A stretch of 64,000 nt of DNA. Origin: Puniceicoccales bacterium Verruco_01 (GTDB lineage Bacteria > Verrucomicrobiota > Verrucomicrobiia > Opitutales > Oceanipulchritudinaceae). Location of the stretch: contig LVBV01000015.1 of the NCBI GenBank assembly GCA_001604565.1, forward strand, positions 10,719 to 74,718. The letters run 5' to 3'. Positions 1-64,000 of this stretch are shown here, one piece after another (the first letter of the stretch is position 1; each line of letters starts with the position of its first letter). The notes under the pieces were generated by a model, which saw only the letters and a program-made list of their open reading frames with translations, searched no databases and had not been told where the DNA came from. The position numbers were made by a program, and so were the translations under genes.

Positions 1-277
1 GGAGATCACCGGCAAGCAGGTGCAGGAAGCCCTCGAAAAGGCCAACATCACGACGAACCGCAACACCGTCCCCGGCGAAACCCGCAGCCCCTTCCAGACG
101 AGCGGTCTGCGCCTTGGCTCCGCCGCCATGACGAGCCGCGGCTTTAGCCCCGAGGACTTCCGCAAGACCGCCGAGGCGATCGACATGGTGATTAACAACC
201 TCGCCGACGAGGCCGTCATTGCCAAGGCCCGCCAGATCGCCATCGACCTCTGCAAGGCCCACCCGCTCCCCTACTAG
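1..277 (+). CDS. glyA: serine hydroxymethyltransferase, C-terminal fragment (5' end outside window)
   Basis: The frame of ORF 20..277 stays open to the window edge. The tail '[22 protein letters not shown]...' matches the conserved SHMT C-terminal region. Confidence 0.85.
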
Positions 278-404
278 GGCCGTAAGGCCCTAGGACCCTT
301 GGATGCGTCTGCGGACGCATCCCGATGGGGGCTGGCCGCCCCCAAGGCGCTGGCTTCGCTCGCTCCCCTGCCGGAAGAAGAGAGGCGGCAAAAAAACGGG
401 AAAC

Positions 405-438
405 AAAAGGCTCTCCGGTTCGCTCCGGGGGGCCTTTT
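405..438 (+). terminator. long imperfect hairpin ending in TTTT downstream of glyA
   Basis: 'aaaaggctctccgg ttcg ctccggggggcctttt' pairs 405-418 with 425-438 (G-U wobbles allowed). Two shorter perfect hairpins (274-293, 301-322) precede it. Confidence 0.45.
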
Positions 439-497
439 GTCGTCCTGATTTGGCGCTTTCGAGTTGCGGGGGTTTGTCGGAATCTCAGGATGGGTTC

Positions 498-890
498 ATG
501 CGCGCTCTTCTTCTTGCCCCTGTTCTTTTTCTCTGCGCCTACACGTCGGACCTGCCGGCGTTAACGCCTGCCGCATCCGGGGCGGATGGAGATAGTCATG
601 AGGCCCCGCAATCTGTGGCGGAGGTCAACGACGCAAAGACCTATTCGCGGGAATTCGTCGCAGAAAAGATCAGCGAGGCGTATTTGTCGGAGCTGGACTT
701 GAAGACCAAATATTTCTTTGGAAAAGACCCTTATCTGGACCGGGAACACACGCAGGCAATGCGCGCTTATATTCTGGAGCAGAAGCCCGTGGAAAAATTC
801 GTGGCGAGATGCTTTCCGAATACGAAGGCCAGCCGACCGCCGAGAGTTGCCCCAGATCCGAATTCAGCAAATACGCTCTCGCATTCCTGA
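498..890 (+). CDS. putative lipoprotein/secreted protein, possibly the N-terminal part of a frameshifted gene
   Basis: Internal Met of ORF 303..890 gives 'MRALLLAPVLFLCAYTSD' (signal-peptide-like, Cys at position 13). The last ~80 nt overlap ORF 809..1231, which looks more coding-like there. Confidence 0.4.
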   Translation: MRALLLAPVLFLCAYTSDLPALTPAASGADGDSHEAPQSVAEVNDAKTYSREFVAEKISEAYLSELDLKTKYFFGKDPYLDREHTQAMRAYILEQKPVEKFVARCFPNTKASRPPRVAPDPNSANTLSHS

Positions 891-1231
891 TCGACGTGTC
901 GGAACGCACGGCGGAGGCGATTGTCGATCGGCAGCGAGGAATCTACGTGGCGAAATTCGTGGACAAGGACCCGGTGCGTCTGGAGCTCTTCGCGATGGAC
1001 GGGGAAAAGAAATACACCGAATGGATTGCGATGGTGGGTGGAGAGGTTTCCCGCGAGGAAATGGTCAAGAGTGGCAACACAGGCCCCAAGGGTTATGTGT
1101 ACGAGAAGGGCGACCGGTTCTTCTTTTTCATGTCTTCGCAGCAGTCGTTGGAGGACCTTTGCGGACGCATGGGTTATCTCATCGTTCGCGACGGAAAGAT
1201 CATCGAGGTTTACGTCACATTTATGAACTGA
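809..1231 (+). CDS. hypothetical protein (possibly the continuation of 498..890)
   Basis: 140-aa ORF with balanced, non-repetitive composition and GC-rich third positions. No family recognised. Confidence 0.45.
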   Translation: MLSEYEGQPTAESCPRSEFSKYALAFLIDVSERTAEAIVDRQRGIYVAKFVDKDPVRLELFAMDGEKKYTEWIAMVGGEVSREEMVKSGNTGPKGYVYEKGDRFFFFMSSQQSLEDLCGRMGYLIVRDGKIIEVYVTFMN

Positions 1232-1355
1232 TTTTGACCCGCCTTCTTTACGCCGGAAGCTCCGCGTTCTCGTGGTCCGGGAATGCACAGAAATCGAAGG
1301 ATAGAGAAGGGAATCCACCCCGCTTCCTTGATTCGCTGGATTTCGATACTCCCCT

Positions 1356-2093
1356 TCAGAACTCCGCGCCGAGGGACGCGCCCCACCATACGACGTGCCT
1401 TTTGTCGGGATCGTCCTCCGTGTTCGCGGCGTAGAAGTCGCGCGTGGCGCCGGCGTAGCGGGCGCCGAGGGAGAGTGCGCAGTTTTCCGTCAGGGCGTAA
1501 CAAAGGTCCGCCGAGGCACCCCAATAGCCGTAGTCGGGGTTGTCCGCATTCTCGCCGAAGCTCGCGCCGAGGGTTGCGCCTAGTTCCAGCGAAAAGCCGC
1601 CGCCGAGCTCCGCGGAATGGGAAAGCCCAAGCTCCGCAAGGTCCGTCAGGCAGTCGAAATCGTGGTAGAAGTAGAGGGACGGGGACAGTGTCGCGTCGAA
1701 GGCGAGGCCCGCGTAGAGCTCGTTCGAGCTGTCGTGGCCCAGGATGTCCGCAAACACCTTGTCGAAAGAGTAGTGCGTGAGGCCGAGGTCGAGAGTGAGC
1801 TTTTCTGAAAGGGTGAAATTCCGGCCCGCGGAGAGGTCCAGCTCCTTCGGCCACGCCTCCTTGTGCTCCACCGGTAGCGCGGCCCAGAAACTGGCGTACC
1901 AGTCGCCGCGGGAGAATGTGGCGGTCGGGACGAAAATCCCCTCGCCGGTGTGCAGGGCGCGGCTTACGTACTGCGATTCGTAACCGATGCTTGAGGAGAC
2001 GGAGAGTGTGGCGCTGCCTTCGCCGCCGTCAGCAACGGCGTGAAGCGAAGGCAAAAGGAGGGACAGGGCTGCGAGAGAAGCGGTCTTGTTCAT
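1356..2093 (-). CDS. outer-membrane beta-barrel protein, TorF-like putative porin
   Basis: Signal peptide 'MNKTASLAALSLLLPSLHAVA', alternating beta-strand pattern, 'GYESQYVSRAL' resembling the TorF-family 'SDYvfRG' segment, and a C-terminal 'GAEF'. Confidence 0.65.
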   Translation of the reverse strand: MNKTASLAALSLLLPSLHAVADGGEGSATLSVSSSIGYESQYVSRALHTGEGIFVPTATFSRGDWYASFWAALPVEHKEAWPKELDLSAGRNFTLSEKLTLDLGLTHYSFDKVFADILGHDSSNELYAGLAFDATLSPSLYFYHDFDCLTDLAELGLSHSAELGGGFSLELGATLGASFGENADNPDYGYWGASADLCYALTENCALSLGARYAGATRDFYAANTEDDPDKRHVVWWGASLGAEF

Positions 2094-2225
2094 CGAAACT
2101 CCTCATGACATGTAATTGGTCGGAATGCAAGCGTGAGATTGGGTCTCATGATTCGTTTTCTGCCGGGAGGTTGCATGGACGAAAATCCTCTTTCCCGAAT
2201 GCCCGGCAGGTTTCAGACTTGTTCC

Positions 2226-2693
2226 ATGATCACCTTCAAACTTTCCGACTGGCGAACCATTCCCGGCCTTGCCGCGAATCCCGTGTGGGCGAAGACGCTC
2301 GCGTGGCTGGAAACCGAGGCCCCGAAGGCCGCCGAAGGAATGTACAACCTCGGCGCGGAGGGCTGGAGCGCCCGCGTCTTCGGCTACTCGCACAGGAGCC
2401 GCGAACGCGCGGCTCTGGAGTCCCACCGGCACACGATCGACCTGCACCTGACCCTCGACGGAGCCGAGGGCATCGAGTCCGACCTGCCCGAGCGGCTCGT
2501 CAAGACGACCTACAGCGTTGAGAACGAGGCTGACTACTACGAAAAGCCCGCCGCGTGCCCGACTTTTGTCGCCAACCTCAAGGGCATGGTGACGATCATC
2601 CTGCCGGGCGAGGTGCACATGACCGGCCTCGCGGTGCCCGGCTTCACACAAGTCCGCAAGGTGGTGGTGAAGCTCCCCGCGAAGCTGTTGTAG
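2226..2693 (+). CDS. YhcH/YjgK/YiaL (DUF386, EbgC-like) family protein
   Basis: The size from internal Met 'MITFKLSDW' (155 aa) and the 'HRHTIDLHLTLDGAEGI ... PGEVHM' pattern are typical of this cupin-like sugar-related family. The ORF track start 2133 is probably too far upstream. Confidence 0.65.
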   Translation: MITFKLSDWRTIPGLAANPVWAKTLAWLETEAPKAAEGMYNLGAEGWSARVFGYSHRSRERAALESHRHTIDLHLTLDGAEGIESDLPERLVKTTYSVENEADYYEKPAACPTFVANLKGMVTIILPGEVHMTGLAVPGFTQVRKVVVKLPAKLL

Positions 2694-2717
2694 CGGGCCG
2701 CGTTTCCCAACAGCCTG

Positions 2718-4331
2718 CTACTTCACCGGTTCCAGCGTGACGAGGACGACGTCGTTCTGCCGCATGGCGAAGTTGCGCGCAAAGGTGCCGTCCTTTGCCA
2801 CGGTCACCACCTCGTCGAGGAAGGGTGTGACTTCCGCCGCCTTCTTGAGCTCTGTCACCTGCGCTCTTGTGAGCTCTGCCGGGGCGCCGATGTCGAGATA
2901 GGCGGTGTAGGCGTCGCCGCTGCGATACCCTGCGCGCGTGGCCGTCAGGCGGTATTTCCCCGGCGCGAGATTTTTGAGCGAGAGGGCGACCGGCGCGGCG
3001 TCCTTCGCGGGGAGATCCCTGCTGTAGAACTGCTGGTTGTTCACGCCCTGCTCGTTCGGTCCGAGGATCGTGAAGTCCCAGAAGAGCGCTTGGGCGCCGC
3101 CCTTGTCGTCCTTTGTGACCCACGATTCCGGATCGGTGTTCTTGAGTTCCGTGCCGCCGAGAGCGTGCAGGAACTTGTAGGCGTAGAAGGAGGTTTTGCG
3201 GATGTCCTGTAGGTTGATGAGGCCGAAGCCGCCGTGGAAGACCCGGTCGCGCGGGCCCGCCTCCTCGAAGATGTCCGTGAAGGTCCAGTAGGACATGCCT
3301 TGCGCCGCGTCGCCGATGCCCTTGAGCTTGGAGAGGATGAAGGCGGCGCTCGCGTAGGAATCGTGGATCGGGTCCGACGGGGTGTAGGAGCTGCTCCACT
3401 CCGTGTAGTAAAGGGGCAGAGTGGGGAAGGCGGAGGCGGCGATCTCTTTGCGCACACCCTTCACTTCCCTGATCATGGCCTCGCGGTCCGGGCTGAACAC
3501 TGTGCCCGTCGTGCCGAATTCATCGAGGTAGCCCGACAGCACGCAGTAGTGGTGCGTGGTGACAAAGTCGATGGGCGTTCCGGTTTTTGCGCAATGGTCC
3601 AGCATCTCTGGCACCCACGCGTTGCCCGCCGTGGCCGGTCCGCCCACCTTGTAGGCGGCGTTCACGGCCTTGACCGCCTTCGCGGAGGCGTCGTAGAGGC
3701 GGAAGTACTGCTCGCGGGCGAATTCCTGCCATTCTTCGCCCTTCATGCCGAGCTCCTCACCGATCCAGAAGCCGGTGAGGTTCGGCTCGTTCCAGACCTC
3801 GAAGAACCAGCTCTTCACCTCGTTTTCGCCGTAACGGTCCGTCCAGTGGGTCACGGCGGCTTTGACGAGCGCCTCCCAGTCCGCATAGTCGCGCGGCGGG
3901 GTGACGTTGCCGCGCCACCAGAAGATCGTCTTGTCGCCGCTCGCGATCGCCCGGGGCATGAAGCCCAGTTCCACGAAGGGTTTCACGTCGATCGAAAGCA
4001 TGTAGTCGAAGAGTTCGTCCACGTACTGCCAGTTGTAAACGAGTTTGCCGCTCTTGTCCTTGAGGACGACGCCCATGTCGTCCGTGAAGAGCCCGTGGAA
4101 GCGCAGGTATTGGAAGCCGCACTCCTTCTTCACCTCGGCGAGCTGCCGTTGCCAGTCCGCCCGCAGGCCCTCGTTGGCGCGCCCCGCGCCCACGCAGAAT
4201 TCGCCCATGCGGCTGGTGGGTCCGGCCACGTCGGCAAGGTCGGCGGCGATCGCGCGGGTTTCTCCGGCGGAAAGGGTGAGGGGGGAAAGTGCGGCGAGTG
4301 TCATGGCAAGGGTGGGATGTGCATTCTTCAT
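2718..4331 (-). CDS. glycoside hydrolase family 39 (beta-xylosidase-like), secreted
   Basis: Signal peptide, then 'YLRFHGLFTDDMGV', 'FEVWNEPN' (acid/base Glu motif) and 'LYYTEWSSS' (nucleophile Glu motif), as in GH39 XynB-type enzymes. Confidence 0.85.
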   Translation of the reverse strand: MKNAHPTLAMTLAALSPLTLSAGETRAIAADLADVAGPTSRMGEFCVGAGRANEGLRADWQRQLAEVKKECGFQYLRFHGLFTDDMGVVLKDKSGKLVYNWQYVDELFDYMLSIDVKPFVELGFMPRAIASGDKTIFWWRGNVTPPRDYADWEALVKAAVTHWTDRYGENEVKSWFFEVWNEPNLTGFWIGEELGMKGEEWQEFAREQYFRLYDASAKAVKAVNAAYKVGGPATAGNAWVPEMLDHCAKTGTPIDFVTTHHYCVLSGYLDEFGTTGTVFSPDREAMIREVKGVRKEIAASAFPTLPLYYTEWSSSYTPSDPIHDSYASAAFILSKLKGIGDAAQGMSYWTFTDIFEEAGPRDRVFHGGFGLINLQDIRKTSFYAYKFLHALGGTELKNTDPESWVTKDDKGGAQALFWDFTILGPNEQGVNNQQFYSRDLPAKDAAPVALSLKNLAPGKYRLTATRAGYRSGDAYTAYLDIGAPAELTRAQVTELKKAAEVTPFLDEVVTVAKDGTFARNFAMRQNDVVLVTLEPVK

Positions 4332-4552
4332 GATGGCGAAAGTGCCGGAAGCGGCAGCCCTTGTCAGCGAGATTCGGCGGACGGTTCTCGGCTTCCATGA
4401 ACGGCGCGTTCCGCTGGATAGAACCGATGCGATCCCTTACGGAAATGCAAACAATCACGGTAAATTGAGTTTTTTTGCGGCTTTGAACCCTGTGCGAATC
4501 TCACCTTTTGAACTCGCGGTACAACGCGCGATGCCTTTATCTGGAAGTCCCT

Positions 4553-6946
4553 ATGCGTTACGGAACCTTCGACGACAAAGCACGTGAATACGTAATCGAC
4601 CGGCCGGACACCCCGCGCCCGTGGTCGAACTACATGGGATCCCGCCAGTACGGTGGAGTGATCACCAACCACGCGGGCGGCTACTCCTTCATCAAGAGCC
4701 CGGCCCAGGGCCGCATCACCCGCTTCCGTTACAATTCCATTCCCGCGGACCAGCCGGGACGCCAGTTCTACGTTCGCGACCAAGAGAGCGGCGACTTCTG
4801 GAGCGCCGCATGGCAACCGGTCGGCAAGCCGCTCGACCAGTACAAATCGAAGACGCGTTTCGGCACCAATTACACCGTCATCGACAGCGACTATTCCGGC
4901 ATCCACACCGAATCGACCTATTTCATCCCGATGGGTCAGATGTTCGAGTACTGGATCCTGAAGGTGCGCAACGATTCGAAGAAGGCCCGCAAACTCCGCG
5001 TCTTCACGTTCTGCGAGTTCACGGCGGAGTTCAACATGTTGAACGACCTGCTCAACCTCCAGTACACGATGCACATCATCCGCGCCAACTACGCGGACAA
5101 CATGATCGCGGTGTATGCCAACGGCAACCTCCCGGTCAAGACCCTCGACGTTGCCAAGTGGGACGTTTCCCGTCCGTGGTGGATCGGCATGGCGCAGAGC
5201 CCCGTCACCGGCTACGACTGCGACCGCGACGTCTTCATCGGCGAGTACAACAGCTTCCACAATCCCGCCGCCGTCCAGCGCGGCGAGTGCTTCAATAGCT
5301 ACGCCTTCTCGGACAACGCCTGCGGCTCGCTGCAGACGGATATCACCCTCCAGCCCGGCCAGGAGAAGGAAATCATCGTCATCCTCGGCGCCGGCGAGGC
5401 GAAGAACGAGGGCAAGGCCATCCTCGCGGAATACGGCACCTCCGAGCGCGCCGCGAAGGAGCTCCAGGCCCTCAAGGACTTCTGGCACAGCCGCATGGAT
5501 GTCATCAAGGTCAAGACGCCCGACGAGGCGCTCGACCACATGGTGAACGTGTGGAACAGCTACAACTCGCTCATCACCTTCGAGTGGTGCCGCGCGGTCT
5601 CGCTCATCTACACGGGCGACTCGCGCGACGGTTTCGGCTACCGCGACGCCGTGCAGGACTGCATGGGTGCGGCCTGCATGATTCCGGACCTCGTCAAGGA
5701 ACGCCTCGTCATCATGCTTTCCGCGCAGGAGAGTAACGGCGGCGCCCAGCCCGAGGTGAAGCCTTGGGAACTCAAGCCGGGTCACATGAAGAAGACCCGC
5801 GACGACGAGTACCGCAGCGACGACTGCCAGTGGCTCTTCGAGACGATTCCCGTCTATGTGAAGGAGACCGGCGACGTCGGCTTCTACAACGAGGTCATCC
5901 CCTACGCCGACTGCGGCGAGGCGACGGTGTTCGGCCACCTGCGCCGCGCGCTCGACTTCAATCTGGAACGCAAGGGAAAGCACGGTCTTCCCTGCGGCCT
6001 GAAGGCCGACTGGAACGACTGCCTGAAATTAGGTTATCACGGCGAGAGCGTGTTCGTCACCTTCCAGGTGCGCCGCGGCCTCATCCGTTATGCGGAGATC
6101 GCGAACCTCCTCGGAAAACCCGCGGAGGCGGACTGGGCCAACATCCAGCTCAAGGAGCTCGACAAGGCCATTCAGGCGATCTGCTGGGACGGCGAATGGT
6201 TCATCTGGGCCATCGGCGAGGACGGCACGGTCTATGGCACGAAGAACTTCCCGGAAGGGCAGGTGTACGTGAACACGCAGGCGTGGGCCATCATGAGCGG
6301 CGCCGCCACCCCCGAGCAGACGAAGGTAACGCTCGACACGATGGACAAGCGCCTCTTCACGAAATTCGGCCTGAAACTGTGCGATCCGCACATCCAGACC
6401 ATGAAGTGCGAGGTCATGCGCGCAATGCTCTTCAACGCGGGCAACAAGGAAAACGGCGGCATCTTCTCGCACCCGCAGAGCTGGGGCGTCCTCGCCGCTG
6501 TGGCCGCGGGCGACGGCGACAGGGCTTACAAGTACTACGACGCCTTCATGCCCTCCGCGCAGAACGACATCGCCGACCACCGCGTCGTCGAACCCTTCGT
6601 GCACTGCCAGTCGAGCCACGCGGACAGCTCCCCCAAGTTCGGCACGAGCCGCGTGCCGTGGCTTTCCGGCACGGCCTCCTGGGCGAACTTCACCGCGCAG
6701 CAGGGCATCCTGGGCCTGATTCCGGAGCTGGACGGCTTCCGCATCGACCCCTGCATCCCGCACAACTGGCCGGGCTTCTCCGCCGAGCGCAAGTTCCGGG
6801 GAAAACTCCTCAAGATCGAGGTGAAGAACAAGAGCGGCGTCTGCAAGGGCGTGAAGAAGGTGACTGTCAACGGCAAGGCGATCAAGGGCAACCTCGTCCC
6901 GCTTTCCGCCATGACGGAAACGACCGACATCGTCGTCGAGATGTAG
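4553..6946 (+). CDS. GH94 family phosphorylase (cellobiose/chitobiose phosphorylase-like)
   Basis: From 'MRYGTFDDKAREYVIDRPDTPRPWSNYMG' onward it is colinear by eye with cellobiose phosphorylase ('RFRYNSIPAD', 'GLKADWNDCL', 'ENGGIFSHP'). The first 15 codons of ORF 4508 are probably not translated. Confidence 0.9.
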   Translation: MRYGTFDDKAREYVIDRPDTPRPWSNYMGSRQYGGVITNHAGGYSFIKSPAQGRITRFRYNSIPADQPGRQFYVRDQESGDFWSAAWQPVGKPLDQYKSKTRFGTNYTVIDSDYSGIHTESTYFIPMGQMFEYWILKVRNDSKKARKLRVFTFCEFTAEFNMLNDLLNLQYTMHIIRANYADNMIAVYANGNLPVKTLDVAKWDVSRPWWIGMAQSPVTGYDCDRDVFIGEYNSFHNPAAVQRGECFNSYAFSDNACGSLQTDITLQPGQEKEIIVILGAGEAKNEGKAILAEYGTSERAAKELQALKDFWHSRMDVIKVKTPDEALDHMVNVWNSYNSLITFEWCRAVSLIYTGDSRDGFGYRDAVQDCMGAACMIPDLVKERLVIMLSAQESNGGAQPEVKPWELKPGHMKKTRDDEYRSDDCQWLFETIPVYVKETGDVGFYNEVIPYADCGEATVFGHLRRALDFNLERKGKHGLPCGLKADWNDCLKLGYHGESVFVTFQVRRGLIRYAEIANLLGKPAEADWANIQLKELDKAIQAICWDGEWFIWAIGEDGTVYGTKNFPEGQVYVNTQAWAIMSGAATPEQTKVTLDTMDKRLFTKFGLKLCDPHIQTMKCEVMRAMLFNAGNKENGGIFSHPQSWGVLAAVAAGDGDRAYKYYDAFMPSAQNDIADHRVVEPFVHCQSSHADSSPKFGTSRVPWLSGTASWANFTAQQGILGLIPELDGFRIDPCIPHNWPGFSAERKFRGKLLKIEVKNKSGVCKGVKKVTVNGKAIKGNLVPLSAMTETTDIVVEM

Positions 6947-6967
6947 CGGCAGTCCGAAGTGTCTTTC

Positions 6968-7002
6968 AAGGCCGCCGTCCTCCGTGACGGCGGCCTTTTT
7001 TT
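6968..7002 (+). terminator. rho-independent terminator after the GH94 gene
   Basis: 12-bp perfect stem 'aaggccgccgtc'/'gacggcggcctt', 6-nt loop, followed by a T-run. Confidence 0.8.
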
Positions 7003-7038
7003 GCGAGCGGAAATCAGCCCTGTGGCGGAAAACCGCCG

Positions 7039-7581
7039 TTACTTGCCGCCCGCGTCCGTCCCCTTGGCGGAGAGCGCCGCGCTCTTCTTGCTGAAGGCCT
7101 CCGCGTCCGCTAAAAAGCCCTCCAGCACCATCTCGTAGGGTGGCATCCTGCAACTGATCTTGAGGCTGCTGCCGTACATCCCGTCCTCCACAAGCACGCG
7201 CAGATCGACAGGCGCGTAGCGGGCGGACGAGTCGCTCCGTTCTAGGAGCTTGCGGCGCATGCCGGCCATGCGGACGATGGAGGCCGTCACGTTTTCGGTG
7301 TAGCCGGGCGCCTCCAGTCCCGCCGTGAGCATTACCTGCCGTACGACCGTTGTGAAGTAAAAGTATTCCGACACGCAGAGATCGCGCCCCTTTTTCCGGA
7401 GGGCGTCGAGCAGCGCGGGGCTGTCCAGAATCTGGGCGCGGAGTGTTTCGCTGGCGAGGGCGGCGTTGAATTCTTCGACGCTTAGCAGATCCCGCCCGAG
7501 GGTTTCGTGGATGAAGGCCATGTCATCCTGGGTGAGAAGACCGATCTCGTCGCGATAGGCCTCATCGTGGATTTCTTCCAT
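7039..7581 (-). CDS. hypothetical protein
   Basis: 180-aa ORF with normal composition in its own intergenic slot downstream of the cydB terminator. No family recognised. Confidence 0.5.
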   Translation of the reverse strand: MEEIHDEAYRDEIGLLTQDDMAFIHETLGRDLLSVEEFNAALASETLRAQILDSPALLDALRKKGRDLCVSEYFYFTTVVRQVMLTAGLEAPGYTENVTASIVRMAGMRRKLLERSDSSARYAPVDLRVLVEDGMYGSSLKISCRMPPYEMVLEGFLADAEAFSKKSAALSAKGTDAGGK

Positions 7582-7704
7582 GCAAGGACAAGTCGGAGGG
7601 GCTTCGTCTCACTTGAAGAGAAAAGACCCGCAGGAAACTTTTTCGAGATTTCGTTTAAGTTTGGCGGCGCTCTGCTACGCAAATTCATGCGGAATAACGG
7701 GCGG

Positions 7705-7739
7705 AAAAAGGCCCGCGCGGGGTTGCCGGGCGGGCCTTT
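7705..7739 (-). terminator. rho-independent terminator after cydB
   Basis: On the minus strand: 'aaaggcccgc'-loop-'gcgggccttt' followed by a T-run, about 22 nt after the cydB stop. Confidence 0.7.
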
Positions 7740-7760
7740 GAAAACAACTTTGGCAGCCTG

Positions 7761-8777
7761 TTAGTAGCTCGTGGAGGAGAGCTTCACCTTGCCGCGGAAG
7801 ATCCAGTAGATGGAGATCGTGTAGGCGAGGACCATCGGCATGCCGATGAGAGCGATGACGAGCATGATGAAGAGCGTCTTCTCCGAAGAGGCGGCGTTGG
7901 CGGTTGTCAGGCTCTGCGCCACATCCGGATTGGAGAGGACCAGATACGGGAACATCCCTCCCGCAAAGAGCGCCATCATCAGGGCGATCGTGCCCATCGA
8001 GGCGAGAAACGCCCGGCGGTCGCGCTTCTTCGAGATCTCGCGCGGGATGTCCGCCATCGTGAGGATGGAAAGTAGCGCCAGAACCCAGAGCCAGGGCCTC
8101 TCGCGCAGGGCCTCGCCGATGTGCGGGACGAAGAGGACGCTCGCGAAGGTCAGGGCCACGTAGCACACGATGAAGGCGAGCATCGCGGGCTTCACCCAGC
8201 GGCGCACCTCGTCGTGAACCGCGCCCTCGGTCTTCATGAGGAGGTAAATCGCCCCGTGCATCGCAAAGAGCGCGACGGTCGTCACACCCATGAGGAGCGC
8301 GTAGGGATTGAGGAGACTGAAGAACGTCCCCGCGTAGTTGTGGCTGGAATCGAGCGGGATCCCCATCACCATGTTGCCGAGGGCCACGCCGAAGAGCAGC
8401 GGCGCCACCATGCTCGCGAGGGAAAAGCTCCAGTCCCAGAAGCTGCGCCACCACGGCATCGGTTGCTTGCTGCGCATCTCGATCGCCACGGCGCGGAAGA
8501 TGAGGGCGAAAAGAAGGAGGATGAGGGCGAGGTAGAAGCCCGAGAACACGGTGGCATACACCTCGGGAAAGGCCGCGAAGAGCGCGCCGCCGCCGGTCAC
8601 AAGCCACACCTCGTTCCCGTCCCACACCGGGCCGATGGAGTTGAGGGAAATGCGCCGCGCCGTGTCCCCCTTGTGCAGAAGGTGCAGCGTGCCGACTCCG
8701 AGGTCGAAGCCGTCGAGAATGGCGTATCCCGCGAGGAGAACGCCGATGAGGAAATACCAGATGGTGGCGAGGTCCAT
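7761..8777 (-). CDS. cydB: cytochrome bd ubiquinol oxidase subunit II
   Basis: 338-aa polytopic protein 'MDLATIWYFLIGVLLAGYAILDGFDLGVG...WDGNEVWL', the hallmark CydB N-terminus. It directly follows cydA. Confidence 0.9.
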   Translation of the reverse strand: MDLATIWYFLIGVLLAGYAILDGFDLGVGTLHLLHKGDTARRISLNSIGPVWDGNEVWLVTGGGALFAAFPEVYATVFSGFYLALILLLFALIFRAVAIEMRSKQPMPWWRSFWDWSFSLASMVAPLLFGVALGNMVMGIPLDSSHNYAGTFFSLLNPYALLMGVTTVALFAMHGAIYLLMKTEGAVHDEVRRWVKPAMLAFIVCYVALTFASVLFVPHIGEALRERPWLWVLALLSILTMADIPREISKKRDRRAFLASMGTIALMMALFAGGMFPYLVLSNPDVAQSLTTANAASSEKTLFIMLVIALIGMPMVLAYTISIYWIFRGKVKLSSTSY

Positions 8778-8778
8778 G

Positions 8779-10179
8779 TTACTTGCCCTCCTTCGGCTGC
8801 GGTTTGCGATTCAGCATCATGGCGTCGAAGCCCTTGCGGAAGGTCTCGTATTCCTCGCTGTGAACGTCCTCCGGGCCGTGCTGGATCTTGTGGTTGAGCA
8901 TGTAGATAAAGACGAAGAATAGAAGGAGATAGACGAGGGTGAAGAGGAGGAGCGAGGCAAGGACGCTTCCCGCGCTCACCACGGTGCTCAGGCCCTCGTT
9001 CGTCCTCATGAGGCCCCAGACGATCCAGGGCTGACGCCCGACCTCCGCCGTCATCCAGCCGATCTGGTTGGCGATCTGCGGCAGAAGCACCGCGACGACA
9101 AGCACCCACAGGAAGGGACGCCAGTTCCAGAGCCAGCCGCGCGACCAGCCGATCATGCCCACAATTGCTATCGCGATGAGCGCCATGCCGATCGAGATCA
9201 TGAGGTGATAGCCCTGAAAAGTGAGGTTCGCGGGCGGTCGGTCCTCCTTCGGGAAGGCGTCGAGGCCCTTGATGGGCGTCGTCGTGTCGCCGCTCACAAG
9301 CCAGCTCAGCATCCCGGGGATGGCGAGGCCGTGGGTCTTGCCCGCCGTTTCGTCAACCCAGCCGAAGATGTACATCGCCGCCGGGGCGTGGGCGTCGAAG
9401 TGGCCCTCCATCGCGGCCAATTTGGTAGGCTGGTGCTCGGCCACCAGTTCCGCGCTGCGGGAGCCCGTGTACAGGGAAAGGAGCGAGGCGGCCAGCGCCA
9501 CCGAAAGGCCCACCTTGATCGAGCTCTTTGCAAAGGCCTCGTCCCGCTTCTTGAGGAGGTACCACGCGCCGACGCTGATCAATAAGAACGCGCCCGCCGA
9601 CCATGCGCCGACGAGGGTGTGACTCAGGCGGTCGAGGCTGGAGGGGTTGAAGACCACGGCCCAGAAGTTGGTGATTTCGGCCCTCGGTCCGTTCGGGCCG
9701 TCCACGATGTGGAAGCCCGCGGGCGTCTGCATCCACGAGTTCGCCACGATGATCCACAGGGCGCTGAAGTGCGCGCCCAGACACACCATGAGCGTCGCAA
9801 ACCAGTGCGTCCCGGGCCGGACTCTCCGCCAGCCGAAAAGGACGATGGCAAGGAAGCCGGATTCCAGGAAGAAGGCGAAAATTCCCTCCGCGGCGAGGGC
9901 GCTCCCGAAGACATCGCCCACATACCGGGAGTAACGCTCCCAGTTCGTGCCGAATTCAAACTCAAGCACGATGCCGCTCGCCACGCCGATGGCGAAGGTG
10001 AGGCCGAAGATCTTGCCCCAGAATCGAGTCATCGCGCGGTAGTGTTCGTTCTTCGTTTTGAGCCACATCGTCTCCATCACGACAAGGCACAGGCCAAGCC
10101 CGATGGAAAGCGGAGGATACAGATAGTGGAAGGCCGCCGTGAGTGCGAATTGCAGGCGGGAGAGGAGTGCTGCGTCCAT
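8779..10179 (-). CDS. cydA: cytochrome bd ubiquinol oxidase subunit I
   Basis: 'LSRLQFALTAAFHYLYPPLSIG', 'GWMTAEVGRQPW' (Q-loop/C-terminal signature). 466 aa. Confidence 0.95.
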   Translation of the reverse strand: MDAALLSRLQFALTAAFHYLYPPLSIGLGLCLVVMETMWLKTKNEHYRAMTRFWGKIFGLTFAIGVASGIVLEFEFGTNWERYSRYVGDVFGSALAAEGIFAFFLESGFLAIVLFGWRRVRPGTHWFATLMVCLGAHFSALWIIVANSWMQTPAGFHIVDGPNGPRAEITNFWAVVFNPSSLDRLSHTLVGAWSAGAFLLISVGAWYLLKKRDEAFAKSSIKVGLSVALAASLLSLYTGSRSAELVAEHQPTKLAAMEGHFDAHAPAAMYIFGWVDETAGKTHGLAIPGMLSWLVSGDTTTPIKGLDAFPKEDRPPANLTFQGYHLMISIGMALIAIAIVGMIGWSRGWLWNWRPFLWVLVVAVLLPQIANQIGWMTAEVGRQPWIVWGLMRTNEGLSTVVSAGSVLASLLLFTLVYLLLFFVFIYMLNHKIQHGPEDVHSEEYETFRKGFDAMMLNRKPQPKEGK

Positions 10180-10257
10180 GCAGGAATCCCTGGGTTGCGG
10201 GGTGGGTGGTGGGGGCGAAGGATCGCCGCGCCTGACAATATCGCCCGCAAGGGCGCG

Positions 10258-10700
10258 TCATGCAAACGCGGGAGAATGATCCGAGTCAAAAATGCGAGAA
10301 ACGCGCCCCGGAAAGTATTCCGGAGTTTTTCGTGAGAGTTTTGCCCGACGGGGCGAGCGTTGCTCCGCGGAATACTTGATCTTCGTGCCGTTCGCACGGA
10401 TCCTTCCCCGGCTGGTGATGGCTGTGACGGCGTCGTCGATTTCCGGCTCGGAGATGCCTTTCGAGAATTGATACATGCAGGAGATGGATTTGCGCATCGC
10501 TTTCACGCTCTTCGGGCGGAGCTTCAGAGGTCTATCCTCAATTCCCGGGACATCGTCGCCGGAATACCTTTTCCCGGAACTGGCCTGTACCGGTTTTTCG
10601 GTTCTTCAGCCGACGGAGCGCCAAACAAATGAAGGGCGAGGAGACGCTTTCTCTCGGGAGTCAGGATGTCGGACAGTTGCTTGAGTTCGTTGAGGTACAT
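10258..10700 (-). pseudogene. two short abutting ORFs (58 aa and 82 aa) upstream of cydA, possibly one frameshifted small gene
   Basis: ORF 10524..10700 ('MYLNELKQLSDILTPERKRLLALHLFG...') stops at 10524. The frame of ORF 10258..10506 is open back to a stop at 10606-10608, overlapping ORF 10524..10700 across an A5 run (~10603-10607). No family recognised. Confidence 0.25.
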
Positions 10701-10835
10701 GGGGGGTGTCGCCGCAGAATGTTCATGAAAACGCGATTTTTTAATCTGGCGAGCGAGTGATACGCCGCCGTTTTGATTGGCAGGTTTGCCAAGGCGCCCA
10801 AAATCGTTTCTTTTGACCGGAACACACATCAAAAC

Positions 10836-12410
10836 ATGAGCTGGGATCGTTTCCAAAAGTATTTTCTGGACCTGCCGGAACTGGGCTTTGCCCTTGATGT
10901 TTCGCGCACGGGCCTTGACGACGCCTTTCTCGCCAAGATGGCGGGCAAGGCAAAGCGCGCCTTCTCCGCGATGAAGAAGCTGGAAAAGGGCGCGGTCGCG
11001 AACCCCGACGAGGGACGCATGGTGGGCCATTACTGGCTCCGCAACCCCAAGGTCGTCCCGCGCGGGCACAAGACAATAGCCGACGGCATCCGCAAGGCGC
11101 AGAAGGACATCGCCTCCTTCGCGAAGGATGTGCACTCCGGCAAGGTCGCCGGTCAGGGCGGGAAGTTCACGGACGTGCTCGTGATCGGCATTGGCGGCAG
11201 CGCACTCGGGCCGCAGTTCGTCTCCCGAGCGCTCGGCTCCGTGAAGACCGACAAGATGGCGGTTCATTTCTTTGACAACACCGATCCCGCGGGCATGGCG
11301 GCGGTGCTGGACGAGCTGGACGGCAGACTTGGGAACACGCTGTCGGTCGTCATCTCCAAGAGCGGCGGCACCCCCGAGACGCGCAACGGCATGCTCGTCG
11401 CAAAGGCCGCGTACGAGAAGGCGGGGCTTTCCTTCGCCAAACACGCCGTGGCCGTGACGGGCGTCGATTCCAAGATGGACAAACAGGCGGTCGCCGAAGG
11501 CTGGCTTACCCGCTTCCCGATGTGGGACTGGGTGGGCGGACGCACCTCCGAGACCGGGCCCGTGGGCCTCGTCCCGGCGGCGCTTCAGGGCCTCGACACC
11601 GCCGCCCTCTTGGGCGGTGCGGCGAAGATGGACGAGGCGACGCGCCTTGCCGATCCCCTAAAGAACCCCGCGATGCTCCTCGCGCTTGCCTGGTATTGCG
11701 AGACGGGCGGCAAGGGGAAGAAGGACATGGTGGTCCTTCCCTACAAGGACGGCCTCGAACTCTTTTCCAAGTATTTGCAGCAGCTCATCATGGAGAGCCT
11801 CGGCAAGGAGAAGGATCTCGCCGGCAAGGTCGTCAATCAGGGCATTTCCGTTTACGGCAACAAGGGCTCCACCGACCAGCACGCCTATGTGCAGCAGCTG
11901 CGCGAGGGCGTGCCGAACTTCTTTGCCACCTTCATCGAGGTGCTGGAGGAGGGTGGTGCGGGTGTGGAGGTCGAGCCGGGCGTCACGAGCGGCGACTATT
12001 TGCAGGGCTTTCTCCTAGGCACCCGCGCGGCGCTGGCGGAGAAGGGGCGTAACAGCCTCACGATCACGGTCCGCAAGGTCGATGCCTTCACCGTCGGCAC
12101 CCTGATCGCACTGTACGAGAGGGCCGTTGGCTTTTACGCGACACTGGTCGGCATCAACGCCTACCACCAGCCGGGCGTGGAGGCGGGCAAGAAGGCCGCG
12201 GCGGGAATCCTTGCCGCCAAGCTGAAGATTCAGGCACTCCTTGCCACGGAAAAGGCGGGCCTCACCGCGGAGGAGATTTCCGGCAAAATCGCCCTGAACG
12301 ATCCCGAGTTGGCCAGCAAACTCCTTGAAAGCCTCGCGGCGAATCCCGCCAAGAAGGTGCTCAAGGTCCCCGGGACTACCCTCGCAGAGACGAAGTATCT
12401 CTCCGCGTAG
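10836..12410 (+). CDS. pgi: glucose-6-phosphate isomerase
   Basis: '[11 protein letters not shown]', '[12 protein letters not shown]', '[11 protein letters not shown]' and '[14 protein letters not shown]' are PGI signatures. Start taken at '[10 protein letters not shown]'. Confidence 0.95.
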
Positions 12411-12429
12411 TTTTCCTTCCTTTCACTCA

Positions 12430-12477
12430 CTCCGCCCGGTGTGCCGCGAAAAACGGTGCGCCGGGCGGAGCGTTTTT
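12430..12477 (+). terminator. terminator-like hairpin after pgi
   Basis: 10-bp stem 'ctccgcccgg'/'ccgggcggag' followed by 'cgttttt'. The loop is long (21 nt). Confidence 0.55.
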
Positions 12478-12553
12478 GCGGAGTTACGGTCCCATAATGT
12501 TGACGGGCCGGTCCCTCGCGGACAGCCTTTGCGTGACGATCCCCGTTCCACCA

Positions 12554-12718
12554 ATGAAAAGACTCCTTCCCATTTTCCTTTTGATGGCACTGGCCGGAGC
12601 GTTTCTTGCCGGATGCAAGTCCAGCGAGGACAGCGAGGCGCAGGCAACCGTTCCGTGGGGCCGTCCCGCGGACTTCGAGGGCGCTGGCGTCGGCCTGCCG
12701 CAGATGGACGGACGTTAA
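12554..12718 (+). CDS. small lipoprotein (54 aa)
   Basis: 'MKRLLPIFLLMALAGAFLAGC' is a clean lipobox (L-A-G-C). It ends 4 nt before the rsmI GTG. Confidence 0.55.
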   Translation: MKRLLPIFLLMALAGAFLAGCKSSEDSEAQATVPWGRPADFEGAGVGLPQMDGR

Positions 12719-12722
12719 AACC

Positions 12723-13436
12723 GTGAGCGGGACGGGCGAAACCGCCGGGGGCTGCCTGTATCTGGTGGGCACGCCCATCGGAAACAGGGAGGACCTTTCC
12801 CCAAGGGCCGCCCGCATCCTGTCGCAGTGCGACGCGATCGCGTGCGAGGATACGCGCAGTTCCCAGAGTCTTCTGGCGCCGCTCGGGATCAACCGTCCCC
12901 TCATCGCCTATCACGAGCATAACGAGCTGGAGAAGGCCGCGGCGCTTGCCGACAGGGTGGCCGCGGGCGAGAAAATCGCCCTCATCACCGATGCCGGGAT
13001 GCCCGCCGTGAGCGATCCCGGTTTCCGCGTGGTGCGCGAGTGTCGCAGACGCGGCCTTGCCGTGACGCCGATTCCCGGCCCCACGGCGGCGATGAGCGCG
13101 CTGGCCGCCTCGGGACTGCCGAGCGACAGTTTTCTTTTCCTTGGCTTCCTTCCCGCAAAGACAAGCGCGCGGAAAAAGTCCTTCGAGGAGATCCGCAATC
13201 TTCCCGTCACCGTCATCTATTATGAATCGACCCACCGGATCGCGGCCTTCGTGGAAGATGTGATCGCGGTTCTTGGTCCGGACCGATGCATCTGTCTTGC
13301 GCGCGAAATCACCAAAATGCACGAGACTTTTTACTGCGGCAGGGCCAGCGAGGTTCTCGCAAGGCTTGTCAAAGGCTCCACGAAGGGGGAGTTTGTCGCG
13401 ATGATCGCCAAGGAGGGGTATTCGCTTGAAGGCTAA
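12723..13436 (+). CDS. rsmI: 16S rRNA (cytidine1402-2'-O)-methyltransferase
   Basis: 'LYLVGTPIGNREDLSPRA', 'IACEDTR', 'ITDAGMPAVSDPG', 'YESTHR'. GTG start at 12723 chosen; the longer ORF from 12606 is Arg/Ala-rich. Confidence 0.9.
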   Translation: MSGTGETAGGCLYLVGTPIGNREDLSPRAARILSQCDAIACEDTRSSQSLLAPLGINRPLIAYHEHNELEKAAALADRVAAGEKIALITDAGMPAVSDPGFRVVRECRRRGLAVTPIPGPTAAMSALAASGLPSDSFLFLGFLPAKTSARKKSFEEIRNLPVTVIYYESTHRIAAFVEDVIAVLGPDRCICLAREITKMHETFYCGRASEVLARLVKGSTKGEFVAMIAKEGYSLEG

Positions 13437-14373
13437 AGAACGGGTCGTGTCGATCATCGACATCGGCAGCAACACGATCAAGTTCCTTGTCGCCAAGGGC
13501 CCGGGTGTCACGGTGCTGGATGAGGTGAGCGTCGATACGCGCATCGGCACCGGCATGGGCAGGGGCGATCGCATCGTCCTCCAGAAGGGCGCGATGGACG
13601 CCTCGGTCGCCTGTGTGAAGCGCCTTTTGGAGCGTGCAGCGGCCTTCTCCCCGGCGGAGACGGTCGTCGTGGCCACGAGCGCCGTCCGCGATGCGGAAAA
13701 CGGCGGCGAGTTCTCCGCGCAGCTCAAGGCGGCCACGGGGCTTTCCGTCCGCATTCTTTCCGGTGACGAGGAGGCGCGGCTTGTGGGCTGCGGCGTGGCG
13801 CAGGATCCGGCGATCGACCCCCGCAGGAGCTTTTATCTCATGGACCTTGGCGGAGGCAGTCTGGAGCTTCTCGAATTCTGCGGCGGGAAGGTCCGCCAGA
13901 AGGTGAGCCTGCCGCTGGGCGCCGTGCGCCTCAACGAGAAGCTGGTGAAGAATCCGGCCCTGCCCCTCGGCGAGGACGGCATCGCCGAGGTAAGCGAGTA
14001 TGTGACCGAATCCGTCGCGGCGAGCGGTTTTTCCTTTGGCATTCCCGGGGCGCTCGTCGGCACGGGCGGGAGTCTGGCGCACGCGCGCTTCATTCTCGGC
14101 CACGCCTGCGGCAAAGCGCCGTCGGAGTCCGATCCCGTCATTGGATCGGCGGAACTGCGCGCTCTGACGAAGAAGGTGGCCGCCATGACGCTGGCCGAAC
14201 GATGCACCCTGCCGCACCTGCCCGCGGCGCGCGCGGACATCATGCCGGTGTCGCTGGTTGTCATTGCAACGATCATGGGTTTGTCCACCAGCGGAACCAT
14301 CGTGCACTCGTTTTACAACCTGAGATTCGGACTCGCGGCGGAGATGCTTGCCTCACGCTGCCGGATTTGTTGA
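13426..14373 (+). CDS. ppx: Ppx/GppA-family phosphatase (short form, no HD domain)
   Basis: 'IIDIGSNTIKFLV', 'DLGGGSLE', 'GTGGS' ASKHA-fold motifs. It overlaps the rsmI end by 11 nt. Confidence 0.85.
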   Translation: MKAKERVVSIIDIGSNTIKFLVAKGPGVTVLDEVSVDTRIGTGMGRGDRIVLQKGAMDASVACVKRLLERAAAFSPAETVVVATSAVRDAENGGEFSAQLKAATGLSVRILSGDEEARLVGCGVAQDPAIDPRRSFYLMDLGGGSLELLEFCGGKVRQKVSLPLGAVRLNEKLVKNPALPLGEDGIAEVSEYVTESVAASGFSFGIPGALVGTGGSLAHARFILGHACGKAPSESDPVIGSAELRALTKKVAAMTLAERCTLPHLPAARADIMPVSLVVIATIMGLSTSGTIVHSFYNLRFGLAAEMLASRCRIC

Positions 14374-14382
14374 AATCGGAGA

Positions 14383-15258
14383 GTGAAAATCGACATCGCC
14401 GGCTTCCGCGTGGGCGAGGGCTCGCGCGTCGATCTTGAAAAATTCCCGACGGACGTGCCCGCCCTGTACCGGAACGGCGAGGAATACCGCTCTTCGCTCG
14501 AAAAGAAGATCGGGAAGATCGACGAGGCCCAGCAGCTTCTCTACGCCTCGGGCAAGTGGAGCGTCCTCTTCATTCTTCAGGCGATGGACGCAGCGGGCAA
14601 GGACAGCGCCATCCGTCACGTGTTTTCCGGCATCAATCCGCAGGGCTGCGCCGTGCACAGCTTCAAGACACCCAGTTCCGGCGAGCTTGCGCACGACTTT
14701 CTCTGGCGGACTTCCTGCCAGATGCCCGAACGCGGGCGCATCGGCATCTTCAACCGCTCCTATTACGAGGAAGTCCTCGTCGTCCGCGTCCATCCCGAAT
14801 ACCTCGCCAACGAGAATCTGCCCGAGACTCTCGCGGATGGAAAATACATCTGGAGGCAGCGCTACGCCTCCATCGGGGCCTTCGAGCATCACATGGCGCA
14901 AAATGGCACGAAAATCGCCAAGATCTTCCTGCACGTGAGCAAGACCGAGCAGAAGAAGCGCCTGCTTTCCCGCATCGACGACCCGGCCAAGAACTGGAAG
15001 TTCTCCGACGCTGACCTCGCCGAACGGGCCCTGTGGAAGAAGTATCAAAAGGCCTACGGGGACTGCCTTGCCGCCACGAGCACGAAAGAGGCTCCCTGGT
15101 ACGTTGTCCCGGCGGACGACAAGAAGAACGCGCACCTCATCGTCGCGGAGATCGTCCGCGAGACGCTGAAGAGCCTGAAGATGCACTACCCGAAGGTGAG
15201 CGCGGAAAGAAAGGCGGAATTGGCCGCCATCCGGGAGAAACTGGCGGCGGACGAGTAG
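14383..15258 (+). CDS. ppk2: polyphosphate kinase 2 family protein
   Basis: 'VLFILQAMDAAGKDSAIRHV' (Walker A), 'IFNRSYYE', 'KFLHVSKTEQKKR' and 'APWYVVPADDKKNA' are typical PPK2 features. GTG start. Confidence 0.9.
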   Translation: MKIDIAGFRVGEGSRVDLEKFPTDVPALYRNGEEYRSSLEKKIGKIDEAQQLLYASGKWSVLFILQAMDAAGKDSAIRHVFSGINPQGCAVHSFKTPSSGELAHDFLWRTSCQMPERGRIGIFNRSYYEEVLVVRVHPEYLANENLPETLADGKYIWRQRYASIGAFEHHMAQNGTKIAKIFLHVSKTEQKKRLLSRIDDPAKNWKFSDADLAERALWKKYQKAYGDCLAATSTKEAPWYVVPADDKKNAHLIVAEIVRETLKSLKMHYPKVSAERKAELAAIREKLAADE

Positions 15259-15260
15259 TT

Positions 15261-16208
15261 CTACTTCGCCAACGCACGGAGAGCTTCCAACACCTTCTCG
15301 AAGTCATCGGGCAGCGGCGCCTCTAGTTCCAGCGGCTCTTTCGTCACCGGATGGGGGATTTCGAGCGTCCAGGCGTGAAGCAGGATGCGCGGCACGGGGA
15401 CTTCCTTCGGCCACTTGTTGGCGTGCCAGCCGTAGAGTTCGTCCCCCGCGATCGGCAGGCCGATGTGCGAGAGGTGTACGCGCACCTGATGCGTGCGGCC
15501 CGTGTGGATCGTAACGCGCAGGAGCGTCGCCACCTTGCCGAAGCGTTCGGCCACCTCCCAGTCACTCTGCGCCTCGCGTCCGCCCTCGCGCACGCACATC
15601 TTCTGCCGGGCGCTGTGGTGGCGCCCGATCGGCGCGTCGATTGCGCCCGCCTCCATCGTGGGGCTGCCCGCAACGAGGGCGAGGTAACACTTGTGGGTCT
15701 TCCGCTGCGAAAAGGCGCGGGTGAGGGCGAGGAAGGCGGCGTCGCTCTTGGCCGAGACGATCACTCCACTCGTCTCCTTGTCGAGGCGATGGACGATGCC
15801 GGGGCGCTCCTCGCCGCCGATGCCGGAAAGGCCGCCTTTGCAGTGGAAGAGCAGGGCGTGGACGAGGGTATCCTCGCCGGTGCCCGCGCCGGGATGCACC
15901 ACCATGCCGGGAGCCTTGTCCACGGCGATCATGGACTCGTCCTCGTACAGGACCGAGAGCGGGATGTCCACCGGGTGGAGCTGCGCGGGTTTGAGGTCCG
16001 GAATCTCGTAGGAAACGAGATCCCCGGCGTGGAGGCGGTCCCCCTTGTCGAGGGCGTCGTCGTCACAGAACACGAGGGCCTCGTCAAAGAGCTTCTGCAC
16101 GCGGCTGCGGCTAAGCTCCGGCAACTGCGCTGCCAGAACCCTATCCGCGCGGACGCGGTCGAATTCAGGGCCAACCTCAAAGCTGTACTCTCCGGGTTCC
16201 TGCGGCAT
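15261..16208 (-). CDS. rluD: RluA-family 23S rRNA pseudouridine synthase (RluD-like, S4 domain)
   Basis: 'HRLDKETSGVIV' catalytic Asp motif, 'GRTHQVRVHL', and an N-terminal S4-like segment. Confidence 0.85.
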   Translation of the reverse strand: MPQEPGEYSFEVGPEFDRVRADRVLAAQLPELSRSRVQKLFDEALVFCDDDALDKGDRLHAGDLVSYEIPDLKPAQLHPVDIPLSVLYEDESMIAVDKAPGMVVHPGAGTGEDTLVHALLFHCKGGLSGIGGEERPGIVHRLDKETSGVIVSAKSDAAFLALTRAFSQRKTHKCYLALVAGSPTMEAGAIDAPIGRHHSARQKMCVREGGREAQSDWEVAERFGKVATLLRVTIHTGRTHQVRVHLSHIGLPIAGDELYGWHANKWPKEVPVPRILLHAWTLEIPHPVTKEPLELEAPLPDDFEKVLEALRALAK

Positions 16209-16273
16209 CCCCTCTGGTTACGCGGATGCGACACCCGGGGCAAGCCGCAAGCAGGGCGTGAAATGTTTCCCTG

Positions 16274-16576
16274 TCAGAAACTGCGGTTCTTGAGGACTTC
16301 GGAGGGCGGCGGAATCTCGTCCGGGCCGCAGCCGATGGCGAGGATCAGCTTGAGGGCCGTCGTGATGAGAATGTTGGTCTGCCCCGCTTCGATGCGCTGG
16401 ATCGTGCGGATGTTGAGGCCGGTGCTCTCCGCGAGCTGCTCCTGCGTGATCCCGCGCTTGGTGCGTGCCTTGCGGAAGCTGGAGCCCAGATGTTCCAGAA
16501 GCATGGCGATCGACTTTTCGTCGTAGGGCCCGTGCGAGACCGTTTCGGCGGCGGGTTCTTTCTTACGGCGCGACAT
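16274..16576 (-). CDS. XRE-family helix-turn-helix transcriptional regulator
   Basis: 'FRKARTKRGITQEQLAESTGLNIRTIQRIEAGQTN' is a canonical HTH_3 segment. 100 aa. Confidence 0.8.
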   Translation of the reverse strand: MSRRKKEPAAETVSHGPYDEKSIAMLLEHLGSSFRKARTKRGITQEQLAESTGLNIRTIQRIEAGQTNILITTALKLILAIGCGPDEIPPPSEVLKNRSF

Positions 16577-16763
16577 GCCGTAAAATCATGCGGTTCGTCA
16601 CGCGGGGATCGACAAAAAAATGGTAAAACCCTCAAACTGTGAGCGTCCCGCTGGTTTTGGGCGGGCGTTTTGTTCCACGGGGAGTCTTTAGCCCCAAGAC
16701 TGATTAGGCACCCGGAGCCCGGTGGTTCATCCCGCCGGGCTCCGATTGTTTCTGGAAGATTCT

Positions 16764-17615
16764 TTAGCGGACGAGCGCCGGATTGTGAGCGGCCTCGTAG
16801 GCGACACTCGTGGTGGGACCGTGTCCCGGCAGGATGACGGTGTCTTGTGGGAGGGTGAGAATTTGGGAGCGGAGGGCGTCGATCGCCTCCCTCCACTGGC
16901 CGTCCGCCCGCCCCACCGATCCGGCGAAGAGCGCGTCCCCGGTGAAGACGACCGGACGGGAAAGCCCCGTCAGAAAATAGCTCATGCCGCCCGGTGTGTG
17001 GCCCGGCGTGGCGATGGCGCGGATTGCTAGCGGGCCGATTTCTACGATTTCTCCGTCGAGGATCGGCCTCATGCACTCGGCGAGTTTTTCGCACTCCGCG
17101 CAACGGACGGTGGCCTCCGGGAAGAGGGAATGCACCGTGGGCAGTCCCGCCACGTGGTCGGGGTGAGTGTGTGTGACGAAGATTGCGCGGATCGTGAGGT
17201 TTTGCGCCTCGATCGCCGAGGCGACCGGCTCTGCGACGCTGCCGCCGTCCACGAGAATCGCGCCCGAGTCGCCCGGGATCCGCACAAGGTAGGCGTTCAC
17301 GGTGCCGTCCAAGGCGCCGGGTGTGGGATGAGGCGTGACGATCGTGACAATCTCCGGAAGGTGTGCTGCCGGGGGCGCGTATTCGCCGCACTGGAGCGCC
17401 ACCAGTTCCGGCACGCCCAAACCCAGTACCCGCGCCACGCCGCGCGCCACCTCCACATCCTTCGCGCCGCGCTCGGCCTCGCGCATGCTGGGCACCGAAA
17501 TTCCCGCTCTGGCGCACAGCGTGCATCGGTCCATTCGCTGACCCCAGCGCGCTTTTTCGACAAGATCCATCCAGTTGTCTTCCAGTCGAGGCGGGGGTGG
17601 GGTGGTTTCGCTCAT
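16764..17615 (-). CDS. XRE-like HTH domain fused to a metallo-beta-lactamase-fold hydrolase (glyoxalase II-like)
   Basis: Only the last 283 aa of ORF 16764..18803 look real. Start is 'MSETTPP'. The N-terminus 'RMDRCTLCARAGISVPSMREAERG' is HTH-like. Then 'VTHTHPDHVAG' (HxHxDH), 'TPGHTPGG', 'GDALF' and 'LPGHG'. Confidence 0.8.
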   Translation of the reverse strand: MSETTPPPPRLEDNWMDLVEKARWGQRMDRCTLCARAGISVPSMREAERGAKDVEVARGVARVLGLGVPELVALQCGEYAPPAAHLPEIVTIVTPHPTPGALDGTVNAYLVRIPGDSGAILVDGGSVAEPVASAIEAQNLTIRAIFVTHTHPDHVAGLPTVHSLFPEATVRCAECEKLAECMRPILDGEIVEIGPLAIRAIATPGHTPGGMSYFLTGLSRPVVFTGDALFAGSVGRADGQWREAIDALRSQILTLPQDTVILPGHGPTTSVAYEAAHNPALVR

Positions 17616-17626
17616 GGTTGTGTTAC

Positions 17627-17651
17627 GATATTCGCTTTGCCGGGGATATTC
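17627..17651. promoter_or_regulatory. direct repeat GATATTC-N11-GATATTC in the 114-bp divergent control region
   Basis: 'gatattc' occurs at 17627-17633 and 17645-17651, between the MBL-fusion start (17615) and the polB-like start (17730). The function is inferred only. Confidence 0.2.
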
Positions 17652-17729
17652 CAGCGAAAGACCGGTTTCTTTGAGGGGTCCCTCCTGCATTTTCTCGCAC
17701 GGGGGACTTCCCGGGGCTAGGGTGAGTGC

Positions 17730-19811
17730 GTGATCTGCGGACTTTTCATCGCCGACGACGGTGGTGTTCACCTTTGCCGGGCTCTGGCCGACGGTTCCCG
17801 CGCCGTGGAGGTGGCGGGGACGTTCCGCCCCTGGCTCTGGGCGGCGGGCGAGCCGCTTGCCTCCGGCATGGAGGCCGTGCCCCTCTCGGGCGCGGGACGG
17901 CTCAACCGGCTTCTTTTCTTCGATTCGGTGGACTCCTTCCGCAAGGCGTTGGCGGACCGGACGCTGGAAAGCGAGGCCCTCCGTCCCGTGGAGGCGCAGT
18001 ACTTGGTGGAAAACCGCCTGCGCTTTTTTGACGGGATGAGCTTTGGCGAGCTGCGACGCATGACCCTTGCGATCGAGGTCGATTCCGGCGCGGAGGATCC
18101 CGACGCAATGAACACGGCGCACCGGATCCTCGCGATCGGTCTCGTCCTGCCGGACGGGACGGAGAAGATTCTTCACCCGGCGGAAGGCTCCTCCGGCGAA
18201 CGGGAAATGCTGGCCCGATTTGGTGAACTCTTGCACGCGGCAGACCCCGATGTCGTGGAAGGCCACGGAGTGGGGGACTTTGCCCTGGATTTCCTCGTCC
18301 GCCGTGCAAAACGCCTGCGCCTTCCGGCCCTGTGGGGACGCTTCGGTCAGGCAGCGAGCGTCCGCAAGAGCCGTATGCGCATCGCGGAGCGGTGGTTGGA
18401 CTTCAACCGCGCGGACCTGCCGGGGCGCACGGTCTTCGACAGCTTTCCGGCGGCGCAGGTGTTTGACATCACCGCGCGGGAGATGCCCGGCTACGAGCTG
18501 GAGAACGTGGCCGAATTCTTCGGCTGCGCCGCGCCGGAAGGGACGGAGGGCCTTGCGCGGAGCCTCGCTTTGCAACGGAACGTCTGCGGGATCCTGCTCC
18601 CCACCTATTTCGCGCAGGCGCAGAACATCCCGCTGCCGCCGCAGGAGGTGTGCCTGCGGGGGACTTCCGGCAAGGTGGACGCCCTGCTCTTCGAGCGGTA
18701 CTTCGCCGCGCGTCACGCGTTGCCGGACTATCCCGCCGGAAGCGCCTTCGAGGGCGCGTTTTCCAGGAGCTTCGAGACCGGCGTGTTCCACTCTGTCCTG
18801 CACTACGACGTGGCCTCGCTCTATCCGTCGCTGCTATTGGCCATGAACCGCAATCCGGCGGGCGACGAACTGGGCGTGTTCCTGCCGCTTCTCAAGGAGC
18901 TGCGGGATCTGCGCCTACAATACAAGAAAATGGCGCGCGAGGCTTCGAGCGAGGAACTCAAGAGCCGCTACGGATCGCGCCAGCAGAGCTTCAAGATCCT
19001 CATCAACTCCTTCTACGGCTACCTCGGCTTCCCGCAGGCGCGCTTCGCCGACCCCGCCCTTGCCGCCGAGGTGACGCGTCAGGGACGCGAACTCATCCAG
19101 AAACTCGTGGAGGCCTTCATTGCGGCGGGCTGCCGGGTGCTGGAGGCCGATACGGACGGCATCTATGTGGCGGGCGGGGAATTCGCCGCCGATCCGGAGG
19201 CGCTCCTCGCAAAGGTGACCCACGTTTTGCCGGAGGGCGTCTCCCTCGAATTCGACGGGGCGTATGAGTCCATGTTCTGCTACAAGGCGAAGAACTACGC
19301 GCTTCTTAAGGACGGCAAGGTCCACATCGCCGGGAGCGCCCTGCGCTCGCGCGGGATCGAGCCCTTCCTCGGCGCACTGACCGAGGCTCTCCTTGCGTGG
19401 CTTCTCGGCAAAAGCCCTGTCCATCCCTCGGAGAGGGTTGCCAAGGCGCGCGCGCAAATCGAATCCGGCGCCATGCCGGTCGCGATGCTGGCCAAAAGCG
19501 AGTATCTTTCCATGAGCCCGGAGGCGTACCGAAAAAAGATGGAAGAGGGCGGCAAACCGCGCCGCGCCTCGTTGGAGGTGGCCCTCCGCATGAGCCCGGC
19601 CCCGCGCATGGGTTCGCGCGTTTGCTATTACCTGGCCCCGAAAGAGAAGGGGATGACCTCCGACTGGCAGCGGGCGAAGGCGCTTGCCGAATTCGACCCG
19701 CAGAACGCCCCCTATGACGCGAAAACGTATCTCTCGCGCCTCGATGACTGGGAGGAGCGCTTCGGGCTCTTTTACGGCAAGGGCGATGCGCAGGGGGAAC
19801 TCTCGCTGTGA
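17730..19811 (+). CDS. family-B DNA polymerase (Pol II-like) with degenerate exonuclease motifs
   Basis: Motif A 'YDVASLYPS', motif B 'KILINSFYG', motif C 'ADTDGIYV', KxY 'KAKNYAL'. N-terminal lobe is colinear with E. coli Pol II but reads 'LAIEVD' for 'SIDIET' and 'GDFALDFL' for 'VQFDLRML'. GTG start. Confidence 0.9.
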   Translation: MICGLFIADDGGVHLCRALADGSRAVEVAGTFRPWLWAAGEPLASGMEAVPLSGAGRLNRLLFFDSVDSFRKALADRTLESEALRPVEAQYLVENRLRFFDGMSFGELRRMTLAIEVDSGAEDPDAMNTAHRILAIGLVLPDGTEKILHPAEGSSGEREMLARFGELLHAADPDVVEGHGVGDFALDFLVRRAKRLRLPALWGRFGQAASVRKSRMRIAERWLDFNRADLPGRTVFDSFPAAQVFDITAREMPGYELENVAEFFGCAAPEGTEGLARSLALQRNVCGILLPTYFAQAQNIPLPPQEVCLRGTSGKVDALLFERYFAARHALPDYPAGSAFEGAFSRSFETGVFHSVLHYDVASLYPSLLLAMNRNPAGDELGVFLPLLKELRDLRLQYKKMAREASSEELKSRYGSRQQSFKILINSFYGYLGFPQARFADPALAAEVTRQGRELIQKLVEAFIAAGCRVLEADTDGIYVAGGEFAADPEALLAKVTHVLPEGVSLEFDGAYESMFCYKAKNYALLKDGKVHIAGSALRSRGIEPFLGALTEALLAWLLGKSPVHPSERVAKARAQIESGAMPVAMLAKSEYLSMSPEAYRKKMEEGGKPRRASLEVALRMSPAPRMGSRVCYYLAPKEKGMTSDWQRAKALAEFDPQNAPYDAKTYLSRLDDWEERFGLFYGKGDAQGELSL

Positions 19812-20296
19812 AAACCAGAGCCTTTTCGCTCGTGGAGGTGATCGCGGCGCTTTCGATTCTCGCGGTGCTCGGCGTCGCGGCGGGGACTCTTGCCTCCAGC
19901 CGCGAGGGCGCAAGGGAGCGGACCGCAGCCCTTGCCGGAGCCCCGGCGGCGATGGAGGCGCTCTCTTCGGCTTTGCAGGGCGAGAACCCCGCCGCCTTTG
20001 CCGCGCGGATTGCGGCGGAGGGCCGGGCCTTCCTCTGGCGCGACGCGGGGCGCGAGGGGGCGCCCTGGTGCATGGCTTTTGCGGCGGAGCTGCCGGATGC
20101 GGTCGATCCGTACGGGCCGCTGTTTGTTGCGGAAATTTCCAATCCCCGCCTGCGCGCGGACGGACGGGCGGCGGAGTTCTCCGTTGCCCTCGGCTGGCTC
20201 GCTCCCGTGCCTGCGGAAACCCGCGCCGCGCTTCTTGCCCGAGCGTCCGGCGCGGCACAGCTTTGCCGCTATCCGGCTATCATCGTCAGCCCATGA
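19808..20296 (+). CDS. prepilin-type N-terminal domain protein (pseudopilin-like), 162 aa
   Basis: 'MKTRAFSLVEVIAALSILAVLGV' is a class-III signal with Glu at +5 (Ala at -1). The GTG start overlaps the polymerase stop (GTGA). Confidence 0.7.
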   Translation: MKTRAFSLVEVIAALSILAVLGVAAGTLASSREGARERTAALAGAPAAMEALSSALQGENPAAFAARIAAEGRAFLWRDAGREGAPWCMAFAAELPDAVDPYGPLFVAEISNPRLRADGRAAEFSVALGWLAPVPAETRAALLARASGAAQLCRYPAIIVSP

Positions 20297-20919
20297 AAAC
20301 GCGCGGCCTCACGCTGGTGGAACTCATGGCGGCGCTGGCCCTCACGGCGGTCGTCGTGGGCATCGCGGGGGCGCTCCTGTTCCGGAGCCTCGACCTCGTG
20401 GAACGGGAGGCGGACTCTTCCGCCGCCGCGCGCGATGCCGATCTGGCCCTCGACGATCTGGCCGCGGACCTCGCCGCGCAGAGGGACGCCCGGGAACTGC
20501 CCGCGCCGGTCGCTGCCTTTGCGCTCACCAAGGAGAACCGCGTCCTCGCCCTCTCTATCGCAGCCCCGGACGGAACTCGCGCCGTGGCGTGGTTTTTCGC
20601 CGGAGAAGGCCCCTTCGATCTTATCCGAGTGGAGGTGGATTCTTCCGCGACCAGCGCCGCCCTGCCGGGAAACGCCGCTAACGCCGCCGCCCGCGCGATC
20701 CTTGCGGGCACCGCCACAGTGGGGGAGTCCGGCGCGATTCTGGAATGCCCGCGCGTCACGCGGCTCCATCTGGACGCGGCCCACCCAAAGGAAATCCCGC
20801 AGATCGCGATGGAAAGCCTTTCCGCCGAGGGCGCGCGTCGTCTTGCGGAGGGAGGGACCCTGTCTGCCCTTCCAGCGCGCTGCGTCCAATCTTCGGCAAG
20901 GCCGGTTCCGGTCCGCTGA
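20293..20919 (+). CDS. prepilin-type N-terminal domain protein (pseudopilin-like), 208 aa
   Basis: Internal Met of ORF 19684..20919: 'MKTRGLTLVELMAALALTAVVVG' (G|L-T-L-V-E). ATGA overlap with the preceding gene. Confidence 0.7.
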   Translation: MKTRGLTLVELMAALALTAVVVGIAGALLFRSLDLVEREADSSAAARDADLALDDLAADLAAQRDARELPAPVAAFALTKENRVLALSIAAPDGTRAVAWFFAGEGPFDLIRVEVDSSATSAALPGNAANAAARAILAGTATVGESGAILECPRVTRLHLDAAHPKEIPQIAMESLSAEGARRLAEGGTLSALPARCVQSSARPVPVR

Positions 20920-20927
20920 TCGCGCCG

Positions 20928-23549
20928 CTACTTTGTGGCGGAGGGAGTGTCCCGATCCGCCGGTTTGGCGAGGAGATCCCCGCCTTCGCCGAGGTTAGGG
21001 GGCAGCGTCACCCAGTCGGCGGCCACGCGCGCGGCCTCGCGCATCGGGATGTCGAAGCGCGCCTCGCCGTCGAGCACGTCGGGGTCCAGATCCACCAGCT
21101 TGTGGAAGAAGGCGGGCAGCAGCTTGTCGAGATCGGCTCCCTTCACCTCCGGCAGATACTGCGCGAAGGTGGCCTCCACGTTGAAATTCGAGCCTCGGTC
21201 GGAATTGCGCAGGTGGCGCAGGATGTTCGCGGCTACGTCCTCCTTCACGGTCTGGCCGAGGGCCGCGGTCATCGCGGCGGCCACTTCGCCCGCCTTGCGG
21301 CCCGCACTCTCGTAGTCGATATCCTCCACGTTCACCGACGTGATGACGCCTTTGGCGTCCTCGAAGTAGAAGATCTTCTGATAATAGTTGTTTGCGCGCG
21401 GACGGCCATTGGGGAGGATTCCCTCGTGAAGCTGGGTCTGATGGGTGGCGCTCTTTTCCTCGGCGAGGCGCAGCTCCACCTTCTCGCGCTTCCAAGGATC
21501 CTTGGCGCGCATGGAATCAAGAAAATCCTCCATCTTGTTGCGGAAGAGCTTGTCTTGTTCGCGCTCGGCGCGGCGCGTGGCCTCGCAGAGGGAGATGTCC
21601 TTCTTGTCGTCCACGTCGCGGAAGCGGGCGATCGACTGAGCGAGGTAGTCGAATTCCGGGCTGGTTGCCCGGCGCTTTTCGGAAAGGGTGGAAAGTCGGG
21701 AGAGCACAGAGGGTGTCACCTCGGCACCGCCGGGGGCGATCACGCCCGCCTCGTTCCAGAGGGCGGGTGCGATGGAATCCCAGGGCAGGTGGTGGTCGAG
21801 ATCCGTCTCGCCGATCGGGAGGAACTCGCTGATGGAGGGGATCACGATATCGCTCGCCACGCCTTTTTCCTGCGTGGAGGCGCCGTCGGGCAGGTAGAAT
21901 TTCTGGATCGTGATCTTCAGCATGCCGAGCTCCTGCTGGCTTGCGAAGGGGTTCAAGTTCTGGCGCATGGCGTCGAGGGGGATCGTCTGCTGGACGGTGC
22001 CCTTGCCATGGGTCGTCTTGTCGCCCACGATCACCGCGCGGCGGAGCACCTGTAGGGCTCCGGCGCAGATCTCGCTGGCGGAGGCGCTGCTGCGAGAGAC
22101 GAGCACCACCAAGGGCCCCGAATACGCCACGAAGCCGCCGTCGTCGTCAAAATCCGTGCGCGTGCGACCGTTTTCGTAGCGCACCTGCACGACCGGGCCG
22201 TCCTTGATAAAGAGGCCGGTCAGGCGGATCGCTTCGGAAAGCAGGCCGCCGCCGTTGCGGCGCAGGTCTAGCACGATGGCCTTGGCCCCGCGCGCCTGAA
22301 GTTTCATGAGAAGCTCCTGCACGTCGCGCGTGGTGGTGGGGGCATTCGGCCCGTCGCTTGAATCCGCGCCGTAAAAGGAGGGCAGGTTGATGACGCCTAC
22401 GGGAATCGTGCCGATGCCGTCCGGAGCGGGCACCTGAAACAGGCGGGCGCTTGCCAGCTGCTCGGTCAGGCGGACTTCGTCGCGCACGATTTTGACGGTG
22501 CGCTTGCCCGTCGGATTGTTCGCGGGAACGATGGTGAGGGTCACTTCGCTTCCCTTGGCGCCGCGGATGAGCTTCACGACCTTGGTGAGCTTCATGTCCA
22601 CCACGTCCATCGCCTCATCGGAACCCTGCGCCACGGCGATGATCTTGTCGCCGGGGTTCACCTGACCGGAAAGCTCCGCCGGGCCGCCGGGGATCAGTTC
22701 CGCGATCGTGCAATAGCCGTCCTCGCTCGTCAGAATGGCGCCGATGCCCTGAAGGCTGTTGCTCATGGCGATGGAGAAATTCTCCGCCGCCTCCACGCTC
22801 ATGAAATTGGAATGCGGGTCGAAAAGCTCGGTGAAGCTGTTTAAGAACATCTCCTCCACCTCGTAGCTCTCCATCTCCGAGAGCGCGCGCCCGATGCGCT
22901 CATAGCGATGCTTCAGCCGATCCTTCGTCTGGTCGGGGCCCTCGCCGTTGATGATGCCGTCCAGCATCTCGAACTTGAGGCGCTTCTCCCAGAGGTTGTC
23001 CGCCTCCATCTGGTTCGCGGGCCAGCTCTCCTTTTGGCGGTCGGGCCTGTAGCTCTCCTCTCTTGTGAAGTCGAAGGGTTTCTCCAGCCGCGCATAGACC
23101 CACGCGAGGCGATCCTTCACCCGCTGGCGGTAGAGATGGAAGATCTCGAAGGCGGGGTAGAGGTTCCCCTTCACGAGGTACTCGCTCTTGATCGTCGCGG
23201 CGAAGCGCGCGTCGATCTCGTTCTCGTCCGCCTGCGAGAAGAAGAGCTTGGAATAATCCAGCTCCTTCATGTAGGCGGCGATGAGCTCCTTCGGGTCGAT
23301 CGCGTCGATCGTGGTGGAGCCGTAGTGGCGGCTGGACATGTACGCCAGCACAAGGCGCGTCTCCTCGCGGAAGCGGTTCGACAATTCCCGCGTGATGCGG
23401 AATTCGTCCGAAGAGGTCGCCGCGGGCGGGGGCGTGGCGTCCTGCTGGGCGGAAAGAGGGGCCGCGGAAAAGAGGGCGGCGAGCGACAGGAGGCCGAAGG
23501 CGCCTCTTGCGGCGCGGGCGGCGTGGAAGAAGGAAATACGGGCGGCCAT
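20928..23549 (-). CDS. prc: S41-family tail-specific (C-terminal processing) protease with PDZ domain
   Basis: Real start at 'MAARISFFHAARAARGAFGLLSLAALFSAAPLSAQ' (signal). PDZ segment 'GIGAILTSEDGYCTIAELIPGGPAELSG'. S41 motifs 'LDLRRNGGG', 'SASASE' and 'THGKGTVQ'. 873 aa. Confidence 0.9.
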   Translation of the reverse strand: MAARISFFHAARAARGAFGLLSLAALFSAAPLSAQQDATPPPAATSSDEFRITRELSNRFREETRLVLAYMSSRHYGSTTIDAIDPKELIAAYMKELDYSKLFFSQADENEIDARFAATIKSEYLVKGNLYPAFEIFHLYRQRVKDRLAWVYARLEKPFDFTREESYRPDRQKESWPANQMEADNLWEKRLKFEMLDGIINGEGPDQTKDRLKHRYERIGRALSEMESYEVEEMFLNSFTELFDPHSNFMSVEAAENFSIAMSNSLQGIGAILTSEDGYCTIAELIPGGPAELSGQVNPGDKIIAVAQGSDEAMDVVDMKLTKVVKLIRGAKGSEVTLTIVPANNPTGKRTVKIVRDEVRLTEQLASARLFQVPAPDGIGTIPVGVINLPSFYGADSSDGPNAPTTTRDVQELLMKLQARGAKAIVLDLRRNGGGLLSEAIRLTGLFIKDGPVVQVRYENGRTRTDFDDDGGFVAYSGPLVVLVSRSSASASEICAGALQVLRRAVIVGDKTTHGKGTVQQTIPLDAMRQNLNPFASQQELGMLKITIQKFYLPDGASTQEKGVASDIVIPSISEFLPIGETDLDHHLPWDSIAPALWNEAGVIAPGGAEVTPSVLSRLSTLSEKRRATSPEFDYLAQSIARFRDVDDKKDISLCEATRRAEREQDKLFRNKMEDFLDSMRAKDPWKREKVELRLAEEKSATHQTQLHEGILPNGRPRANNYYQKIFYFEDAKGVITSVNVEDIDYESAGRKAGEVAAAMTAALGQTVKEDVAANILRHLRNSDRGSNFNVEATFAQYLPEVKGADLDKLLPAFFHKLVDLDPDVLDGEARFDIPMREAARVAADWVTLPPNLGEGGDLLAKPADRDTPSATK

Positions 23550-23560
23550 GTGGATAGCGA

Positions 23561-26446
23561 TTAAACGGTGCCGGATGAGTTTTGCATAGACAAATCGTGA
23601 CCGCCGGTATTTCCGGTCGTCACGCGGTCGAAAAGAGCGCGGTTCTCCCTCATGCGGACCTTGAGATCGTCCATCAGTGCCGCGAAGGAGGGAAAATTCA
23701 TCCAGCGGGCGATGGAATGTTCGAGGTCGGAATCGACCGCGATCTCCGTCACGGGGCTGTTGTGCTCGCGCCGCAGGCGGAATTCGATGTTCCGCAGGCG
23801 GTCGTAGTTCTCGACGAGCTTCGCGGCGTCCGCCTCCGGGAGAATCCCGAGCTTGCCAAGCGCAGCGAGGGTGACGCGTGTGTTCTGTCCGTGCAACTGC
23901 GGGCGGTCCCGCCCGAATTCCATCTGGAGGGTCTGCGCGATGAATTCGCAGTCGAGGATGCCGCCGGGTCCGGCCTTGAAACAGCGGCACGGTTCTTTTC
24001 CGCGCGTTTTTTCCTCCTCGATGCGGCGGCGCATGGAGCGCACTTCTGTCAGCATTTCAGGGAAGGGGCCTTCTTCAAAAAGCAGTTTTTCCCGCAGGGC
24101 CATGAATTCCGCCGCTGTCGCCTCGCGGGCGGAGCGGGCGTCGGACCGGTCTGAGATCGGGCGGCTGCGCAGGAGAGCCTGGCGTTCCCAGAACATCCCG
24201 CCGTGGCCGTGGTGGTAGCGGTCCAACGCCGGAAGCGAGACGACGAGCGGTCCGTCGATCCCGTGCGGGCGCAGGCGCATGTCCACTTCGAACCCTGCGC
24301 CGAGGGGACCCTTGAAGCCGAGAATGTGGGACAGGCACAGCGCCTTGCGGGTCATGGTTTCGGTCGATTCCCCCCGGCAGACGAGCATCATGTCGAGGTC
24401 GCTCCCGAACGACATTTCCCTTGCGCCGAATTTGCCCATCGCCACGACGGCCATCTCCCCCTCGGGATCGACGCGGCGGAGCATTTCGTCCACCACCACG
24501 CTCGCGAGGCGCGAGAGGGCGAATTCCACTCTTTCGAGATTCACCATGCTCAGGACCTGCGCCATGGCGATCCGCACCTGCTCGGCCTTGATCCAGAGCC
24601 AGAGGGCCTTTGCCGTCTCCTCGTCGGCGTCCGTTTCCAGAGCGCGGATTTCCCGGCGCATGACGCGGCCCATCTTGTTGAGCCGAAGGGTGCCCGTCAT
24701 CATGAGCTCCTCCAGAATCTCCGGATGGGCGCAGACCAGGGCGTGGATGAAGCTCGACCGGTCGAAGAGCTTGCACAGGGCCTTGAAGAAGGGAAGGTTC
24801 CCGGCGCAGAGGCGCAAGAAGCTCTTGCGCGCCCCGTAGCGGTCCGCGTACTCGTTCACCCGTCCCAGCGTCCTCAAAGGGTGGGCGCTCGGAGCCAGCG
24901 CCTCCGGGAAGGTGCCGGAAAGGTCGATCATCAAAAGCGCCGTCTCGCGCGTGATGACACGGATCGGTGCGTCGCCGAGGGCCAGACGCCGCAGTCCCGC
25001 CTCGATCGGGGGACGCGGGCCCCAGAAGACCTTCGCGATCATCGCCTCGATCCCGCGGCCTGGCGTCTCGCCCGCGATGAACTCGATCCATTCGCCGATC
25101 AGGCTCTCGCGGCTGGAGATGGGGAAATACCGCTCGTACATCGCGCGCACGCCGCCGCGCACCTCCTCAAGACGCGCCTCGAATTCCGCCTCGTCCATCT
25201 CGAGGGAGAGAGCCAGCGCCCTGCGCTCGGGGCTGCCCTCGGGCGGAAGAGTCTGCGTGTGTTCCTCGCCCCGCATTTGCAGGCGCTGCTCCACGCGGCG
25301 CAGCCATAAGTACGAGAGGCACAGGAAGTTCACTTCCTCCACCGTGAGAATTTCATAACGTTCCAGTCCCGCCATTGCCGCGAGGGTGGAACCGGTCTGC
25401 AAAAACGGGTTCTTGCCCTGGTACACGCATTGGAGGGCCTGCACGATGAACTCGATCTCGCGGATGCCGCCCCAGCCGTTCTTGATGTCCAGCCGGAAGT
25501 TTTCCTCGCCGAGGACCTCGTGCTCGATGCGGATCTTCAGGCCCGCCACCTCCTCGAAGAGCGAGGGTGGGGGAGTGCGAGGGAAGCGGAAGGGGGACAG
25601 CGTTTCCAGCAGTTCGCCGCCGAGCGACAGGTCCCCCGCCACGGCCCGCGCCTTCATGAGGGCCATGCGCTCCCAGGTCTGGCCCGAGGAATAGTAATAG
25701 TTCTCCATCGCAGCCGCTGTGCTGACGAGCGGGCCGCTGTTGCCCTCCGGACGAAGGCGGAGGTCAATATTGAAGAGGAAGCCCTCCTCCGTCCGTTCCT
25801 GAAGAAGCCCCGTGTATTCTCTCGCCAGACGGGCAAAGGCTGTCTCGTTGGGCGTGGTGGTAACCCGGGTGCCCTTGCGGCAAGAGCCCCGTCCGTCGGA
25901 AACGTAGATGAGGTCGAGGTCCGAGACGAAATTGAGTTCCCCGCCCCCCATCTTGCCCAAGGCCAACACAGCAAAACGCGCGGGGCGGTTCTCCTGTTCG
26001 TCCCAAGGTTCGCCCATCGCGGCAAACACCCGTTCCTCCGCAAGGGTCAGCGCCTCGCCGAGGACGAACTCGGCCAGCGCCGTCAGTTCGTGCATCGAGG
26101 TGCGGATGTCGGCAAAGCCGCAAAGGTCGCGGTAGGCGATGCGCATGGCCACGGCGCGGCGCAGGCGGCGGAGCTTCTGGCGGCGCTCTTGGTTCGAGGC
26201 GCCCTCCGGCACGGCGAGCGCCGGGTGTTGCCGCAGGCGGGCAAAATCGCGCGGGTGGAGGAGCGGGGCATCCGTTTCCGGCGCCTCCAGCCACAGCGTC
26301 AGTTCCGGCAGGCGGCGCAAAAGATCGCGGTACACCGGGCAGAAGGCGGCGAGCATCCCCAGTTGTTTGCGCGCTTGGGCGCCCGGAAGCGGAGACTCCG
26401 GCATCTTCGCCCTCAAAAGTTCCAGTATTTCCGCCGCTTCGTCCAT
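23561..26446 (-). CDS. glnE: bifunctional glutamine synthetase adenylyltransferase/adenylyl-removing enzyme
   Basis: Two nucleotidyltransferase repeats ('LGKMGGGELNFVSDLDLIYV' and 'MGKFGAREMSFGSDLDMMLV'), 'DLRLRPEG'/'DMRLRPHG'. 961 aa. Its stop lies 11 nt before the prc start. Confidence 0.95.
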   Translation of the reverse strand: MDEAAEILELLRAKMPESPLPGAQARKQLGMLAAFCPVYRDLLRRLPELTLWLEAPETDAPLLHPRDFARLRQHPALAVPEGASNQERRQKLRRLRRAVAMRIAYRDLCGFADIRTSMHELTALAEFVLGEALTLAEERVFAAMGEPWDEQENRPARFAVLALGKMGGGELNFVSDLDLIYVSDGRGSCRKGTRVTTTPNETAFARLAREYTGLLQERTEEGFLFNIDLRLRPEGNSGPLVSTAAAMENYYYSSGQTWERMALMKARAVAGDLSLGGELLETLSPFRFPRTPPPSLFEEVAGLKIRIEHEVLGEENFRLDIKNGWGGIREIEFIVQALQCVYQGKNPFLQTGSTLAAMAGLERYEILTVEEVNFLCLSYLWLRRVEQRLQMRGEEHTQTLPPEGSPERRALALSLEMDEAEFEARLEEVRGGVRAMYERYFPISSRESLIGEWIEFIAGETPGRGIEAMIAKVFWGPRPPIEAGLRRLALGDAPIRVITRETALLMIDLSGTFPEALAPSAHPLRTLGRVNEYADRYGARKSFLRLCAGNLPFFKALCKLFDRSSFIHALVCAHPEILEELMMTGTLRLNKMGRVMRREIRALETDADEETAKALWLWIKAEQVRIAMAQVLSMVNLERVEFALSRLASVVVDEMLRRVDPEGEMAVVAMGKFGAREMSFGSDLDMMLVCRGESTETMTRKALCLSHILGFKGPLGAGFEVDMRLRPHGIDGPLVVSLPALDRYHHGHGGMFWERQALLRSRPISDRSDARSAREATAAEFMALREKLLFEEGPFPEMLTEVRSMRRRIEEEKTRGKEPCRCFKAGPGGILDCEFIAQTLQMEFGRDRPQLHGQNTRVTLAALGKLGILPEADAAKLVENYDRLRNIEFRLRREHNSPVTEIAVDSDLEHSIARWMNFPSFAALMDDLKVRMRENRALFDRVTTGNTGGHDLSMQNSSGTV

Positions 26447-26510
26447 GTTCCGTTGATCCGTCGTTATCAGCTTTGTAAAAGGTTCACCGCAAGAGCCCGG
26501 ATGTTTTCAC

Positions 26511-27592
26511 CGCGAATGGTGGAAGCCAACATCCAGCGCATAAAGAGTGCGGAGACGAGGTAGCGGCTCAAGCATATGGGTTTACCACAACTCAAAAATG
26601 TTGAGAGCGAAGCTACCGCTGCCTCCGCGAACAGGAGCGTCACACAATCTACCGGATGGGTAAAGCGCAATACAGTCAAAGTGAGATCGCCGAGGCGCTG
26701 GGGTACAGCCAGTCGACGATCAGCCGGGAAGTGAACCGCAACCGCGGCGCTCGGGGGTATCGCCCGAAGCAGGCCGAGGAAAAGGCCCAGAAACGGCTGG
26801 AGGAAAAGAGCACCGGGACGAGTCAACGAGGGGCGATGGTCACTGAGGTGCGCGAACGCTTGATACGTATGCACAGCCCCGAGCAGGTGAGCGGCGCGCT
26901 GCGGCCTGAAGCAGGGAAAGACACGTCGCGCACGAGCATTTACAACTACATCCGCGCGGACAAGGAAGCGGGCGGCGAGCTGCACAAGAACCTACGCATC
27001 AACGGAAAGCGGCGTTACCCGCATCGTAACAAGACAAGCCGCCGCAAGCTGCCCGCGCGAGTGGATATCAGCGAGCGCCCCGAGATCGTGAACCAGCGCA
27101 CGCGCTACGGAGACGGGGAGGCGGACCTGATCCAGGGGAGCCGCGGTATCTGCTGAGCCTCTACGAACGCAGGAGCCGCGTGAGCCTGCTGGCGAGGCTG
27201 GAGAGCAAGGATTCGGTCGCGACCGCCGACGCGATCATCAAGGCGCTGCGGGGGCGGAAGGGGCACGCGGTCACCTACGACAACGGGCTGGAGTTCGCGG
27301 ATCACGAGCGGGTGAATGCGGCGCTGGGCTCGAAGAGCTCCTTCTGCAAGCCGTATCACTCGTGGGAGAAGGGCTGCGTGGAGAACTGCAACGGCCTGTT
27401 GCGCCAATCCTTTCCCAAGGGCGCGGACTTTCTCCACATGGACGAGGCTAGCCTCGTCCATGTCCAGAGGGAGCTCAACGAGCGCCCTCGAAAGACACTC
27501 AACTACAACTCACAAGCCAACCTGCAACACAGACTCATGGCCTGAGCATCACCCAACCCGAAGAATTTTTGCATTAAGTGTTGGAATCCGCG
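26511..27592 (+). mobile_element. IS30-family insertion sequence, decayed (approximate ends)
   Basis: Contains the IS30 transposase remnants. Tentative imperfect terminal inverted repeats are 'cgcgaatggtggaagccaacat...' (from 26511) versus the reverse complement of '...gtgttggaatccgcg' (to 27592). The ~1.08 kb size fits IS30. Confidence 0.5.
26605..27545 (+). pseudogene. IS30-family DDE transposase, frameshifted
   Basis: HTH 'LREQERHTIYRMGKAQYSQSEIAEALGYSQSTISREVNRN' has no in-frame start upstream of Met 26656. 'YGDGEADLIQG' runs into a stop at 27154-27156. The protein continues in another frame as 'YLLSLYERRSRVSLLARL...TYDNGLEF...HSWEKGCVENCNGLLRQ'. Confidence 0.8.
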
Positions 27593-27644
27593 CCAGCGCT
27601 AAATCCTTCTGGATCTTCTATGGATGCCGGGATTTTCCCCGCGC

Positions 27645-27675
27645 AAAAAACGGCGGCCCCTTGCGAGGTCGCCGT
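27645..27675 (-). terminator. rho-independent terminator after glgP
   Basis: Minus strand reads 'acggcgacc tcgcaagg ggccgccgt tttttt'. One mismatch in a 9-bp stem, then a T6 run, about 28 nt after the stop. Confidence 0.7.
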
Positions 27676-27702
27676 CTTTGTAAAGCGTTGCATGTTCGCC
27701 CT

Positions 27703-30225
27703 TTACGGCACCGGAACCGGCGGGAGGTTCCAGATCTCCGTGGCATATTCGCGGATCGTGCGGTCGCTGGAGAACTTGCCGACGCGCGCGGTGTTGAGGA
27801 GGGCCATCTTCGCCCAGCGATTCTTGTCGCGGTAGGCGGCGTCCACCATGTTCTGTGCGCGAACGTAGCTCTCGTAATCGGCCAGGCACATGAAGGGGTC
27901 GCCGCCCGGGAGCAGGCTCTCGCGGATCGAGGAGAGTTCGCCTTTTGCCTCGGGCGTGAAGTAGTCCGAGCCCACCCAGTCCACCACCTCGCGGAGGTCT
28001 GAATTGGCGTAGTAATAATCGTAGGGATTGTATCCCTTCGCGCGGAGGGCCTCCACCTCCTCGACGGTCATGCCGAAGATGAAGATGTTGTCGTCGCCGA
28101 CCTCCTCCTTGATCTCGATGTTCGCGCCGTCGAGGGTGCCGATCGTGAGCGCGCCGTTGAGCGCCAGCTTCATGTTGCCGGTGCCGGAGGCCTCCTTGCC
28201 CGCCGTGGAGATCTGTTCGGAAAGGTCCGCCGCCGGGATGATGCGCTCGGCAAGGCTCACGCGGTAGTTCGGGAGGAACACCACCTTCAGCTTCCCCTTG
28301 ATGCGCGCGTCGTTGTTGATGACCTCTCCCACGCGGTTGATCGCCTCGATGATCCGCTTGGCCAGCGCGTAACCCGGCGCGGCCTTGGCCCCGAAGAGAA
28401 CCACCCTCGGCGGAACGTCGAGATCCGGGTTGTGCAGCAGGTTCCGGTAGCGGGTCAGGATGTGCAACAGGTTCAGGTGCTGGCGCTTGTATTCGTGCAG
28501 GCGCTTGATCTGCACGTCGAAGAGAGCGTCGGGGCTGACCTCCACGCCCGTCTCCTTCTTGATGATGGCGGCAAGAGTCTCCTTGTTCGCGCGCTTGATC
28601 GCCATGAACTCGGCAAGCACGGTGGGATCGTCCGCGAACTTTTCCAAGCCCCGCAGTTTGTCGAGGTCCGCCGGCCAGTCCGGCCCGACGAGCCGGTCCG
28701 CTAGGGACGAAAGCGCGGGATTGCACGATTTCAGCCAGCGGCGCGGCGTAATGCCGTTTGTCTTGTTGTTGAAGAGGGTGGGCCAGAGTTCGTCGAAGGC
28801 GGGGAAGAGCTTCTCCCGCAGGAGCTTGGTGTGAATCGCCGCCACGCCGTTCACCGAGTGGCTGCCGACGACCGAGAGATACGCCATCCGGATCATCTTG
28901 GGGTTCGATTCCTCGATGAGGGAGAGGTCGCGCTTCTTCGAGTCGTCGCCGGGCCAGCGTGCCTCCACCGTCTCGGTCAGGAAGCGGCGGTTGATCTCAT
29001 AAATGATCTGGAGGTGCCGCGGCAGCACCCTCTCAAAGAGCGGCACGGACCATTTTTCCAGAGCCTCGGGAAGCAGGGTGTGGTTCGTGTAGGCGAGGGT
29101 CTTGCGCGTGAGCTCCCAGGCTTTTTCCCAGCCGACGCTGTGCTCGTCCACGAGCTGGCGCATGAGCTCCGCCACCGAGATCGCCGGATGCGTGTCGTTC
29201 AGCTGCACGGCCACCTTCTCTGGGAAGAGCTCAAGGTTTGAGTTCATCTTCGTGAAGCGGCGCATGATGTCGTAAAGCGAGCACGCCACGAAGAAATACT
29301 GCTGCACGAGGCGCAGCTCCTTGCCGTTTTCGGAGGTGTCGTTCGGGTAGAGGACCTTGGAGACGGATTCCGCCCAGGTCTTCTCGCGCACCGCATCGAC
29401 GTAAGATCCCCGGTTGAACACATCCAAGTCCAGCTCCTTGCCGGTCTTGGACTCCCACAGGCGCATGAAATTGACGGTCTTCGCCCCGTAGCCGACGATC
29501 GGGATGTCGTAGGGCAGGCCCACGAGTTCCTTGTAATCGGCCCACTCGTGATGGGAGTTGCCGAGGTTGTCGAAGCGCGTGTTGATGCGCCCGAAAATCT
29601 TGATCGAACGCTCGTATTCCGGGCGGACGATCTCCCACGGGCTGCCGAACTTGCTCCAGTCGTCCGGGCTTTCCACCTGCTTGCCCTCCACGAAGTTCTG
29701 CCGGAAAAGGCCGAACTGGTAGCGGATGCCGTAACCCACCGCCGGGAGCTCCAGCGTGGCGAGCGAGTCCATGAAGCAGGCCGCGAGCCTTCCGAGGCCG
29801 CCGTTGCCCAGTCCCATGTCCTCCTCCACCTCGAAAAGGTCGTCGATATCCAGATTCAGGCCCTTCAGCGCCTCCTTGGCGGGCTCGTACAGGCCGGAAT
29901 TCACCACGTTGTTCTTCAGCATCCGCCCCATGAGATACTCAAGGGACAGGTAGTAGAGCCTCCGGGCATTCCCGTTGGTCTGCGCGGCCATCGTGTCGAT
30001 GAAGCGGGAAATGATCCGGTCCTGCACGGCGCGGCTCGTGGAGATCCACCAGTCGCGCTTCGTCGCGCTGCCGGTGTCGCGCGCCAGCGAGCACTTGAGG
30101 TGGTTCAGGATCGCGCTTTTGAGTTCGTCCGGTCCCGCGTGAATGCGGAAGGCCGGAGCGACCGCCGTTGCGGACGGAGTTTTCGCGCAGTCGCCGTTCT
30201 TTCTGGAGGCTTTTGTATGAGACAT
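27703..30225 (-). CDS. glgP: glycogen/maltodextrin phosphorylase (GT35)
   Basis: '[28 protein letters not shown]' (PLP-Lys site), '[10 protein letters not shown]', '[14 protein letters not shown]'. 840 aa. Confidence 0.95.
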
Positions 30226-30314
30226 GATGTATAGGCGGAATATATCGGCAAAATCTCATTCTGCCAAAGCTTGGACGCCAAGGCGAGCCCCTCTTTGGCA
30301 CGATTGCGATACGT

Positions 30315-30367
30315 TTCCACCGCAGATTGTCACAAAAGGCAATTCCTGCGCCAGATTCGCTGTGGAA
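30315..30367. repeat. REP-like imperfect palindrome containing CGCAGATT
   Basis: 'ttccac cgcagatt ... cagattcgc tgtggaa': outer arms ttccac/gtggaa with a core 8-mer shared with the elements at 56.0 and 60.9-61.0 kb. Intergenic, between the glgP start and the pta-N stop. Confidence 0.3.
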
Positions 30368-30397
30368 GAAAGAAGGTACGAAATGGAACAGCCTGCG

Positions 30398-31594
30398 TCA
30401 GCGTTTGAGCGCCGCGGTCAGAACCGTCTTGTCCACGCTCTGCATAACGAGGTCCCGGATGATCGGAATCTTGTCCGTGTCCTGCGGCTGGGTCTTGACG
30501 GTCATGGAATAGATGCGCGAGGCCGCCTTGTAGCTGTCCGGATCGCAGATCGCCACCGGCAGGTCCGTCCGGTTGATGAGGTCCATGAGCTTGGGGTGCG
30601 GCATGAGCCCGTGCGTCAGCATGATGCCCGCCGCCGCCTGCCTGCCCGAAAGCGAGGTCGCCGCAATGGCCGCGAGGATCGCGTCGTCGCGGTCGCCGGG
30701 GCACAGGAGCAGGATCCCCGGCTGCAAATGTTCGATGATGTCCTTGGCGGACATGGCGCCGATGATGACCTGTTCGATGCGCTGGAGCTTGCCCTCCGCC
30801 TCGCCGTGGAGCCAGCGCCCGCCGACTTCCTCCACCACCTGGCCAAAGTTCGGCGCCCGCAGGCGCTTTTCTTCCGGGATCACGGCAAGGAGCGGCACGC
30901 CCATCCTCGCAAGGCCGCGTCCCGCGAATTCGCGCACCACGTCCATTTTGTCCGGCATCACCTTGTTCAGGATGGCCCCGGCCACCTCCACGCCGAACTT
31001 GTCGAAGAGGCTCTTGTTGAGGGCGATTTCATCCACGGGCCTGCCGATGCCGCCGCTTGAGACGATGATCGCCTTGCTCCCGAGGATGCGTGCCACCTGG
31101 GCGTTGGAAAGGTCGCAGATGGAGCCGACGCCCGCGTGGCCGCTTCCCTCGATGATGATGGCGTCCTTGGCATACGCGGCGCGGTCGAAGGCGCGGCACA
31201 TGCGGTCCACAAGGTAGCTCCGCTGCTTGGGATCGGTCAGGTAGCGGCGCGTGAAGGTCGGGTCGATGGCGATGGGGCTCATGGCCTCGATCGGCACGTC
31301 CGTGTCGTACACCGAGTCGAACAGCACGCTGTCCTCGTCGATCATCATGCCGCTCACCTCCACGAACCGCTGGCCGATGGGTTTGATGTAGCCCACGTGC
31401 GGGAACATCGTGGACAGCACGTGGTAGAGACCGAGGCAGGTGGTGGTCTTGCCCTCGTTCTGGTGCGTCGCCGCGACAAAGATGCGCGGGGTGACGTGGT
31501 TTTCGGGCGTTTCCAGCAGGGGGCGGCCCTCTTCGAGGACCAGGTTTCCTGGCCTGCGGTGCGCCCGGTTATTCTCCACTTGTTTCGGTGCCAT
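30398..31594 (-). CDS. stand-alone Pta N-terminal-type protein (BioD-like P-loop domain plus DRTGG domain)
   Basis: 'RIFVAATHQNEGKTTTCLGL...YIKPIGQ', 'IIIEGSGHAGVGS', then 'LLLCPGDRDDAILAAIAA...IMLTHG', colinear with residues ~1-350 of long (type II) phosphotransacetylases. Confidence 0.8.
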   Translation of the reverse strand: MAPKQVENNRAHRRPGNLVLEEGRPLLETPENHVTPRIFVAATHQNEGKTTTCLGLYHVLSTMFPHVGYIKPIGQRFVEVSGMMIDEDSVLFDSVYDTDVPIEAMSPIAIDPTFTRRYLTDPKQRSYLVDRMCRAFDRAAYAKDAIIIEGSGHAGVGSICDLSNAQVARILGSKAIIVSSGGIGRPVDEIALNKSLFDKFGVEVAGAILNKVMPDKMDVVREFAGRGLARMGVPLLAVIPEEKRLRAPNFGQVVEEVGGRWLHGEAEGKLQRIEQVIIGAMSAKDIIEHLQPGILLLCPGDRDDAILAAIAATSLSGRQAAAGIMLTHGLMPHPKLMDLINRTDLPVAICDPDSYKAASRIYSMTVKTQPQDTDKIPIIRDLVMQSVDKTVLTAALKR

Positions 31595-32621
31595 ACAAAA
31601 AGTGTCGGTCGATGGCCTGACAGGCCACGATGATGGCGGCGCCGAGGATGTCGTAGGCGTGCGCGCCTCGGCTGATTTCCGCGCAGGGACGCGAAAGGCC
31701 CGTCAGAATTTGGCCGTAGCCGCGCGCCCCGGCGATGATCTGCACCATCTTGGAAACGATGTTGCCGCAGTTTAGGTCCGGGAAAACCAGAACGTTCGCC
31801 TGTCCGCCGACGGCGGCGCCGCCCACGCCCTTCAGCGCGGCCACCTCCGGAACGAGCGCCGCGTCCACCTGAATCTCGCCGTCGAATTCCGCCGCGATGC
31901 GCTTGACGAGCGCCTTCTCCCGCGCCATGGCCACGGCACTGCGCACCTTGGCGATGGAGGCGGGAAGCGGTTCCTTTTTGTGATGTGTGGCCCACGAAAG
32001 CATCGCCACGCGCGGCAATTCCCCGGTCAGGTGCCCGGCGATGTCCGCCGTGGTCACCGCGATGTCCGCAAGCTGCGCGTCGGTCGGCTCCGGGATGACG
32101 CCGCAATCCGCGAGAAACAGCGCCCCGTCCACGCCGAATTTCATCTCGTCCATGTCCAGGACGAGCATGGAGCTTGCCGTCTTCACGTGCTCCTGCAGCG
32201 GGACAATCTGGAAGATGGGGCGCAGGGCGCTCGAAGCCTGCGTCGTCGCGCCGGAGACGAGCGCGTCCGCCCGCCCCGTCATGAGCATCATCGCCGCAAA
32301 GTAGTTCTTTTCCAGCAGGCGCGCCCTGTTCGAGTCCACGTCGAACTGCGAAAAGCGCGGCAGCTCCTGAATCATGGGGAGGAACAGGTCCATGTCCTCG
32401 CTCCGTTCCGGCTCCAGAATCCGGATGCCGTCCAGGCGCAGGTCCAGCCGCTCCGCCCGCTCCTTGATCTCCGCCCGGTCACCCAGGAGGATCGGCGCAC
32501 CGAGCCTCTTGGTGGCAAAGCTCCGCGCCGCCTGAAGGATGCGGGGATCGCTTCCCTCGGGGAACACCACGCGCTTGGGATGGCGCTGGAGTTTTTCGGT
32601 CAGCCTGTCGATCAGAGCCAC
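31569..32621 (-). CDS. pta: phosphate acetyltransferase, catalytic PTA_PTB domain only
   Basis: 'RVVFPEGSDPRILQAA', 'ALVSGATTQASSALRP', 'ADCGVIPEPTDAQLADIA' and 'VLVFPDLNCGNI' are typical Pta. 350 aa. Confidence 0.9.
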   Translation of the reverse strand: MALIDRLTEKLQRHPKRVVFPEGSDPRILQAARSFATKRLGAPILLGDRAEIKERAERLDLRLDGIRILEPERSEDMDLFLPMIQELPRFSQFDVDSNRARLLEKNYFAAMMLMTGRADALVSGATTQASSALRPIFQIVPLQEHVKTASSMLVLDMDEMKFGVDGALFLADCGVIPEPTDAQLADIAVTTADIAGHLTGELPRVAMLSWATHHKKEPLPASIAKVRSAVAMAREKALVKRIAAEFDGEIQVDAALVPEVAALKGVGGAAVGGQANVLVFPDLNCGNIVSKMVQIIAGARGYGQILTGLSRPCAEISRGAHAYDILGAAIIVACQAIDRHFLYGTETSGE

Positions 32622-32787
32622 GGTGATTTCAGTCTAGTTTGCCGGAAGGGGACACTGCAAGGACGCAGGGGCGTCAATCGCCGCTACCTTACCTGCGGAA
32701 AGGTAAATAGGGATGCGCGCTGTCTTTACAATGTAAATCGGGAAGGGCGTCATGTTCCCGTAAAACCGGGGATCGGCGCGTGTTTGC

Positions 32788-33981
32788 TTATCCGACGGCG
32801 CTGGCCATGTTGAAGATCGGCAAGAACATCGCGATCACGATGCCGCCGACGACGACGCCCAGCACCACGATGATGATCGGCTGCATGAGGCTCGTCAGGG
32901 CATCGACAGTGGTGTTCACCTCGTTGTCGAAGAAGTCCGCCGCCTTGTCCATCATGCCGTCCACGTTGCCGGTGGATTCGCCCGCGCGGGCCATGTGCTT
33001 CACCGTGGGCGGGAAGTAGGGGAGCATCGCGATGGTGTCCGAAAGCTGGCCGCCCTGGGACACGTCGCGCGACATGTCGCGCACGCCCGCCTCCACGAAG
33101 GTGTTGCCGCTCGCCTTCGAGACGATTTCCAGAGCCCGCAGGATCGGCACGCCGCTGCGCAGCAAGATCGCGTAGGTGCGGCAGAAGCGAGCCATCGCCA
33201 CCTTGCGGATGAGCGGGCCCACGATCGGCACCTTCGCAAGGAATTTGTCCTTGGCGATCCTCCCGCGCGGGGTGGCCACGAAGCGCCGGAGAATCCACGC
33301 AAGGATGACGAAGGCGACGATGATGTACAAAATGTTGCTCTGCAAAAGTTTGCTCGCGCCGATTACCCACTGCGTGAACTTCGGCAGCTCCTTGTCGAAG
33401 TCGGAATACATCTCGGCGAACTTGGGGATCACGAAGATGAGGAGCACGTTGATGAGGACGATCGCAAGGGTGATGACCGCGATCGGGTAGGCCATGGCTC
33501 CCTTCACCTTCTTGCCGAGGCGCACCGAGTTTTCGAAATACGTGGCCACCTTGCCCATGAGTCCGGCGAGGCTGCCGGAAGCCTCGCCTGCCTCCACCAT
33601 CGAGACGAAGAGGCTGGGGAAGGCCCTCGGATACTTGGCAACGGCCTCGGAGAACGAGGTGCCCGCCGCCACGTCGTTGCGCACGTCGCGAATGATGATG
33701 CGGAAAACGGGGTTCTCGGTCTGTTCCTCGATGGCGGCCAGCGCCGAGACCAGAGGAAGACCCGAGTCCAGCATCGAGGCGAGCTGCTGCGTGAAGGTGC
33801 AGACCGCCGCCAGCTTGATCTTCGCTGTTTTGGAGCGCTTCTCGTTGGCGCGTTGCTTGGCCAGCTTCTGGCCTTCCCAGAAACCGACGCTCGCTCCGCC
33901 CTTCGCGGCGGAGGGCTTTGCCTTCGTCGCGCGCTGGGGAACGTTCTGGTTGAGGAAGGGCATCTCTTTCCGGGAATGCAA
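32788..33981 (-). CDS. type II secretion / type IV pilus platform protein (GspF/PilC family)
   Basis: Two GspF repeats ('FTQQLASMLDSGLPLVSAL...' and 'FCRTYAILLRSGVPILRAL...'). The start may instead be Met at 33963 ('MPFLNQ'). Confidence 0.85.
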   Translation of the reverse strand: MHSRKEMPFLNQNVPQRATKAKPSAAKGGASVGFWEGQKLAKQRANEKRSKTAKIKLAAVCTFTQQLASMLDSGLPLVSALAAIEEQTENPVFRIIIRDVRNDVAAGTSFSEAVAKYPRAFPSLFVSMVEAGEASGSLAGLMGKVATYFENSVRLGKKVKGAMAYPIAVITLAIVLINVLLIFVIPKFAEMYSDFDKELPKFTQWVIGASKLLQSNILYIIVAFVILAWILRRFVATPRGRIAKDKFLAKVPIVGPLIRKVAMARFCRTYAILLRSGVPILRALEIVSKASGNTFVEAGVRDMSRDVSQGGQLSDTIAMLPYFPPTVKHMARAGESTGNVDGMMDKAADFFDNEVNTTVDALTSLMQPIIIVVLGVVVGGIVIAMFLPIFNMASAVG

Positions 33982-34132
33982 TTTATCACCACTGCGCCCG
34001 CGGGAAAGCAGGATCGCGCTGTTTTTGCGTGTTTTACCTTTTTTTGGGGTGATGCCCGGGCCTTTCGCTCATCGAAGACGCCCCAATTGCGTTGAAACGG
34101 ACGGATTGTCCCCCTAGCGTGCCCCCTTCCCA

Positions 34133-35437
34133 ATGAACGACTCCTCTTTGCAAAACCCCTCGGCGAGCGCAACTTCCGTGGAAGGCGCCTCCGCCAAAGC
34201 CAATCTGCTCAAGGCCCTCGGCCCCGGCATCCTCGTCGCCTGCGCGGCGGTGGGCGGGTCGCACCTTGTGTGGTCCACCCGGGCGGGGGCGGAGTTCGGC
34301 TGGAGCCTCATTTTCCTCATCATCCTGGCGAACTTCCTCAAGTTCCCCTTCTTCCTCTACGGGCAGCGTTACACCGCCGCCACGGGCGAGAGTCTTCTCG
34401 ACGGCTACAAGAGACTGGGTGTCGGATATGTCTGGACCTTCCTCCTCATCAACGTGACGACGGCCACGATCAACATCGCGGGCGTCGGCATGGTGACGGG
34501 CGCACTCCTCAAGGGCTACGGGATGGGGGAGGCGAGCGTGACGGTTCTTTCCGTGGTGATGATCGCCCTGTGCACGGCGATGATTCTGCTCGGACACTAC
34601 AAGCTGCTCGACCGGCTCTCCAAGACCGTGATGATCATTTTGGCCCTGTGCACCTTTGCGGCGGTGCTCTTCGCGATGTGCAGGGGTTCCGTGGCACCGG
34701 AGGGATATGTGGGGCCCAGCCCATGGAACCTCGCTACGCTGCCTTTCATGGTGTCGCTCCTTGGCTGGATGCCTGCGCCGGTCGATCTCTCCGCGTGGTC
34801 AAGCCTCTGGATCTTCAGCCGCAGCAAGGACACCGGGCACTTTGCGACCGTGAAGGAGACCTCCGTCGATTTCTATCTTTCCTATGCGGCGACGGCGGTT
34901 CTGGCGGTGGCCTTCGTGGCCCTCGGGCGGTATGTGATGTTCGGCTCGGGCCAGTCGTTTTCCGCGAGCGGCACGGGCTTTGCCTTCCAGCTTGTGAACC
35001 TCTACTCCGCCACGATCGGCGACTGGTCGCGCTGGCTCATCCTCTCCTGCGCCTTCCTCACCATGTTCAGCACCACGATCACCTGCGTGGACGGCTATCC
35101 CCGTGCCCTCGCGGCCTCGACATTGCTCGTCGCGGGCCGGCAGGCGCGGGAATTCCGCCGGATTCACCAGATCTGGATCGTGGCCATTTCCCTCAGCGCG
35201 GCGATCGTCGTCCTGTACTTCGTGAAGGACCTGATGCAGATGCTCGTCTTCGCGACGGTCGTGTCCTTTGTCACCTCGCCGATCCTCGCGTGGATCAACC
35301 TGCGCGTCATGAGCGGGGCGAACGTCCCGGAAAAGCACCGTCCCGGCCTGTTCCTGCGCATTGTGAGCTGGGCGGGCCTCGCGTTCTTCGCGATCATGGG
35401 CCTCGGCTACCTCTACGTGCTGCTCTCGGGCGTGTAG
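34133..35437 (+). CDS. NRAMP-family divalent metal transporter
   Basis: 'LGPGILVACAAVGGSHLV', 'FLKFPFFLYGQRYTAATGESLLDGY' and 11-12 predicted TM segments. 434 aa. Confidence 0.8.
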   Translation: MNDSSLQNPSASATSVEGASAKANLLKALGPGILVACAAVGGSHLVWSTRAGAEFGWSLIFLIILANFLKFPFFLYGQRYTAATGESLLDGYKRLGVGYVWTFLLINVTTATINIAGVGMVTGALLKGYGMGEASVTVLSVVMIALCTAMILLGHYKLLDRLSKTVMIILALCTFAAVLFAMCRGSVAPEGYVGPSPWNLATLPFMVSLLGWMPAPVDLSAWSSLWIFSRSKDTGHFATVKETSVDFYLSYAATAVLAVAFVALGRYVMFGSGQSFSASGTGFAFQLVNLYSATIGDWSRWLILSCAFLTMFSTTITCVDGYPRALAASTLLVAGRQAREFRRIHQIWIVAISLSAAIVVLYFVKDLMQMLVFATVVSFVTSPILAWINLRVMSGANVPEKHRPGLFLRIVSWAGLAFFAIMGLGYLYVLLSGV

Positions 35438-35454
35438 AAAGACGGAAGCCAGCT

Positions 35455-35823
35455 CTACAACTCGTCGTACTTCTTCGAGTTGCCGCGCGCCTTTTCCACG
35501 GGATACTTGATCCCGTTCACGCGCACCTTGTCCTTTATGGCTTGCGCAGCGTCGATGCCGGTGCGGTTGGCGAATTCCAGCGCGTAAATGAGAACGTCCG
35601 CCAGTTCCTCGCGGATCTTCGGCCCCTTGACCGGATCGTCCACCAGAGCCCGGCTCTGCGCGGAATCCGTCCAGAGAAAGTGCTCCATCAGTTCCGCCGC
35701 TTCCGCAGCCAGCGCCATCGAGACGTTCTTCGGCGAATGGATGGGTCCCCAATCGCGCTCGTCGGAGAATTCCAGAATGAGCTTCTTTACTTCCGCAAAC
35801 GTGGTTTTTGCGTCGTCGGCCAT
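35455..35823 (-). CDS. MazG-like nucleotide pyrophosphohydrolase
   Basis: 'RDWGPIHSPKNVSMALAAEAAELMEHFLW' and 'IREELADVLIYALEFAN' form the EExxE...ExxD four-helix MazG core. 122 aa. Confidence 0.85.
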   Translation of the reverse strand: MADDAKTTFAEVKKLILEFSDERDWGPIHSPKNVSMALAAEAAELMEHFLWTDSAQSRALVDDPVKGPKIREELADVLIYALEFANRTGIDAAQAIKDKVRVNGIKYPVEKARGNSKKYDEL

Positions 35824-36142
35824 CCCTTGCGCCCAACGATAACGCAGCCGCCTTTCTTTGAAAGAGAAAAACGCCGTTTCCCGCGAAACACTTCCGAAAC
35901 ATTTTCCCTTCGCGCTGAAACCACTTTTCGGCGGCGCGGTTCCCCCAAGTGCAAGACAGCTTTTTGAAGACCGGCCTCCGGGCCGGCAAGGTCAAGTGGT
36001 ATTCATTGGTATGAGGGGCGCTCCGGTGGTGCGGGGCGCCCCTGTTGTGTACAGAAGGGACTTGGGCCGGCTTCAAAAGCCGCGATGCGTGCCGCCATTC
36101 GGGCGGCGGCTCGATTGAGCTGGGACCGCGTTGGAAAGTGAA

Positions 36143-36640
36143 TCAGTCCTTTTTCCCGGTGAGGTCCGCGACGATGTGGCGGTCCACTGCATAGAGGGAA
36201 CCCGCGCAGGTGGCGCGCCCGACAAGGACCACCATGCGGTTGGCCCAGACCTCCTCCTCCACCTGTTCGTTCACGAACCAAGCGAGCAAGTTGCAGGCAG
36301 CGTAGTCGCCAGCGGCCTTCGCTGCTTCAAGGGTTTCCACCACGCCGCGGGTGTTCGATTCCTCATGGGCGAGGGCGGCCTTCGCGATGTCGGTGAGGCT
36401 GTCGAATTGCGAGGGCGGAGCGGCCAGCGCGCCGAGAACCGGCCTCGCGCCGCGGTCGAGCATGTGTTTGGCGAGCTTTTCGGCATGAGTGCGCTCCTCG
36501 GCGGCCTGTTTGGCGAAAAATTCGGCAAAGCCGGGGTAGTCGCTCGCGGCACACCAGAAGGAGAGGGATTCATACACCACGGAGGCGTCGCGTTCTTTTG
36601 CAATCTGGGCGTTGAAGGCGTCGATGACTACTTGTTTCAT
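36143..36640 (-). CDS. ferritin
   Basis: 'FNAQIAKERDASVVYESLS', 'AAEERTHAEKLAKHMLDRG' and 'ALAHEESNT' are ferroxidase-centre Glu/His motifs. 165 aa. Confidence 0.9.
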   Translation of the reverse strand: MKQVVIDAFNAQIAKERDASVVYESLSFWCAASDYPGFAEFFAKQAAEERTHAEKLAKHMLDRGARPVLGALAAPPSQFDSLTDIAKAALAHEESNTRGVVETLEAAKAAGDYAACNLLAWFVNEQVEEEVWANRMVVLVGRATCAGSLYAVDRHIVADLTGKKD

Positions 36641-36786
36641 GGTGGGACCTAGTTGAATGCGGAACCGGATGCCGGAAGGAGTTTCCCGGCAACAGATAGG
36701 ATGCCATCATTTCCCGATAATACGAATCCGGGAGGCGATTTTCGCATTTCGGACGCATTCCGGTCCGGAGGATCGCACGGAGTCTG

Positions 36787-38172
36787 TCACTGTGCCTGCG
36801 GAATCTCTTTCGTGGGCTCCGCGTGGGCCACGATGCGCCAGATGCCCGGGTGGGCCTCGCGGATTTTCCTCTCCAGATCGTCGAGAAGCGCGTGAACCTC
36901 CTCCACGGTGAGGTCGGGCCGGGCCCGGCAGTGGAAGATCACGATGAGGCCCGCGCTCGTTCTGCGGGCGCGCAGGCGGTGGATCTGTCCGAAGACTCCG
37001 CCCTCCGCGACGAGACGTTCGACGAGTGCGGAAAGTTCCGCCATTTCGCCCGCGGGCAGGTCGTCGCCCACAAAGCCCATGTCCTGAAGCGGCTCGATGT
37101 GCGTCTCAACCTCGGTCTGCGTGCCGAATTCCGTTCGCATGTCGGCCTCCAGCTTCGAGGCTGTCTCGTGCGCCTCGCGCAGCGTCTCGCCGCCCTCCAC
37201 TTCGAGGTCGAAGCTGATGGAAAGGTGTCCCTGGGAGTGGTGCAGCGTCACGTGGTGGACCGCCGCGCTGTGGTAGCCGGCAATGACCATCACCCGCTCC
37301 AGCACCGTCTCGTCGTCGAGGGCGAGGGGTCTCGCGGCGACGGAGACCTCCGCATCCGGCATCTCTTTGCGGATGGCGGCGATGGCGGCTTCCTTGATGT
37401 CCGACACCTGCATCTGCGTGAGCGTGCGCGGCACCTCCACCTCCACATCCGCGAAGCTGACGCTGCCGACCGGGCGCACGCGCAGGCGGCTCACCCCGGT
37501 CACGCCCTTCACCTTGCGCAGGGCCCTGTCCAGACGCTCCGTGGCACCAAGGGGTGTCGTGTCGATCAGCGTCTCCACCGTGCGTCGCCCCAGCTTCCAG
37601 CCCGCGTGACACACGAAGATCGCCACGCCGATGGCCGCGATGGGGTCCGCAAGCGGGAAGCCGAGCCACACGAAGGCAAGTCCGGCTAGCACCACGCAGG
37701 AGCTGGCCACATCGCTCGAAAAGTGCAGGGCGTCGGCCTCAAGGGCCTGGCTCTTTGTCTTCTTCGCAACACGGCCCAGCGCCTTCGCTCGGGAAATGTC
37801 GATCGCGATGGAGACGAAGATCACGCCCACCGACCACCACGAGGCCTCCACCTCCGTGTGGCCGGTGACCAGACGCTTGCCGGCCTCCCAGACCACCCAG
37901 ACGCTCGTGAGGAAGAGAAGCGCCGTCTCCGCCAGGGCCGCGACGTTCTCGATCTTGCCGTGGCCGTAGGGATGCTCCGGGTCCGCGGGCTTGTCGCTGA
38001 TGCGCACGGCCATGAAGGTGAGCGCCGTCGCGCCGAAGTCCATCAGGCTGTGCAGGCCCTCGCTGATGACGCCGAGGCTGCCGGTGGAAAAGCCCACGAT
38101 CAGTTTGCCCGCCGTCATGGCGGCGCTTGCCAGCATGGAAATCAGTGCGACGGATTGTTTTTCGGTGTGCAT
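36787..38172 (-). CDS. cation diffusion facilitator transporter with three tandem C-terminal cytoplasmic domains
   Basis: TM core 'SEGLHSLMDFGATALTF', 'PYGHGKIEN', 'ALHFSSDVASS'. 461 aa versus about 300 typical. See the finding on the repeated 'V..V..L........V.F.LEV....T..E.H.....L......E....T.V..H.EP' modules. Confidence 0.9.
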   Translation of the reverse strand: MHTEKQSVALISMLASAAMTAGKLIVGFSTGSLGVISEGLHSLMDFGATALTFMAVRISDKPADPEHPYGHGKIENVAALAETALLFLTSVWVVWEAGKRLVTGHTEVEASWWSVGVIFVSIAIDISRAKALGRVAKKTKSQALEADALHFSSDVASSCVVLAGLAFVWLGFPLADPIAAIGVAIFVCHAGWKLGRRTVETLIDTTPLGATERLDRALRKVKGVTGVSRLRVRPVGSVSFADVEVEVPRTLTQMQVSDIKEAAIAAIRKEMPDAEVSVAARPLALDDETVLERVMVIAGYHSAAVHHVTLHHSQGHLSISFDLEVEGGETLREAHETASKLEADMRTEFGTQTEVETHIEPLQDMGFVGDDLPAGEMAELSALVERLVAEGGVFGQIHRLRARRTSAGLIVIFHCRARPDLTVEEVHALLDDLERKIREAHPGIWRIVAHAEPTKEIPQAQ

Positions 38173-38409
38173 TTTCGCGATGGGGAACGGACAGTACTCA
38201 CGATTGCGCCGTTTCCGTCAAACAGGATTGTGCGATTCCTGCACCCCGGCGGAATCTTTTGCGATTGTGATTCATCTTACTGGAAGAACCCCGTTCCATG
38301 ACTGAAACGTCCGCGCGGATTTGCCCGATTGCGGGAACCTCGCACATTTCATGCAGGAGACTGTGACGCAGTCTTTTCTCTCATCCATAAACGTGATTTC
38401 ATTACAGAC

Positions 38410-39771
38410 ATGGCAACCGACGTAAAAATCCCCTCCGTTGGCGAATCCATCACGGGCGGAATTCTGGCCAAGTGGCTTGTGGCCGACGGCGCCGCCGTTC
38501 GCGCGGACCAACCGCTTTTTTCCTTTGAAACCGACAAGGTGACGGCAGACGTAAACTCCCCCGCCGCCGGAGTCCTTCATTTGATCGCGAAGGAGGGCGA
38601 CGAGGTGACGATCGGTCAGGTGGTGGCGTCGGTCGCCGACGCCGCGCCGATCGAGGAGCTCGCGCCGGTGGTCCCGCCTGAAAAGGCGCCGGAGAAGGCA
38701 CCCGCGCCGCAGGCCGGTCCCGCCGCCCGGCAGCTTGCCGGGGAACTGAAGGTGGACCTTGCGTCCATCGAGGGCTCCGGCAAGGAGGGCCGCGCCACGA
38801 AGGCGGATGTGGCCGCCGCCGTGAAGGTGAGGGAGCAGCCGGTCGGCGCGATTCCGACGCCCGTCAATCCCCAGATCACGGACTCCGTTACGGTTCCCCC
38901 GCCACAACCGGAGCCAGCTGCGAAGGAAGTTTCCACAACCGTCAATCCGCAGGTGACGGACGCCGTGACGGCTCCCGTAGCGCCAAAGCCCGCCGCGCCC
39001 ACTGCCCCGAAGGCTGTTCCCGCTCCCGTTCCCTCGCCAGTCCCGGTTCCCGCTCCCGCACTTGTTGCGGAAGGCCGTACGACCCGCCGGAAGATGAGCC
39101 CGCTGCGCAAACGGATCGCCGAGAGGCTCGTCCGCGCCAAAGCAGAGGCCGCGATGCTCACCACCTTCAACGAGGTGGACATGAGCGCCGTCATGAACCT
39201 GCGGAAAGTCCATCAGGACGCCTTCCTCAAGAAGCACGGCGTCAAGCTCGGATTCATGTCCTTCTTTGTGAAGGCCGTCGTCCATGCGCTGAAAGAAGTG
39301 CCGCAGGTGAACGCGCAGATCGACGGGGACGACATCGTGGAGAACCACTTTTACGACATCGGCATCGCCGTCGGCGCCCCGCGCGGTCTCGTGGTGCCGG
39401 TCGTGCGCGACGCGGACTCTCTCTCCTTCGCCGGGATCGAAAAGAAAATCGGCGAATACGGCCAGAAGGCCAAGGACGGCAAGCTGACGATCGAAGAACT
39501 TCAGGGCGGCGTCTTCACGATCACCAACGGCGGCATCTACGGCTCGCTCATGTCCACGCCGATCCTCAACACCCCGCAAAGCGCCATCCTCGGCATGCAC
39601 GCCATCAAGGAACGCGCCGTGGTGGTGGACGGGCAGGTCGTCGCAAGGCCCATGATGTACCTCGCCCTCTCCTACGACCACCGCGTCATCGACGGCAAGG
39701 AGGCGGTCACCTTCCTCGTGAAGGTCAAGGAAGCCATCGAAGACCCGATCCGGCTCCTCTTCGAGGCGTAG
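38410..39771 (+). CDS. sucB: dihydrolipoyllysine-residue succinyltransferase-like E2 (one lipoyl domain, PSBD, catalytic domain)
   Basis: '[18 protein letters not shown]...ETDKV' (lipoyl-Lys), PSBD '[31 protein letters not shown]', and '[17 protein letters not shown]' (catalytic His). Start at Met 38410. Confidence 0.8.
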
Positions 39772-39786
39772 GCCTTTCTTTTTCCC

Positions 39787-41166
39787 ATGACCCAGTACGA
39801 CATTTTAGTTCTCGGCGGCGGGCCGGGCGGATACACCTGCGCTCTTCGCGCGGCCAGGCTCGGGCTCTCCGTGGCGCTGGTTGACGAGCGCGGGGCGCTT
39901 GGCGGGACGTGCCTCAACATCGGGTGCATTCCCTCGAAGGCGCTGCTCCATTCCTCGGAGCTTTTTGCGGAAATCCGCGGCGGCGCGGCGGCGGCCAGCG
40001 GCATCGGCATCCCGGGCTCCCCCACGATGGACCTCGCGGCGATGCATGCGCGCAAAGACGCCGTGGTGGCGAAGCTTTCCGGCGGCATCGCGCTTCTCTG
40101 CAAGCAGGGGAAGGTGTCCGTGCTTCAAGGGCGTGGAAAGCTCGTCGGCGGCGGCAAGATCGCCGTCGAGGGGAGGGATGCGGGCGAAATCGCGGCGAAA
40201 AATATCGTGATCGCGACGGGCTCGCTGCCCGTGGAGCTGCCCTCTTTGCGCTTCGACGGCAAGACCGTCGTCACGAGCACGGAGGCGCTGGCCTTCCCCG
40301 AGGTGCCGAAGAAGCTCGCGATCGTCGGCGCGGGGGCCATCGGGCTGGAGCTTGGCAGCGTCTGGGCGCGGCTTGGCAGCGCGGTCACTGTCGTCGAATT
40401 CCTCCCGCAGATCGCCCCGACCTTCGACGCGGACGTGGCGAAGTATGCGCAGCGGTTCCTCGCCAAGCAGGGCCTCGCCTTCCACCTGGAAACGAAGGTG
40501 ACGGGCGCGGAGGTCAAGGATGGCGGCGCGGTCCTCGCGGCGGAAAAGGCCGGGCAGGCGCTCCTCATGGAGGCGGACAAGATCCTCGTCGCTGTGGGCC
40601 GCAAGCCGAACACCGCGAACCTCGGCCTGACGGAAGCGGGTGTGGAACTCGACGCCAAGGGCCGGGTGGCCGTCGATGCGGAGTTAAGGACCAAGGTGCC
40701 GGGAATCTGGGCGATCGGCGACGCTGTGGCCGGGCCGATGCTTGCGCACAAGGCGGAGGCGGAGGGTCGCGCCGTGGCGGAGCGCGTTGCGGGGCATTAC
40801 GCTTTGCCGGTCAATTTCGACAACGTGCCGGGCGTGGTGTACACGAGCCCGGAAATGGCCAGTGTCGGCCTCACCGAGAGGACCGCGAAGGAGCGGGGCT
40901 TCGACGTGAAGGTGGGCAAGGCGTACTACGCGGCGAATGGACGGGCGCTGGCGAGCGATGCGGCGGACGGCTTTGCGAAGGTGGTTTCCGACGCGAAGAC
41001 CGGGAAACTGCTCGGCGTGCAGATCGTCGGCGCGTCCGCCTCGGAAACGATCGCGGAGGCCGCCGCCCATCTAGAATACGGCGGCAGCGCAGAGGACATC
41101 GCCCTGACGGTCCACGCGCACCCGACGCTTTCGGAAGTCCTCAAGGCCGCGGCGGAAAACGTTTGA
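39787..41166 (+). CDS. lpdA: dihydrolipoyl dehydrogenase (E3)
   Basis: 'VLGGGPGGYTCALRAA', redox-active 'GGTCLNIGCIPSK', and 'HAHPTLSE' near the C-terminus. Confidence 0.95.
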   Translation: MTQYDILVLGGGPGGYTCALRAARLGLSVALVDERGALGGTCLNIGCIPSKALLHSSELFAEIRGGAAAASGIGIPGSPTMDLAAMHARKDAVVAKLSGGIALLCKQGKVSVLQGRGKLVGGGKIAVEGRDAGEIAAKNIVIATGSLPVELPSLRFDGKTVVTSTEALAFPEVPKKLAIVGAGAIGLELGSVWARLGSAVTVVEFLPQIAPTFDADVAKYAQRFLAKQGLAFHLETKVTGAEVKDGGAVLAAEKAGQALLMEADKILVAVGRKPNTANLGLTEAGVELDAKGRVAVDAELRTKVPGIWAIGDAVAGPMLAHKAEAEGRAVAERVAGHYALPVNFDNVPGVVYTSPEMASVGLTERTAKERGFDVKVGKAYYAANGRALASDAADGFAKVVSDAKTGKLLGVQIVGASASETIAEAAAHLEYGGSAEDIALTVHAHPTLSEVLKAAAENV

Positions 41167-41197
41167 TGAGAGTGCCCGCGGGCGCGATTCTCGCATC

Positions 41198-41608
41198 ATG
41201 CCCGCGAAAACCGTTCCCGCACCGACCCGAAGCGAGCTGGAGGCCGCGCTCGGCGCGTCGCTTGCCGCATGGGATGCGATTCTTCCTGCACTCGCACAAG
41301 CCTTCGGCGACTGCGAGGAAGCATGGATTCCCGCCGCGAAGATTCCCTTCGGCAAGGCGGCGGCGATCTGCCACAAAAAGCGCGTTCTTCTCTACCTCAT
41401 TCCGGATTCGTCCACCTTTCACATCAGCCTAGTCCTTGGCGAAAAGGCCGTGGAGGCGGCGCTCGCCTCGGATCTTGCCGAACTCTTCATGAAGGCCGTG
41501 CGCGCGGCCCCGAAGTATCCGGAGGGCAGGGGAGTGCGCCTCGACGCGTCCGAAGTTGCCGACATTTCCGGAATCGTGCGCCTCGTGGGCTTCAAGATCG
41601 GGAAATGA
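41198..41608 (+). CDS. DUF3788-like hypothetical protein
   Basis: 136 aa. The pattern 'W....K.PFGKAA.IC.KKRVLLYL.P....F.IS' resembles DUF3788 as I remember it. Family call is tentative. Confidence 0.5.
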   Translation: MPAKTVPAPTRSELEAALGASLAAWDAILPALAQAFGDCEEAWIPAAKIPFGKAAAICHKKRVLLYLIPDSSTFHISLVLGEKAVEAALASDLAELFMKAVRAAPKYPEGRGVRLDASEVADISGIVRLVGFKIGK

Positions 41609-41615
41609 ACGGCCC

Positions 41616-42662
41616 TCAGAACTCGAAGCTGAAAGCCGTGCGCAGAACCTGTTCCGTGGAGGTGGAGGTGGTGGAAACCGCGCCGTCGTAGTCGAAGACA
41701 TATTCCACGTTCAGCGACAGGTTGCCGACGAGGCGGTTCTGCAGGAGGACCGAGACATGGTAACTCGGGTCGCCCTTGTCGTTGGCCGGGAAGACCGCGT
41801 AGGCGTTGCTCTTCACCTTCACGAATTCCGTCCAGATGTATTCAAAATCCTGATAGAGCGTCGGCGCGACGGCGAGCCCCGTGTCGCTTTCGGCCAGTTC
41901 CTGATAGTGGAGCGAGAGCGACGGAATCAGGGAGAATTTGAGCCTCTTCGTGTCCAGAAACTTCCATCCGTAGCCGACGCTTTGCAGCCAGTCGTTGCGG
42001 ATGCCGCTCACGTGTGCGTAACTGTACTGGGAGTCCGACTGAAGAAAATTCCGCTGGCCGATGAGGTGGCGGTACTGGGCGGTCGCCTTCAGCTTGTCGC
42101 GTGTGACGGTCTTGCTGTTATCGGCGTCGCGCGTGGTGGCGTAGTCCTGCTGGTAGTCCAGCTTCAGCTCGTCCTTCGACCACTTGCGTTCCGTATGCGC
42201 CGCTGCCGAGGTGTTGAAAGTGCTCGTCTCGGCACGGGCCATCGAGAATCCGAAACGCACACTGGACTTCCACTTGCCCAGAATGCCGTTTCTTTCAAAG
42301 GCGCGGCGGACGTAGCTCACAAGGTAGCGCCCGCTGGAAGTCATGGCGAGGAGTCCCCTAGGTCCGCGGGTCGCTGTCGGGGCCGGTGAAGTCGCCGGCG
42401 GCGTCTGAGCGGCTGGTGCAGGTGTTTCGGGCAGGGCGACGGTCGGCGGAACCTCGTTGGGGGTTTCCAGAATATGGGCGATGTTGGCCGTCGGGATGTT
42501 CAGACGGCCCGCCATCTCCGTCATCACCGTGACGACGTCGTCGTTCTTGTCGAGGATGTTGCCTGTGATCCGGTCCCCGTTCTTCAGCTCCAGCACTGCC
42601 GCCGCAGCGGGGCAGGCAAGGGCCAGGGAAAGAACGATGAGAATTGCGCGCGGGGTGTCCAT
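41616..42662 (-). CDS. DUF481 (YdiY-like) outer-membrane beta-barrel protein
   Basis: Real start 'MDTPRAILIVLSLALACPAAAA'. 'VLELKNGDRITGNI' opening typical of DUF481, Pro/Thr linker, alternating strands, C-terminal 'FSFEF'. The upstream 109 codons of ORF 41616..42989 are Arg-rich junk. Confidence 0.7.
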   Translation of the reverse strand: MDTPRAILIVLSLALACPAAAAVLELKNGDRITGNILDKNDDVVTVMTEMAGRLNIPTANIAHILETPNEVPPTVALPETPAPAAQTPPATSPAPTATRGPRGLLAMTSSGRYLVSYVRRAFERNGILGKWKSSVRFGFSMARAETSTFNTSAAAHTERKWSKDELKLDYQQDYATTRDADNSKTVTRDKLKATAQYRHLIGQRNFLQSDSQYSYAHVSGIRNDWLQSVGYGWKFLDTKRLKFSLIPSLSLHYQELAESDTGLAVAPTLYQDFEYIWTEFVKVKSNAYAVFPANDKGDPSYHVSVLLQNRLVGNLSLNVEYVFDYDGAVSTTSTSTEQVLRTAFSFEF

Positions 42663-42975
42663 CCGCAATTGAGACAAGAGCGCGCGGGAAATGTTTTCAA
42701 GATTTCCTTTCTCTATTAACACATTTTTTCCATTCCGCCTGCGTTGTCGTGCGCGAACCCGCCTCGCGTGCGCATTCCGGGCCTTATTCATCCTAGGCGC
42801 GTGGCTGGTTTCAGGAGCTCTTTCGCTCTCTGTTCTCCTCCTGCGGGAGCTTCTCCGCGAATCCCTTCCGTTCGGATCGGAATTTCCGCCGTCCGTCTCG
42901 CGAAATATCCGTTTCTCCTGCGGAACTTGCGAGAGAAAATAATGTCGGTTAACCTTACAATCCGGAGGACTTGAC

Positions 42976-43452
42976 ATGAAGAAAAGCATACTGGCTCTAT
43001 CGCTTCTACTCGCACCTCTTGCAGCGAATGCGGGAGTGACCGTGCAATGGGTGTCGCCCGAGCAATTCCGCGACGCATACTATACGAATGCGAAGACCGA
43101 GAAATCCCGGCAGATCATCCTCGACGATCTTCAGAAGTTCATCGTCGAGCAGGCTTCGCGCTCCCTCAAGGAGGGCGAAAACCTTGAAATCCGAGTGACG
43201 GAAGTGGACATGGCCGGGGAATTCGAGCCTTGGACGGATCATCCGAACGTGCGCAACATCCGTTCGCCGTACTTTGCCTACATCGCCTTCGGTTACAAGC
43301 TGACTGGCGCCGACGGCAAGGTGATCAAGCAGGACGACAACGTTCGCCTGACAAACCAGCTCCTGACTCCGCCGACGATTCCGGACCGCGACGAAATGGA
43401 ACCGTATCTGCGCCAGAGCCTGCGCGACTGGTTCCGCGCCAACCTCAAATAG
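42976..43452 (+). CDS. DUF3016-like periplasmic protein
   Basis: Signal peptide 'MKKSILALSLLLAPLAANA'. 'VQWVSPEQFRD' and 'LEIRVTEVDMAGE' match my recollection of DUF3016. 158 aa. Confidence 0.6.
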   Translation: MKKSILALSLLLAPLAANAGVTVQWVSPEQFRDAYYTNAKTEKSRQIILDDLQKFIVEQASRSLKEGENLEIRVTEVDMAGEFEPWTDHPNVRNIRSPYFAYIAFGYKLTGADGKVIKQDDNVRLTNQLLTPPTIPDRDEMEPYLRQSLRDWFRANLK

Positions 43453-43473
43453 CGGTTTGCGACGTTTCTTTCC

Positions 43474-43502
43474 GAACCCCGCTCAAGCGGGGTTCTTTTT
43501 TT
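43474..43502 (+). terminator. rho-independent terminator
   Basis: 'gaaccccgc tcaa gcggggttc' followed by a T7 run. Confidence 0.85.
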
Positions 43503-43574
43503 GTACGAGCTGGATGCGGCGAGGGTGTTTTCGGGGCTTGCGTTTCCCGCGACAAACCGCAGAGAGTGTTGCTC

Positions 43575-44321
43575 ATGCTCCTTACATTTGAAAACAGGGT
43601 CGCGCTCGTGACGGGCGCGGGCAGGGGAATCGGCAGGGCCATTGCGCTTTCTCTCGCGAAGGAGGGCGTGGAGGTGATCTGCGTCTCGCGCAGCGACAAG
43701 AGTTGCGGCGCCGTGGCACAGGAGATCCTCGCCGCGGGCGGGAAGGCGGAACATCTTGCGATCGACGTGGCCGACGCGAAGGCCGTGGCGGAGGCAGGCG
43801 CGGCGCTTCTGGCAAAGCACGCCCACATCGACATTCTCGTCAACAACGCGGGCATTACAAAGGACGGAATGCTCCTGCGCATGAGCGACGAGGCGTGGGA
43901 CGAGGTCCTCAAGACCAACCTTACCGGAGCCTTCAACTGGGTGAAGGCCCTCGGCTACGGCATGGCCCGCAAACGCTGGGGCCGCATCGTGAACATCACG
44001 AGCGTCGTGGGCCTCATGGGCAACGCAGGGCAGGCCAATTATGCGGCCTCCAAGGCGGGCCTGATCGGCTTTTCCAAGTCCGTCGCAAGGGAGTTCGCCT
44101 CGCGGAGCATCACCTGCAACGCGGTGGCCCCCGGATTTATTTCAACGGACATGACAAGTGTTTTGAACGAAGAGCAGACGAAAGCAGTCTTAGAGAAAGT
44201 TCCGCTGAAAAGATTGGGATCTCCGGACGACATCGCCAATGTCGTCACCTACCTTTGCAGCGAACAGGCTTCCTACATCACAGGGCAGGTTTTTACCGTT
44301 GACGGCGGAATGGTCATGTGA
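43575..44321 (+). CDS. fabG: 3-oxoacyl-[ACP] reductase
   Basis: '[15 protein letters not shown]', 'NNAGIT', 'YAASKAG' and '[12 protein letters not shown]' are SDR/FabG signatures. Start at Met 43575 within ORF 43230. Confidence 0.95.
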
Positions 44322-44362
44322 TGCTTCTAGCCCGAATCAGCCCACACTTCTTTGTTAAAAAC

Positions 44363-44620
44363 ATGTCGGACAACACCAGCATCGAAGAACGCGTAAAGAA
44401 GGTCATCATCGACCAGCTTAACGTCACCCCCGAAAAGATATCCCCCGAAGTCCGCTTTGTGGACGATCTCGGCGCCGATTCGCTCGACCAGGTCGAGCTG
44501 ATCATGGCTCTCGAAGAGGAGTTCAAGTCGGAACTCAAGGGAGACATCCCGGAATCCGACGCCGAAGGTCTCCAGACCGTTGGCGCCGTCGTTGATTACG
44601 TCAAATCCAAGATGAAATAA
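44363..44620 (+). CDS. acpP: acyl carrier protein
   Basis: '[23 protein letters not shown]' with the phosphopantetheine Ser in DSL. 85 aa from Met 44363. Confidence 0.95.
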
Positions 44621-44621
44621 G

Positions 44622-44692
44622 GGCGTCGACAGCGCCGTTTTTCTTGGAAAAATTCACCCTTTCACAACACCGCCTTCGGGCGGTTTTGTTTT
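44622..44692 (+). terminator. two weak hairpin/T-run structures between acpP and fabF (possible partial terminators)
   Basis: 'ggcgtcgacagcgcc gttttt' directly after the stop, and 'accgcc ttcg ggcggt tttgtttt' at 44669-44692. Confidence 0.4.
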
Positions 44693-44696
44693 GTCA

Positions 44697-45956
44697 ATGC
44701 ACCAAAACTCATATCCCAGAATTGTAGTCACAGGCATGGGCCTGATCACCGCGCTCGGCAAGGATCCCGATACCTTTTTCGGGAACCTTCTCGAAGGTAA
44801 GAGTGGCATCGGCTCCATCACCCGCTTTGACTCTTCGGCATTCTCCTGCAAGGTTGCCGGGGAAGTGAACGACTTCGACGCGGGCCAGTACATGGATCCG
44901 CGCGAGGCCCGCAGGGCGGACCGTTTCGCGCAACTGGCCGTGGCGGCTTCCAAACTTGCCGTGAAGAACGCGGCCCTCGATCTGGACAAGACCGACCGCG
45001 ACCGCGTGGGCGTCATCATCGGTTCCGGCATCGGGGGTATGGTCACGATCGAGGAACAGGCGGGGAAACTCTTCTCCGCCGGTCCCCGTCGCGTGTCGCC
45101 GCTCATGGTGCCGATGCTCATCGCCAACATGGCGGGCGGCCTGGTGGCCATCGAGCTCAAGGTCCGCGGCCCGAACTATAGCGTGGTGAGCGCCTGCGCC
45201 ACCGGCAGCCATGCCATCGGCGACGCCGTGCGCATGCTGCGCCTTGGCGAGGCGGACGTGATCCTCGTCGGCGGTGCGGAGGCCTCCATCACCCAGCTCG
45301 GCTTTGCCGGCTTCTGCAACATGAAGGCCATGTCCACGGACTACAACGACACTCCCGCGAAGGCCAGCCGGCCCTTCGACGCCAAGCGCGACGGCTTTGT
45401 GATGGGCGAGGGCTCGGGCGTTCTCGTCCTTGAGACGCTGGAACACGCTCAGGCACGCGGTGCCACGATTCACGCCGAGATCATCGGCCACGCCGCCACC
45501 TGTGACGCCTACCACATCACCGCCCCGGATCCCGAGGGCGTGGCGCTCAAGAAGTGCCTTGAGCTGGCCCTCGCCGACGCGAAGATCAAGCCGGAGGATG
45601 TGGACTACGTCAACGCCCACGGCACCTCCACGCCCTACAACGACGTTTCCGAGACGAACGCCATCAAGGCGGTCTTCGGCGATCATGCCAGAAAGCTCAA
45701 GATCAGTTCCACAAAGAGCATGACGGGCCACCTCCTCGGCGCCGCGGGCGCGGTGGAGGCGATCGCCTCGATCAAGAGCCTGGAAACCGGCTGGATTCAC
45801 CCGACGATCAATTACGAGAATCCCGATCCGGAGTGCGACCTCGACTACGTGCCCAACACGAAGGTCAAGGCCGATCCCGAGATCGCGATGAGCAACAACC
45901 TCGGTTTCGGCGGGCACAACGCCAGCGTGATCTTCAAGCGCTGGGAAAACGCCTGA
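44697..45956 (+). CDS. fabF: beta-ketoacyl-[ACP] synthase II
   Basis: 'RIVVTGMGLITALG', active-site 'SACATGSHAIGDA', 'NAHGTSTPYND' and 'GFGGHNASVIF'. ATG at 44697 (the track's TTG at 44691 is 2 codons upstream). Confidence 0.95.
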   Translation: MHQNSYPRIVVTGMGLITALGKDPDTFFGNLLEGKSGIGSITRFDSSAFSCKVAGEVNDFDAGQYMDPREARRADRFAQLAVAASKLAVKNAALDLDKTDRDRVGVIIGSGIGGMVTIEEQAGKLFSAGPRRVSPLMVPMLIANMAGGLVAIELKVRGPNYSVVSACATGSHAIGDAVRMLRLGEADVILVGGAEASITQLGFAGFCNMKAMSTDYNDTPAKASRPFDAKRDGFVMGEGSGVLVLETLEHAQARGATIHAEIIGHAATCDAYHITAPDPEGVALKKCLELALADAKIKPEDVDYVNAHGTSTPYNDVSETNAIKAVFGDHARKLKISSTKSMTGHLLGAAGAVEAIASIKSLETGWIHPTINYENPDPECDLDYVPNTKVKADPEIAMSNNLGFGGHNASVIFKRWENA

Positions 45957-45980
45957 GCGTTGGATTGACAACCACTTCAA

Positions 45981-46012
45981 GACGCGCGGTTCGCAAGGGC
46001 CGCGCGTTTTTT
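45981..46012 (+). terminator. rho-independent terminator after fabF
   Basis: 'acgcgcgg ttcgcaaggg ccgcgcgt' followed by a T6 run. Confidence 0.8.
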
Positions 46013-46203
46013 GTCGCCCGCGTGACGATTTCGTGCGTCTCAGTTTGGGCTGGCAAGTGCGCGAGGGCTGCCGCATGATGAAATTCATTCATGAAGGAAG
46101 ACAACGCCCCGGCTTGCGATCTTGACGACCATAGTAGGTGCCCCGCCTTTGGGCGGGGGCGATCCGTTGGCGCGCGGCGGGAATTGAAAGGTGGTGAGGG
46201 GCG

Positions 46204-47307
46204 ATGACCGCTCTTGTTCTGGCCATCATTCTGACGCTTTGCGTCTCGTTCTTCTGCTCGCTTCTGGAGGCGTTTCTTCTGAGCACGACCGTGGCCGATG
46301 TGGAGTATCTGAAGAAGTCCTCGCCGCGGCTCGGCGCGCTTCTGGAGCAGTTCCGCGCGGAGATCGACATGTCCAGCTCCGCGATCCTGACGCTCAACAC
46401 CGTGGCGAACACCCTGGGCGCGTCGGTCGTCGGCATGTTGGCTTCCTCGTACTTCGCGCAGAGGCCGGGCGAGCATTACATGGTGTGGGCCGTGCCCGCC
46501 TTCATGGTGGCCGGCATCCTGCTCTTTTCGGAAATCCTGCCGAAGAATCTGGGCGTTGCCTACCGCAGGCCGCTCCAGACCTTCCTCGTGCGCCCGTTGC
46601 AAGTCGTGCGCTTTGCGATGTGGCCGGTGGCGCTCTTCGCCCGGTTCACCGTGCGCGCTCTTTTGCCCGAGGCGAACGAAAAAAAGGAGGAAAAGGAACA
46701 GGAGGAGGCGATTCTCCTTCTTGCCGACAAGAGCGCCAAGGAGGGCGCCCTCTCCACGAGCGAGCGCGACATGATCGCCAACGCCCTGTCGCTGGACGAC
46801 ATCCGTCTTTCGGAGATCATGACCCCGCGCACCGTCGTCACCTTCCTGTCCGCCTCGGACTCCGTCGCGGAAGTCATGCGCCGCTTCAAGGTGATTCCCT
46901 TTGCCCGCATCCCCGTGTACCGCGGGAGCATGGACGAGGTGGTGGGCCTTGTCCGCCGCCGGGACATCATGCAGGCGAGCGCCGAGGACCGCGACAGCGT
47001 CCTGATCGGCGAAATGACCGCGCCGATCCCGATCATTCCGGAGACGGCGAGCGCCCTCGACGCTCTTCAGCTTTTCCTCAAGGAGCACCAGCAACTGGCC
47101 CTCGTCGTCGATGAATTCGGCTCCACGGCGGGCGTCGTGACGATGGAGGACGTGATCGAGCACCTTCTGGGCCGCGAGATCTACGAGGAAACGGACATGG
47201 CGATCGACATGCGCGACCTTGCCCGGCGCCGCGCGCGCCGCTGGGCCGCGAAGTCCTCCGCCGACGGCGGCGACACCCCTCCGCAGGCCGAGCGCCGGGA
47301 CGCCTAG
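46204..47307 (+). CDS. CNNM/DUF21 transmembrane domain plus CBS-pair protein (hemolysin/CorC-family transporter, no CorC_HlyC domain)
   Basis: 'FFCSLLEAFLLS', 'NTVANTLGA' and 'EILPKNLG' (DUF21), then 'IMTPRTVV...ARIPVY...VVDEFGSTAGVVTMEDVIEHLLG' (CBS pair). Arg-rich tail. Confidence 0.85.
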   Translation: MTALVLAIILTLCVSFFCSLLEAFLLSTTVADVEYLKKSSPRLGALLEQFRAEIDMSSSAILTLNTVANTLGASVVGMLASSYFAQRPGEHYMVWAVPAFMVAGILLFSEILPKNLGVAYRRPLQTFLVRPLQVVRFAMWPVALFARFTVRALLPEANEKKEEKEQEEAILLLADKSAKEGALSTSERDMIANALSLDDIRLSEIMTPRTVVTFLSASDSVAEVMRRFKVIPFARIPVYRGSMDEVVGLVRRRDIMQASAEDRDSVLIGEMTAPIPIIPETASALDALQLFLKEHQQLALVVDEFGSTAGVVTMEDVIEHLLGREIYEETDMAIDMRDLARRRARRWAAKSSADGGDTPPQAERRDA

Positions 47308-47315
47308 AGCCCCAG

Positions 47316-48308
47316 CTAGACGCCCTGCCGCGCGATCTCGCCCGCGAAGTAGGATAGGATGATGTCCGCGCCCGCGCGCTTGATCGCAAGGAGGGACTCG
47401 TCGCGCGTTCTTTCGCGGTCGAGCCAGCCCATTTGTGCGGCGGCCACGATCTGCGAGTATTCGCCGGAAACCTGATACGCCGCAACAGGCAGGTTCGTCG
47501 CCGTGCGGGTTTGCCGGAGGATGTCCAGGTACGGCCCGGCGGGCTTCACCATCACGATGTCCGCGCCCTCGGCCTCGTCGAGGGCCACTTCGCGTGCGGC
47601 GGCGCGGGCGTTGGCGGGATCGAGCTGATACGTGTCCTTGTTGAGGAGCGTCGTCCCGGCGGCGGAGGCGCTCCCCACCGCGTCGCGGAAAGGGCCGTAG
47701 TACGCGCTGGAAAACTTGGCGCTGTAGGCGAGGAGGCCCGTCCCCTCATACCCCGTCGCGTCGAGGGCGGCCCGGATCGCACCGATGCGCCCGTCCATCA
47801 TGTCGCTCGGCGCGACGAAATCGACGCCCGCCTCGGCATGCAGGAGGGCCATCTTACAGAGGATTTCCACCGTGGCGTCGTTGTCCACGTCGGAGCCGTC
47901 CTCCGTAAGAACCCCGTCGTGCCCGTGGCTCGTGTAAGGGTCCAGCGCGATATCCGTAAAGAGCAGCAATTTCGGCACGGCGGCCTTTACGGCGCGGACG
48001 GCGCGCAGAATGAGGGTCTTCTTGCTCAGGGCCTCGGTCCCGCGCGGGTCCTTGAGCCGCGCGTCGAGCTTGGGGAAGAGCGCCACGCCACGGATGCCCG
48101 CCTCGTACAATTCGCGACATTCGGCCACGAGCTGGGAAATCGTCAGGCGCCGCTGACCGGGCATGGAGGCGATTTCCTCAGCCGGGCCGCTGCCGTCGAT
48201 GACAAAGAGCGGCTGGACGAGGTCCTGCGGCGTGACGCTGTTCTCGCGGACAAGATCGCGGATTTCGGCGGATTTGCGGAGCCTTCTCGGGCGGATCGGA
48301 AGATTCAT
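47316..48308 (-). CDS. hemB: porphobilinogen synthase
   Basis: 'RPRRLRKSAEIRDLVRE', 'DIALDPYTSHGHDGV', 'MVKPAGPYLDI' (Schiff-base Lys) and 'YQVSGEY'. Confidence 0.95.
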   Translation of the reverse strand: MNLPIRPRRLRKSAEIRDLVRENSVTPQDLVQPLFVIDGSGPAEEIASMPGQRRLTISQLVAECRELYEAGIRGVALFPKLDARLKDPRGTEALSKKTLILRAVRAVKAAVPKLLLFTDIALDPYTSHGHDGVLTEDGSDVDNDATVEILCKMALLHAEAGVDFVAPSDMMDGRIGAIRAALDATGYEGTGLLAYSAKFSSAYYGPFRDAVGSASAAGTTLLNKDTYQLDPANARAAAREVALDEAEGADIVMVKPAGPYLDILRQTRTATNLPVAAYQVSGEYSQIVAAAQMGWLDRERTRDESLLAIKRAGADIILSYFAGEIARQGV

Positions 48309-48373
48309 CGGGTGCCTCTTTCTAGGTAGTTAACACCCATGCGGGGAGGGTACTCAAGGCGCTTTGACGGAAA

Positions 48374-49252
48374 CTACGCCTCCTTCGCAGCCTTGGGGGC
48401 CGATTCGTCCGTTTTCCCCGCCGCTTCGGCAAGGCGTGCCTTCGCCACAGCCACATACTCGGCGTCGATGTCGTAGCCCGTGAAGCTGCGGACGCCTTCA
48501 AAGTAGGCCGCGAGGGCGGAGGAGCCGATGCCGAGGAAGGGGTCCATCACGCGCGTTTGGGCGTTTGCCCCGGCGATCTTCAGGCAGTTGCGCGCGAGCT
48601 CCACCGGGAAGGTGGCGGGATGGGGGCGGTCCGTCGAGCGGCGCTGGATCGTCTCGTAGGGGACGAACCAGACGTTCCCCCGGCAGCGTTTGTCCCGCCC
48701 GCCCGTGTGCCCCCAGCGCGCGATGTTGCTTTTATCCTGATAGGGCACACCGAGTGCGAGGCGTTCCAGCGGCACGTTGCCGGTCTTGGTCAGGTGGAAG
48801 ACGTATTCGTGGCAGTCGTTCACAAACCGCTTCGAGTTGATCGGCTTGAAGTGGCCGACCGAGACGAAGTCGCCGTCTTCTCCCTTCGGGTCCGGCACGC
48901 TGATCGACTTCACCCAGTGGAACGTGTTCTGTAGCTTCCACCCGCACTCGCAGGCAAGGAGCGCCATCTGGTGCGGGAACAAGGGTTCCTTCGGCGAGGC
49001 GCCCACATTGAGGAAGAACGAGCCGCCATCGGAAAGCACCCGCAGGATTTCCGTCATCCACACCCGGCACCACGTCAGATACTCCGCGCGGGAAGAAGTG
49101 TCGTCATAAGTTAAATAGTGAATTCCAAGGTTATAAGGAGGTGAAGTGACGACAATGTCTTTGCTCCCGCCGGGCATCCGACGCATGCCTGAAACGCAGT
49201 CACAGCATTCTAGCCAAAAACGAAGATCTTCATCGCGTTTTGTTTCGCCCAT
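48374..49252 (-). CDS. beta-class site-specific DNA methyltransferase (N4-cytosine or N6-adenine)
   Basis: Motif IV 'VVTSPPYN' lies near the N-terminus and motif I 'VMDPFLGIGSS' near the C-terminus (circularly permuted beta order). 'HPATFPVELA' is also present. The 5' ~170 nt use AT-ending codons. Confidence 0.9.
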   Translation of the reverse strand: MGETKRDEDLRFWLECCDCVSGMRRMPGGSKDIVVTSPPYNLGIHYLTYDDTSSRAEYLTWCRVWMTEILRVLSDGGSFFLNVGASPKEPLFPHQMALLACECGWKLQNTFHWVKSISVPDPKGEDGDFVSVGHFKPINSKRFVNDCHEYVFHLTKTGNVPLERLALGVPYQDKSNIARWGHTGGRDKRCRGNVWFVPYETIQRRSTDRPHPATFPVELARNCLKIAGANAQTRVMDPFLGIGSSALAAYFEGVRSFTGYDIDAEYVAVAKARLAEAAGKTDESAPKAAKEA

Positions 49253-49254
49253 GA

Positions 49255-49308
49255 TTGTACAATGGGCACTTTTATAAAAAGTACAAGCAGAAATTGAAAA
49301 ATGTACAT
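49255..49308. promoter_or_regulatory. cluster of GTAC-centred palindromes (TTGTACAA ... GTACAA ... ATGTACAT) in the spacer upstream of the methyltransferase
   Basis: Perfect 8-nt palindromes at 49255-49262 and 49301-49308, plus 'agtacaag' at 49280-49287, in a 74-bp AT-rich spacer. Any role is inferred. Confidence 0.25.
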
Positions 49309-49326
49309 CAAATATATAAGTGACTA

Positions 49327-49584
49327 TTATCTACCGAGTTCAGGTCCGAGGGACCGCTGGAAAATTGTCAATAATCTTGTCTGAAATCCACCGTTTCCCA
49401 TATCAAAAGCATATCGAGGAATTTTTTCCAATTCTTCGTCGGAGAGAGTTATTTTCCCTGTGTTTTTGTCACATATTTCCTGCAGATGAATAATGAAACC
49501 CTGCCATCCCCCTCGACTACGGGTGTCGGGATTCTGTTCGAAAAGCGTGGCTACTTCATTCGGATTTAGAATTAACGTTCTCAT
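49327..49584 (-). CDS. small hypothetical protein (85 aa) upstream of and co-oriented with the methyltransferase
   Basis: 'MRTLILNPNEVATLFEQNPDTRSRGGWQGFIIHLQ...IPRYAFDMGNGGFQTRLLTIFQRSLGPELGR' has two GG[WF]Q motifs. AT-rich codons. I believe similar small ORFs sit beside orphan methylases elsewhere, but I cannot name a family. An alternative start is at 49620. Confidence 0.55.
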   Translation of the reverse strand: MRTLILNPNEVATLFEQNPDTRSRGGWQGFIIHLQEICDKNTGKITLSDEELEKIPRYAFDMGNGGFQTRLLTIFQRSLGPELGR

Positions 49585-49630
49585 TGAACGAAGGAAAACG
49601 TTTCCACATTTACGTAGCAACGCGAAACCG

Positions 49631-50782
49631 TTACTCCACCTCCAGAATCGCGCCCTTGAGGTATTCGGTCTCGGGGATGCCGAGGATCGCGGGATGGTCC
49701 TTGGGCTGGGTCGATAGTTCCACTAGGCGCACGCGGCGGCCCGCGTCGAGCGCGGCGGCGGTGAGGACTTCCTGATACATCTCGCGCGTGACGCTCTTGG
49801 AGCAGGAGTAGGTGGCGAGGATGCCGCCGGGGGAAAGCATTCGCATGGCGCGCAGGTTCAGCTCCTTGTAGCCGCGCAGGGCTCCGGGGACGGACGCCTT
49901 GTTGCGCGCGAAGCTCGGGGGGTCCAGCACGATGAGGTCGAAGATTTCCTCGCGCTTTTCCGTGAAGTAATCGAAGAGGTTTTCCGCGAGGAATTCGGCG
50001 GCGAGGCCGTTTTTCTGGGCATTCGCTCGCGCCTGCGCGACGGCCAGGGCGCTCGAATCAATGCCGAGGACGCTCGCCGCGCCCGCCTTCGCGCACTGGA
50101 GGCCGAAGGCGCCCTGATTGCAGAAACCGTCGAGGACGCGGCGACCTTTTGCAAATTCCGCCACGCGCCGGTGCTGGGCGCGCTGGTCGAGGTAGAATCC
50201 CGTCTTCTGCCCGCCCGCGAGGTCGAGGTAGTAGGCGACTCCGTCGATCTCCTGCCAGAAGGGGGTGAGCGGGGTGCCGGAAAGGGTTTCGACGACGCTT
50301 TCGAGGCCCTCGTACCGGCGGCCCGGCGCGTCGTTCCGGAAGAGGACCTCGCGCGCGTTCGTCGCCGTTTTCAGAATTTGGGCGATTTCCGCCGCGTGCT
50401 TCTCCATGCCGAGGGTGAGGGTTTGCAGCACCACCACGTCCCCGTACTGGTCCGCCACAAGGCCGGGGAGTTCGTCCGCCTCGCTCCAGACGAGGCGTCG
50501 GACGGCCTCCGAGTCTCGCCGGGCGAGGGCTTTCGCGATCGCCTCCTTGAGGAAGGTCGCATCGAACTCGGCCTCGTCCCTTGCATAGCGGCGCCAGACG
50601 ATGCTGCTCTTGCCGTTGTAGAGGCCGCTCCCGAGGAGCCGCCCGCGCGCGTCGCGGAGAATCACGCCCGTCCCGTCCGCCTCTTGCGGCAGCGGTTTTG
50701 CGATTTCTCCCGCAAAAACCCAAGGGTGGCCGTTCAGGGCCCGGCAGTTGCGCGCGTCACGGGAAAGAGATAATTCCAGCAT
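49631..50782 (-). CDS. rlmI: class I SAM-dependent 23S rRNA (cytosine-C5) methyltransferase, RlmI-like (PUA plus MTase)
   Basis: 'GHPWVFAGEI', 'LPGLVADQYGDVVVLQ', 'QKTGFYLDQR', 'VLDGFCNQGAFG', 'DLIVLDPPSFA'. 383 aa. Confidence 0.85.
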   Translation of the reverse strand: MLELSLSRDARNCRALNGHPWVFAGEIAKPLPQEADGTGVILRDARGRLLGSGLYNGKSSIVWRRYARDEAEFDATFLKEAIAKALARRDSEAVRRLVWSEADELPGLVADQYGDVVVLQTLTLGMEKHAAEIAQILKTATNAREVLFRNDAPGRRYEGLESVVETLSGTPLTPFWQEIDGVAYYLDLAGGQKTGFYLDQRAQHRRVAEFAKGRRVLDGFCNQGAFGLQCAKAGAASVLGIDSSALAVAQARANAQKNGLAAEFLAENLFDYFTEKREEIFDLIVLDPPSFARNKASVPGALRGYKELNLRAMRMLSPGGILATYSCSKSVTREMYQEVLTAAALDAGRRVRLVELSTQPKDHPAILGIPETEYLKGAILEVE

Positions 50783-50846
50783 CCCTGCGATCCTGCGGCA
50801 AAACGGGCCCCGGCGGAAGTCAATTTCGCTGGGGAAGGCGGGGACG

Positions 50847-50875
50847 CAAAACGGCGGAGGTTTCCCTCCGCCGTT
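50847..50875 (-). terminator. rho-independent terminator after the peroxiredoxin gene
   Basis: Minus strand: 'acggcggagg gaaa cctccgccgt tttg'. 10-bp perfect stem about 27 nt after the stop. Confidence 0.7.
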
Positions 50876-50901
50876 ATCCGGGGCGAATCAAAGAAGTTGA
50901 G

Positions 50902-51627
50902 TTACTTCTTCAGGAGCTTGTCGTTGATTGTCTCCGCGGAGATCGCCTTCGTGCAGAAGAACCAGTCGTGGCAGACGATGCCCTCGCTCCTGTCGGCCAT
51001 GCGGTCCTTGGCGAGGCCGCAGGAACCCGGCGGCGGCACGATGACGGGGTCGCCCGGGCGCCAGTCGGCGGGCGTCGCGCAGCTGAAGGCGTCCGCCGTC
51101 TGCATCGCGATGAGCGCGCGGTAGAGTTCGTCGAAGTTGCGGCCCGTGGAAAGCGGGTAATACACCATCGCGCGGATGATGCCCTTGGGGTCGATGAAGA
51201 ACACGGCGCGGACGGCCTTGGTGGAACTCTCGCCCGGCTGGATCATGCCGTATTTCTTCGCGACGGACATCGTGATGTCCTCGATGAGCGGGAACTTGAC
51301 CTCCACGTCCTTCATGCCGCGGTACTCGATCTTTTCCCTGATCGTGCGCAGCCACGCGATGTGCGAGAAGAGGCCGTCCACCGAGAGGCCCACGAGCTTG
51401 CAGTTGGCCTTGGCGAACTTCCCCTCCAGCGAGGCGAAGGTCATGAATTCGGAAGTGCAGACGGGCGTGAAGTCCGCCGGGTGGCTGAAGAGGATGACCC
51501 AGCTTCCGGCATATTGCTCGGGGAATTTGATTTCGCCCTGCGTCGTCACGGCGGTGAAGGAGGGAGCCTTGTCGCCGATGCGGGGCATCGGGACGGTTTC
51601 ATTACAGTTGCATTCGCAGTTTTCCAT
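50902..51627 (-). CDS. peroxiredoxin (Prx6/1-Cys-like subfamily)
   Basis: 'WVILFSHPADFTPVCTSEF' (peroxidatic Cys), 'GLSVDGLFSHIAW', 'RAVFFIDPKGIIR'. Start is either 'MENCECNCNE...' (51627) or 'MPRIGDKAP' (51588). Confidence 0.9.
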   Translation of the reverse strand: MENCECNCNETVPMPRIGDKAPSFTAVTTQGEIKFPEQYAGSWVILFSHPADFTPVCTSEFMTFASLEGKFAKANCKLVGLSVDGLFSHIAWLRTIREKIEYRGMKDVEVKFPLIEDITMSVAKKYGMIQPGESSTKAVRAVFFIDPKGIIRAMVYYPLSTGRNFDELYRALIAMQTADAFSCATPADWRPGDPVIVPPPGSCGLAKDRMADRSEGIVCHDWFFCTKAISAETINDKLLKK

Positions 51628-51763
51628 GGTTTTGCGGGATTGTGGTTGAAAGGGAGGGGGAAATGAGGTCTCTCCCGTGAAATGTATCACGGTTTCCTTT
51701 CATGAGAGGGCCAAGCGTGAATTTTCATCCCTCAAAAATGCAAACATGCGGATAACGCGACGC

Positions 51764-52309
51764 TCAGTAGAGAATCGGGTAGCCTGCGGGATCCTCGCCG
51801 GAGACGGTGATGATGGCCCGCCTTTGCAGTTCCATCCACCAGAAGGCGGCCATTCCGCAGAAGAGGGAGGAAAGGACCATGTCTGTCAGGATGCGTGAAA
51901 GCGGTGCGTGAACCCCCAGAATTCCCGCCGCGATCCATTCCCCGCCGCAGCAGAGCGCCTCCATGAAAAGGGCCAGCCAGAAGACGTGCCCCGGGTTCTC
52001 GCGCCGGATGCGGACGCGCCAGGGCGTCATGACAACGAGCACGGCAAGGTAGATGACTAGCTCCGTTCCGAAGGGCAGGGGGCTGAAGGCGCCTAGGGCC
52101 AGCGCCACGAAAACCGTCTGCGGCAGGCCGTGGGCAAAGCGCAGGTAGAAGAGCGGGAAGACGAGGTAGAGGGCGTCGGTGTGAATCCAGAAGGAGGACC
52201 CTGCCGAGGCCAGCATCTGGTTACTGTGCTGGACGATCATCGCAAGAAGGATGCTTGCGAGTGGCGGCAGCCAGAGCCGGGCATTTTTCCTGCGCTTGCG
52301 CCGGGCCAT
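51764..52309 (-). CDS. mreD: rod shape-determining protein MreD (by position and topology)
   Basis: 181-aa polytopic membrane protein whose ATG abuts the mreC stop. Sequence conservation of MreD is weak, so the call rests on context. Confidence 0.55.
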   Translation of the reverse strand: MARRKRRKNARLWLPPLASILLAMIVQHSNQMLASAGSSFWIHTDALYLVFPLFYLRFAHGLPQTVFVALALGAFSPLPFGTELVIYLAVLVVMTPWRVRIRRENPGHVFWLALFMEALCCGGEWIAAGILGVHAPLSRILTDMVLSSLFCGMAAFWWMELQRRAIITVSGEDPAGYPILY

Positions 52310-53224
52310 TTACTTTTCCCCCGTTTCCACCGGGATCATCACCGCCACCTCCTGCACCGAGACGAGGCTCGGGTTGAGGAGCACGTCCCCGCGCTGGAAG
52401 AGGCCGTCGCTGTCGCGCTCCATCGCGCGGATAAAGCCGATCGTGAGGCCGTCGGGGAAGTCGCCGCCCAGGCGACTCGTGACGAGGCGCAGGGGTTTGG
52501 AGGGATTGACGGAAATGTCCGCCGGGATGTTCGTCGCAAGGCCTCCGGGGTCCTTGAAGACCGGCGCGGGCACGCCGAGGAAGGTGACGGGCCGCTCGTC
52601 GCCCTCGATGTGCGCCGCCACACGGAAGGCGCTGCTGGAGACCAGTTCCACGACGCTCGTCTTCGCATGGACCTCCACCACGCGGCCCACCACGCCGTCG
52701 CGGCAGACGACGCCCTGTCCCTTGCGCACTCCGTCGGAAACCCCGCGTTCGATCACGATGCGCTGCCACCAAGTGTCGAGGTCGCGCCGGACGACCCTTG
52801 CGACGAGGTAGCGCCAGCCCTGTAGCGGGGGCATGCCCGTCAGAGTCTGAAGGCGCCGCACCTCCGCGTCGATCGCGTCGGCCTGCTGGAGGCGTAGCAT
52901 GTACGCGGCATTCAGACGCGCGAGGTCGCGTCCCGCCTCGGTCAGTTCGCTCCGCGAATGGGTGCGGTCGGTCCAGAGCGATTGCAGGTCGGCGAGTTTT
53001 TCCAGCATCGTCCACGCCGGGGCCTGACACTCGTAAAAGGAAACCCGCACCATTCCCCTCAGTGCCGCGGGCACGATCCACCACGCCGCGACGACTAAAG
53101 CGGCGTACACAAGCGGCTTGAAAGGTTGGAAACGGGAGCGGGACAAGGGTTTCCGGGGTCTTTTTCTGGAATATCCCAACGCAGCCCCTTTGTAAACGGG
53201 GATCGCGGGAAAAGCCCCTGACAC
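52310..53224 (-). CDS. mreC: rod shape-determining protein MreC
   Basis: N-terminal TM, coiled-coil segment 'ELTEAGRDLARLNAAYMLRLQQADAIDAEVRRLQ', then 'GVRKGQGVVCRDGVVGRVVEV' and 'GDFPDGLTIG' beta-barrel repeats. Confidence 0.85.
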   Translation of the reverse strand: MSGAFPAIPVYKGAALGYSRKRPRKPLSRSRFQPFKPLVYAALVVAAWWIVPAALRGMVRVSFYECQAPAWTMLEKLADLQSLWTDRTHSRSELTEAGRDLARLNAAYMLRLQQADAIDAEVRRLQTLTGMPPLQGWRYLVARVVRRDLDTWWQRIVIERGVSDGVRKGQGVVCRDGVVGRVVEVHAKTSVVELVSSSAFRVAAHIEGDERPVTFLGVPAPVFKDPGGLATNIPADISVNPSKPLRLVTSRLGGDFPDGLTIGFIRAMERDSDGLFQRGDVLLNPSLVSVQEVAVMIPVETGEK

Positions 53225-53495
53225 TTGGCGGGCATCGTAATTTTCCCCGTTGCCCGCTTGACCGCGCGCGTCTTTCGTGTCAATGGAAGACCTAGGTCAT
53301 GAAGAGCGTTGCCGGCATTTTCTTTCTTTCCGGAACGACCCTGCGAATTAGCTGAGGGGTCGGGACGATTGTTCGCCGCGCCGTTTACGGGCGGCGTTCC
53401 CGGCTCCTGCGACCATTCCTTCCCGCGCTGGCGTCCGCTGTTTTTTTGCAACGACCCGCGCAAACGATGATTTCGGTTTAGCAGTTAATTTCGCC

Positions 53496-55076
53496 ATGAA
53501 CGACTCCAATTTGAAAGTGTTTGTTTACGATACGACGCTGCGTGACGGCACGCAGGGCGAGGGGGTTTCCTTTTCCGTGAGCGCCAAGGTTGCGCTGGCG
53601 AGGAAGCTCGACGAATTCGGCTTCGACTACATCGAGGGCGGCTGGCCAGGTTCCAACCCGCGCGACATGGCCTTCTTCGACGAGATCGCCAAGGTGAAGC
53701 TCGCCCATGCGAAAATCGCCGCCTTCGGCTCCACGCGCCGCGCGGGGATGAAGGTGGAGGACGACGCGCAGGTGCGCCAGCTTCTCGACGCGGGCACCCC
53801 CGTCGTCACGATCTTCGGCAAGAGCTGGCTCCTCCACGTGACGGAGGTCCTGCACACGACGCCGGAGGAGAACCTCGCCATGATCTCCGACACGGTGCGT
53901 CACCTAGTCCATAACGGACGCGAGGTGGTGTACGACGCGGAGCATTTTTTCGACGGCTATGCGGATCGTCCCGAGTACGCCCTTGCGACGCTCAAGGCCG
54001 CGGCGGAGGCCGGCGCGAGTTATCTCGCCCTCTGTGACACGAACGGCGGCACGATGCCCTCCACCCTTGCGCAGGTTGTCGCGAAGGTCGTCAAAACCTT
54101 CCCGAATGTGAAGGTCGGGATGCACTGCCACAACGACTGCGGCATGGCCGTGGCCCTCACGCTCGTGGGCGTGGAGGCGGGCGCGCTGATGGTGCAGGGG
54201 ACGATGAACGGCTACGGGGAGCGGACGGGCAACGCAAACCTGACAACGGTCGTTGCGAACCTTGCCCTCAAGATGGGCCGCGAATTGTCCTGCGCCGGGA
54301 ACCTCGGGGGGCTGCGCAAGCTCTCGCTCTACGCGGACGACCTAGCGAACTTGAACCCCGACGGGCGCCAGCCCTACGTGGGGGCGAGCGCCTTTGCCCA
54401 CAAGGGCGGCGTGCACGCCAATGCCGCGAAGAAGGTCTCCCGCAGCTACGAACACATCGCGCCGGAAACGGTGGGCAACCGCCAGCGCATTCTCCTCTCC
54501 GACATGTCGGGGTCCAGCAGCGTCGTCATGAAGGCGCGCGAGCTCGGCATCGAGCTGGACGAGAAGGACCCGAAGATGAAGGAATTCCTCGCGGTCCTTA
54601 AGGAGAAGGAATTCCAAGGCTACGAGTACGAGAATGCCGACGCCTCGCTGGAGGTCTTGATCCGCAGGCACTTCCAGGCGCTGGGCGACGTTTTCAAGCT
54701 CCGCGTGTACCGCGTCATCACCGAGGTGGACCGCCGCTCGGGCGAGATCGTCTCGGAAGCCGCGGTGAAGGTTCTCGTGAACGGGGAGGAGTATCACACG
54801 GTGGCGGAATCCGACGGCCCGGTGAGCGCGATGGACCGGGCGATGCGCAAGGCCCTGATCCCGCTTTTTCCCGTGCTCGCGAAGGTGAGACTCCTCGACT
54901 ACAAGGTGCGCATCCTCGACGCCGGACGGGGGACGGATTCCACCGTGCGTGTCCTCGTCATGAGCAGCGACGGCACCAAGACGTGGTGGACCACGGGGGC
55001 CAGCCCGAATATCATCGAGGCGAGCTATCAAGCCGTGCGCGACTCGCTCCTCTACGCGATCCAGACAGCGCAGTAG
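53496..55076 (+). CDS. cimA: citramalate synthase / LeuA-type-2 family
   Basis: 'VYDTTLRDGTQGEGVSFS', 'IEGGWPGSNPRD', 'HCHNDCGMAVA' and a C-terminal LeuA_dimer region. The ~526-aa length fits the CimA subgroup. Confidence 0.8.
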   Translation: MNDSNLKVFVYDTTLRDGTQGEGVSFSVSAKVALARKLDEFGFDYIEGGWPGSNPRDMAFFDEIAKVKLAHAKIAAFGSTRRAGMKVEDDAQVRQLLDAGTPVVTIFGKSWLLHVTEVLHTTPEENLAMISDTVRHLVHNGREVVYDAEHFFDGYADRPEYALATLKAAAEAGASYLALCDTNGGTMPSTLAQVVAKVVKTFPNVKVGMHCHNDCGMAVALTLVGVEAGALMVQGTMNGYGERTGNANLTTVVANLALKMGRELSCAGNLGGLRKLSLYADDLANLNPDGRQPYVGASAFAHKGGVHANAAKKVSRSYEHIAPETVGNRQRILLSDMSGSSSVVMKARELGIELDEKDPKMKEFLAVLKEKEFQGYEYENADASLEVLIRRHFQALGDVFKLRVYRVITEVDRRSGEIVSEAAVKVLVNGEEYHTVAESDGPVSAMDRAMRKALIPLFPVLAKVRLLDYKVRILDAGRGTDSTVRVLVMSSDGTKTWWTTGASPNIIEASYQAVRDSLLYAIQTAQ

Positions 55077-55100
55077 TTCTTCCAGTCCATTCGATTTGCG

Positions 55101-55131
55101 AAGACCCCGGGGATTTTCTCCGGGGTCTTTT
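55101..55131 (+). terminator. rho-independent terminator after cimA
   Basis: 'aagaccccgg ggattttct ccggggtctt ttg'. 10-bp perfect stem. Confidence 0.8.
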
Positions 55132-55205
55132 GAGGCTCGGCTCTCGTAAATCCGGCTCGCCAGAACGGCCTCCACCCGCTCAAAATCCCTGTTTTCGGCG
55201 AACGT

Positions 55206-55562
55206 ATGAATCCTTCGGCGACATCGGTGTTTCTTCAGACGGCGGGGCTCCTCGTCGTCTCCAACCTTTTCATGACGGTGGCGTGGTACGGCCACCTCAA
55301 GTACCTTCACGACCGTCCGTGGATCGTCGCGGCGCTGGTGAGCTGGTTCATCGCACTCTTTGAATACCTCGTGCAGGTGCCTGCCAACCGCATCGGCTTC
55401 ACGACCCTGACGCTGCCGCAGCTCAAGATCATGCAGGAGGTGATCACCCTCCTTGTCTTCGTGCCCTTCGCCCTCATCGTCATGAAACAGCCGATCAAGC
55501 TGGACTACCTCTGGGCGACGCTCTGCATGGTGGGCGCGGTGTACTTCATCTTCCGCTCGTAG
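55206..55562 (+). CDS. DMT-superfamily small membrane protein (DUF486)
   Basis: 118 aa with four TM segments. 'SNLFMTVAWYGHLK' and 'FEYLVQVPANRIG' are typical of DUF486. Confidence 0.75.
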   Translation: MNPSATSVFLQTAGLLVVSNLFMTVAWYGHLKYLHDRPWIVAALVSWFIALFEYLVQVPANRIGFTTLTLPQLKIMQEVITLLVFVPFALIVMKQPIKLDYLWATLCMVGAVYFIFRS

Positions 55563-55628
55563 TAATCACGCAAAGGCAACGGTGCGGTGTTGCGGAGGGG
55601 CGGCCTTACCCTCCATTCTGGGGAAGCC

Positions 55629-56018
55629 ATGATCAAGTTCCTGCACACCCGCCTTCGCGTTTCGGATCTGGAAAAATCGGTTGCGTGGTACTGCGGGCTT
55701 CTGGGCTTTCGCGAGGCGTACCGGATGGACAAGTCGCCCTCGGGGAACCAGATCGTCCTCCTCGAACTGCCGGGGAGCGAACACCAGCTGGAGCTGACGT
55801 ATTCGCCTGCCTACAACCTCATCGTGCCGGAGGACCTCGTGCACACCTGCGTGGGCGTGGACGACATCGCCGCCTTCTGCCTGGCCCTCTCGAAGAAGGA
55901 CGTGGACATCTGGCCGGACAACTGGGCGCAGATCTTCGTCTCCGGCGGCATGAAAATGGCCTTCCTCACCGATCCCAACGGCTACGAGGTGGAGATCCTC
56001 GAAAATCCGAAGAAGTAG
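55629..56018 (+). CDS. gloA: lactoylglutathione lyase / VOC-family protein
   Basis: 'FLHTRLRVSDLEKSVAWYCGLLGF', 'LELTY', 'HTCVGVDD', 'FLTDPNGYEVEILE'. Start at Met 55629. Confidence 0.8.
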   Translation: MIKFLHTRLRVSDLEKSVAWYCGLLGFREAYRMDKSPSGNQIVLLELPGSEHQLELTYSPAYNLIVPEDLVHTCVGVDDIAAFCLALSKKDVDIWPDNWAQIFVSGGMKMAFLTDPNGYEVEILENPKK

Positions 56019-56023
56019 GTTGG

Positions 56024-56062
56024 AATATCTGAAAATCTGCGGTCATACCTCTTCTGTTTCAA
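56024..56062. repeat. REP-like element copy (AATCTGCG ... CTGTTTCAA)
   Basis: 'atatctgaaaatctgcggtcatacctcttctgtttcaa' shares 'tgaaaatctgcg' with 61003-61014. It also shares 'ctgtttcaa' with the reverse complement of 60950-60958. Confidence 0.35.
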
Positions 56063-56065
56063 CGC

Positions 56066-56098
56066 AAAAGGGCGGGAAGGATTGCTCCCTCCCGCCCT
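56066..56098 (-). terminator. hairpin with T-run on the minus strand (terminator for the OMP gene; may act bidirectionally)
   Basis: 'agggcgggaagg attgct ccctcccgccct' has 11 of 12 bp paired. On the minus strand it is followed by 'tttt'. Confidence 0.5.
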
Positions 56099-56171
56099 GC
56101 CTTCCCGACAGGCCGGGTGATGGAACCGGCCTTCACACAACAACGTTCGAGCGAAGAAATCCAGTTGTCGT

Positions 56172-57104
56172 CTAGAATTCGTATTTGAGCTGGGCAAACC
56201 ACGCGTCGTTTTCCTTGGTGTTCGCAAGGGTGCCGAGAGCCGCCCAGCCGACGACGAGCGTGGCGTGCGAGTTGATAAGCCAGCTCGCGTCGATGGCGTG
56301 CCAGTTGTCCTCGCGGCCCACCAGGCCTAGGATCGTCCCGTACGGCCCGTCCTTCTGGCGGAATTCGTAGGCGAGGAGGAGCCACGAGGTCGGAATCACG
56401 ACGATGTTGCCCTCGAAGGTGGTCCGGCGTTCGTCCGCAAAGCCGAGGAGGCCCAGGTGCGCGGCGCTGGAATTACGCAGGCCCGCCGAGACGATGACCG
56501 GCCCGCCGCCCGGGGCGAAGCTCTTGCTTGCGGTGAGGGTGTATTCCACGCCTATGTCGTCATGAAGGCCTATCGAGGTCAGCGCCCCGCCGAGGCGGTC
56601 GTCGATCTCGGTGATCCCCGTGTTCTTCTTCAAGTGAACGCCAAAGGTGAGAGCGGGCAGGTCGGCAAGGTCGTAGCTGCCCTCCTTGAGGAGAAGCGCC
56701 CTTGCCGAGAGGGTTTGCAGCTTCACGTCGCTCCGCCCGATGTTCACGCCCGTCGCGGCGAGGATGTCGTCGTCGAGCGAACCGACGCCGAACTTGTCGT
56801 AGCCGTAGGAAAGTTCCAGCCGTCCCCAGAGCGTTTCCGTCGCGGTGAGGGCCAGCAGGTTCTTCTTCCCGGCGTTCACGTAAGAGGCGGCGAAGGAGGG
56901 CAGGCCGAAGATCGAGCCGTCCGTCGCCGGGTTCACGAGGTAGGCAATGGGCGTGATCGCGCCGCCGCCGTAGCCCTCGATCGTGTGGAAGGGAAGGGGC
57001 GGCGGGGCCGACGCTTCCGCTGGCTGCGACGTTTCCGCTGAGAGGAGAGGGAGCGCCGCCAGCGCGAGGGCCGCGGCGATTGCGAGTGTTCCGTAGTGTT
57101 TCAT
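56172..57104 (-). CDS. outer-membrane beta-barrel protein (DUF3034-like, tentative)
   Basis: Signal 'MKHYGTLAIAAALALAALPLLSA', alternating beta pattern, terminal 'LKYEF'. The family name is from memory only. Confidence 0.6.
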   Translation of the reverse strand: MKHYGTLAIAAALALAALPLLSAETSQPAEASAPPPLPFHTIEGYGGGAITPIAYLVNPATDGSIFGLPSFAASYVNAGKKNLLALTATETLWGRLELSYGYDKFGVGSLDDDILAATGVNIGRSDVKLQTLSARALLLKEGSYDLADLPALTFGVHLKKNTGITEIDDRLGGALTSIGLHDDIGVEYTLTASKSFAPGGGPVIVSAGLRNSSAAHLGLLGFADERRTTFEGNIVVIPTSWLLLAYEFRQKDGPYGTILGLVGREDNWHAIDASWLINSHATLVVGWAALGTLANTKENDAWFAQLKYEF

Positions 57105-57585
57105 GTATCGATTTCTGGTTTGTGTTTGGTTATCCAAATCTTGCGACGGTTATTCGACGCTTTGTAAAACGCTTGGGAAAGGATGTGATCCGGTTTCCCC
57201 ACGGGGGCGTTCACGGCCCGTTTCGGCGGAGTCTCGTCCGCCTTTTTCCGGCAACGCGCCGGAAGGATTACGCCGTCATGGAAAGGCGCATTCGCATCGT
57301 CATCCGACAGCACGCGGGTCCGCGACGGGACGCACTCGGGCGCGCGGCGGACTCTTTCGCGAAACTGGAGGAATGCTTCTTCATGGAAGTTCCGCCACTT
57401 TGCGGGAAATCTATACTAAGTCAACCAATTAAGTAAAGATAAATGGTATTTTCCCGTATCCTGTTCCTGGATAATAAATTAGAAAGAGAGCATGCCGGAC
57501 GGGCGGCTCGGGCGGCTATCTCGTTCTTCCAAAACGGGAAGAGTACGCTTTACCGGCGCATCCCACTGGGACAACATTGACGGTC

Positions 57586-58746
57586 ATGGATTCACGCTAC
57601 GAAAAGCTGGCGAAACTTCTCTCGGAATTTTCCATGCGCCTTGGCAAGGGCGACAAGGTGATGATCGACGCCTTCGACGTGCCGGACGAAATGGTCCTTG
57701 CGATGATGCGGGCGGCGCGCGCGCGCGGTGCGATGCCTTGGGTGCGCCTGAACCGTGCGCGCGTGACCCGCGAGGCGATGATGGCGGTGGAGCCGGAGAT
57801 GCTGGAGCTTTCCGCAAAGCTGGAACTGGAGCGGATGCAGGCGATGAACGCCTACGTGGCGCTGCGAGGGGCGGAGAACATCTTTGAATCCTCCGACGTT
57901 CCGTCGGAGAATATGCAGGGGATCCTGAAGATCAACCGACCCGTCCTCAACTGGAGGGTAGGGAAGACCCGCTGGGTGGTTCTGCGCTGGCCGACAAGCG
58001 CCATGGCGCAGCAGGCGCGCATGCCCACCGAGGCCTTCGAGAAATTCTACTTTGACGTCTGCACGATGGACTACGCGCGGATGCGTCCCGGCATGAAGGC
58101 GCTCAAGGCCTGCATGGATGCCGCGAGCCGCGTGGACATCGTGGGGCCCGGCACGGACCTGCATTTTTCGATCGCGGGTCTCGGCGCGATCCCCTGCGGC
58201 GGGCGGCGCAACATCCCCGACGGCGAGGTGTACACCGCCCCGGTGAAGGACTCCGTGGAGGGCGTCCTTTCCTACAACACGCCGACCGTCTATCAGGGCG
58301 AGGGCTTCGAGAACGTGCGCCTCGAATTCTCGAAGGGCCGCATCGTGAAGGCCACCTGCAGCGGAGATGACGCGAAATTGAACAAGATCCTCGATTCCGA
58401 CGAGGGCGCGCGCTACATCGGCGAATTCTCCTTCGGCTTCAACCCGTACATCAAGGAGGCGATGCGCGACATCCTCTTCGACGAGAAGATCGCCGGCAGC
58501 TTCCACTTCACCCCCGGGCAGGCGTACGAGGGCGTGGCGGACAACGGGAACCGCTCGCAGGTACACTGGGACATGGTTTGCATCCAACGCGCCGATCACG
58601 GCGGCGGCGAGATCCGCCTCGACGGGCGGCTCGTGCGCAAGGACGGCCTCTTCGTGGACGATCCGGAGGTGGAGAAACTCAATCCCGCCTTTCTCCTTTC
58701 GGACGAGCCCTTCGAGGACGTGCCGGGCGACTTCTCGGACTGGTAA
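57586..58746 (+). CDS. M29-family aminopeptidase (AmpS/PepS-like)
   Basis: '[23 protein letters not shown]', '[11 protein letters not shown]', '[10 protein letters not shown]', '[13 protein letters not shown]'. ATG at 57586. Confidence 0.9.
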
Positions 58747-58770
58747 GACCGGGCGGCCTCAACCCGCGCG

Positions 58771-59631
58771 CTACAGGCGGCAGGTCGTGATGTCGTGGGC
58801 GATGATGCCCTGCGCGCCGATGGCGGCGAGGGAGTCGATCACTTTGTTCAGCTCCTTGCGGCGGACCATTGCGGCCACCGCCATCCAGTCCGGATCGTGC
58901 AGGGGGGAAAGGGTGGGGCTCTTGACGCCGGGGGTGATGGCGCAGGCTTCCTCAAGACGGGCCTTCGGGGCCACGTATTCCAGAAGGCAATAGGCGCGTG
59001 CGAGTAGGATGCCCTCCAGCCGCTTGACAAGGGTGACGAGCTCCGGCGCTTTTTCCCTGCCGGGTGCGCTGACAAGGAGCGCCTCGCTGTACATCACCGG
59101 CTCGCCGATGATCTCAAGGCCCGCTTCGCGCAGCGTCTGGCCGGAATCGACCACGTCCGCAATCGCGTCCGCCACGCCGAGCTGGATGGAAATCTCCACC
59201 GCGCCGTCGAGCTTCACGATCCTGGCCTCCACACCGCGCTTGGCGAGGTCCGCCTTCACGATGTTCGGGTAGCTGCACGCGATGCGTTTGCCCGCGAGTT
59301 CCTCGGGCTTGGTGACGCCGCAGCCCTTCGGCACCGCGTAGCAGAAGCGCGAGCGCCCGAAGTTGAGGTTCAGGACCTCCGTCACGGTCGTCATGCTGTC
59401 CGCGACGAGGTCCGTGCCGGTGATGCCCGCGTCGATCACGCCGCTTGCCACGTAGATCGCGATGTCGCGCGGGCGCAGGTACAGGAATTCCGTCTGGTGC
59501 TCGCGATCGAGGATGGAAAGCTCCCGCCCGGAACGGCGGCAGCGGTATCCGGCGGTGGAGAGAAGATCCACCGACCCGTCCGAAAGCGCACCCTTGTTGG
59601 GTATCGCGACCTTGAGCATGTTGCAGGACAT
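58771..59631 (-). CDS. hisG: ATP phosphoribosyltransferase, long form
   Basis: 'MLKVAIPNKGAL', 'FLYLRPRDIAIYV', 'GVADAIADVVDSGQTL' and a C-terminal regulatory domain. The start may be Met at 59619. Confidence 0.95.
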   Translation of the reverse strand: MSCNMLKVAIPNKGALSDGSVDLLSTAGYRCRRSGRELSILDREHQTEFLYLRPRDIAIYVASGVIDAGITGTDLVADSMTTVTEVLNLNFGRSRFCYAVPKGCGVTKPEELAGKRIACSYPNIVKADLAKRGVEARIVKLDGAVEISIQLGVADAIADVVDSGQTLREAGLEIIGEPVMYSEALLVSAPGREKAPELVTLVKRLEGILLARAYCLLEYVAPKARLEEACAITPGVKSPTLSPLHDPDWMAVAAMVRRKELNKVIDSLAAIGAQGIIAHDITTCRL

Positions 59632-59634
59632 CCC

Positions 59635-59898
59635 CTAGAGATGCCGGTACACGTCGTCGAGTTCAAGCCCGCAGGAGATCATCATCACCTGCGCGTGGTA
59701 GAGCAGCTGCGAGATTTCCTCCGCGGTGCGCTCCTTGCCCTCGTATTCGGAAGCCATCCACACCTCGGCGGCCTCTTCCACGATCTTCTTGCCGATGAAG
59801 TGCTTGCCCGCCGCGAGTTCCTTGACGGTGCCGGAGTTGGCATCCCCGCGCGCCGCCTTGGCTTTCAGTTCCTCGAAAAGCTCGTCGAATTTCTTCAT
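59635..59898 (-). CDS. hisE: phosphoribosyl-ATP pyrophosphatase
   Basis: The last 87 aa of ORF 59635..62067, '[28 protein letters not shown]...EEAAEVWMA...[13 protein letters not shown]', is the MazG-like HisE fold. It lies 3 nt upstream of hisG. Confidence 0.9.
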
Positions 59899-60080
59899 GG
59901 TGAAACCTAGGCGATAACGCAGGGCCCGCCCGGGGGCGAGTCTCTTTTCGCGCTCCGGTGCTCCCGGCCCACTTGGATTCATCAAAAAAGACGACCCTTG
60001 TGCCCCCGTTCTTTTACATTTGAGTTTACTTGCGGTGAAGAATTGTAAAAAATACATGCAACGCGGATCGTTGTATTGGC

Positions 60081-60097
60081 AGCATCCCGCGGATGCT
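60081..60097. promoter_or_regulatory. 7-bp-arm palindrome AGCATCC-CGC-GGATGCT upstream of the response regulator
   Basis: Perfect inverted repeat 42 nt upstream of the GTG at 60139. The operator role is conjecture. Confidence 0.15.
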
Positions 60098-60138
60098 CCC
60101 TTCCAAAGACGGAACCCTTTTCCCCCAAGCGAATTACT

Positions 60139-60891
60139 GTGAGCAGCAAGCCATTGATTCTCATCGTCGAGGACGAGAAGGACCTCGCAGACGTCATCGG
60201 ACAGCAGATCGAGATGGCCGGCATGACCGTTCAGGTTTTCTACCGGCCCGCGCATGCGCTCCGCTATCTGGAGCATGGTTTTGCCAACCTGATCCTCCTC
60301 GACGTGAACATGCCCGAGATGACCGGGTTCGAACTCATGGCGGAGATCCGCCGCCGCGGTATCGAAACCCCGGTCATCTTCCTCACCGGCAACGACAACG
60401 AGATTTCCAAGGTCAAGGGCCTTGAAATGGGCGGCGACGACTACATCACCAAGCCCTTCAGCAATGCGGAGCTCATGGCCCGCATCCGCGCGGTGCTGCG
60501 CCGGGCGGAGACGGCGGGCGACCTTCAGGTGACAAAGAACGTGTCGCTTGCGCAGGAACCCTTCCAGTTCGCGGGCGCGACGGTGAATCCCGAGCGCATG
60601 GAGATCGTCTTCCCGAGCGGCAAGGCCGAATCCATTGGACGCAAGGAACTGGGCATCATCTGCGCCATGCAGGGCAATGCGGGCGTGGTCCTTTCCCGCC
60701 GCACGCTGATCCACATGGTGTGGGGCATCCACGCGGACGTGCGCAGCCGCAGCCTCGATCAGTACATCGTGCGAATCCGGGGCCTGCTCACCCGCAACGG
60801 TTGCGACTTCGACAGCTTCCGCACCGTTCACGGCGTGGGCTACATCTACGATCCCGAGCACAAGGGCGACGACGCCGCTCCGGGAAAGTAG
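60139..60891 (+). CDS. OmpR/PhoB-type response regulator
   Basis: '[15 protein letters not shown]', '[16 protein letters not shown]' (phospho-Asp), 'DDYITKPF', then the winged helix '[15 protein letters not shown]...[11 protein letters not shown]'. GTG 60139 preferred over TTG 60076. Confidence 0.85.
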
Positions 60892-60938
60892 GACTGGTTC
60901 TTCGTGATTCTTCCGGCACGGAACGGAAGAAGAAATTG

Positions 60939-61027
60939 ATCCACAGATTGAAACAGGATTTTCGCAGATTTCCAGAAACAGGAGGTTCTGATTCTTGAAT
61001 CTGTGAAAATCTGCGTAATCTGTGGAT
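60939..61027. repeat. REP-like long imperfect palindrome between convergent genes
   Basis: 11-bp perfect outer arms 'atccacagatt' (60939-60949) and 'aatctgtggat' (61017-61027). Inner arms are 'gattttcgcagatt' versus the reverse complement of 'aatctgtgaaaatc' (13/14). A separate 8-bp hairpin 'ttcttccg/cggaagaa' lies at 60908-60930. Confidence 0.6.
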
Positions 61028-61058
61028 GAATTCTGTTTTCCCCGGTTGGTCCCGCGTC

Positions 61059-62030
61059 CTACATCCCGAGAAGTCGCAGGCCAGCGGCCATCCAGAGCGG
61101 AATGGTGAGCAGGCCGAGGATCACGCTCGAAAGGATTACCTGCACCGCCACAGCGGGGCTGCCGCCGTAGAAGCGCGCGAGAACAATGGGGAACACCGCC
61201 GCGGGCATCGACGCCTGCACGATCAGGACCTGCTTGAGTTCCGGCGTGATGGAAAGCGACAGGGCGAAGACGACGCAGAGCGCCGGGAGCAGGGCGTTCC
61301 GCAGGAAGAGGCCGAGGGCCGGCACCTGCCAGCGTCCGAGCCATTCGCCGCTCTTCACAAGGTCGCACATCGTGGCTCCGCTCACCATGAGGCCCAGCGG
61401 CACCGCGCAGGCGCCCAGCATCTTGAGGGCCGCCAGAAGCACGTGGTAGAAGCTCCCGAGCGTCCCTCCCGCCTCCGGCAGTCCCGCGAAATTCATCGCG
61501 AGGCCCGCCACGAGGGCCAGAAGCGGCGGGTTCAGGAGCTTCCGCCACACGCCGCGATCCACCTTGCCCGTCAGGACGAGGATGCCGAAGGTCCAGAACA
61601 TGAGCTCGATCCCCACGTTGTACACAAGGAGCACGCCCATCGTGGGGCTGTCCGCGCCGAAGAGCGACGCCGCCACCGGAATCGCCATGTACCCGTAGTT
61701 GTTGAGCCCCGCCGAGAAGGCGAAGGTGCGCCGTCCCGTGCCCACCTTCATGCCGCCGAAGGGCGCGGCCAGGTACGCGAGACTGATGGAGGCCACCGTC
61801 ACGAAGGCACCGAGCGACAGCCCCATGGAGATGTTTGCCGGGTCCTTCAGCGCGGGATTGCCGAGGATGAAGGTGAGGATGAGGAAGGGGTAGAGGAAGT
61901 TCACCACCATCTTCATCACCGAGCCGTCGGCCTCCGGGGCCAGCCAGCCGCGCAGCCGCGCGAAGTACCCCGCGCCGATCACGAGAAAGACCGGCACCGC
62001 CGCGCCGAAGACGGTGAGAAAAGTGGACAT
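61059..62030 (-). CDS. AEC-family (auxin efflux carrier) transporter
   Basis: 323 aa with about 10 TM segments. '[13 protein letters not shown]', 'FLYPFLIL' and 'QASMPAAVF' are typical of the Mem_trans family. Confidence 0.8.
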
Positions 62031-62103
62031 GTCTTCTTACATTCCGGGTTTTGACGGGAAAGCGCAATCTCTTCCCCCGTTTACGGTCAAGCGGAGCGCC
62101 ACC

Positions 62104-63744
62104 TCACTTCGAAGGAGTCTGCGGCGGATCGACGAAGACGTATTTCCACGGGTGCCAGTCCATGGGATTGGGCTCCCAGCCGCGGACGCCGGGGTGAATC
62201 TGCCGCGTGGTGTTGTAATGATAGATGGCGATGACCGGGCTTTCCGCGAGCAGGAGCGCCTCCGCCTTCCGCGCGAGGGCAGCGGACTCTTCCGGGCTTT
62301 GCGCGTTCTTCGCCTCCTCCACGAGGCGGTCGAACTCCGGATTCGCCCAGCGGGCGAAGTTGTTGCCCCCGCCCGAAAGAAGAAGATCGAGGAAGGAGAA
62401 GGCACTCGGATAATCGGCGATCCAGCTCGCGCGCAGGATGTCGAAATCCCCCTTCTGGCGGCTGCCGAGGTAGCTCTTGAAGTCCTCGTTCCGCAGGTCC
62501 ACGTCGATGCCGAGGACCTCCTTCCACATCGCCTGCACCGCCTCGGCGATCAGGCGGTGATTCTCGGAGGTGTTATAGAGCAGTTCCAGCTTCGGGAAGC
62601 CGGCGCCGCTGGGATAGCCCGCTTGTGAAAGGAGCCGCCGGGCTTCGTCTGCGTTGCATCCGAGTTCCTCGCAGGGCAGGTATCCCTCCACGGCGGGGAC
62701 GAAGCTGCGGGCCGGGCGCTGCGCTCCGCCGAGGAGGTTGACGGCGATGGCCCGCCGGTCGATGGCGAGCGACAGGGCCCGGCGCACGTCAGGATTGTCA
62801 AGGGGCGGATGCGAGGTGTTGAGAGCGTAGTAATAGACCCCGAGGTATGGATCTACCCGCAGGGCCGGATTCTTCTGCCGCTTGAGAAAGGCGATGCGGC
62901 CCACGGGCACCGTGTCGGTCACGTGGAGCTGGCCGCCCTGAAAGGCCGTGTCCTCCACGGTGATGCTCTCGATGGGCAGGAAGCGCAGGCCCTTGAGGCG
63001 CACGGTGGCCGCGTCCCAATAATCCGGGTTGGCCTTGAGTTCGATCCGGCGCCCGCTTTCCCACGCCTCCATCATGAAGGGACCGCTGGAAAGAAGGCCC
63101 GGTGCGCGAGTCCAGCCGTTGGACCTTTCAAAAGCCCCGCCGGAAGCCTCGATGGATTTGCGCGGCAGGACGGCGAGGGCCGGGTGCGTGAGGATGGAGA
63201 GGAACCACGGGGTGCGCCGCTCCAGCGTGACGAGGATCGTCCGGGAGTTCGGCGCGGCAAGGCCCACCGCGTCAAAACCGGCCTTGCCAGCGTTGAAGGC
63301 GTCGGCGCCCTTCACGGCGGATAACAGAACCGCGTTGGCCGAGGCCATCTCCGGGGCGAGGAGGCGCCTCCACGAAAAGAGCACGTCGGCGGAGGTGATC
63401 GCCGTGCCGTCCGACCATTTCAGGCCCTCGCGAAGGTGAAAGGCATATGTGCATCCGTCCTCCGACATCGTCCAGTGCTCCGCCAGCGCCGGTTCGGGCG
63501 CGAGGGTCCTGGGGTTGGGCGCCACGAGGCCCTCGAAGAGCGCCCTCTCCACGTTCTGTTCCTCGACGCTCGTCGTGAGCTGGGGGTCCAGCGTCGCGGG
63601 CTCCACCTTGTTGCCCACGACGAGGATGCCCTGCGCCGCGGCGGCGTCGGCCTGCGTCGTGCCGCGCGAGCAGCCGGAAAAGAGCGCGGGGGTCGTTGCC
63701 AGCGCAGCCACCGGGAGAAGCCGGAAGAAACCGGAGAGGATCAT
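62104..63744 (-). CDS. ABC-transporter family-5 (peptide/oligosaccharide) solute-binding lipoprotein
   Basis: Lipobox 'PALFSGC' after Met 63744. 'EPATLDPQ', 'WSDGTAITSADV' and 'YNTTRQIHPGVRGW' are typical of SBP_bac_5. No permease or ATPase genes are adjacent. Confidence 0.85.
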   Translation of the reverse strand: MILSGFFRLLPVAALATTPALFSGCSRGTTQADAAAAQGILVVGNKVEPATLDPQLTTSVEEQNVERALFEGLVAPNPRTLAPEPALAEHWTMSEDGCTYAFHLREGLKWSDGTAITSADVLFSWRRLLAPEMASANAVLLSAVKGADAFNAGKAGFDAVGLAAPNSRTILVTLERRTPWFLSILTHPALAVLPRKSIEASGGAFERSNGWTRAPGLLSSGPFMMEAWESGRRIELKANPDYWDAATVRLKGLRFLPIESITVEDTAFQGGQLHVTDTVPVGRIAFLKRQKNPALRVDPYLGVYYYALNTSHPPLDNPDVRRALSLAIDRRAIAVNLLGGAQRPARSFVPAVEGYLPCEELGCNADEARRLLSQAGYPSGAGFPKLELLYNTSENHRLIAEAVQAMWKEVLGIDVDLRNEDFKSYLGSRQKGDFDILRASWIADYPSAFSFLDLLLSGGGNNFARWANPEFDRLVEEAKNAQSPEESAALARKAEALLLAESPVIAIYHYNTTRQIHPGVRGWEPNPMDWHPWKYVFVDPPQTPSK

Positions 63745-63838
63745 GGCGCGATTCTTGTGCGGGAGACGGTCGAATGGAAGTGGAAACGTCAAGCGGCGGC
63801 GTTGACGGGACTGCGGCATGCCGATAGGTTCCCCTTGT

Positions 63839-64000
63839 ATGCGCCTGCGAATCATTTTGGCGGTGGCGATCGTTCTGGCGGCGTGCTTCTGCGTCATTCA
63901 GTTCACGCGGGGACCGGAACGGCGCGCCGGGCAGCGTCAGACACCGTCCGCCGATCCGTCCGGGCGGGGTCGCACACGCCTCATGCAGTATCTGGAAAGC
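63839..64000 (+). CDS. possible membrane-anchored protein, 5' fragment running off the window
   Basis: ATG at 63839 gives 'MRLRIILAVAIVLAACFCVIQF...', which stays open to the window end. It is absent from the ORF track because no stop is seen. Confidence 0.3.
   Translation, partial: MRLRIILAVAIVLAACFCVIQFTRGPERRAGQRQTPSADPSGRGRTRLMQYLES

Follow-up and report, generated by a model that had tools for sequence, protein, structure and literature searches.

The closest described relatives of the polymerase considered here, PolB, are the bacterial G3 (EpsilonN-like) enzymes (Kazlauskas et al. 2020, PMC7544198; Timinskas et al. 2026, PMC12926913). They share with PolB an N-terminal, a DnaQ-like and a polymerase domain, a motif C of the form E-x-DTDG with the clade Glu, a C-terminal β-clamp motif and a chromosomal location. 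PMC7544198 names the motif C Glu as the synapomorphy that unites PolEpsilonN/B10/G3, and the clamp motif has been reported for G3 (PMC12926913). The 2020 paper lists PolBs of Salinibacter and Nostoc phages as the only non-bacterial G3 members (PMC7544198), and those same proteins are the nearest phage relatives of PolB. However, G3 polymerases are described with conserved 3'-5' exonuclease sites and without any association with pilin genes, whereas in PolB the ExoI and ExoII Asp residues have become Ala, ExoIII is deleted, and the gene is followed by a pilin-like pair (ORF2 and ORF3).

The PolB2 (bacterial G2) “mutasome” operon, iRadA-PPB2-PolB2, is likewise a conserved three-gene operon in which two small proteins accompany a family-B polymerase with a dead exonuclease (its ExoI is not conserved and its ExoIII is absent); some members have a clamp motif, and a translesion role has been proposed (PMC11791011). 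However, PolB2 belongs to a B1-3-like clade rather than an EpsilonN-like one and usually lacks the first Asp of motif C, whereas the DTD of PolB is intact. The PolB2 partners are cytoplasmic (an inactive RadA and the helical PPB2, no pilins) and are encoded upstream in bacteria, while those of PolB are encoded downstream, are of the prepilin type and are predicted to leave the cytoplasm. The lexA gene is enriched near polB2, whereas a LexA-like TGTTC box was sought upstream of PolB and not found.

E. coli DNA polymerase II (G1) is, like PolB, an accessory, clamp-binding, chromosomal family-B polymerase, but it comes from another clade, is exonuclease-proficient and SOS-regulated, and bears the “GWN” signature in its ExoII. 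An earlier note on this DNA had likened PolB to Pol II; its place is in G3 instead, and it matches Pol II at 1.7e-13 versus 1.5e-28 for archaeal B3. Recurrent, lineage-specific loss of the 3'-5' exonuclease, with the DnaQ-like domain intact but dead as in PolB, is known from Pol I orthologues with a housekeeping/repair function (PolA1 exo-minus; PMC12926913). These are family A enzymes with a 5'-3' FEN domain and no linkage to pilin genes, whereas PolB belongs to family B.

Minor pilins and pseudopilins (GspI and GspJ of T2SSs, minor pilins of T4P) resemble ORF2 and ORF3 in their short basic leader, [GA]|[FLH][ST]L[IV]E motif with Glu at +5 and N-terminal helix of ~50 residues packed on a β-sheet, and also in that their two genes are adjacent and overlap. 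Unlike them, ORF2 and ORF3 are encoded outside T2SS/T4P clusters, and their families are limited to ~13 representative clusters. A literature search found no published system composed of an exonuclease-dead PolB and two pilins, in agreement with what the earlier note had supposed.

The three-gene locus

The window, i.e., the whole 64-kb stretch of DNA analysed, contains the three genes and their upstream region as follows:

17616..17729, no strand: divergent intergenic region between an MBL-fold gene (-) and PolB (+), presumed promoter region
17730..19811, + strand: PolB, 693 aa, GTG start; family-B DNA polymerase, assigned to G3 (Pol-epsilon-N-like), exonuclease-dead
19808..20296, + strand: ORF2, 162 aa, GTG start; lineage-specific prepilin-type protein
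20293..20919, + strand: ORF3, 208 aa, ATG start; lineage-specific prepilin-type protein

Reading of the sequence confirmed all open reading frames, coordinates and overlaps of the earlier note. Both overlaps are 4 nt long: the PolB stop codon overlaps the ORF2 start in GTGA (19808-19811), and the ORF2 stop overlaps the ORF3 start in ATGA (20293-20296). Across all loci of clade A, a single clade of 16 members, PolB and ORF2 overlap by at most 8 nt or are separated by at most 58 nt. The intergenic region 17616..17729 was searched for a sigma-70-like match, without success, and no k-mers were common to the PolB upstream region and those of the other clade-A loci. An XRE-type HTH gene and the MBL-fold gene, which has a faint Apyc1-like match, lie upstream of the trio, and an IS30-like fragment is found 6 kb away. 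No pilus or T2SS genes adjoin the trio; a T2SSF/PilC platform gene is present in the window at 32788-33981.

The polymerase and its exonuclease domain

PolB matches the Pfam families DNA_pol_B (1.8e-24) and DNA_pol_B_exo1 (1.3e-8). The motifs that the earlier note had described are placed exactly where it put them, starting at 18801, 18993, 19140 and 19284, with Ala114 at 18069 and Ala185 at 18282:

18801..18830, + strand: motif A, HYDVASLYPS; D360, S363, L364, Y365, P366 and S367 invariant, also in phage G3 PolB
18993..19019, + strand: motif B, KILINSFYG; K422 to G430 invariant
19140..19169, + strand: motif C, LEADTDGIYV; both Asp and the G3/Pol-epsilon-type Glu; E472, A473, D474, T475, D476 and G477 invariant
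19284..19304, + strand: KxY motif, KAKNYAL; K519, K521, N522, Y523 and A524 invariant
19791..19808, + strand: C-terminal QGELSL, putative β-clamp-binding motif; Q-x-E/D-L/M-(x)-F/L pattern

These invariant residues support a complete polymerase active site and, as judged from sequence, a catalytically intact family-B enzyme. Nearly all of the 80 PolB orthologues have the clamp pattern at their very C-terminal end. Because motif C carries the Glu and phage matches are limited to Salinibacter and Nostoc/Anabaena phages, PolB is assigned to the uncharacterised bacterial G3 (Pol-epsilon-N-like) group. Its homologues number more than 2800, and every one with a named source is from Opitutales/Verrucomicrobiota.

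The exonuclease domain presents the opposite picture:

18063..18083, + strand: ExoI remnant, TLAIEVD; Asp replaced by Ala114, Glu116 kept; opposite QLDIET of exonuclease-proficient orthologues and Salinibacter phage PolB
18261..18296, + strand: ExoII remnant, GHGVGDFALDFL; Asn replaced by Gly180, Asp by Ala185; opposite GHNIFKFDLDYL and P. abyssi PolB ExoII
18525..18584, + strand: deletion site of ExoIII (Y-x3-D); ~24 residues gone relative to phage G3 PolB; EGLARSLALQRN left, gap opposite ...RERFLAYLGDDLRET

In the alignment with exonuclease-proficient orthologues and the Salinibacter phage G3 PolB, which is 30% identical, LDIET, GHNIFxFDLxYL and YxxDD correspond to LAIEV, GHGVGDFALDFL and a gap of ~24 residues. 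In a separate HMMER alignment, Ala185 pairs with an Ala within the ExoII motif of the P. abyssi PolB chain 4flt. Since 4flt is the D215A exo-minus mutant, this column is that of the ExoII Asp. The loss of exonuclease residues described in the earlier note is thus borne out by these alignments.

The ExoIII deletion is common to P0001-P0019 and P0024. ExoI (DIE) is kept by 97 of the 121 aligned family members, the closest to PolB, and the exonuclease sites described for G3 are lost in ~20% of them. Several lineages in the Puniceicoccaceae/Opitutales neighbourhood have undergone such a loss, and the ExoI Asp position varies among relatives (A, K, G, S, E). Pairwise identity in the exonuclease domain is 0.55 in the exonuclease-dead clade versus 0.66 in proficient relatives, at an equal polymerase-domain identity of 0.72. 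The DnaQ-like domain would thus be catalytically dead and survive only as a structural domain.

The pilin-like pair and its distribution

Both small proteins score above the N_methyl cut-off of 21.2 bits (ORF2, 22.5 bits, E = 7.8e-5; ORF3, 24.1 bits, E = 2.4e-5), and both match TIGR02532. N_methyl is found in 16 of 17 ORF2-family and 10 of 11 ORF3-family members. Two features stand out:

19808..19882, + strand: ORF2 class-III signal, MKTRAFSLVEVIAALSILAVLGVAA; Ala at -1, Glu at +5; read from the sequence, conserved in alignments A2 and A5
20656..20679, + strand: ORF3 motif, AALPGNAA; core L-P-x-N-A-A; L124, P125, N127, A128 and A129 invariant in alignments A3 and A4

Orthologues of both carry the canonical G|FTL[IV]E, as G|FTLIE and G|FTLVE in the case of ORF2. 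In the source lineage, the predicted export of ORF2 depends on an Ala at -1, a less than optimal residue for prepilin peptidase.

AF2 models (ORF2, pLDDT 87, helix 8-56 and five strands; ORF3, pLDDT 86, helix 8-61 and β-sheets) predict a pilin-like arrangement of a long N-terminal helix and β-sheet. The globular domains have no significant sequence or fold match to pilins: NCBIfam GspI/GspJ models give E ~0.03, far below cut-off, and a structure search found no likeness to solved pilins past the N-terminal helix, the best Foldseek E being 0.36. The top Foldseek hit of ORF3, not a significant one, is a T2SS pseudopilus chain. Homologues are few, with 16 ORF2 clusters among 5.8e9 proteins and ~13 full-length ORF3 representatives among 1.84e9.

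Relative to a 90%-identical relative, dN/dS is 0.19 for ORF2 and 0.23 for ORF3, indicating that both are under purifying selection. The window holds no prepilin-type N-termini other than theirs, and ~1 Mb of other Opitutales PolB loci yielded only ~1 convincing example. This rarity, together with the purifying selection, argues against chance as the reason for a pilin-like pair behind PolB. Sequence and models support ORF2 and ORF3 as genuine prepilin-type proteins, and that the N-termini are just membrane anchors, as the earlier note had allowed, is unlikely since the full class-III motif, including Glu at +5, is conserved.

The pair follows PolB directly in all eight clade-A contexts, which represent five kinds of flanking context, so the arrangement is kept in relatives although the flanks are rearranged. 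It does not extend to this PolB clade across PVC genomes, where the earlier note had proposed to look for it: the pair is absent next to PolB at 80 other Opitutales loci. The exonuclease-dead sister clade carries it at a different genomic site, on another contig of the same MAG as L002; it is unlinked in L088 as well, and it was not found next to PolB in the exonuclease-dead lineages P0023 and P0024. Loss of proofreading and pilin linkage are thus separate, independent events. In other lineages, too, small membrane-protein genes lie beside PolB: one that is SirB/DUF1516-like precedes it at 63 loci, and in L090 it is followed by a gene for a TM protein.

What links PolB to the pilin-like pair

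The explanation that we favour, by a little over even chances, is that PolB is a clamp-tethered polymerase without proofreading that serves in repair or gap filling and shares its transcript with two exported minor pilins. The three would be coupled by transcription and not by physical contact. In support of separate functions, the pair is unlinked in the sister clade and in L088, 80 other PolB loci do without it, and it is missing beside PolB in P0023 and P0024; the T2SSF/PilC gene of the window fits the pilin part. In clade A, both prepilin genes appear translationally coupled to PolB, which suggests one transcript for all three. ORF2 and ORF3 would undergo class-III signal processing, place their globular domains outside the cytoplasm and probably form a paired minor pilin/pseudopilin unit, either in a type IV filament or in a T2SS-like machine. 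Shared transcription might reflect co-regulation or operon hitch-hiking. What speaks against this explanation is that the trio survives five kinds of flanking rearrangement, a classic signature of a functionally coupled operon; a link that was purely incidental should have come apart more frequently. Further points against it are the Ala at -1 of ORF2, the lack of likeness to solved pilins past the N-terminal helix in both small proteins, and the absence of pilus or T2SS genes next to the trio.

Competence regulons are known to join pilins with cytoplasmic DNA-processing enzymes. By that precedent, the trio might be a jointly induced DNA-uptake module, with minor pilins of an uptake filament and PolB filling gaps in, or copying, incoming single-stranded DNA. 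The prepilin motifs, the T2SSF gene, the translational coupling and the persistence of the trio in clade A would all fit, but no comEA, comEC, dprA, pilQ or pilT was found near any examined locus, pair and PolB lie apart in the sister lineage, and the literature search turned up no comparable module that includes a polymerase. This reading is unlikely, and uptake and mutagenesis roles for the trio are speculation.

Less probable again is that ORF2 and ORF3 are accessory subunits or membrane tethers, their N-terminal helices anchoring or regulating PolB at the inner membrane in a three-part “mutasome” like PolB2-PPB2-iRadA (PMC11791011) or UmuD'2C. The number and architecture of the genes, the stop/start overlaps, which suggest stoichiometric co-expression, and the membrane-protein genes beside PolB in other lineages point that way. 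However, prepilin topology would put the globular domains in the periplasm and leave only a ~4-residue leader in the cytoplasm, the conserved class-III motif points to filament assembly, the exonuclease-dead sister clade retains the pair without linkage to PolB, and neither protein resembles PPB2, iRadA or UmuD.

That PolB is a decaying, non-functional relic whose association has no functional meaning is very improbable: the exonuclease site is indeed degenerate and its ExoI position variable, but the polymerase and clamp motifs are invariant throughout the exonuclease-dead clade, the full-length ORF is kept across 20 diverged clusters, and PolB dN/dS is 0.14.

PolBs are known from casposons, pipolins and some defence loci, and the HTH and MBL-fold genes and the IS30-like fragment could recall such an origin, but a remnant of a mobile element or anti-phage defence system, raised in the earlier note, is already largely refuted and scarcely credible, since PolB orthologues occupy varied housekeeping contexts in at least 584 species genomes, the neighbours of the trio are housekeeping genes, PADLOC had no hit for either small protein and matched PolB to nothing beyond a generic intein-polymerase model, flanking repeats, tRNA, GC anomaly and integrase, primase and terminal-protein genes are absent, and the clamp motif is typical of cellular polymerases.

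Under the favoured explanation of a repair polymerase transcribed with a pilin pair, PolB would be a chromosomal, vertically inherited G3-type enzyme of an Opitutales (Puniceicoccaceae-like) host, most likely clamp-tethered, primer-dependent and non-proofreading, and working in repair, in gap filling or in extension during lesion bypass. Since Pol I is missing from many Verrucomicrobia, PolB might stand in for it. PolB thus represents an unusual form within a polymerase group that is already known, one that has lost its proofreading site and, in one narrow lineage, shares a tight operon with two pilin-like genes.

The three-gene locus

Two small prepilin-type genes, ORF2 and ORF3, come directly after the gene for the family-B DNA polymerase (PolB), all three on one strand:

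17730-19811, +, PolB, 693 aa, GTG start
19808-20296, +, ORF2, 162 aa, GTG start at 19808
20293-20919, +, ORF3, 208 aa, ATG start at 20293

The overlaps can be read directly from the DNA: the end of PolB (...CTG TGA) shares a GTGA with the start of ORF2 at 19808, and the ORF2/ORF3 junction (...CCC ATG A..) is an ATGA overlap at 20293. The three linked ORFs proposed in an earlier note on this DNA are thus borne out, and every residue and nucleotide position in that note was exact. In the HMM searches that it suggested, PF00136 and PF03104 match PolB and PF07963 (N_methyl) matches both small proteins, all above the Pfam gathering score. ORF3 ends 8 nt from the stop of a convergent gene for a tail-specific protease. 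MBL-fold and HTH genes lie upstream of PolB on the opposite strand, and N_methyl proteins are encoded downstream. The MBL-fold hydrolase (16764-17615, -), divergent from PolB, is hydroxyacylglutathione-hydrolase-like with about 100 extra N-terminal residues, and the precomputed annotation of its orthologues includes a faint match to Anti-Pycsar Apyc1. Three long antisense or out-of-frame ORFs overlap the real genes (16764-18803, -, 679 aa; 18915-20258, -, 447 aa; 19684-20919, +, 411 aa); no homology supports them, and they arise as artefacts of a GC content of 65%.

No sigma-70-like promoter was found, and terminator-like matches inside genes are weak. The 200 nt upstream of PolB, compared across six context groups, contain no 7-mer common to four or more of them. 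LexA/SOS control was rejected: boxes of the form TGTTC-N4-TGTTC or TGTTC-N4-GAACA, LexA motifs of Verrucomicrobia, are absent near the operon and occur at chance level in the window. The intergenic region between the MBL-fold gene and PolB (17640-17675) contains the direct repeat GATATTC-N16-GATATTC, which is kept in the locus of a 90%-identical PolB (L001) and partly in that of a 75%-identical one (L082). The repeat could be an operator but is uninformative at this divergence.

The class-III signal sequences described in the earlier note are upheld by the profile matches, which also include NCBIfam TIGR02532 above its cut-off, and by the Glu at +5, which is kept: E10 is invariant in the ORF2 family, and the Glu is present in at least 90% of the ORF3 family. 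N_methyl is the only Pfam domain recognised in 16 of 17 ORF2 and 10 of 11 ORF3 family members. Both families are small, at 16 clusters (ORF2) and 11 clusters (ORF3) among 5.8e9 proteins. When 1.84e9 representatives were scanned in full with an HMMER profile, about 13 full-length ORF3 relatives were recovered, the remaining matches being generic ones confined to the N-terminal helix. P0157, the most divergent relative of ORF3, is on a 1.1 kb contig, where its gene context is uninformative. With a slash marking the cleavage site, ORF3 reads TRG/LTLVE, with Gly at -1, and ORF2 in this lineage reads TRA/FSLVE, with Ala at -1. The sites of orthologues are textbook examples (MRPG/FTLIE, NAG/FTLVE, RRG/HTLVE); the first two come from orthologues of ORF2, which have Gly at -1.

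The AF2 models consist of a helix (residues 8-56) and five strands for ORF2 (pLDDT 87) and a helix (residues 8-61) and sheets for ORF3 (pLDDT 86), a predicted pilin topology in which β-sheet comes after a helix some 50 residues long. A Foldseek search of the PDB gave no match at E ≤ 0.001 for either protein; the top match of ORF3, a chain of the XcpGHIJK pseudopilus model, was not significant (E 0.36, probability 0.63), and PCNA-like and UL42 rows for ORF3 were disregarded (TM about 0.15-0.2, probabilities ≤0.04). Identity with GspI or GspJ was rejected for ORF2, which scores 14.4 bits against XpsI (cut-off 150) and 14.1 bits against GspJ (cut-off 64.85), and the GspI/GspJ equivalog models do not match ORF3. 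Paralogy of ORF2 and ORF3 was likewise rejected, as hhalign pairs only their N-terminal helices. Each protein has one conserved cysteine, ORF2 C153 (around nt 20264), nearly invariant, and ORF3 C152 (around nt 20746), invariant; speculatively, the two might form an intermolecular disulfide in an ORF2-ORF3 heterodimer. The dN/dS ratios of 0.19 (ORF2) and 0.23 (ORF3) indicate that both are real genes, evolving faster than PolB (0.14, measured against the 90%-identical relative).

The genome probably has type IV filament machinery, since a T2SSF/PilC-type platform gene (32788-33981, -; 6.4e-64) is present in the window, 12 kb from the locus; for processing of the two small proteins by a prepilin peptidase and their assembly by such a machine, the gene is indirect evidence. 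This gene is an orphan, located between phosphotransacetylase and Nramp-like transporter genes with no secretion or pilus genes beside it.

Exonuclease motifs and family of the polymerase

PolB matches DNA_pol_B (PF00136) at 1.8e-24 and 86.8 bits and DNA_pol_B_exo1 (PF03104) at 1.3e-8 and 35.0 bits, against a Pfam cut-off of 23 in both cases. PolB has the polymerase motifs A (DxxSLYPS), B (KxxxNSxYG), C (DTD) and KxY, and none of them varies when it is aligned with orthologues and with a phage PolB of G3, an EpsilonN-like group of bacterial PolBs. The exonuclease motifs were aligned for PolB and its 120 best homologues out of more than 2800. ExoI (DIE), ExoII (GHNIFxFDLDYL) and ExoIII (Y-L-x-D-D-LRET) are kept in 97 of the 121 sequences. 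In the window PolB, ExoI has become LAIEV (Asp to Ala114, Glu kept), ExoII has become GHGVGDFALDFL (Asn to Gly180, Asp to Ala185) and a gap occupies the position of ExoIII. In a 30%-identical outgroup, a Salinibacter phage PolB, the corresponding columns hold intact versions of all three motifs. In a HMMER alignment with the P. abyssi PolB chain 4flt, Ala185 faces the Ala of the 4flt ExoII motif; 4flt is the D215A exo-minus mutant, which makes this the column of the ExoII Asp. From the outgroup columns and the 4flt alignment, the loss of the exonuclease residues reported in the earlier note is real and no alignment artefact: the orthologue and phage alignments retain it for all three motifs, and the 4flt alignment retains it for ExoII.

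Pairwise identity of the exonuclease domain is 0.55 in the exo-dead clade versus 0.66 in proficient relatives, while that of the polymerase domain is 0.72 in both, a pattern that fits a domain retained for its structure and under weaker constraint. PolB ends in QGELSL, a putative β-clamp-type motif, and nearly all orthologues finish in Q-x-E/D-L/M-(x)-F/L.

Motif C reads LEADTDG, and its Glu (E472) is invariant. A Glu at this position (E-x-D-T-D) is a synapomorphy of PolEpsilonN, B10 and G3 (Kazlauskas et al., PMC7544198), and the sole non-bacterial members of G3 are the PolBs of Salinibacter and Nostoc phages (PMC7544198). A tblastn search of 50,697 phage records with the window PolB matched only Salinibacter (5e-77), Nostoc, Anabaena and Dolichospermum phages at E ≤ 1e-10. 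Based on the motif C Glu and the restriction of phage matches to G3-type phages, the window PolB can be filed in G3. The exonuclease sites of G3 are described as conserved, whereas the window PolB has AxE at ExoI and GxxxFA at ExoII and has ExoIII deleted; the clamp-binding motif of G3 has its putative equivalent in the C-terminal QGELSL. Since 97/121 relatives keep DIE, the loss is derived within the family.

A different group with degenerate exonuclease motifs is PolB2 (G2), whose bacterial partners iRadA and PPB2 are encoded upstream (iRadA-PPB2-PolB2) and whose first motif C Asp is usually missing (PMC11791011). The window PolB has an intact DTD with the G3-type Glu. Identity with a PolB2-type mutasome is ruled out by partners, motif C and clade, and the likeness in exonuclease motifs is convergent.

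Those PolB homologues with a named source are all from Opitutales, Puniceicoccaceae or Verrucomicrobiota. In a scan of species-representative genomes, at least 584 encode a relative, and an orthologue is near-universal among sampled Opitutales. PolB belongs to the chromosomal core of the order and is no sporadic element. The suggestion of a defence or mobile-element remnant fails on this non-patchy distribution and on the lack of any PADLOC defence match, flanking repeat, tRNA or compositional anomaly. Elsewhere in the window, 26656-27545 (+) contains an HTH_38 ORF followed by a short ORF without a Pfam match and resembles the frameshifted remains of an IS30-family transposase. For a stand-alone N6/N4 DNA methyltransferase (48374-49252, -; PF01555, 2.9e-37), the ORFs checked include no obvious restriction partner.

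Linkage with the prepilin-type pair

The distribution of the losses was read from a neighbour-joining tree and a table of exonuclease motifs. The window PolB belongs to a narrow lineage, clade A, of 16 taxa (window, P0001-P0009, P0011, P0013, P0014, P0016-P0018). Its sister, clade B, has four (P0010, P0012, P0015, P0019), with KIE at ExoI, and P0024 is the next branch; the ExoIII deletion is common to all three. Beyond this group, degenerate motifs are found in P0022, P0023/P0032 (Puniceicoccaceae 5H and JB022) and P0038, and P0023 and P0032 also lack the C-terminal clamp motif. Proofreading loss thus appears to be recurrent in this branch of G3, apparently having occurred several times. In the P0023 locus (L089), PolB is found amid two-component sensor genes.

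In every recovered clade A context, PolB is followed by same-strand genes of the ORF2 (162-176 aa) and ORF3 (192-236 aa) families. These eight contexts are the window, L001 (90% identity), L082/L083 (75%), L084 (64%), L085 (62%), L086 (59%), L091 (59%) and the P0016 record (58%). The spacing between PolB and ORF2 ranges from an 8-nt overlap to a 58-nt gap, and the flanks are of five kinds. The sole flank common to the window group and the L086/P0016 group is an orthologous upstream XRE regulator. This XRE-type HTH regulator (window 16274-16576, -; L086:3104-3367) is divergent from PolB, and 60% identical between the two; L084, L085 and L091 lack it. It may have a regulatory role or be an ancestral neighbour.

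The survey proposed in the earlier note, of whether the pair accompanies this PolB clade, therefore has a split outcome: conservation in 8/8 clade A contexts and absence at 80 other Opitutales loci. At those loci (45-58% identity), none has a prepilin-type ORF within 3 kb downstream of PolB, and tblastn finds no match to ORF2, ORF3 or any window neighbour. In clade B (L002), PolB is followed by a convergent gene, and the pair is on another contig of the same MAG (L087), flanked by genes for Fe-S assembly and for GSDH. Another pair unlinked to PolB is found at L088, and the exo-dead P0023 and P0024 have PolB neighbours other than the pair. Prepilin-type N-termini are rare overall: they number two in the 64-kb window, those of ORF2 and ORF3, and about one convincing case in about 1 Mb of other loci. 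The pair is best seen as a self-standing two-gene unit, confined to a narrow lineage, which in clade A joined the presumed PolB transcription unit and was retained there. Exonuclease loss is older than the linkage and is also found without it.

Other small genes accompany PolB elsewhere. In exo-proficient Opitutaceae (L003-L080, e.g., L027:5591-5974 and L066:4914-5381), two precede it on the same strand: one, in 63 loci, for a small SirB/DUF1516-like membrane protein (about 112 aa), with its end about 29 nt ahead of PolB, and one for a DUF2017-like protein of about 155 aa, upstream in 49 loci. Neither is present in the window or in clade A/B loci. The PolB family thus adjoins small envelope-protein genes in more than one lineage. 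At the exo-dead P0024 locus, the start of a gene for a 224-aa protein with an N-terminal TM helix (L090:7097-7771) overlaps the PolB stop; the protein has no prepilin motif and no Pfam match.

Possible roles and significance

The best explanation, in which we place moderate confidence, is that PolB is a non-proofreading, clamp-tethered polymerase co-transcribed with an exported pair of minor pilins. The polymerase would act in gap filling, repair or extension, and the pilins, made from the same transcript, would be exported and work in the envelope. A Pol I-like housekeeping role for the ubiquitous Opitutales PolB is plausible, because, according to a survey, Pol I is missing from a significant fraction of Verrucomicrobia, in which a stand-alone FEN is all that remains (PMC12926913).

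That the trio forms a functional unit, either a DNA-uptake-coupled synthesis module or a membrane-associated three-component mutasome convergent with PolB2-PPB2-iRadA, we consider unlikely. The persistence of the trio through rearranged flanks speaks for such a unit, and it would be the first case of a functional link between a DNA polymerase and proteins of the type IV pilin family. A physical complex of PolB with the pilins is argued against by the prepilin topology predicted for ORF2 and ORF3, in which only the leader of about four residues would stay cytoplasmic.

Of the earlier note, the observations (genes, motifs, overlaps) stand and the interpretation is supported only in part: the mobile or defensive origin is gone, and the pair does not accompany PolB at the loci compared outside clade A. 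The locus combines an exo-dead sub-branch of the uncharacterised G3 group with a lineage-restricted, unexplained operonic tie to two orphan pilin-like genes.

G3 is the second-largest group of bacterial family-B polymerases, none of whose members has been characterised experimentally. In the latest survey it is presented as a high-accuracy enzyme that proofreads and binds the clamp (PMC12926913). In this Verrucomicrobia branch, proofreading appears lost, with polymerase and clamp motifs under purifying selection. Natural exo-plus/exo-minus pairs could serve as a probe of whether G3 acts in Pol I-like gap filling or in translesion extension. If the operon with the pilin-like pair is functional, genome maintenance would be linked to the biology of type IV filaments; if it reflects mere transcriptional hitch-hiking, it warns that adjacency conserved within a narrow lineage is a poor guide to function.

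Follow-up and report, generated by a model that had tools for sequence, protein, structure and literature searches.

A small GG[WF]Q protein family paired with DNA amino-methyltransferases, and its possible role at methyltransferase promoters

The AT-rich islet between rlmI and hemB in the window (the whole stretch of 64,000 nucleotides that was analysed) is an accessory two-gene module, in which a small GG[WF]Q protein is followed by an SPPY-type methyltransferase, with no restriction enzyme. The small protein belongs to a real, widespread and unannotated family, and its gene forms with that of the methyltransferase a unit that is conserved across many phyla. The small protein probably binds DNA, as a controller or a reader. 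The more specific model, in which the cassette is an orphaned modification arm and the small protein acts at WTGTAC sites to make methyltransferase expression dependent on methylation state, is one that I favor tentatively, with somewhat less than even confidence. The anatomy of the islet, the family, its neighborhoods, the recombination tract and the enrichment of sites are observed directly, whereas DNA binding, specificity for GTAC and the regulatory logic are inferences. Orphan methyltransferases are common, and their control is mostly obscure; controller proteins are known only from systems that carry a nuclease.

Locus organization and base composition

The features of the islet and its flanks are listed in Table 1. 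The original prediction had described an insert between two housekeeping genes, and the coordinates it gave for hemB, the methyltransferase, the small ORF and rlmI were confirmed, with all four genes on the minus strand. It had also reported an abrupt drop in G+C from about 49095 to 49625, and this is borne out by windowed G+C: in 150-bp windows, the value falls from ∼0.65 to 0.36–0.45 across ∼49100–49620, and one 400-bp window (49180–49579) has a G+C of 0.407, whereas the genome averages 0.630 (sd 0.043, z = -5.1); no more than 0.09% of the windows of the genome are as low. The low-G+C tract comprises the 85-aa ORF (GC 0.43, GC3 0.38), the adjacent 74-bp spacer, and codons 1 to ∼60 of the methyltransferase. 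Since GC3 in this gene jumps from 0.43–0.50 in codons 1–60 to 0.80–0.97 thereafter, the gene is compositionally mosaic, with the AT-rich start and host-like remainder that had been anticipated. The spacer at the left edge of the islet contains the palindromes AAACGTTT and TACGTA, and no flanking repeats or target-site duplications were found around the islet.

Table 1. Annotated features of the cassette and its flanking genes, in window coordinates.
Feature	Position	Strand	Evidence or remark
rlmI-type 23S rRNA m5C methyltransferase	49631..50782	-	NF053718 and PF10672; conserved flank, also in G001
Spacer, 46 bp, rlmI stop to small-ORF start	49585..49630	-	Left edge of islet
85-aa GG[WF]Q tandem-repeat protein, small partner ORF	49327..49584	-	ORF list; orthologue in G001
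AT-rich spacer, putative promoter region, 74 bp, three WTGTAC sites	49253..49326	-	Sequence
Beta-class amino-methyltransferase, SPPY type, 292 aa	48374..49252	-	PF01555; PADLOC MTase_II
Gene-conversion/recombination tract inside methyltransferase	48438..49046	-	In common with the methyltransferase of a Mu-like prophage, contig C23
hemB, porphobilinogen synthase, downstream flank	47316..48308	-	PF00490 at 6e-130

Within the genus, the rlmI-small ORF-methyltransferase cassette is present in two of four genomes, namely this one (G000) and G001, while G003 has an empty rlmI-HAD site. In G001, an 85-aa orthologue with 49% identity to the small protein occupies the same position. The junction with hemB is unique to this genome: a HAD hydrolase gene lies downstream instead in G001, G002 and G003, followed by recA in G002 and G003, and in G000 the HAD hydrolase and recA genes are on contigs other than that of the cassette. 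Comparison of the junction in relatives thus indicates that the cassette is not lineage-wide. This distribution, together with the tract in common with a prophage paralogue described below, agrees with the earlier suggestion that the cassette was horizontally acquired or recombined.

Exchange with a prophage paralogue

The mosaic composition of the methyltransferase gene derives from a 609-bp exchange with a paralogue that belongs to a Mu-like prophage on contig C23 of this genome. The tract contains 38 mismatches to the prophage copy (6.2%, or 94% identity), whereas divergence outside it reaches 40% in 49047–49252 and 55% in 48374–48437; a three-segment divergence model gains 85 log-likelihood units. 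At the protein level, identity to the paralogue is 97% for residues 71–277 and 67% for residues 11–70. The GC-rich body of the gene is attributable to exchange between paralogues within the genome, and not to simple amelioration.

I also considered that the mosaic gene and the hemB junction could reflect an assembly chimera, in which the two methyltransferase paralogues were joined within their conserved core. The assembly is a draft or metagenome-derived one of 61 contigs, the prophage copy lies 200 bp from the end of contig C23, the two copies are identical over stretches as long as 82 bp, and the genus comparison found the hemB junction here only. However, the 38 differences from the C23 copy are scattered, so the tract is not that copy itself, and the reading frame is intact. 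Furthermore, G001, which was assembled independently and has a single copy of the methyltransferase, shows the identical rlmI-small ORF-methyltransferase order and a similar low-to-high GC3 gradient. I consider a chimera highly improbable.

The methyltransferase and its predicted target

The methyltransferase matches PF01555 over residues 32–271 (129.2 bits, where the curated cut-off is 26.7; E 2.9e-37) and the PADLOC model MTase_II at 3e-82. The catalytic TSPPYN that had been recognized by eye is at residues 36–41, with SPPY at residues 37–40 (49133–49144), and motif I (FLGIG) follows at residues 239–243. As motif IV precedes motif I, the order read initially, the enzyme belongs to the beta class. 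Its best solved relatives, 8s9m and 8s9n, are both named DNA cytosine-N4 methyltransferase (E 5e-16), and CcrM and M.RsrI are also among the structural-database matches. The SPPY motif and the identity of the best solved relatives point to N4-cytosine rather than adenine methylation, and the product is probably N4-methylcytosine.

No cognate nuclease lies beside the cassette, which is flanked by hemB and rlmI, and neither this genome (94.7% complete) nor 40 relatives yielded an R.RsaI-like gene. With neither a restriction endonuclease nearby nor an R.RsaI homologue in the genome, the cassette does not constitute a type II restriction-modification system, and its description as an orphan methyltransferase stands. 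A hidden nuclease among the neighbors was ruled out, the recurrent ones at related loci (ThiG, integrases, transposases, P63C, Bro-N, DUF3800) being housekeeping or mobile-element genes. The small protein was likewise rejected as a degenerate RsaI nuclease (hhalign probability 0.1%), and the possibility that its family encodes the cognate nuclease, raised at the outset, found no support.

A cyanophage homologue of the methyltransferase, 44% identical, overlaps a gene annotated as R.RsaI (an unverified annotation). The product of M.RsaI is GTA(m4C) (PMC3287169, PMC6256690). Because of this pairing, and because GTAC sites cluster in the promoter (see below), the enzyme is plausibly RsaI-like, with GTAC as its predicted target. 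For the other partner methyltransferase types, no phage relatives were found from which a specificity might be guessed.

A new family of small proteins

A word-indexed search with the single small-protein sequence found no relatives; a full HMMER scan recovered 221 cluster representatives at E<=1e-3, and related loci were gathered with a 12-member alignment. The 85-aa ATG start fits the homologues, while the alternative 97-aa TTG start does not, and comparisons of related pairs give dN/dS values far below 1. Both of the GG[WF]Q motifs originally noted are confirmed. They fall in an internal duplication (hhalign 91%, E 1e-6), and the AlphaFold model (pLDDT 92.4) has a beta-alpha-alpha-beta-alpha-alpha topology, in which each half consists of a beta-strand, a helix, a GG[WF]Q loop and a second helix.

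The small protein has no match in Pfam, NCBIfam, PHROG or PADLOC. No relation emerged from Pfam at E<=10 with 56 family members or from a PDB sequence search, and Foldseek found no fold match to the model in the PDB or BFVD. In agreement with the first reading of the sequence, no helix-turn-helix or nuclease family was detected (Pfam, NCBIfam), and the Xre-type helix-turn-helix of controller proteins is absent from the query and from 56 relatives by the same two databases. No Pfam EAD model matched any of 56 family members with a threshold as permissive as E<=10, and no GG[WF]Q protein was found in 50,697 phage and 72,556 plasmid records. This is thus a newly defined small-protein and domain family, with no annotation or fold match, tied to amino-methyltransferases of several architectures.

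The lack of any significant match to DNA-binding families or folds counts against a role as controller. In a comparison of the two halves with an ad hoc RHH_1 (ribbon-helix-helix) profile, hhalign matched the second half with a probability of 34.5% (E 4e-4) and the first, which contains a 12-residue loop, with one of 4.9%; both matches are weak but in register. The GG[WF]Q domain is also found fused behind two receiver domains; this fusion and the weak match of each half speak for a DNA-binding role. On the other hand, this genome and G001 have the same sites but different residues at the positions that would lie on the base-reading strand of a ribbon-helix-helix, which argues against DNA binding. 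The domain further occurs C-terminally in KGGVGR ParA, FGE-sulfatase/SAV_2336, cyclase-like-module and SecB-like proteins.

Association with methyltransferases and TIR-ParA operons

A PF01555 methyltransferase lies within about two genes of the small protein at 15 of 39 standalone loci, and these partners fall into three types, unrelated to one another or permuted. At five more standalone loci, the small gene is adjacent to a ∼200-aa LFSG/DPPY protein; I counted these apart because they have no Pfam match and resemble methyltransferases in their motifs alone. Roughly every second standalone locus lacks a nearby methyltransferase, and several standalone loci are in phage or mobile contexts. The novel partner that had been suspected is therefore an unannotated family that recurs beside methyltransferases.

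In TIR-ParA operons, the GG[WF]Q domain also forms the C-terminal end of a ParA(KGGVGR)-cyclase protein. Four such TIR/ParA-cyclase-GG[WF]Q loci (L102–L105) were examined, and each of them abuts an orthologue of the window methyltransferase, with 58–61% identity to it; L103 and L105 have, in addition to the fused copy, a free small ORF upstream of the methyltransferase, and L102 and L104 have the fused copy only. Two proteins with this domain at a single locus would also be compatible with an adaptor between proteins, and as such speak against the controller reading. In some bacteria, the small protein-methyltransferase pair is arranged tail-to-tail with the TIR and ParA-cyclase-GG[WF]Q genes, in keeping with the early idea that the cassette might be half of a larger system. 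This genome has neither the TIR nor the ParA partner of that type, both of which are seen in L102–L105, and so carries the modification arm alone; no KGGVGR ATPase (NF047398) scored over the cut-off in G000, G001 or G134.

WTGTAC sites at methyltransferase promoters

In coding-strand reading, the 74-bp spacer contains three WTGTAC sites, ATGTACAT (49301–49308), CTTGTACT (49280–49287) and TTGTACAA (49255–49262), and the G001 spacer has the identical three-site arrangement. A strict sigma-70 scan of the spacer found no promoter on its coding strand. Across loci, 38 GTAC were observed at methyltransferase promoters, against 7.7 expected from locus density and 18.9 expected from composition (zero-order, AT-rich regions). 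At least two GTAC/WTGTAC sites are present in 11 of 21 methyltransferase promoters, and at L051 both GTACs of 8.2 kb fall in the spacer. GTAC clusters were absent from window-type methyltransferases without the small gene, which speaks for the controller reading. Against it, TIR-ParA loci with the small gene had no clusters either, and small-protein loci without a methyltransferase neighbor mostly had no WTGTAC sites; in tandem cassettes, the sites are downstream of the small gene, whereas a classical autoregulator has them upstream. Depletion of GTAC was rejected as a mark of the family, since it is just as strong in relatives that lack the small protein.

The small ORF could be a mere hitch-hiker beside a lone phage-derived methyltransferase, and the GTAC clusters promoter elements or a by-product of AT-richness. 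TTGTAC does resemble a -35 box and TACAAT/TACATT a -10 box, with a promoter-like TTGTAC-TACAWT spacing of 16–17 bp in L040, L041 and L043; GTAC depletion is general in these phyla, and the zero-order expectation given above is higher in AT-rich regions. In the window, however, only 2 nt separate TACAAT from the start codon and the spacing is 21 bp, so this TTGTAC/TACAAT pair cannot be the promoter. Three regularities also run counter to the hitch-hiker explanation: TGTAC is on one strand in 13 of 13 sites read (five loci), loci of Verrucomicrobia and of Acetobacteraceae share one 15 + 22 bp spacing of the three sites, and the pairing of the small gene with a methyltransferase recurs across phyla and enzyme types. 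I judge it very unlikely.

Possible roles of the small protein

In the controller model, the small protein would recognize the WTGTAC sites clustered in the methyltransferase promoter, which contain the probable target of the enzyme. Methylation state would then set the occupancy of the promoter and, through it, the expression of the methyltransferase, and the outcome would be a self-limiting controller circuit. A broader version, which I find rather unlikely though worth stating, is that GG[WF]Q is a new DNA-reading fold that senses whether the target of the methyltransferase, probably GTAC, bears the amino-methyl mark. When free, it would act as a gate on the promoter of an orphan methyltransferase; when fused to ParA-cyclase beside a TIR gene, it would be the non-self sensor in a form of abortive infection that resembles restriction-modification but has no nuclease. 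Here the methyltransferase would mark self DNA, and unmarked invader DNA would trigger the TIR effector. If the domain does read methylation or the target sequence, it would represent a new class of epigenetic regulator, and would account for how one branch of TIR-ParA immunity tells self from non-self.

Alternatively, GG[WF]Q may be a homotypic adaptor, like the effector-associated domains of NTPase conflict systems, with the free protein pairing with or antagonizing the ParA-cyclase tail; on mobile elements, the free protein would serve as a decoy against defence that accompanies an anti-restriction methyltransferase, and here it would be an orphan. This would suit its place in the C-terminal slot of the four protein types named above, the fused and free copies within L103 and L105, the phage or mobile contexts of several standalone loci, and a pseudo-dimeric repeat, which would favor oligomerization. 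Yet the EAD models are unmatched, the phage and plasmid records gave no match, and G000, G001 and G134 offer no partner for an adaptor, since none has a KGGVGR ATPase over the cut-off. It would also leave unexplained the tight link to unrelated methyltransferase types and the GTAC clusters. An adaptor is, in my view, unlikely.

The small protein could also bind the methyltransferase itself, either modulating its activity or specificity, or serving as a TIR-ParA adaptor that guards the enzyme against phage inhibitors. The strict adjacency to methyltransferases of both free and fused forms would fit, and there is a precedent in kind in the PrrC anticodon nuclease, which is restrained by a type I restriction-modification enzyme. 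However, the partners have at least three unrelated or permuted architectures, which a single conserved binding surface could hardly accommodate, the small gene stands without a nearby methyltransferase at about half of its standalone loci, and a beta-class enzyme has a target-recognition region of its own. I regard this possibility as improbable.

Comparison with known systems

In a 2026 preprint (bioRxiv 10.64898/2026.10.19.760177), TIR-ParA operons are proposed as immune systems, with TIR upstream, a KGGVGR-type ParA, and variable C-terminal modules including a class-3 cyclase-like domain. The fused GG[WF]Q relatives have the same layout; the text of the preprint mentions no methyltransferase, and the GG[WF]Q domain was not found in the sections consulted. 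A literature search on the KGGVGR motif gave no match.

M.RsaI of the RsaI system is likewise an N6_N4-family amino-methyltransferase whose catalytic motif is of the SPPY type, and its GTAC target is the sequence clustered in the window methyltransferase promoter. The system includes the R.RsaI nuclease, whereas no nuclease like it was found in the genome of the window or in 40 relatives, and the window specificity is a predicted one.

Each half of the small protein has the strand-helix-Gly turn-helix size of ribbon-helix-helix repressors, among them the tandem single-chain TraY, and the two halves may mimic a ribbon-helix-helix dimer; the RHH_1 alignment is in register. It differs in its match probabilities (34% and 5% for the second and first halves), its 12-residue loop, and the lack of a Pfam RHH or fold match.

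The yefM-yoeB operator consists of paired short palindromes with a TGTACA core. Such paired promoter palindromes of YefM/Phd-type antitoxin operators recall those of the window, whose cassette, unlike these operons, has no Phd/YefM domain and no toxin gene.

C proteins are Xre-type helix-turn-helix dimers that normally gate the nuclease gene. Unlike these, the window small protein has no helix-turn-helix, a beta-alpha-alpha repeat without structural match, and no nuclease. Nevertheless, the genes of C.PvuII and C.AhdI are small and lie upstream of or beside modification or restriction genes, as does the small ORF here; C-protein systems have repeated, inverted operator-like sites in the intergenic promoter, as does the spacer of the window, and feedback control of expression is proposed for both.

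Composition and recombination of the islet

The original prediction had described an abrupt drop in G+C over the islet, and a compositional mosaic within the methyltransferase gene. Both were confirmed: in 150-bp windows G+C falls from ~0.65 to 0.36–0.45 between ~49100 and ~49620, and a 400-bp islet window has a GC of 0.407, the genome mean being 0.630 (sd 0.043; z = −5.1). This places it in the lowest 0.09% of genome windows; the assembly (2.5 Mb, 61 contigs) has 22 regions of this kind, the islet included. GC3 is 0.38 in the small ORF, and in the methyltransferase 0.43–0.50 over codons 1–60, then 0.80–0.97. A second, smaller dip was also observed in the window (see table).

Features of the window and of the compared loci
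Feature	Locus	Coordinates	Strand	Remarks
hemB	window	47316-48308	minus	
PF01555 methyltransferase	window	48374-49252	minus	292 aa
Spacer	window	49253-49326		74 bp; GTAC sites ATGTACAT, CTTGTACT, TTGTACAA
Small GG[WF]Q ORF	window	49327-49584	minus	85 aa
rlmI-type rRNA methyltransferase	window	49631-50782	minus	
262-aa ORF	window	50902-51690	minus	
Second G+C dip	window	51600-51750		G+C 0.46; 5' end of the 262-aa ORF
Mu-like prophage early region	L021 (contig C23, source genome)	2564-7978		transposition-B-like, Gam-like and possible GemA-like proteins
Zinc-ribbon-like ORF	L040	5295-5573		two CxxC pairs
Zinc-ribbon-like ORF	L041	5292-5573		two CxxC pairs
AT-rich island	L033 (G134:C22)	6600-9500		3 kb; GC 0.37-0.45, background 0.62

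A second methyltransferase copy is found in the source genome, at the end of the prophage early region on contig C23, which stops 200 bp beyond it. At nucleotide level the copies diverge by 6.2% (38/609 positions) across 48438–49046, flanked by segments of 40% (49047–49252) and 55% (48374–48437), and a three-segment divergence model gains 85 log-likelihood units. The window and C23 proteins are 67% identical over residues 11–70 and 97% over residues 71–277; for the orthologue in G001, a genome of the same genus, the values are 62% and 75%. Judged by sequence, 48438–49046 is a tract exchanged between paralogues by gene conversion or recombination, as expected of the recombined cassette that had been proposed. 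That the mosaic is instead a chimeric assembly is unlikely, since tract and C23 copy differ at scattered sites and the gene order is identical in G001. Because GC3 of the prophage copy is ~0.9 throughout, and the body of the G001 orthologue is GC-rich too, the direction of the exchange between paralogues cannot be fixed.

Comparison of the gene order next to rlmI in relatives illustrates the accessory status of the cassette. In G001, rlmI is followed by a small ORF (85 aa, 49% identity), a methyltransferase (71% identity) and a convergent HAD gene. Two congeneric genomes differ: in G003, HAD then recA directly follow rlmI, with no cassette between, and in G002 a GH16 gene occupies its place. 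In the source genome the HAD and recA genes are on other contigs. No flanking repeats were found around the insert. The small protein was found in 2/401 sampled genomes of the phylum, and in other Verrucomicrobia the pair of small gene and methyltransferase adjoins thiG.

An orphan methyltransferase

The window methyltransferase is an ordinary PF01555 member. SPPY (residues 37–40) is N-terminal to FLGIG (residues 239–243), which is the predicted beta-class order (IV...I), and PADLOC assigns the enzyme to its type II methyltransferase model (3e-82). The nearest solved structures are 8s9m and 8s9n, both "DNA cytosine-N4 methyltransferase", with CcrM, M.RsrI and M.MboIIA ranking behind; N4-cytosine specificity is probable. 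Among 50,697 phage records, only cyanophages gave matches (n = 11, 44–49% identity), and the homologue of Synechococcus phage ACG-2014j overlaps with the 167-aa gene upstream of it, which is recorded as "R.RsaI endonuclease". The product of M.RsaI is GTA(m4C) (PMC3287169, PMC6256690). No R.RsaI homologue was found in the source genome or in 40 relatives, and the window enzyme is therefore an orphan; the cassette is flanked by hemB and rlmI, and the reported absence of a nuclease stands. GTAC is a possible target, given the phage homologue linked to R.RsaI and the promoters that retain GTAC in GTAC-avoiding genomes.

The small-protein family

A HMMER scan with the small protein against 1.84 billion cluster representatives gave 221 matches at E ≤ 1e-3, and a profile search of 90% clusters added 68, all "hypothetical" and without Pfam domains. 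The protein thus belongs to a real, unnamed family. dN/dS is well below 1 between loci L051 and L057 (dN 0.13, dS saturated) and between L040 and L041 (dN 0.19, dS 0.88). AlphaFold predicts the topology E2-5, H8-14, H27-37, E44-47, H49-61, H66-79 (pLDDT 92.4); since in addition one half aligns with the other (91% probability, E 1e-6), the protein is a tandem duplication of strand, helix, GG[WF]Q loop and helix. Both halves are of ribbon-helix-helix size, and the second is in register with an ad hoc RHH_1 profile, at a probability of only 34%. No match was found in Pfam, NCBIfam, PHROGs or PADLOC, among PDB sequences, PDB folds or BFVD folds, or in phage or plasmid collections. The small protein is outside all described families, and the suggestion of a novel partner is upheld.

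I examined 39 loci of the free protein (the window, G001, G134, eight metagenome contigs and 28 genomes), the genome loci spanning at least eight phyla. A PF01555 methyltransferase lies within ~2 genes in 15/39, in tandem, convergent or divergent orientation. These partners are of three types, the beta type of the window and two ~400-aa types with motif I ahead of SPP(Y/F); pairwise identity among the latter two and the window enzyme is 22–29%. In five alphaproteobacterial loci (L047, L048, L052, L064, L065) the PF01555 methyltransferase is replaced by a conserved ~200-aa family without Pfam match (LFSG, DINP, DPPYS; motif I then IV), possibly a minimal adenine methyltransferase. The remaining neighbours are ThiG, integrases, transposases, P63C, Bro-N, DUF3800, an AAA_15/21 ATPase (PADLOC HEC-04) and unknowns; no nuclease was found at the 39 loci. 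It is improbable that the small ORF merely co-travels with the methyltransferase.

Two further arrangements were observed. In L040 and L041, a 92-93-aa zinc-ribbon-like ORF sits between the small gene and a 402-aa methyltransferase. In the AT-rich island of L033 a small GG[WF]Q gene is followed by genes for a protein of 317 aa and a membrane protein of 187 aa, with no family match found for the latter two.

GTAC sites at methyltransferase promoters

The G001 spacer contains three GTAC sites equivalent to those of the window, and two to four occur at the methyltransferase promoter or divergent spacer in nine other loci (L040, L041, L043, L047, L051, L057, L061, L064, L065). The sites read in five loci contain TGTAC in 13/13 and WTGTAC in 12/13, and a three-site spacing of 15 + 22 bp is common to G001, L064 and L065. 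At 21 methyltransferase starts (250-bp windows) I counted 38 GTACs, against 7.7 expected from locus density (P ~6e-15) and 18.9 from local composition, with at least two in 11 of the 21. In L051 both GTACs of the entire 8.2 kb fall in the spacer, and in L058 the sole one is at the methyltransferase start. Clusters are absent from window-type methyltransferases lacking the small gene (G015, G022, C23, L102, L104), from the TIR-ParA loci that have it (L103, L105), and from most loci without a methyltransferase.

GTAC observed/expected in the source genome is 0.68; depletion as a family trait was rejected, as it is the general background of these phyla. CTCGAG, CGGCCG and GTCGAC are almost absent from this genome (observed/expected 0.03–0.09), which suggests that restriction of the XhoI, EagI and SalI types exerts, or once exerted, pressure on it. 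In G017 (84% complete), where the small gene was not found, locus L025 has a single CTTGTACTTTT ~15 bp upstream of the methyltransferase, a word shared with the window, L043 and L051 spacers.

The small protein is the sole component common to cassettes with unrelated methyltransferases, and loci without it have no clusters, which points to it as the user of these sites. The simplest model joining this with GTAC as the possible target is that the small protein would bind WTGTAC sites in the methyltransferase promoter, and that the neighbouring enzyme would methylate the embedded GTAC and so alter binding, giving feedback control without a nuclease. A role as an adaptor is less likely, and direct binding to the methyltransferase slightly less so again.

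Fusions and TIR-ParA operons

The GG[WF]Q domain is also found at the C-terminus of larger proteins: KGGVGR-type ParA ATPases whose middle region is class-3-cyclase-like, cyclase-like proteins (~230-315 aa), FGE-sulfatase proteins (in one case with SAV_2336 at the N-terminus), a protein with two receiver domains, a SecB-like protein, and membrane proteins. All four ParA-cyclase fusion loci examined (L102-L105) encode, in this order, a TIR gene, the fusion gene and a convergent PF01555 methyltransferase (58–61% identity to the window enzyme), a three- or four-gene unit inserted among housekeeping genes. In L103 and L105, a free small ORF lies directly upstream of the methyltransferase, as in the window. 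The unit looks like a methylation-linked branch of TIR-ParA systems. An October 2026 preprint describes such systems, in which the C-terminal sensor module varies and a ParA-associated cyclase occurs; its text makes no mention of a methyltransferase (bioRxiv 10.64898/2026.10.19.760177). A link of GG[WF]Q domain, amino-methyltransferases and TIR-ParA operons appears undescribed in the literature searched.

ParA of this fusion kind was not found in the source genome, G001 or G134. Since the source genome lacks it, and the cassette elsewhere adjoins TIR and ParA-cyclase fusion genes, the window contains, by gene content, only the part that elsewhere forms the modification arm. The fused module may allow the ParA-cyclase/TIR pair to respond to DNA methylation state; if so, GG[WF]Q would be a module that reads this state.

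By analogy, the window pair may be likened to controller-plus-methyltransferase units. It differs from known systems in two respects: unlike C proteins, the small protein has no HTH, and unlike restriction-modification systems, the cassette has no nuclease.
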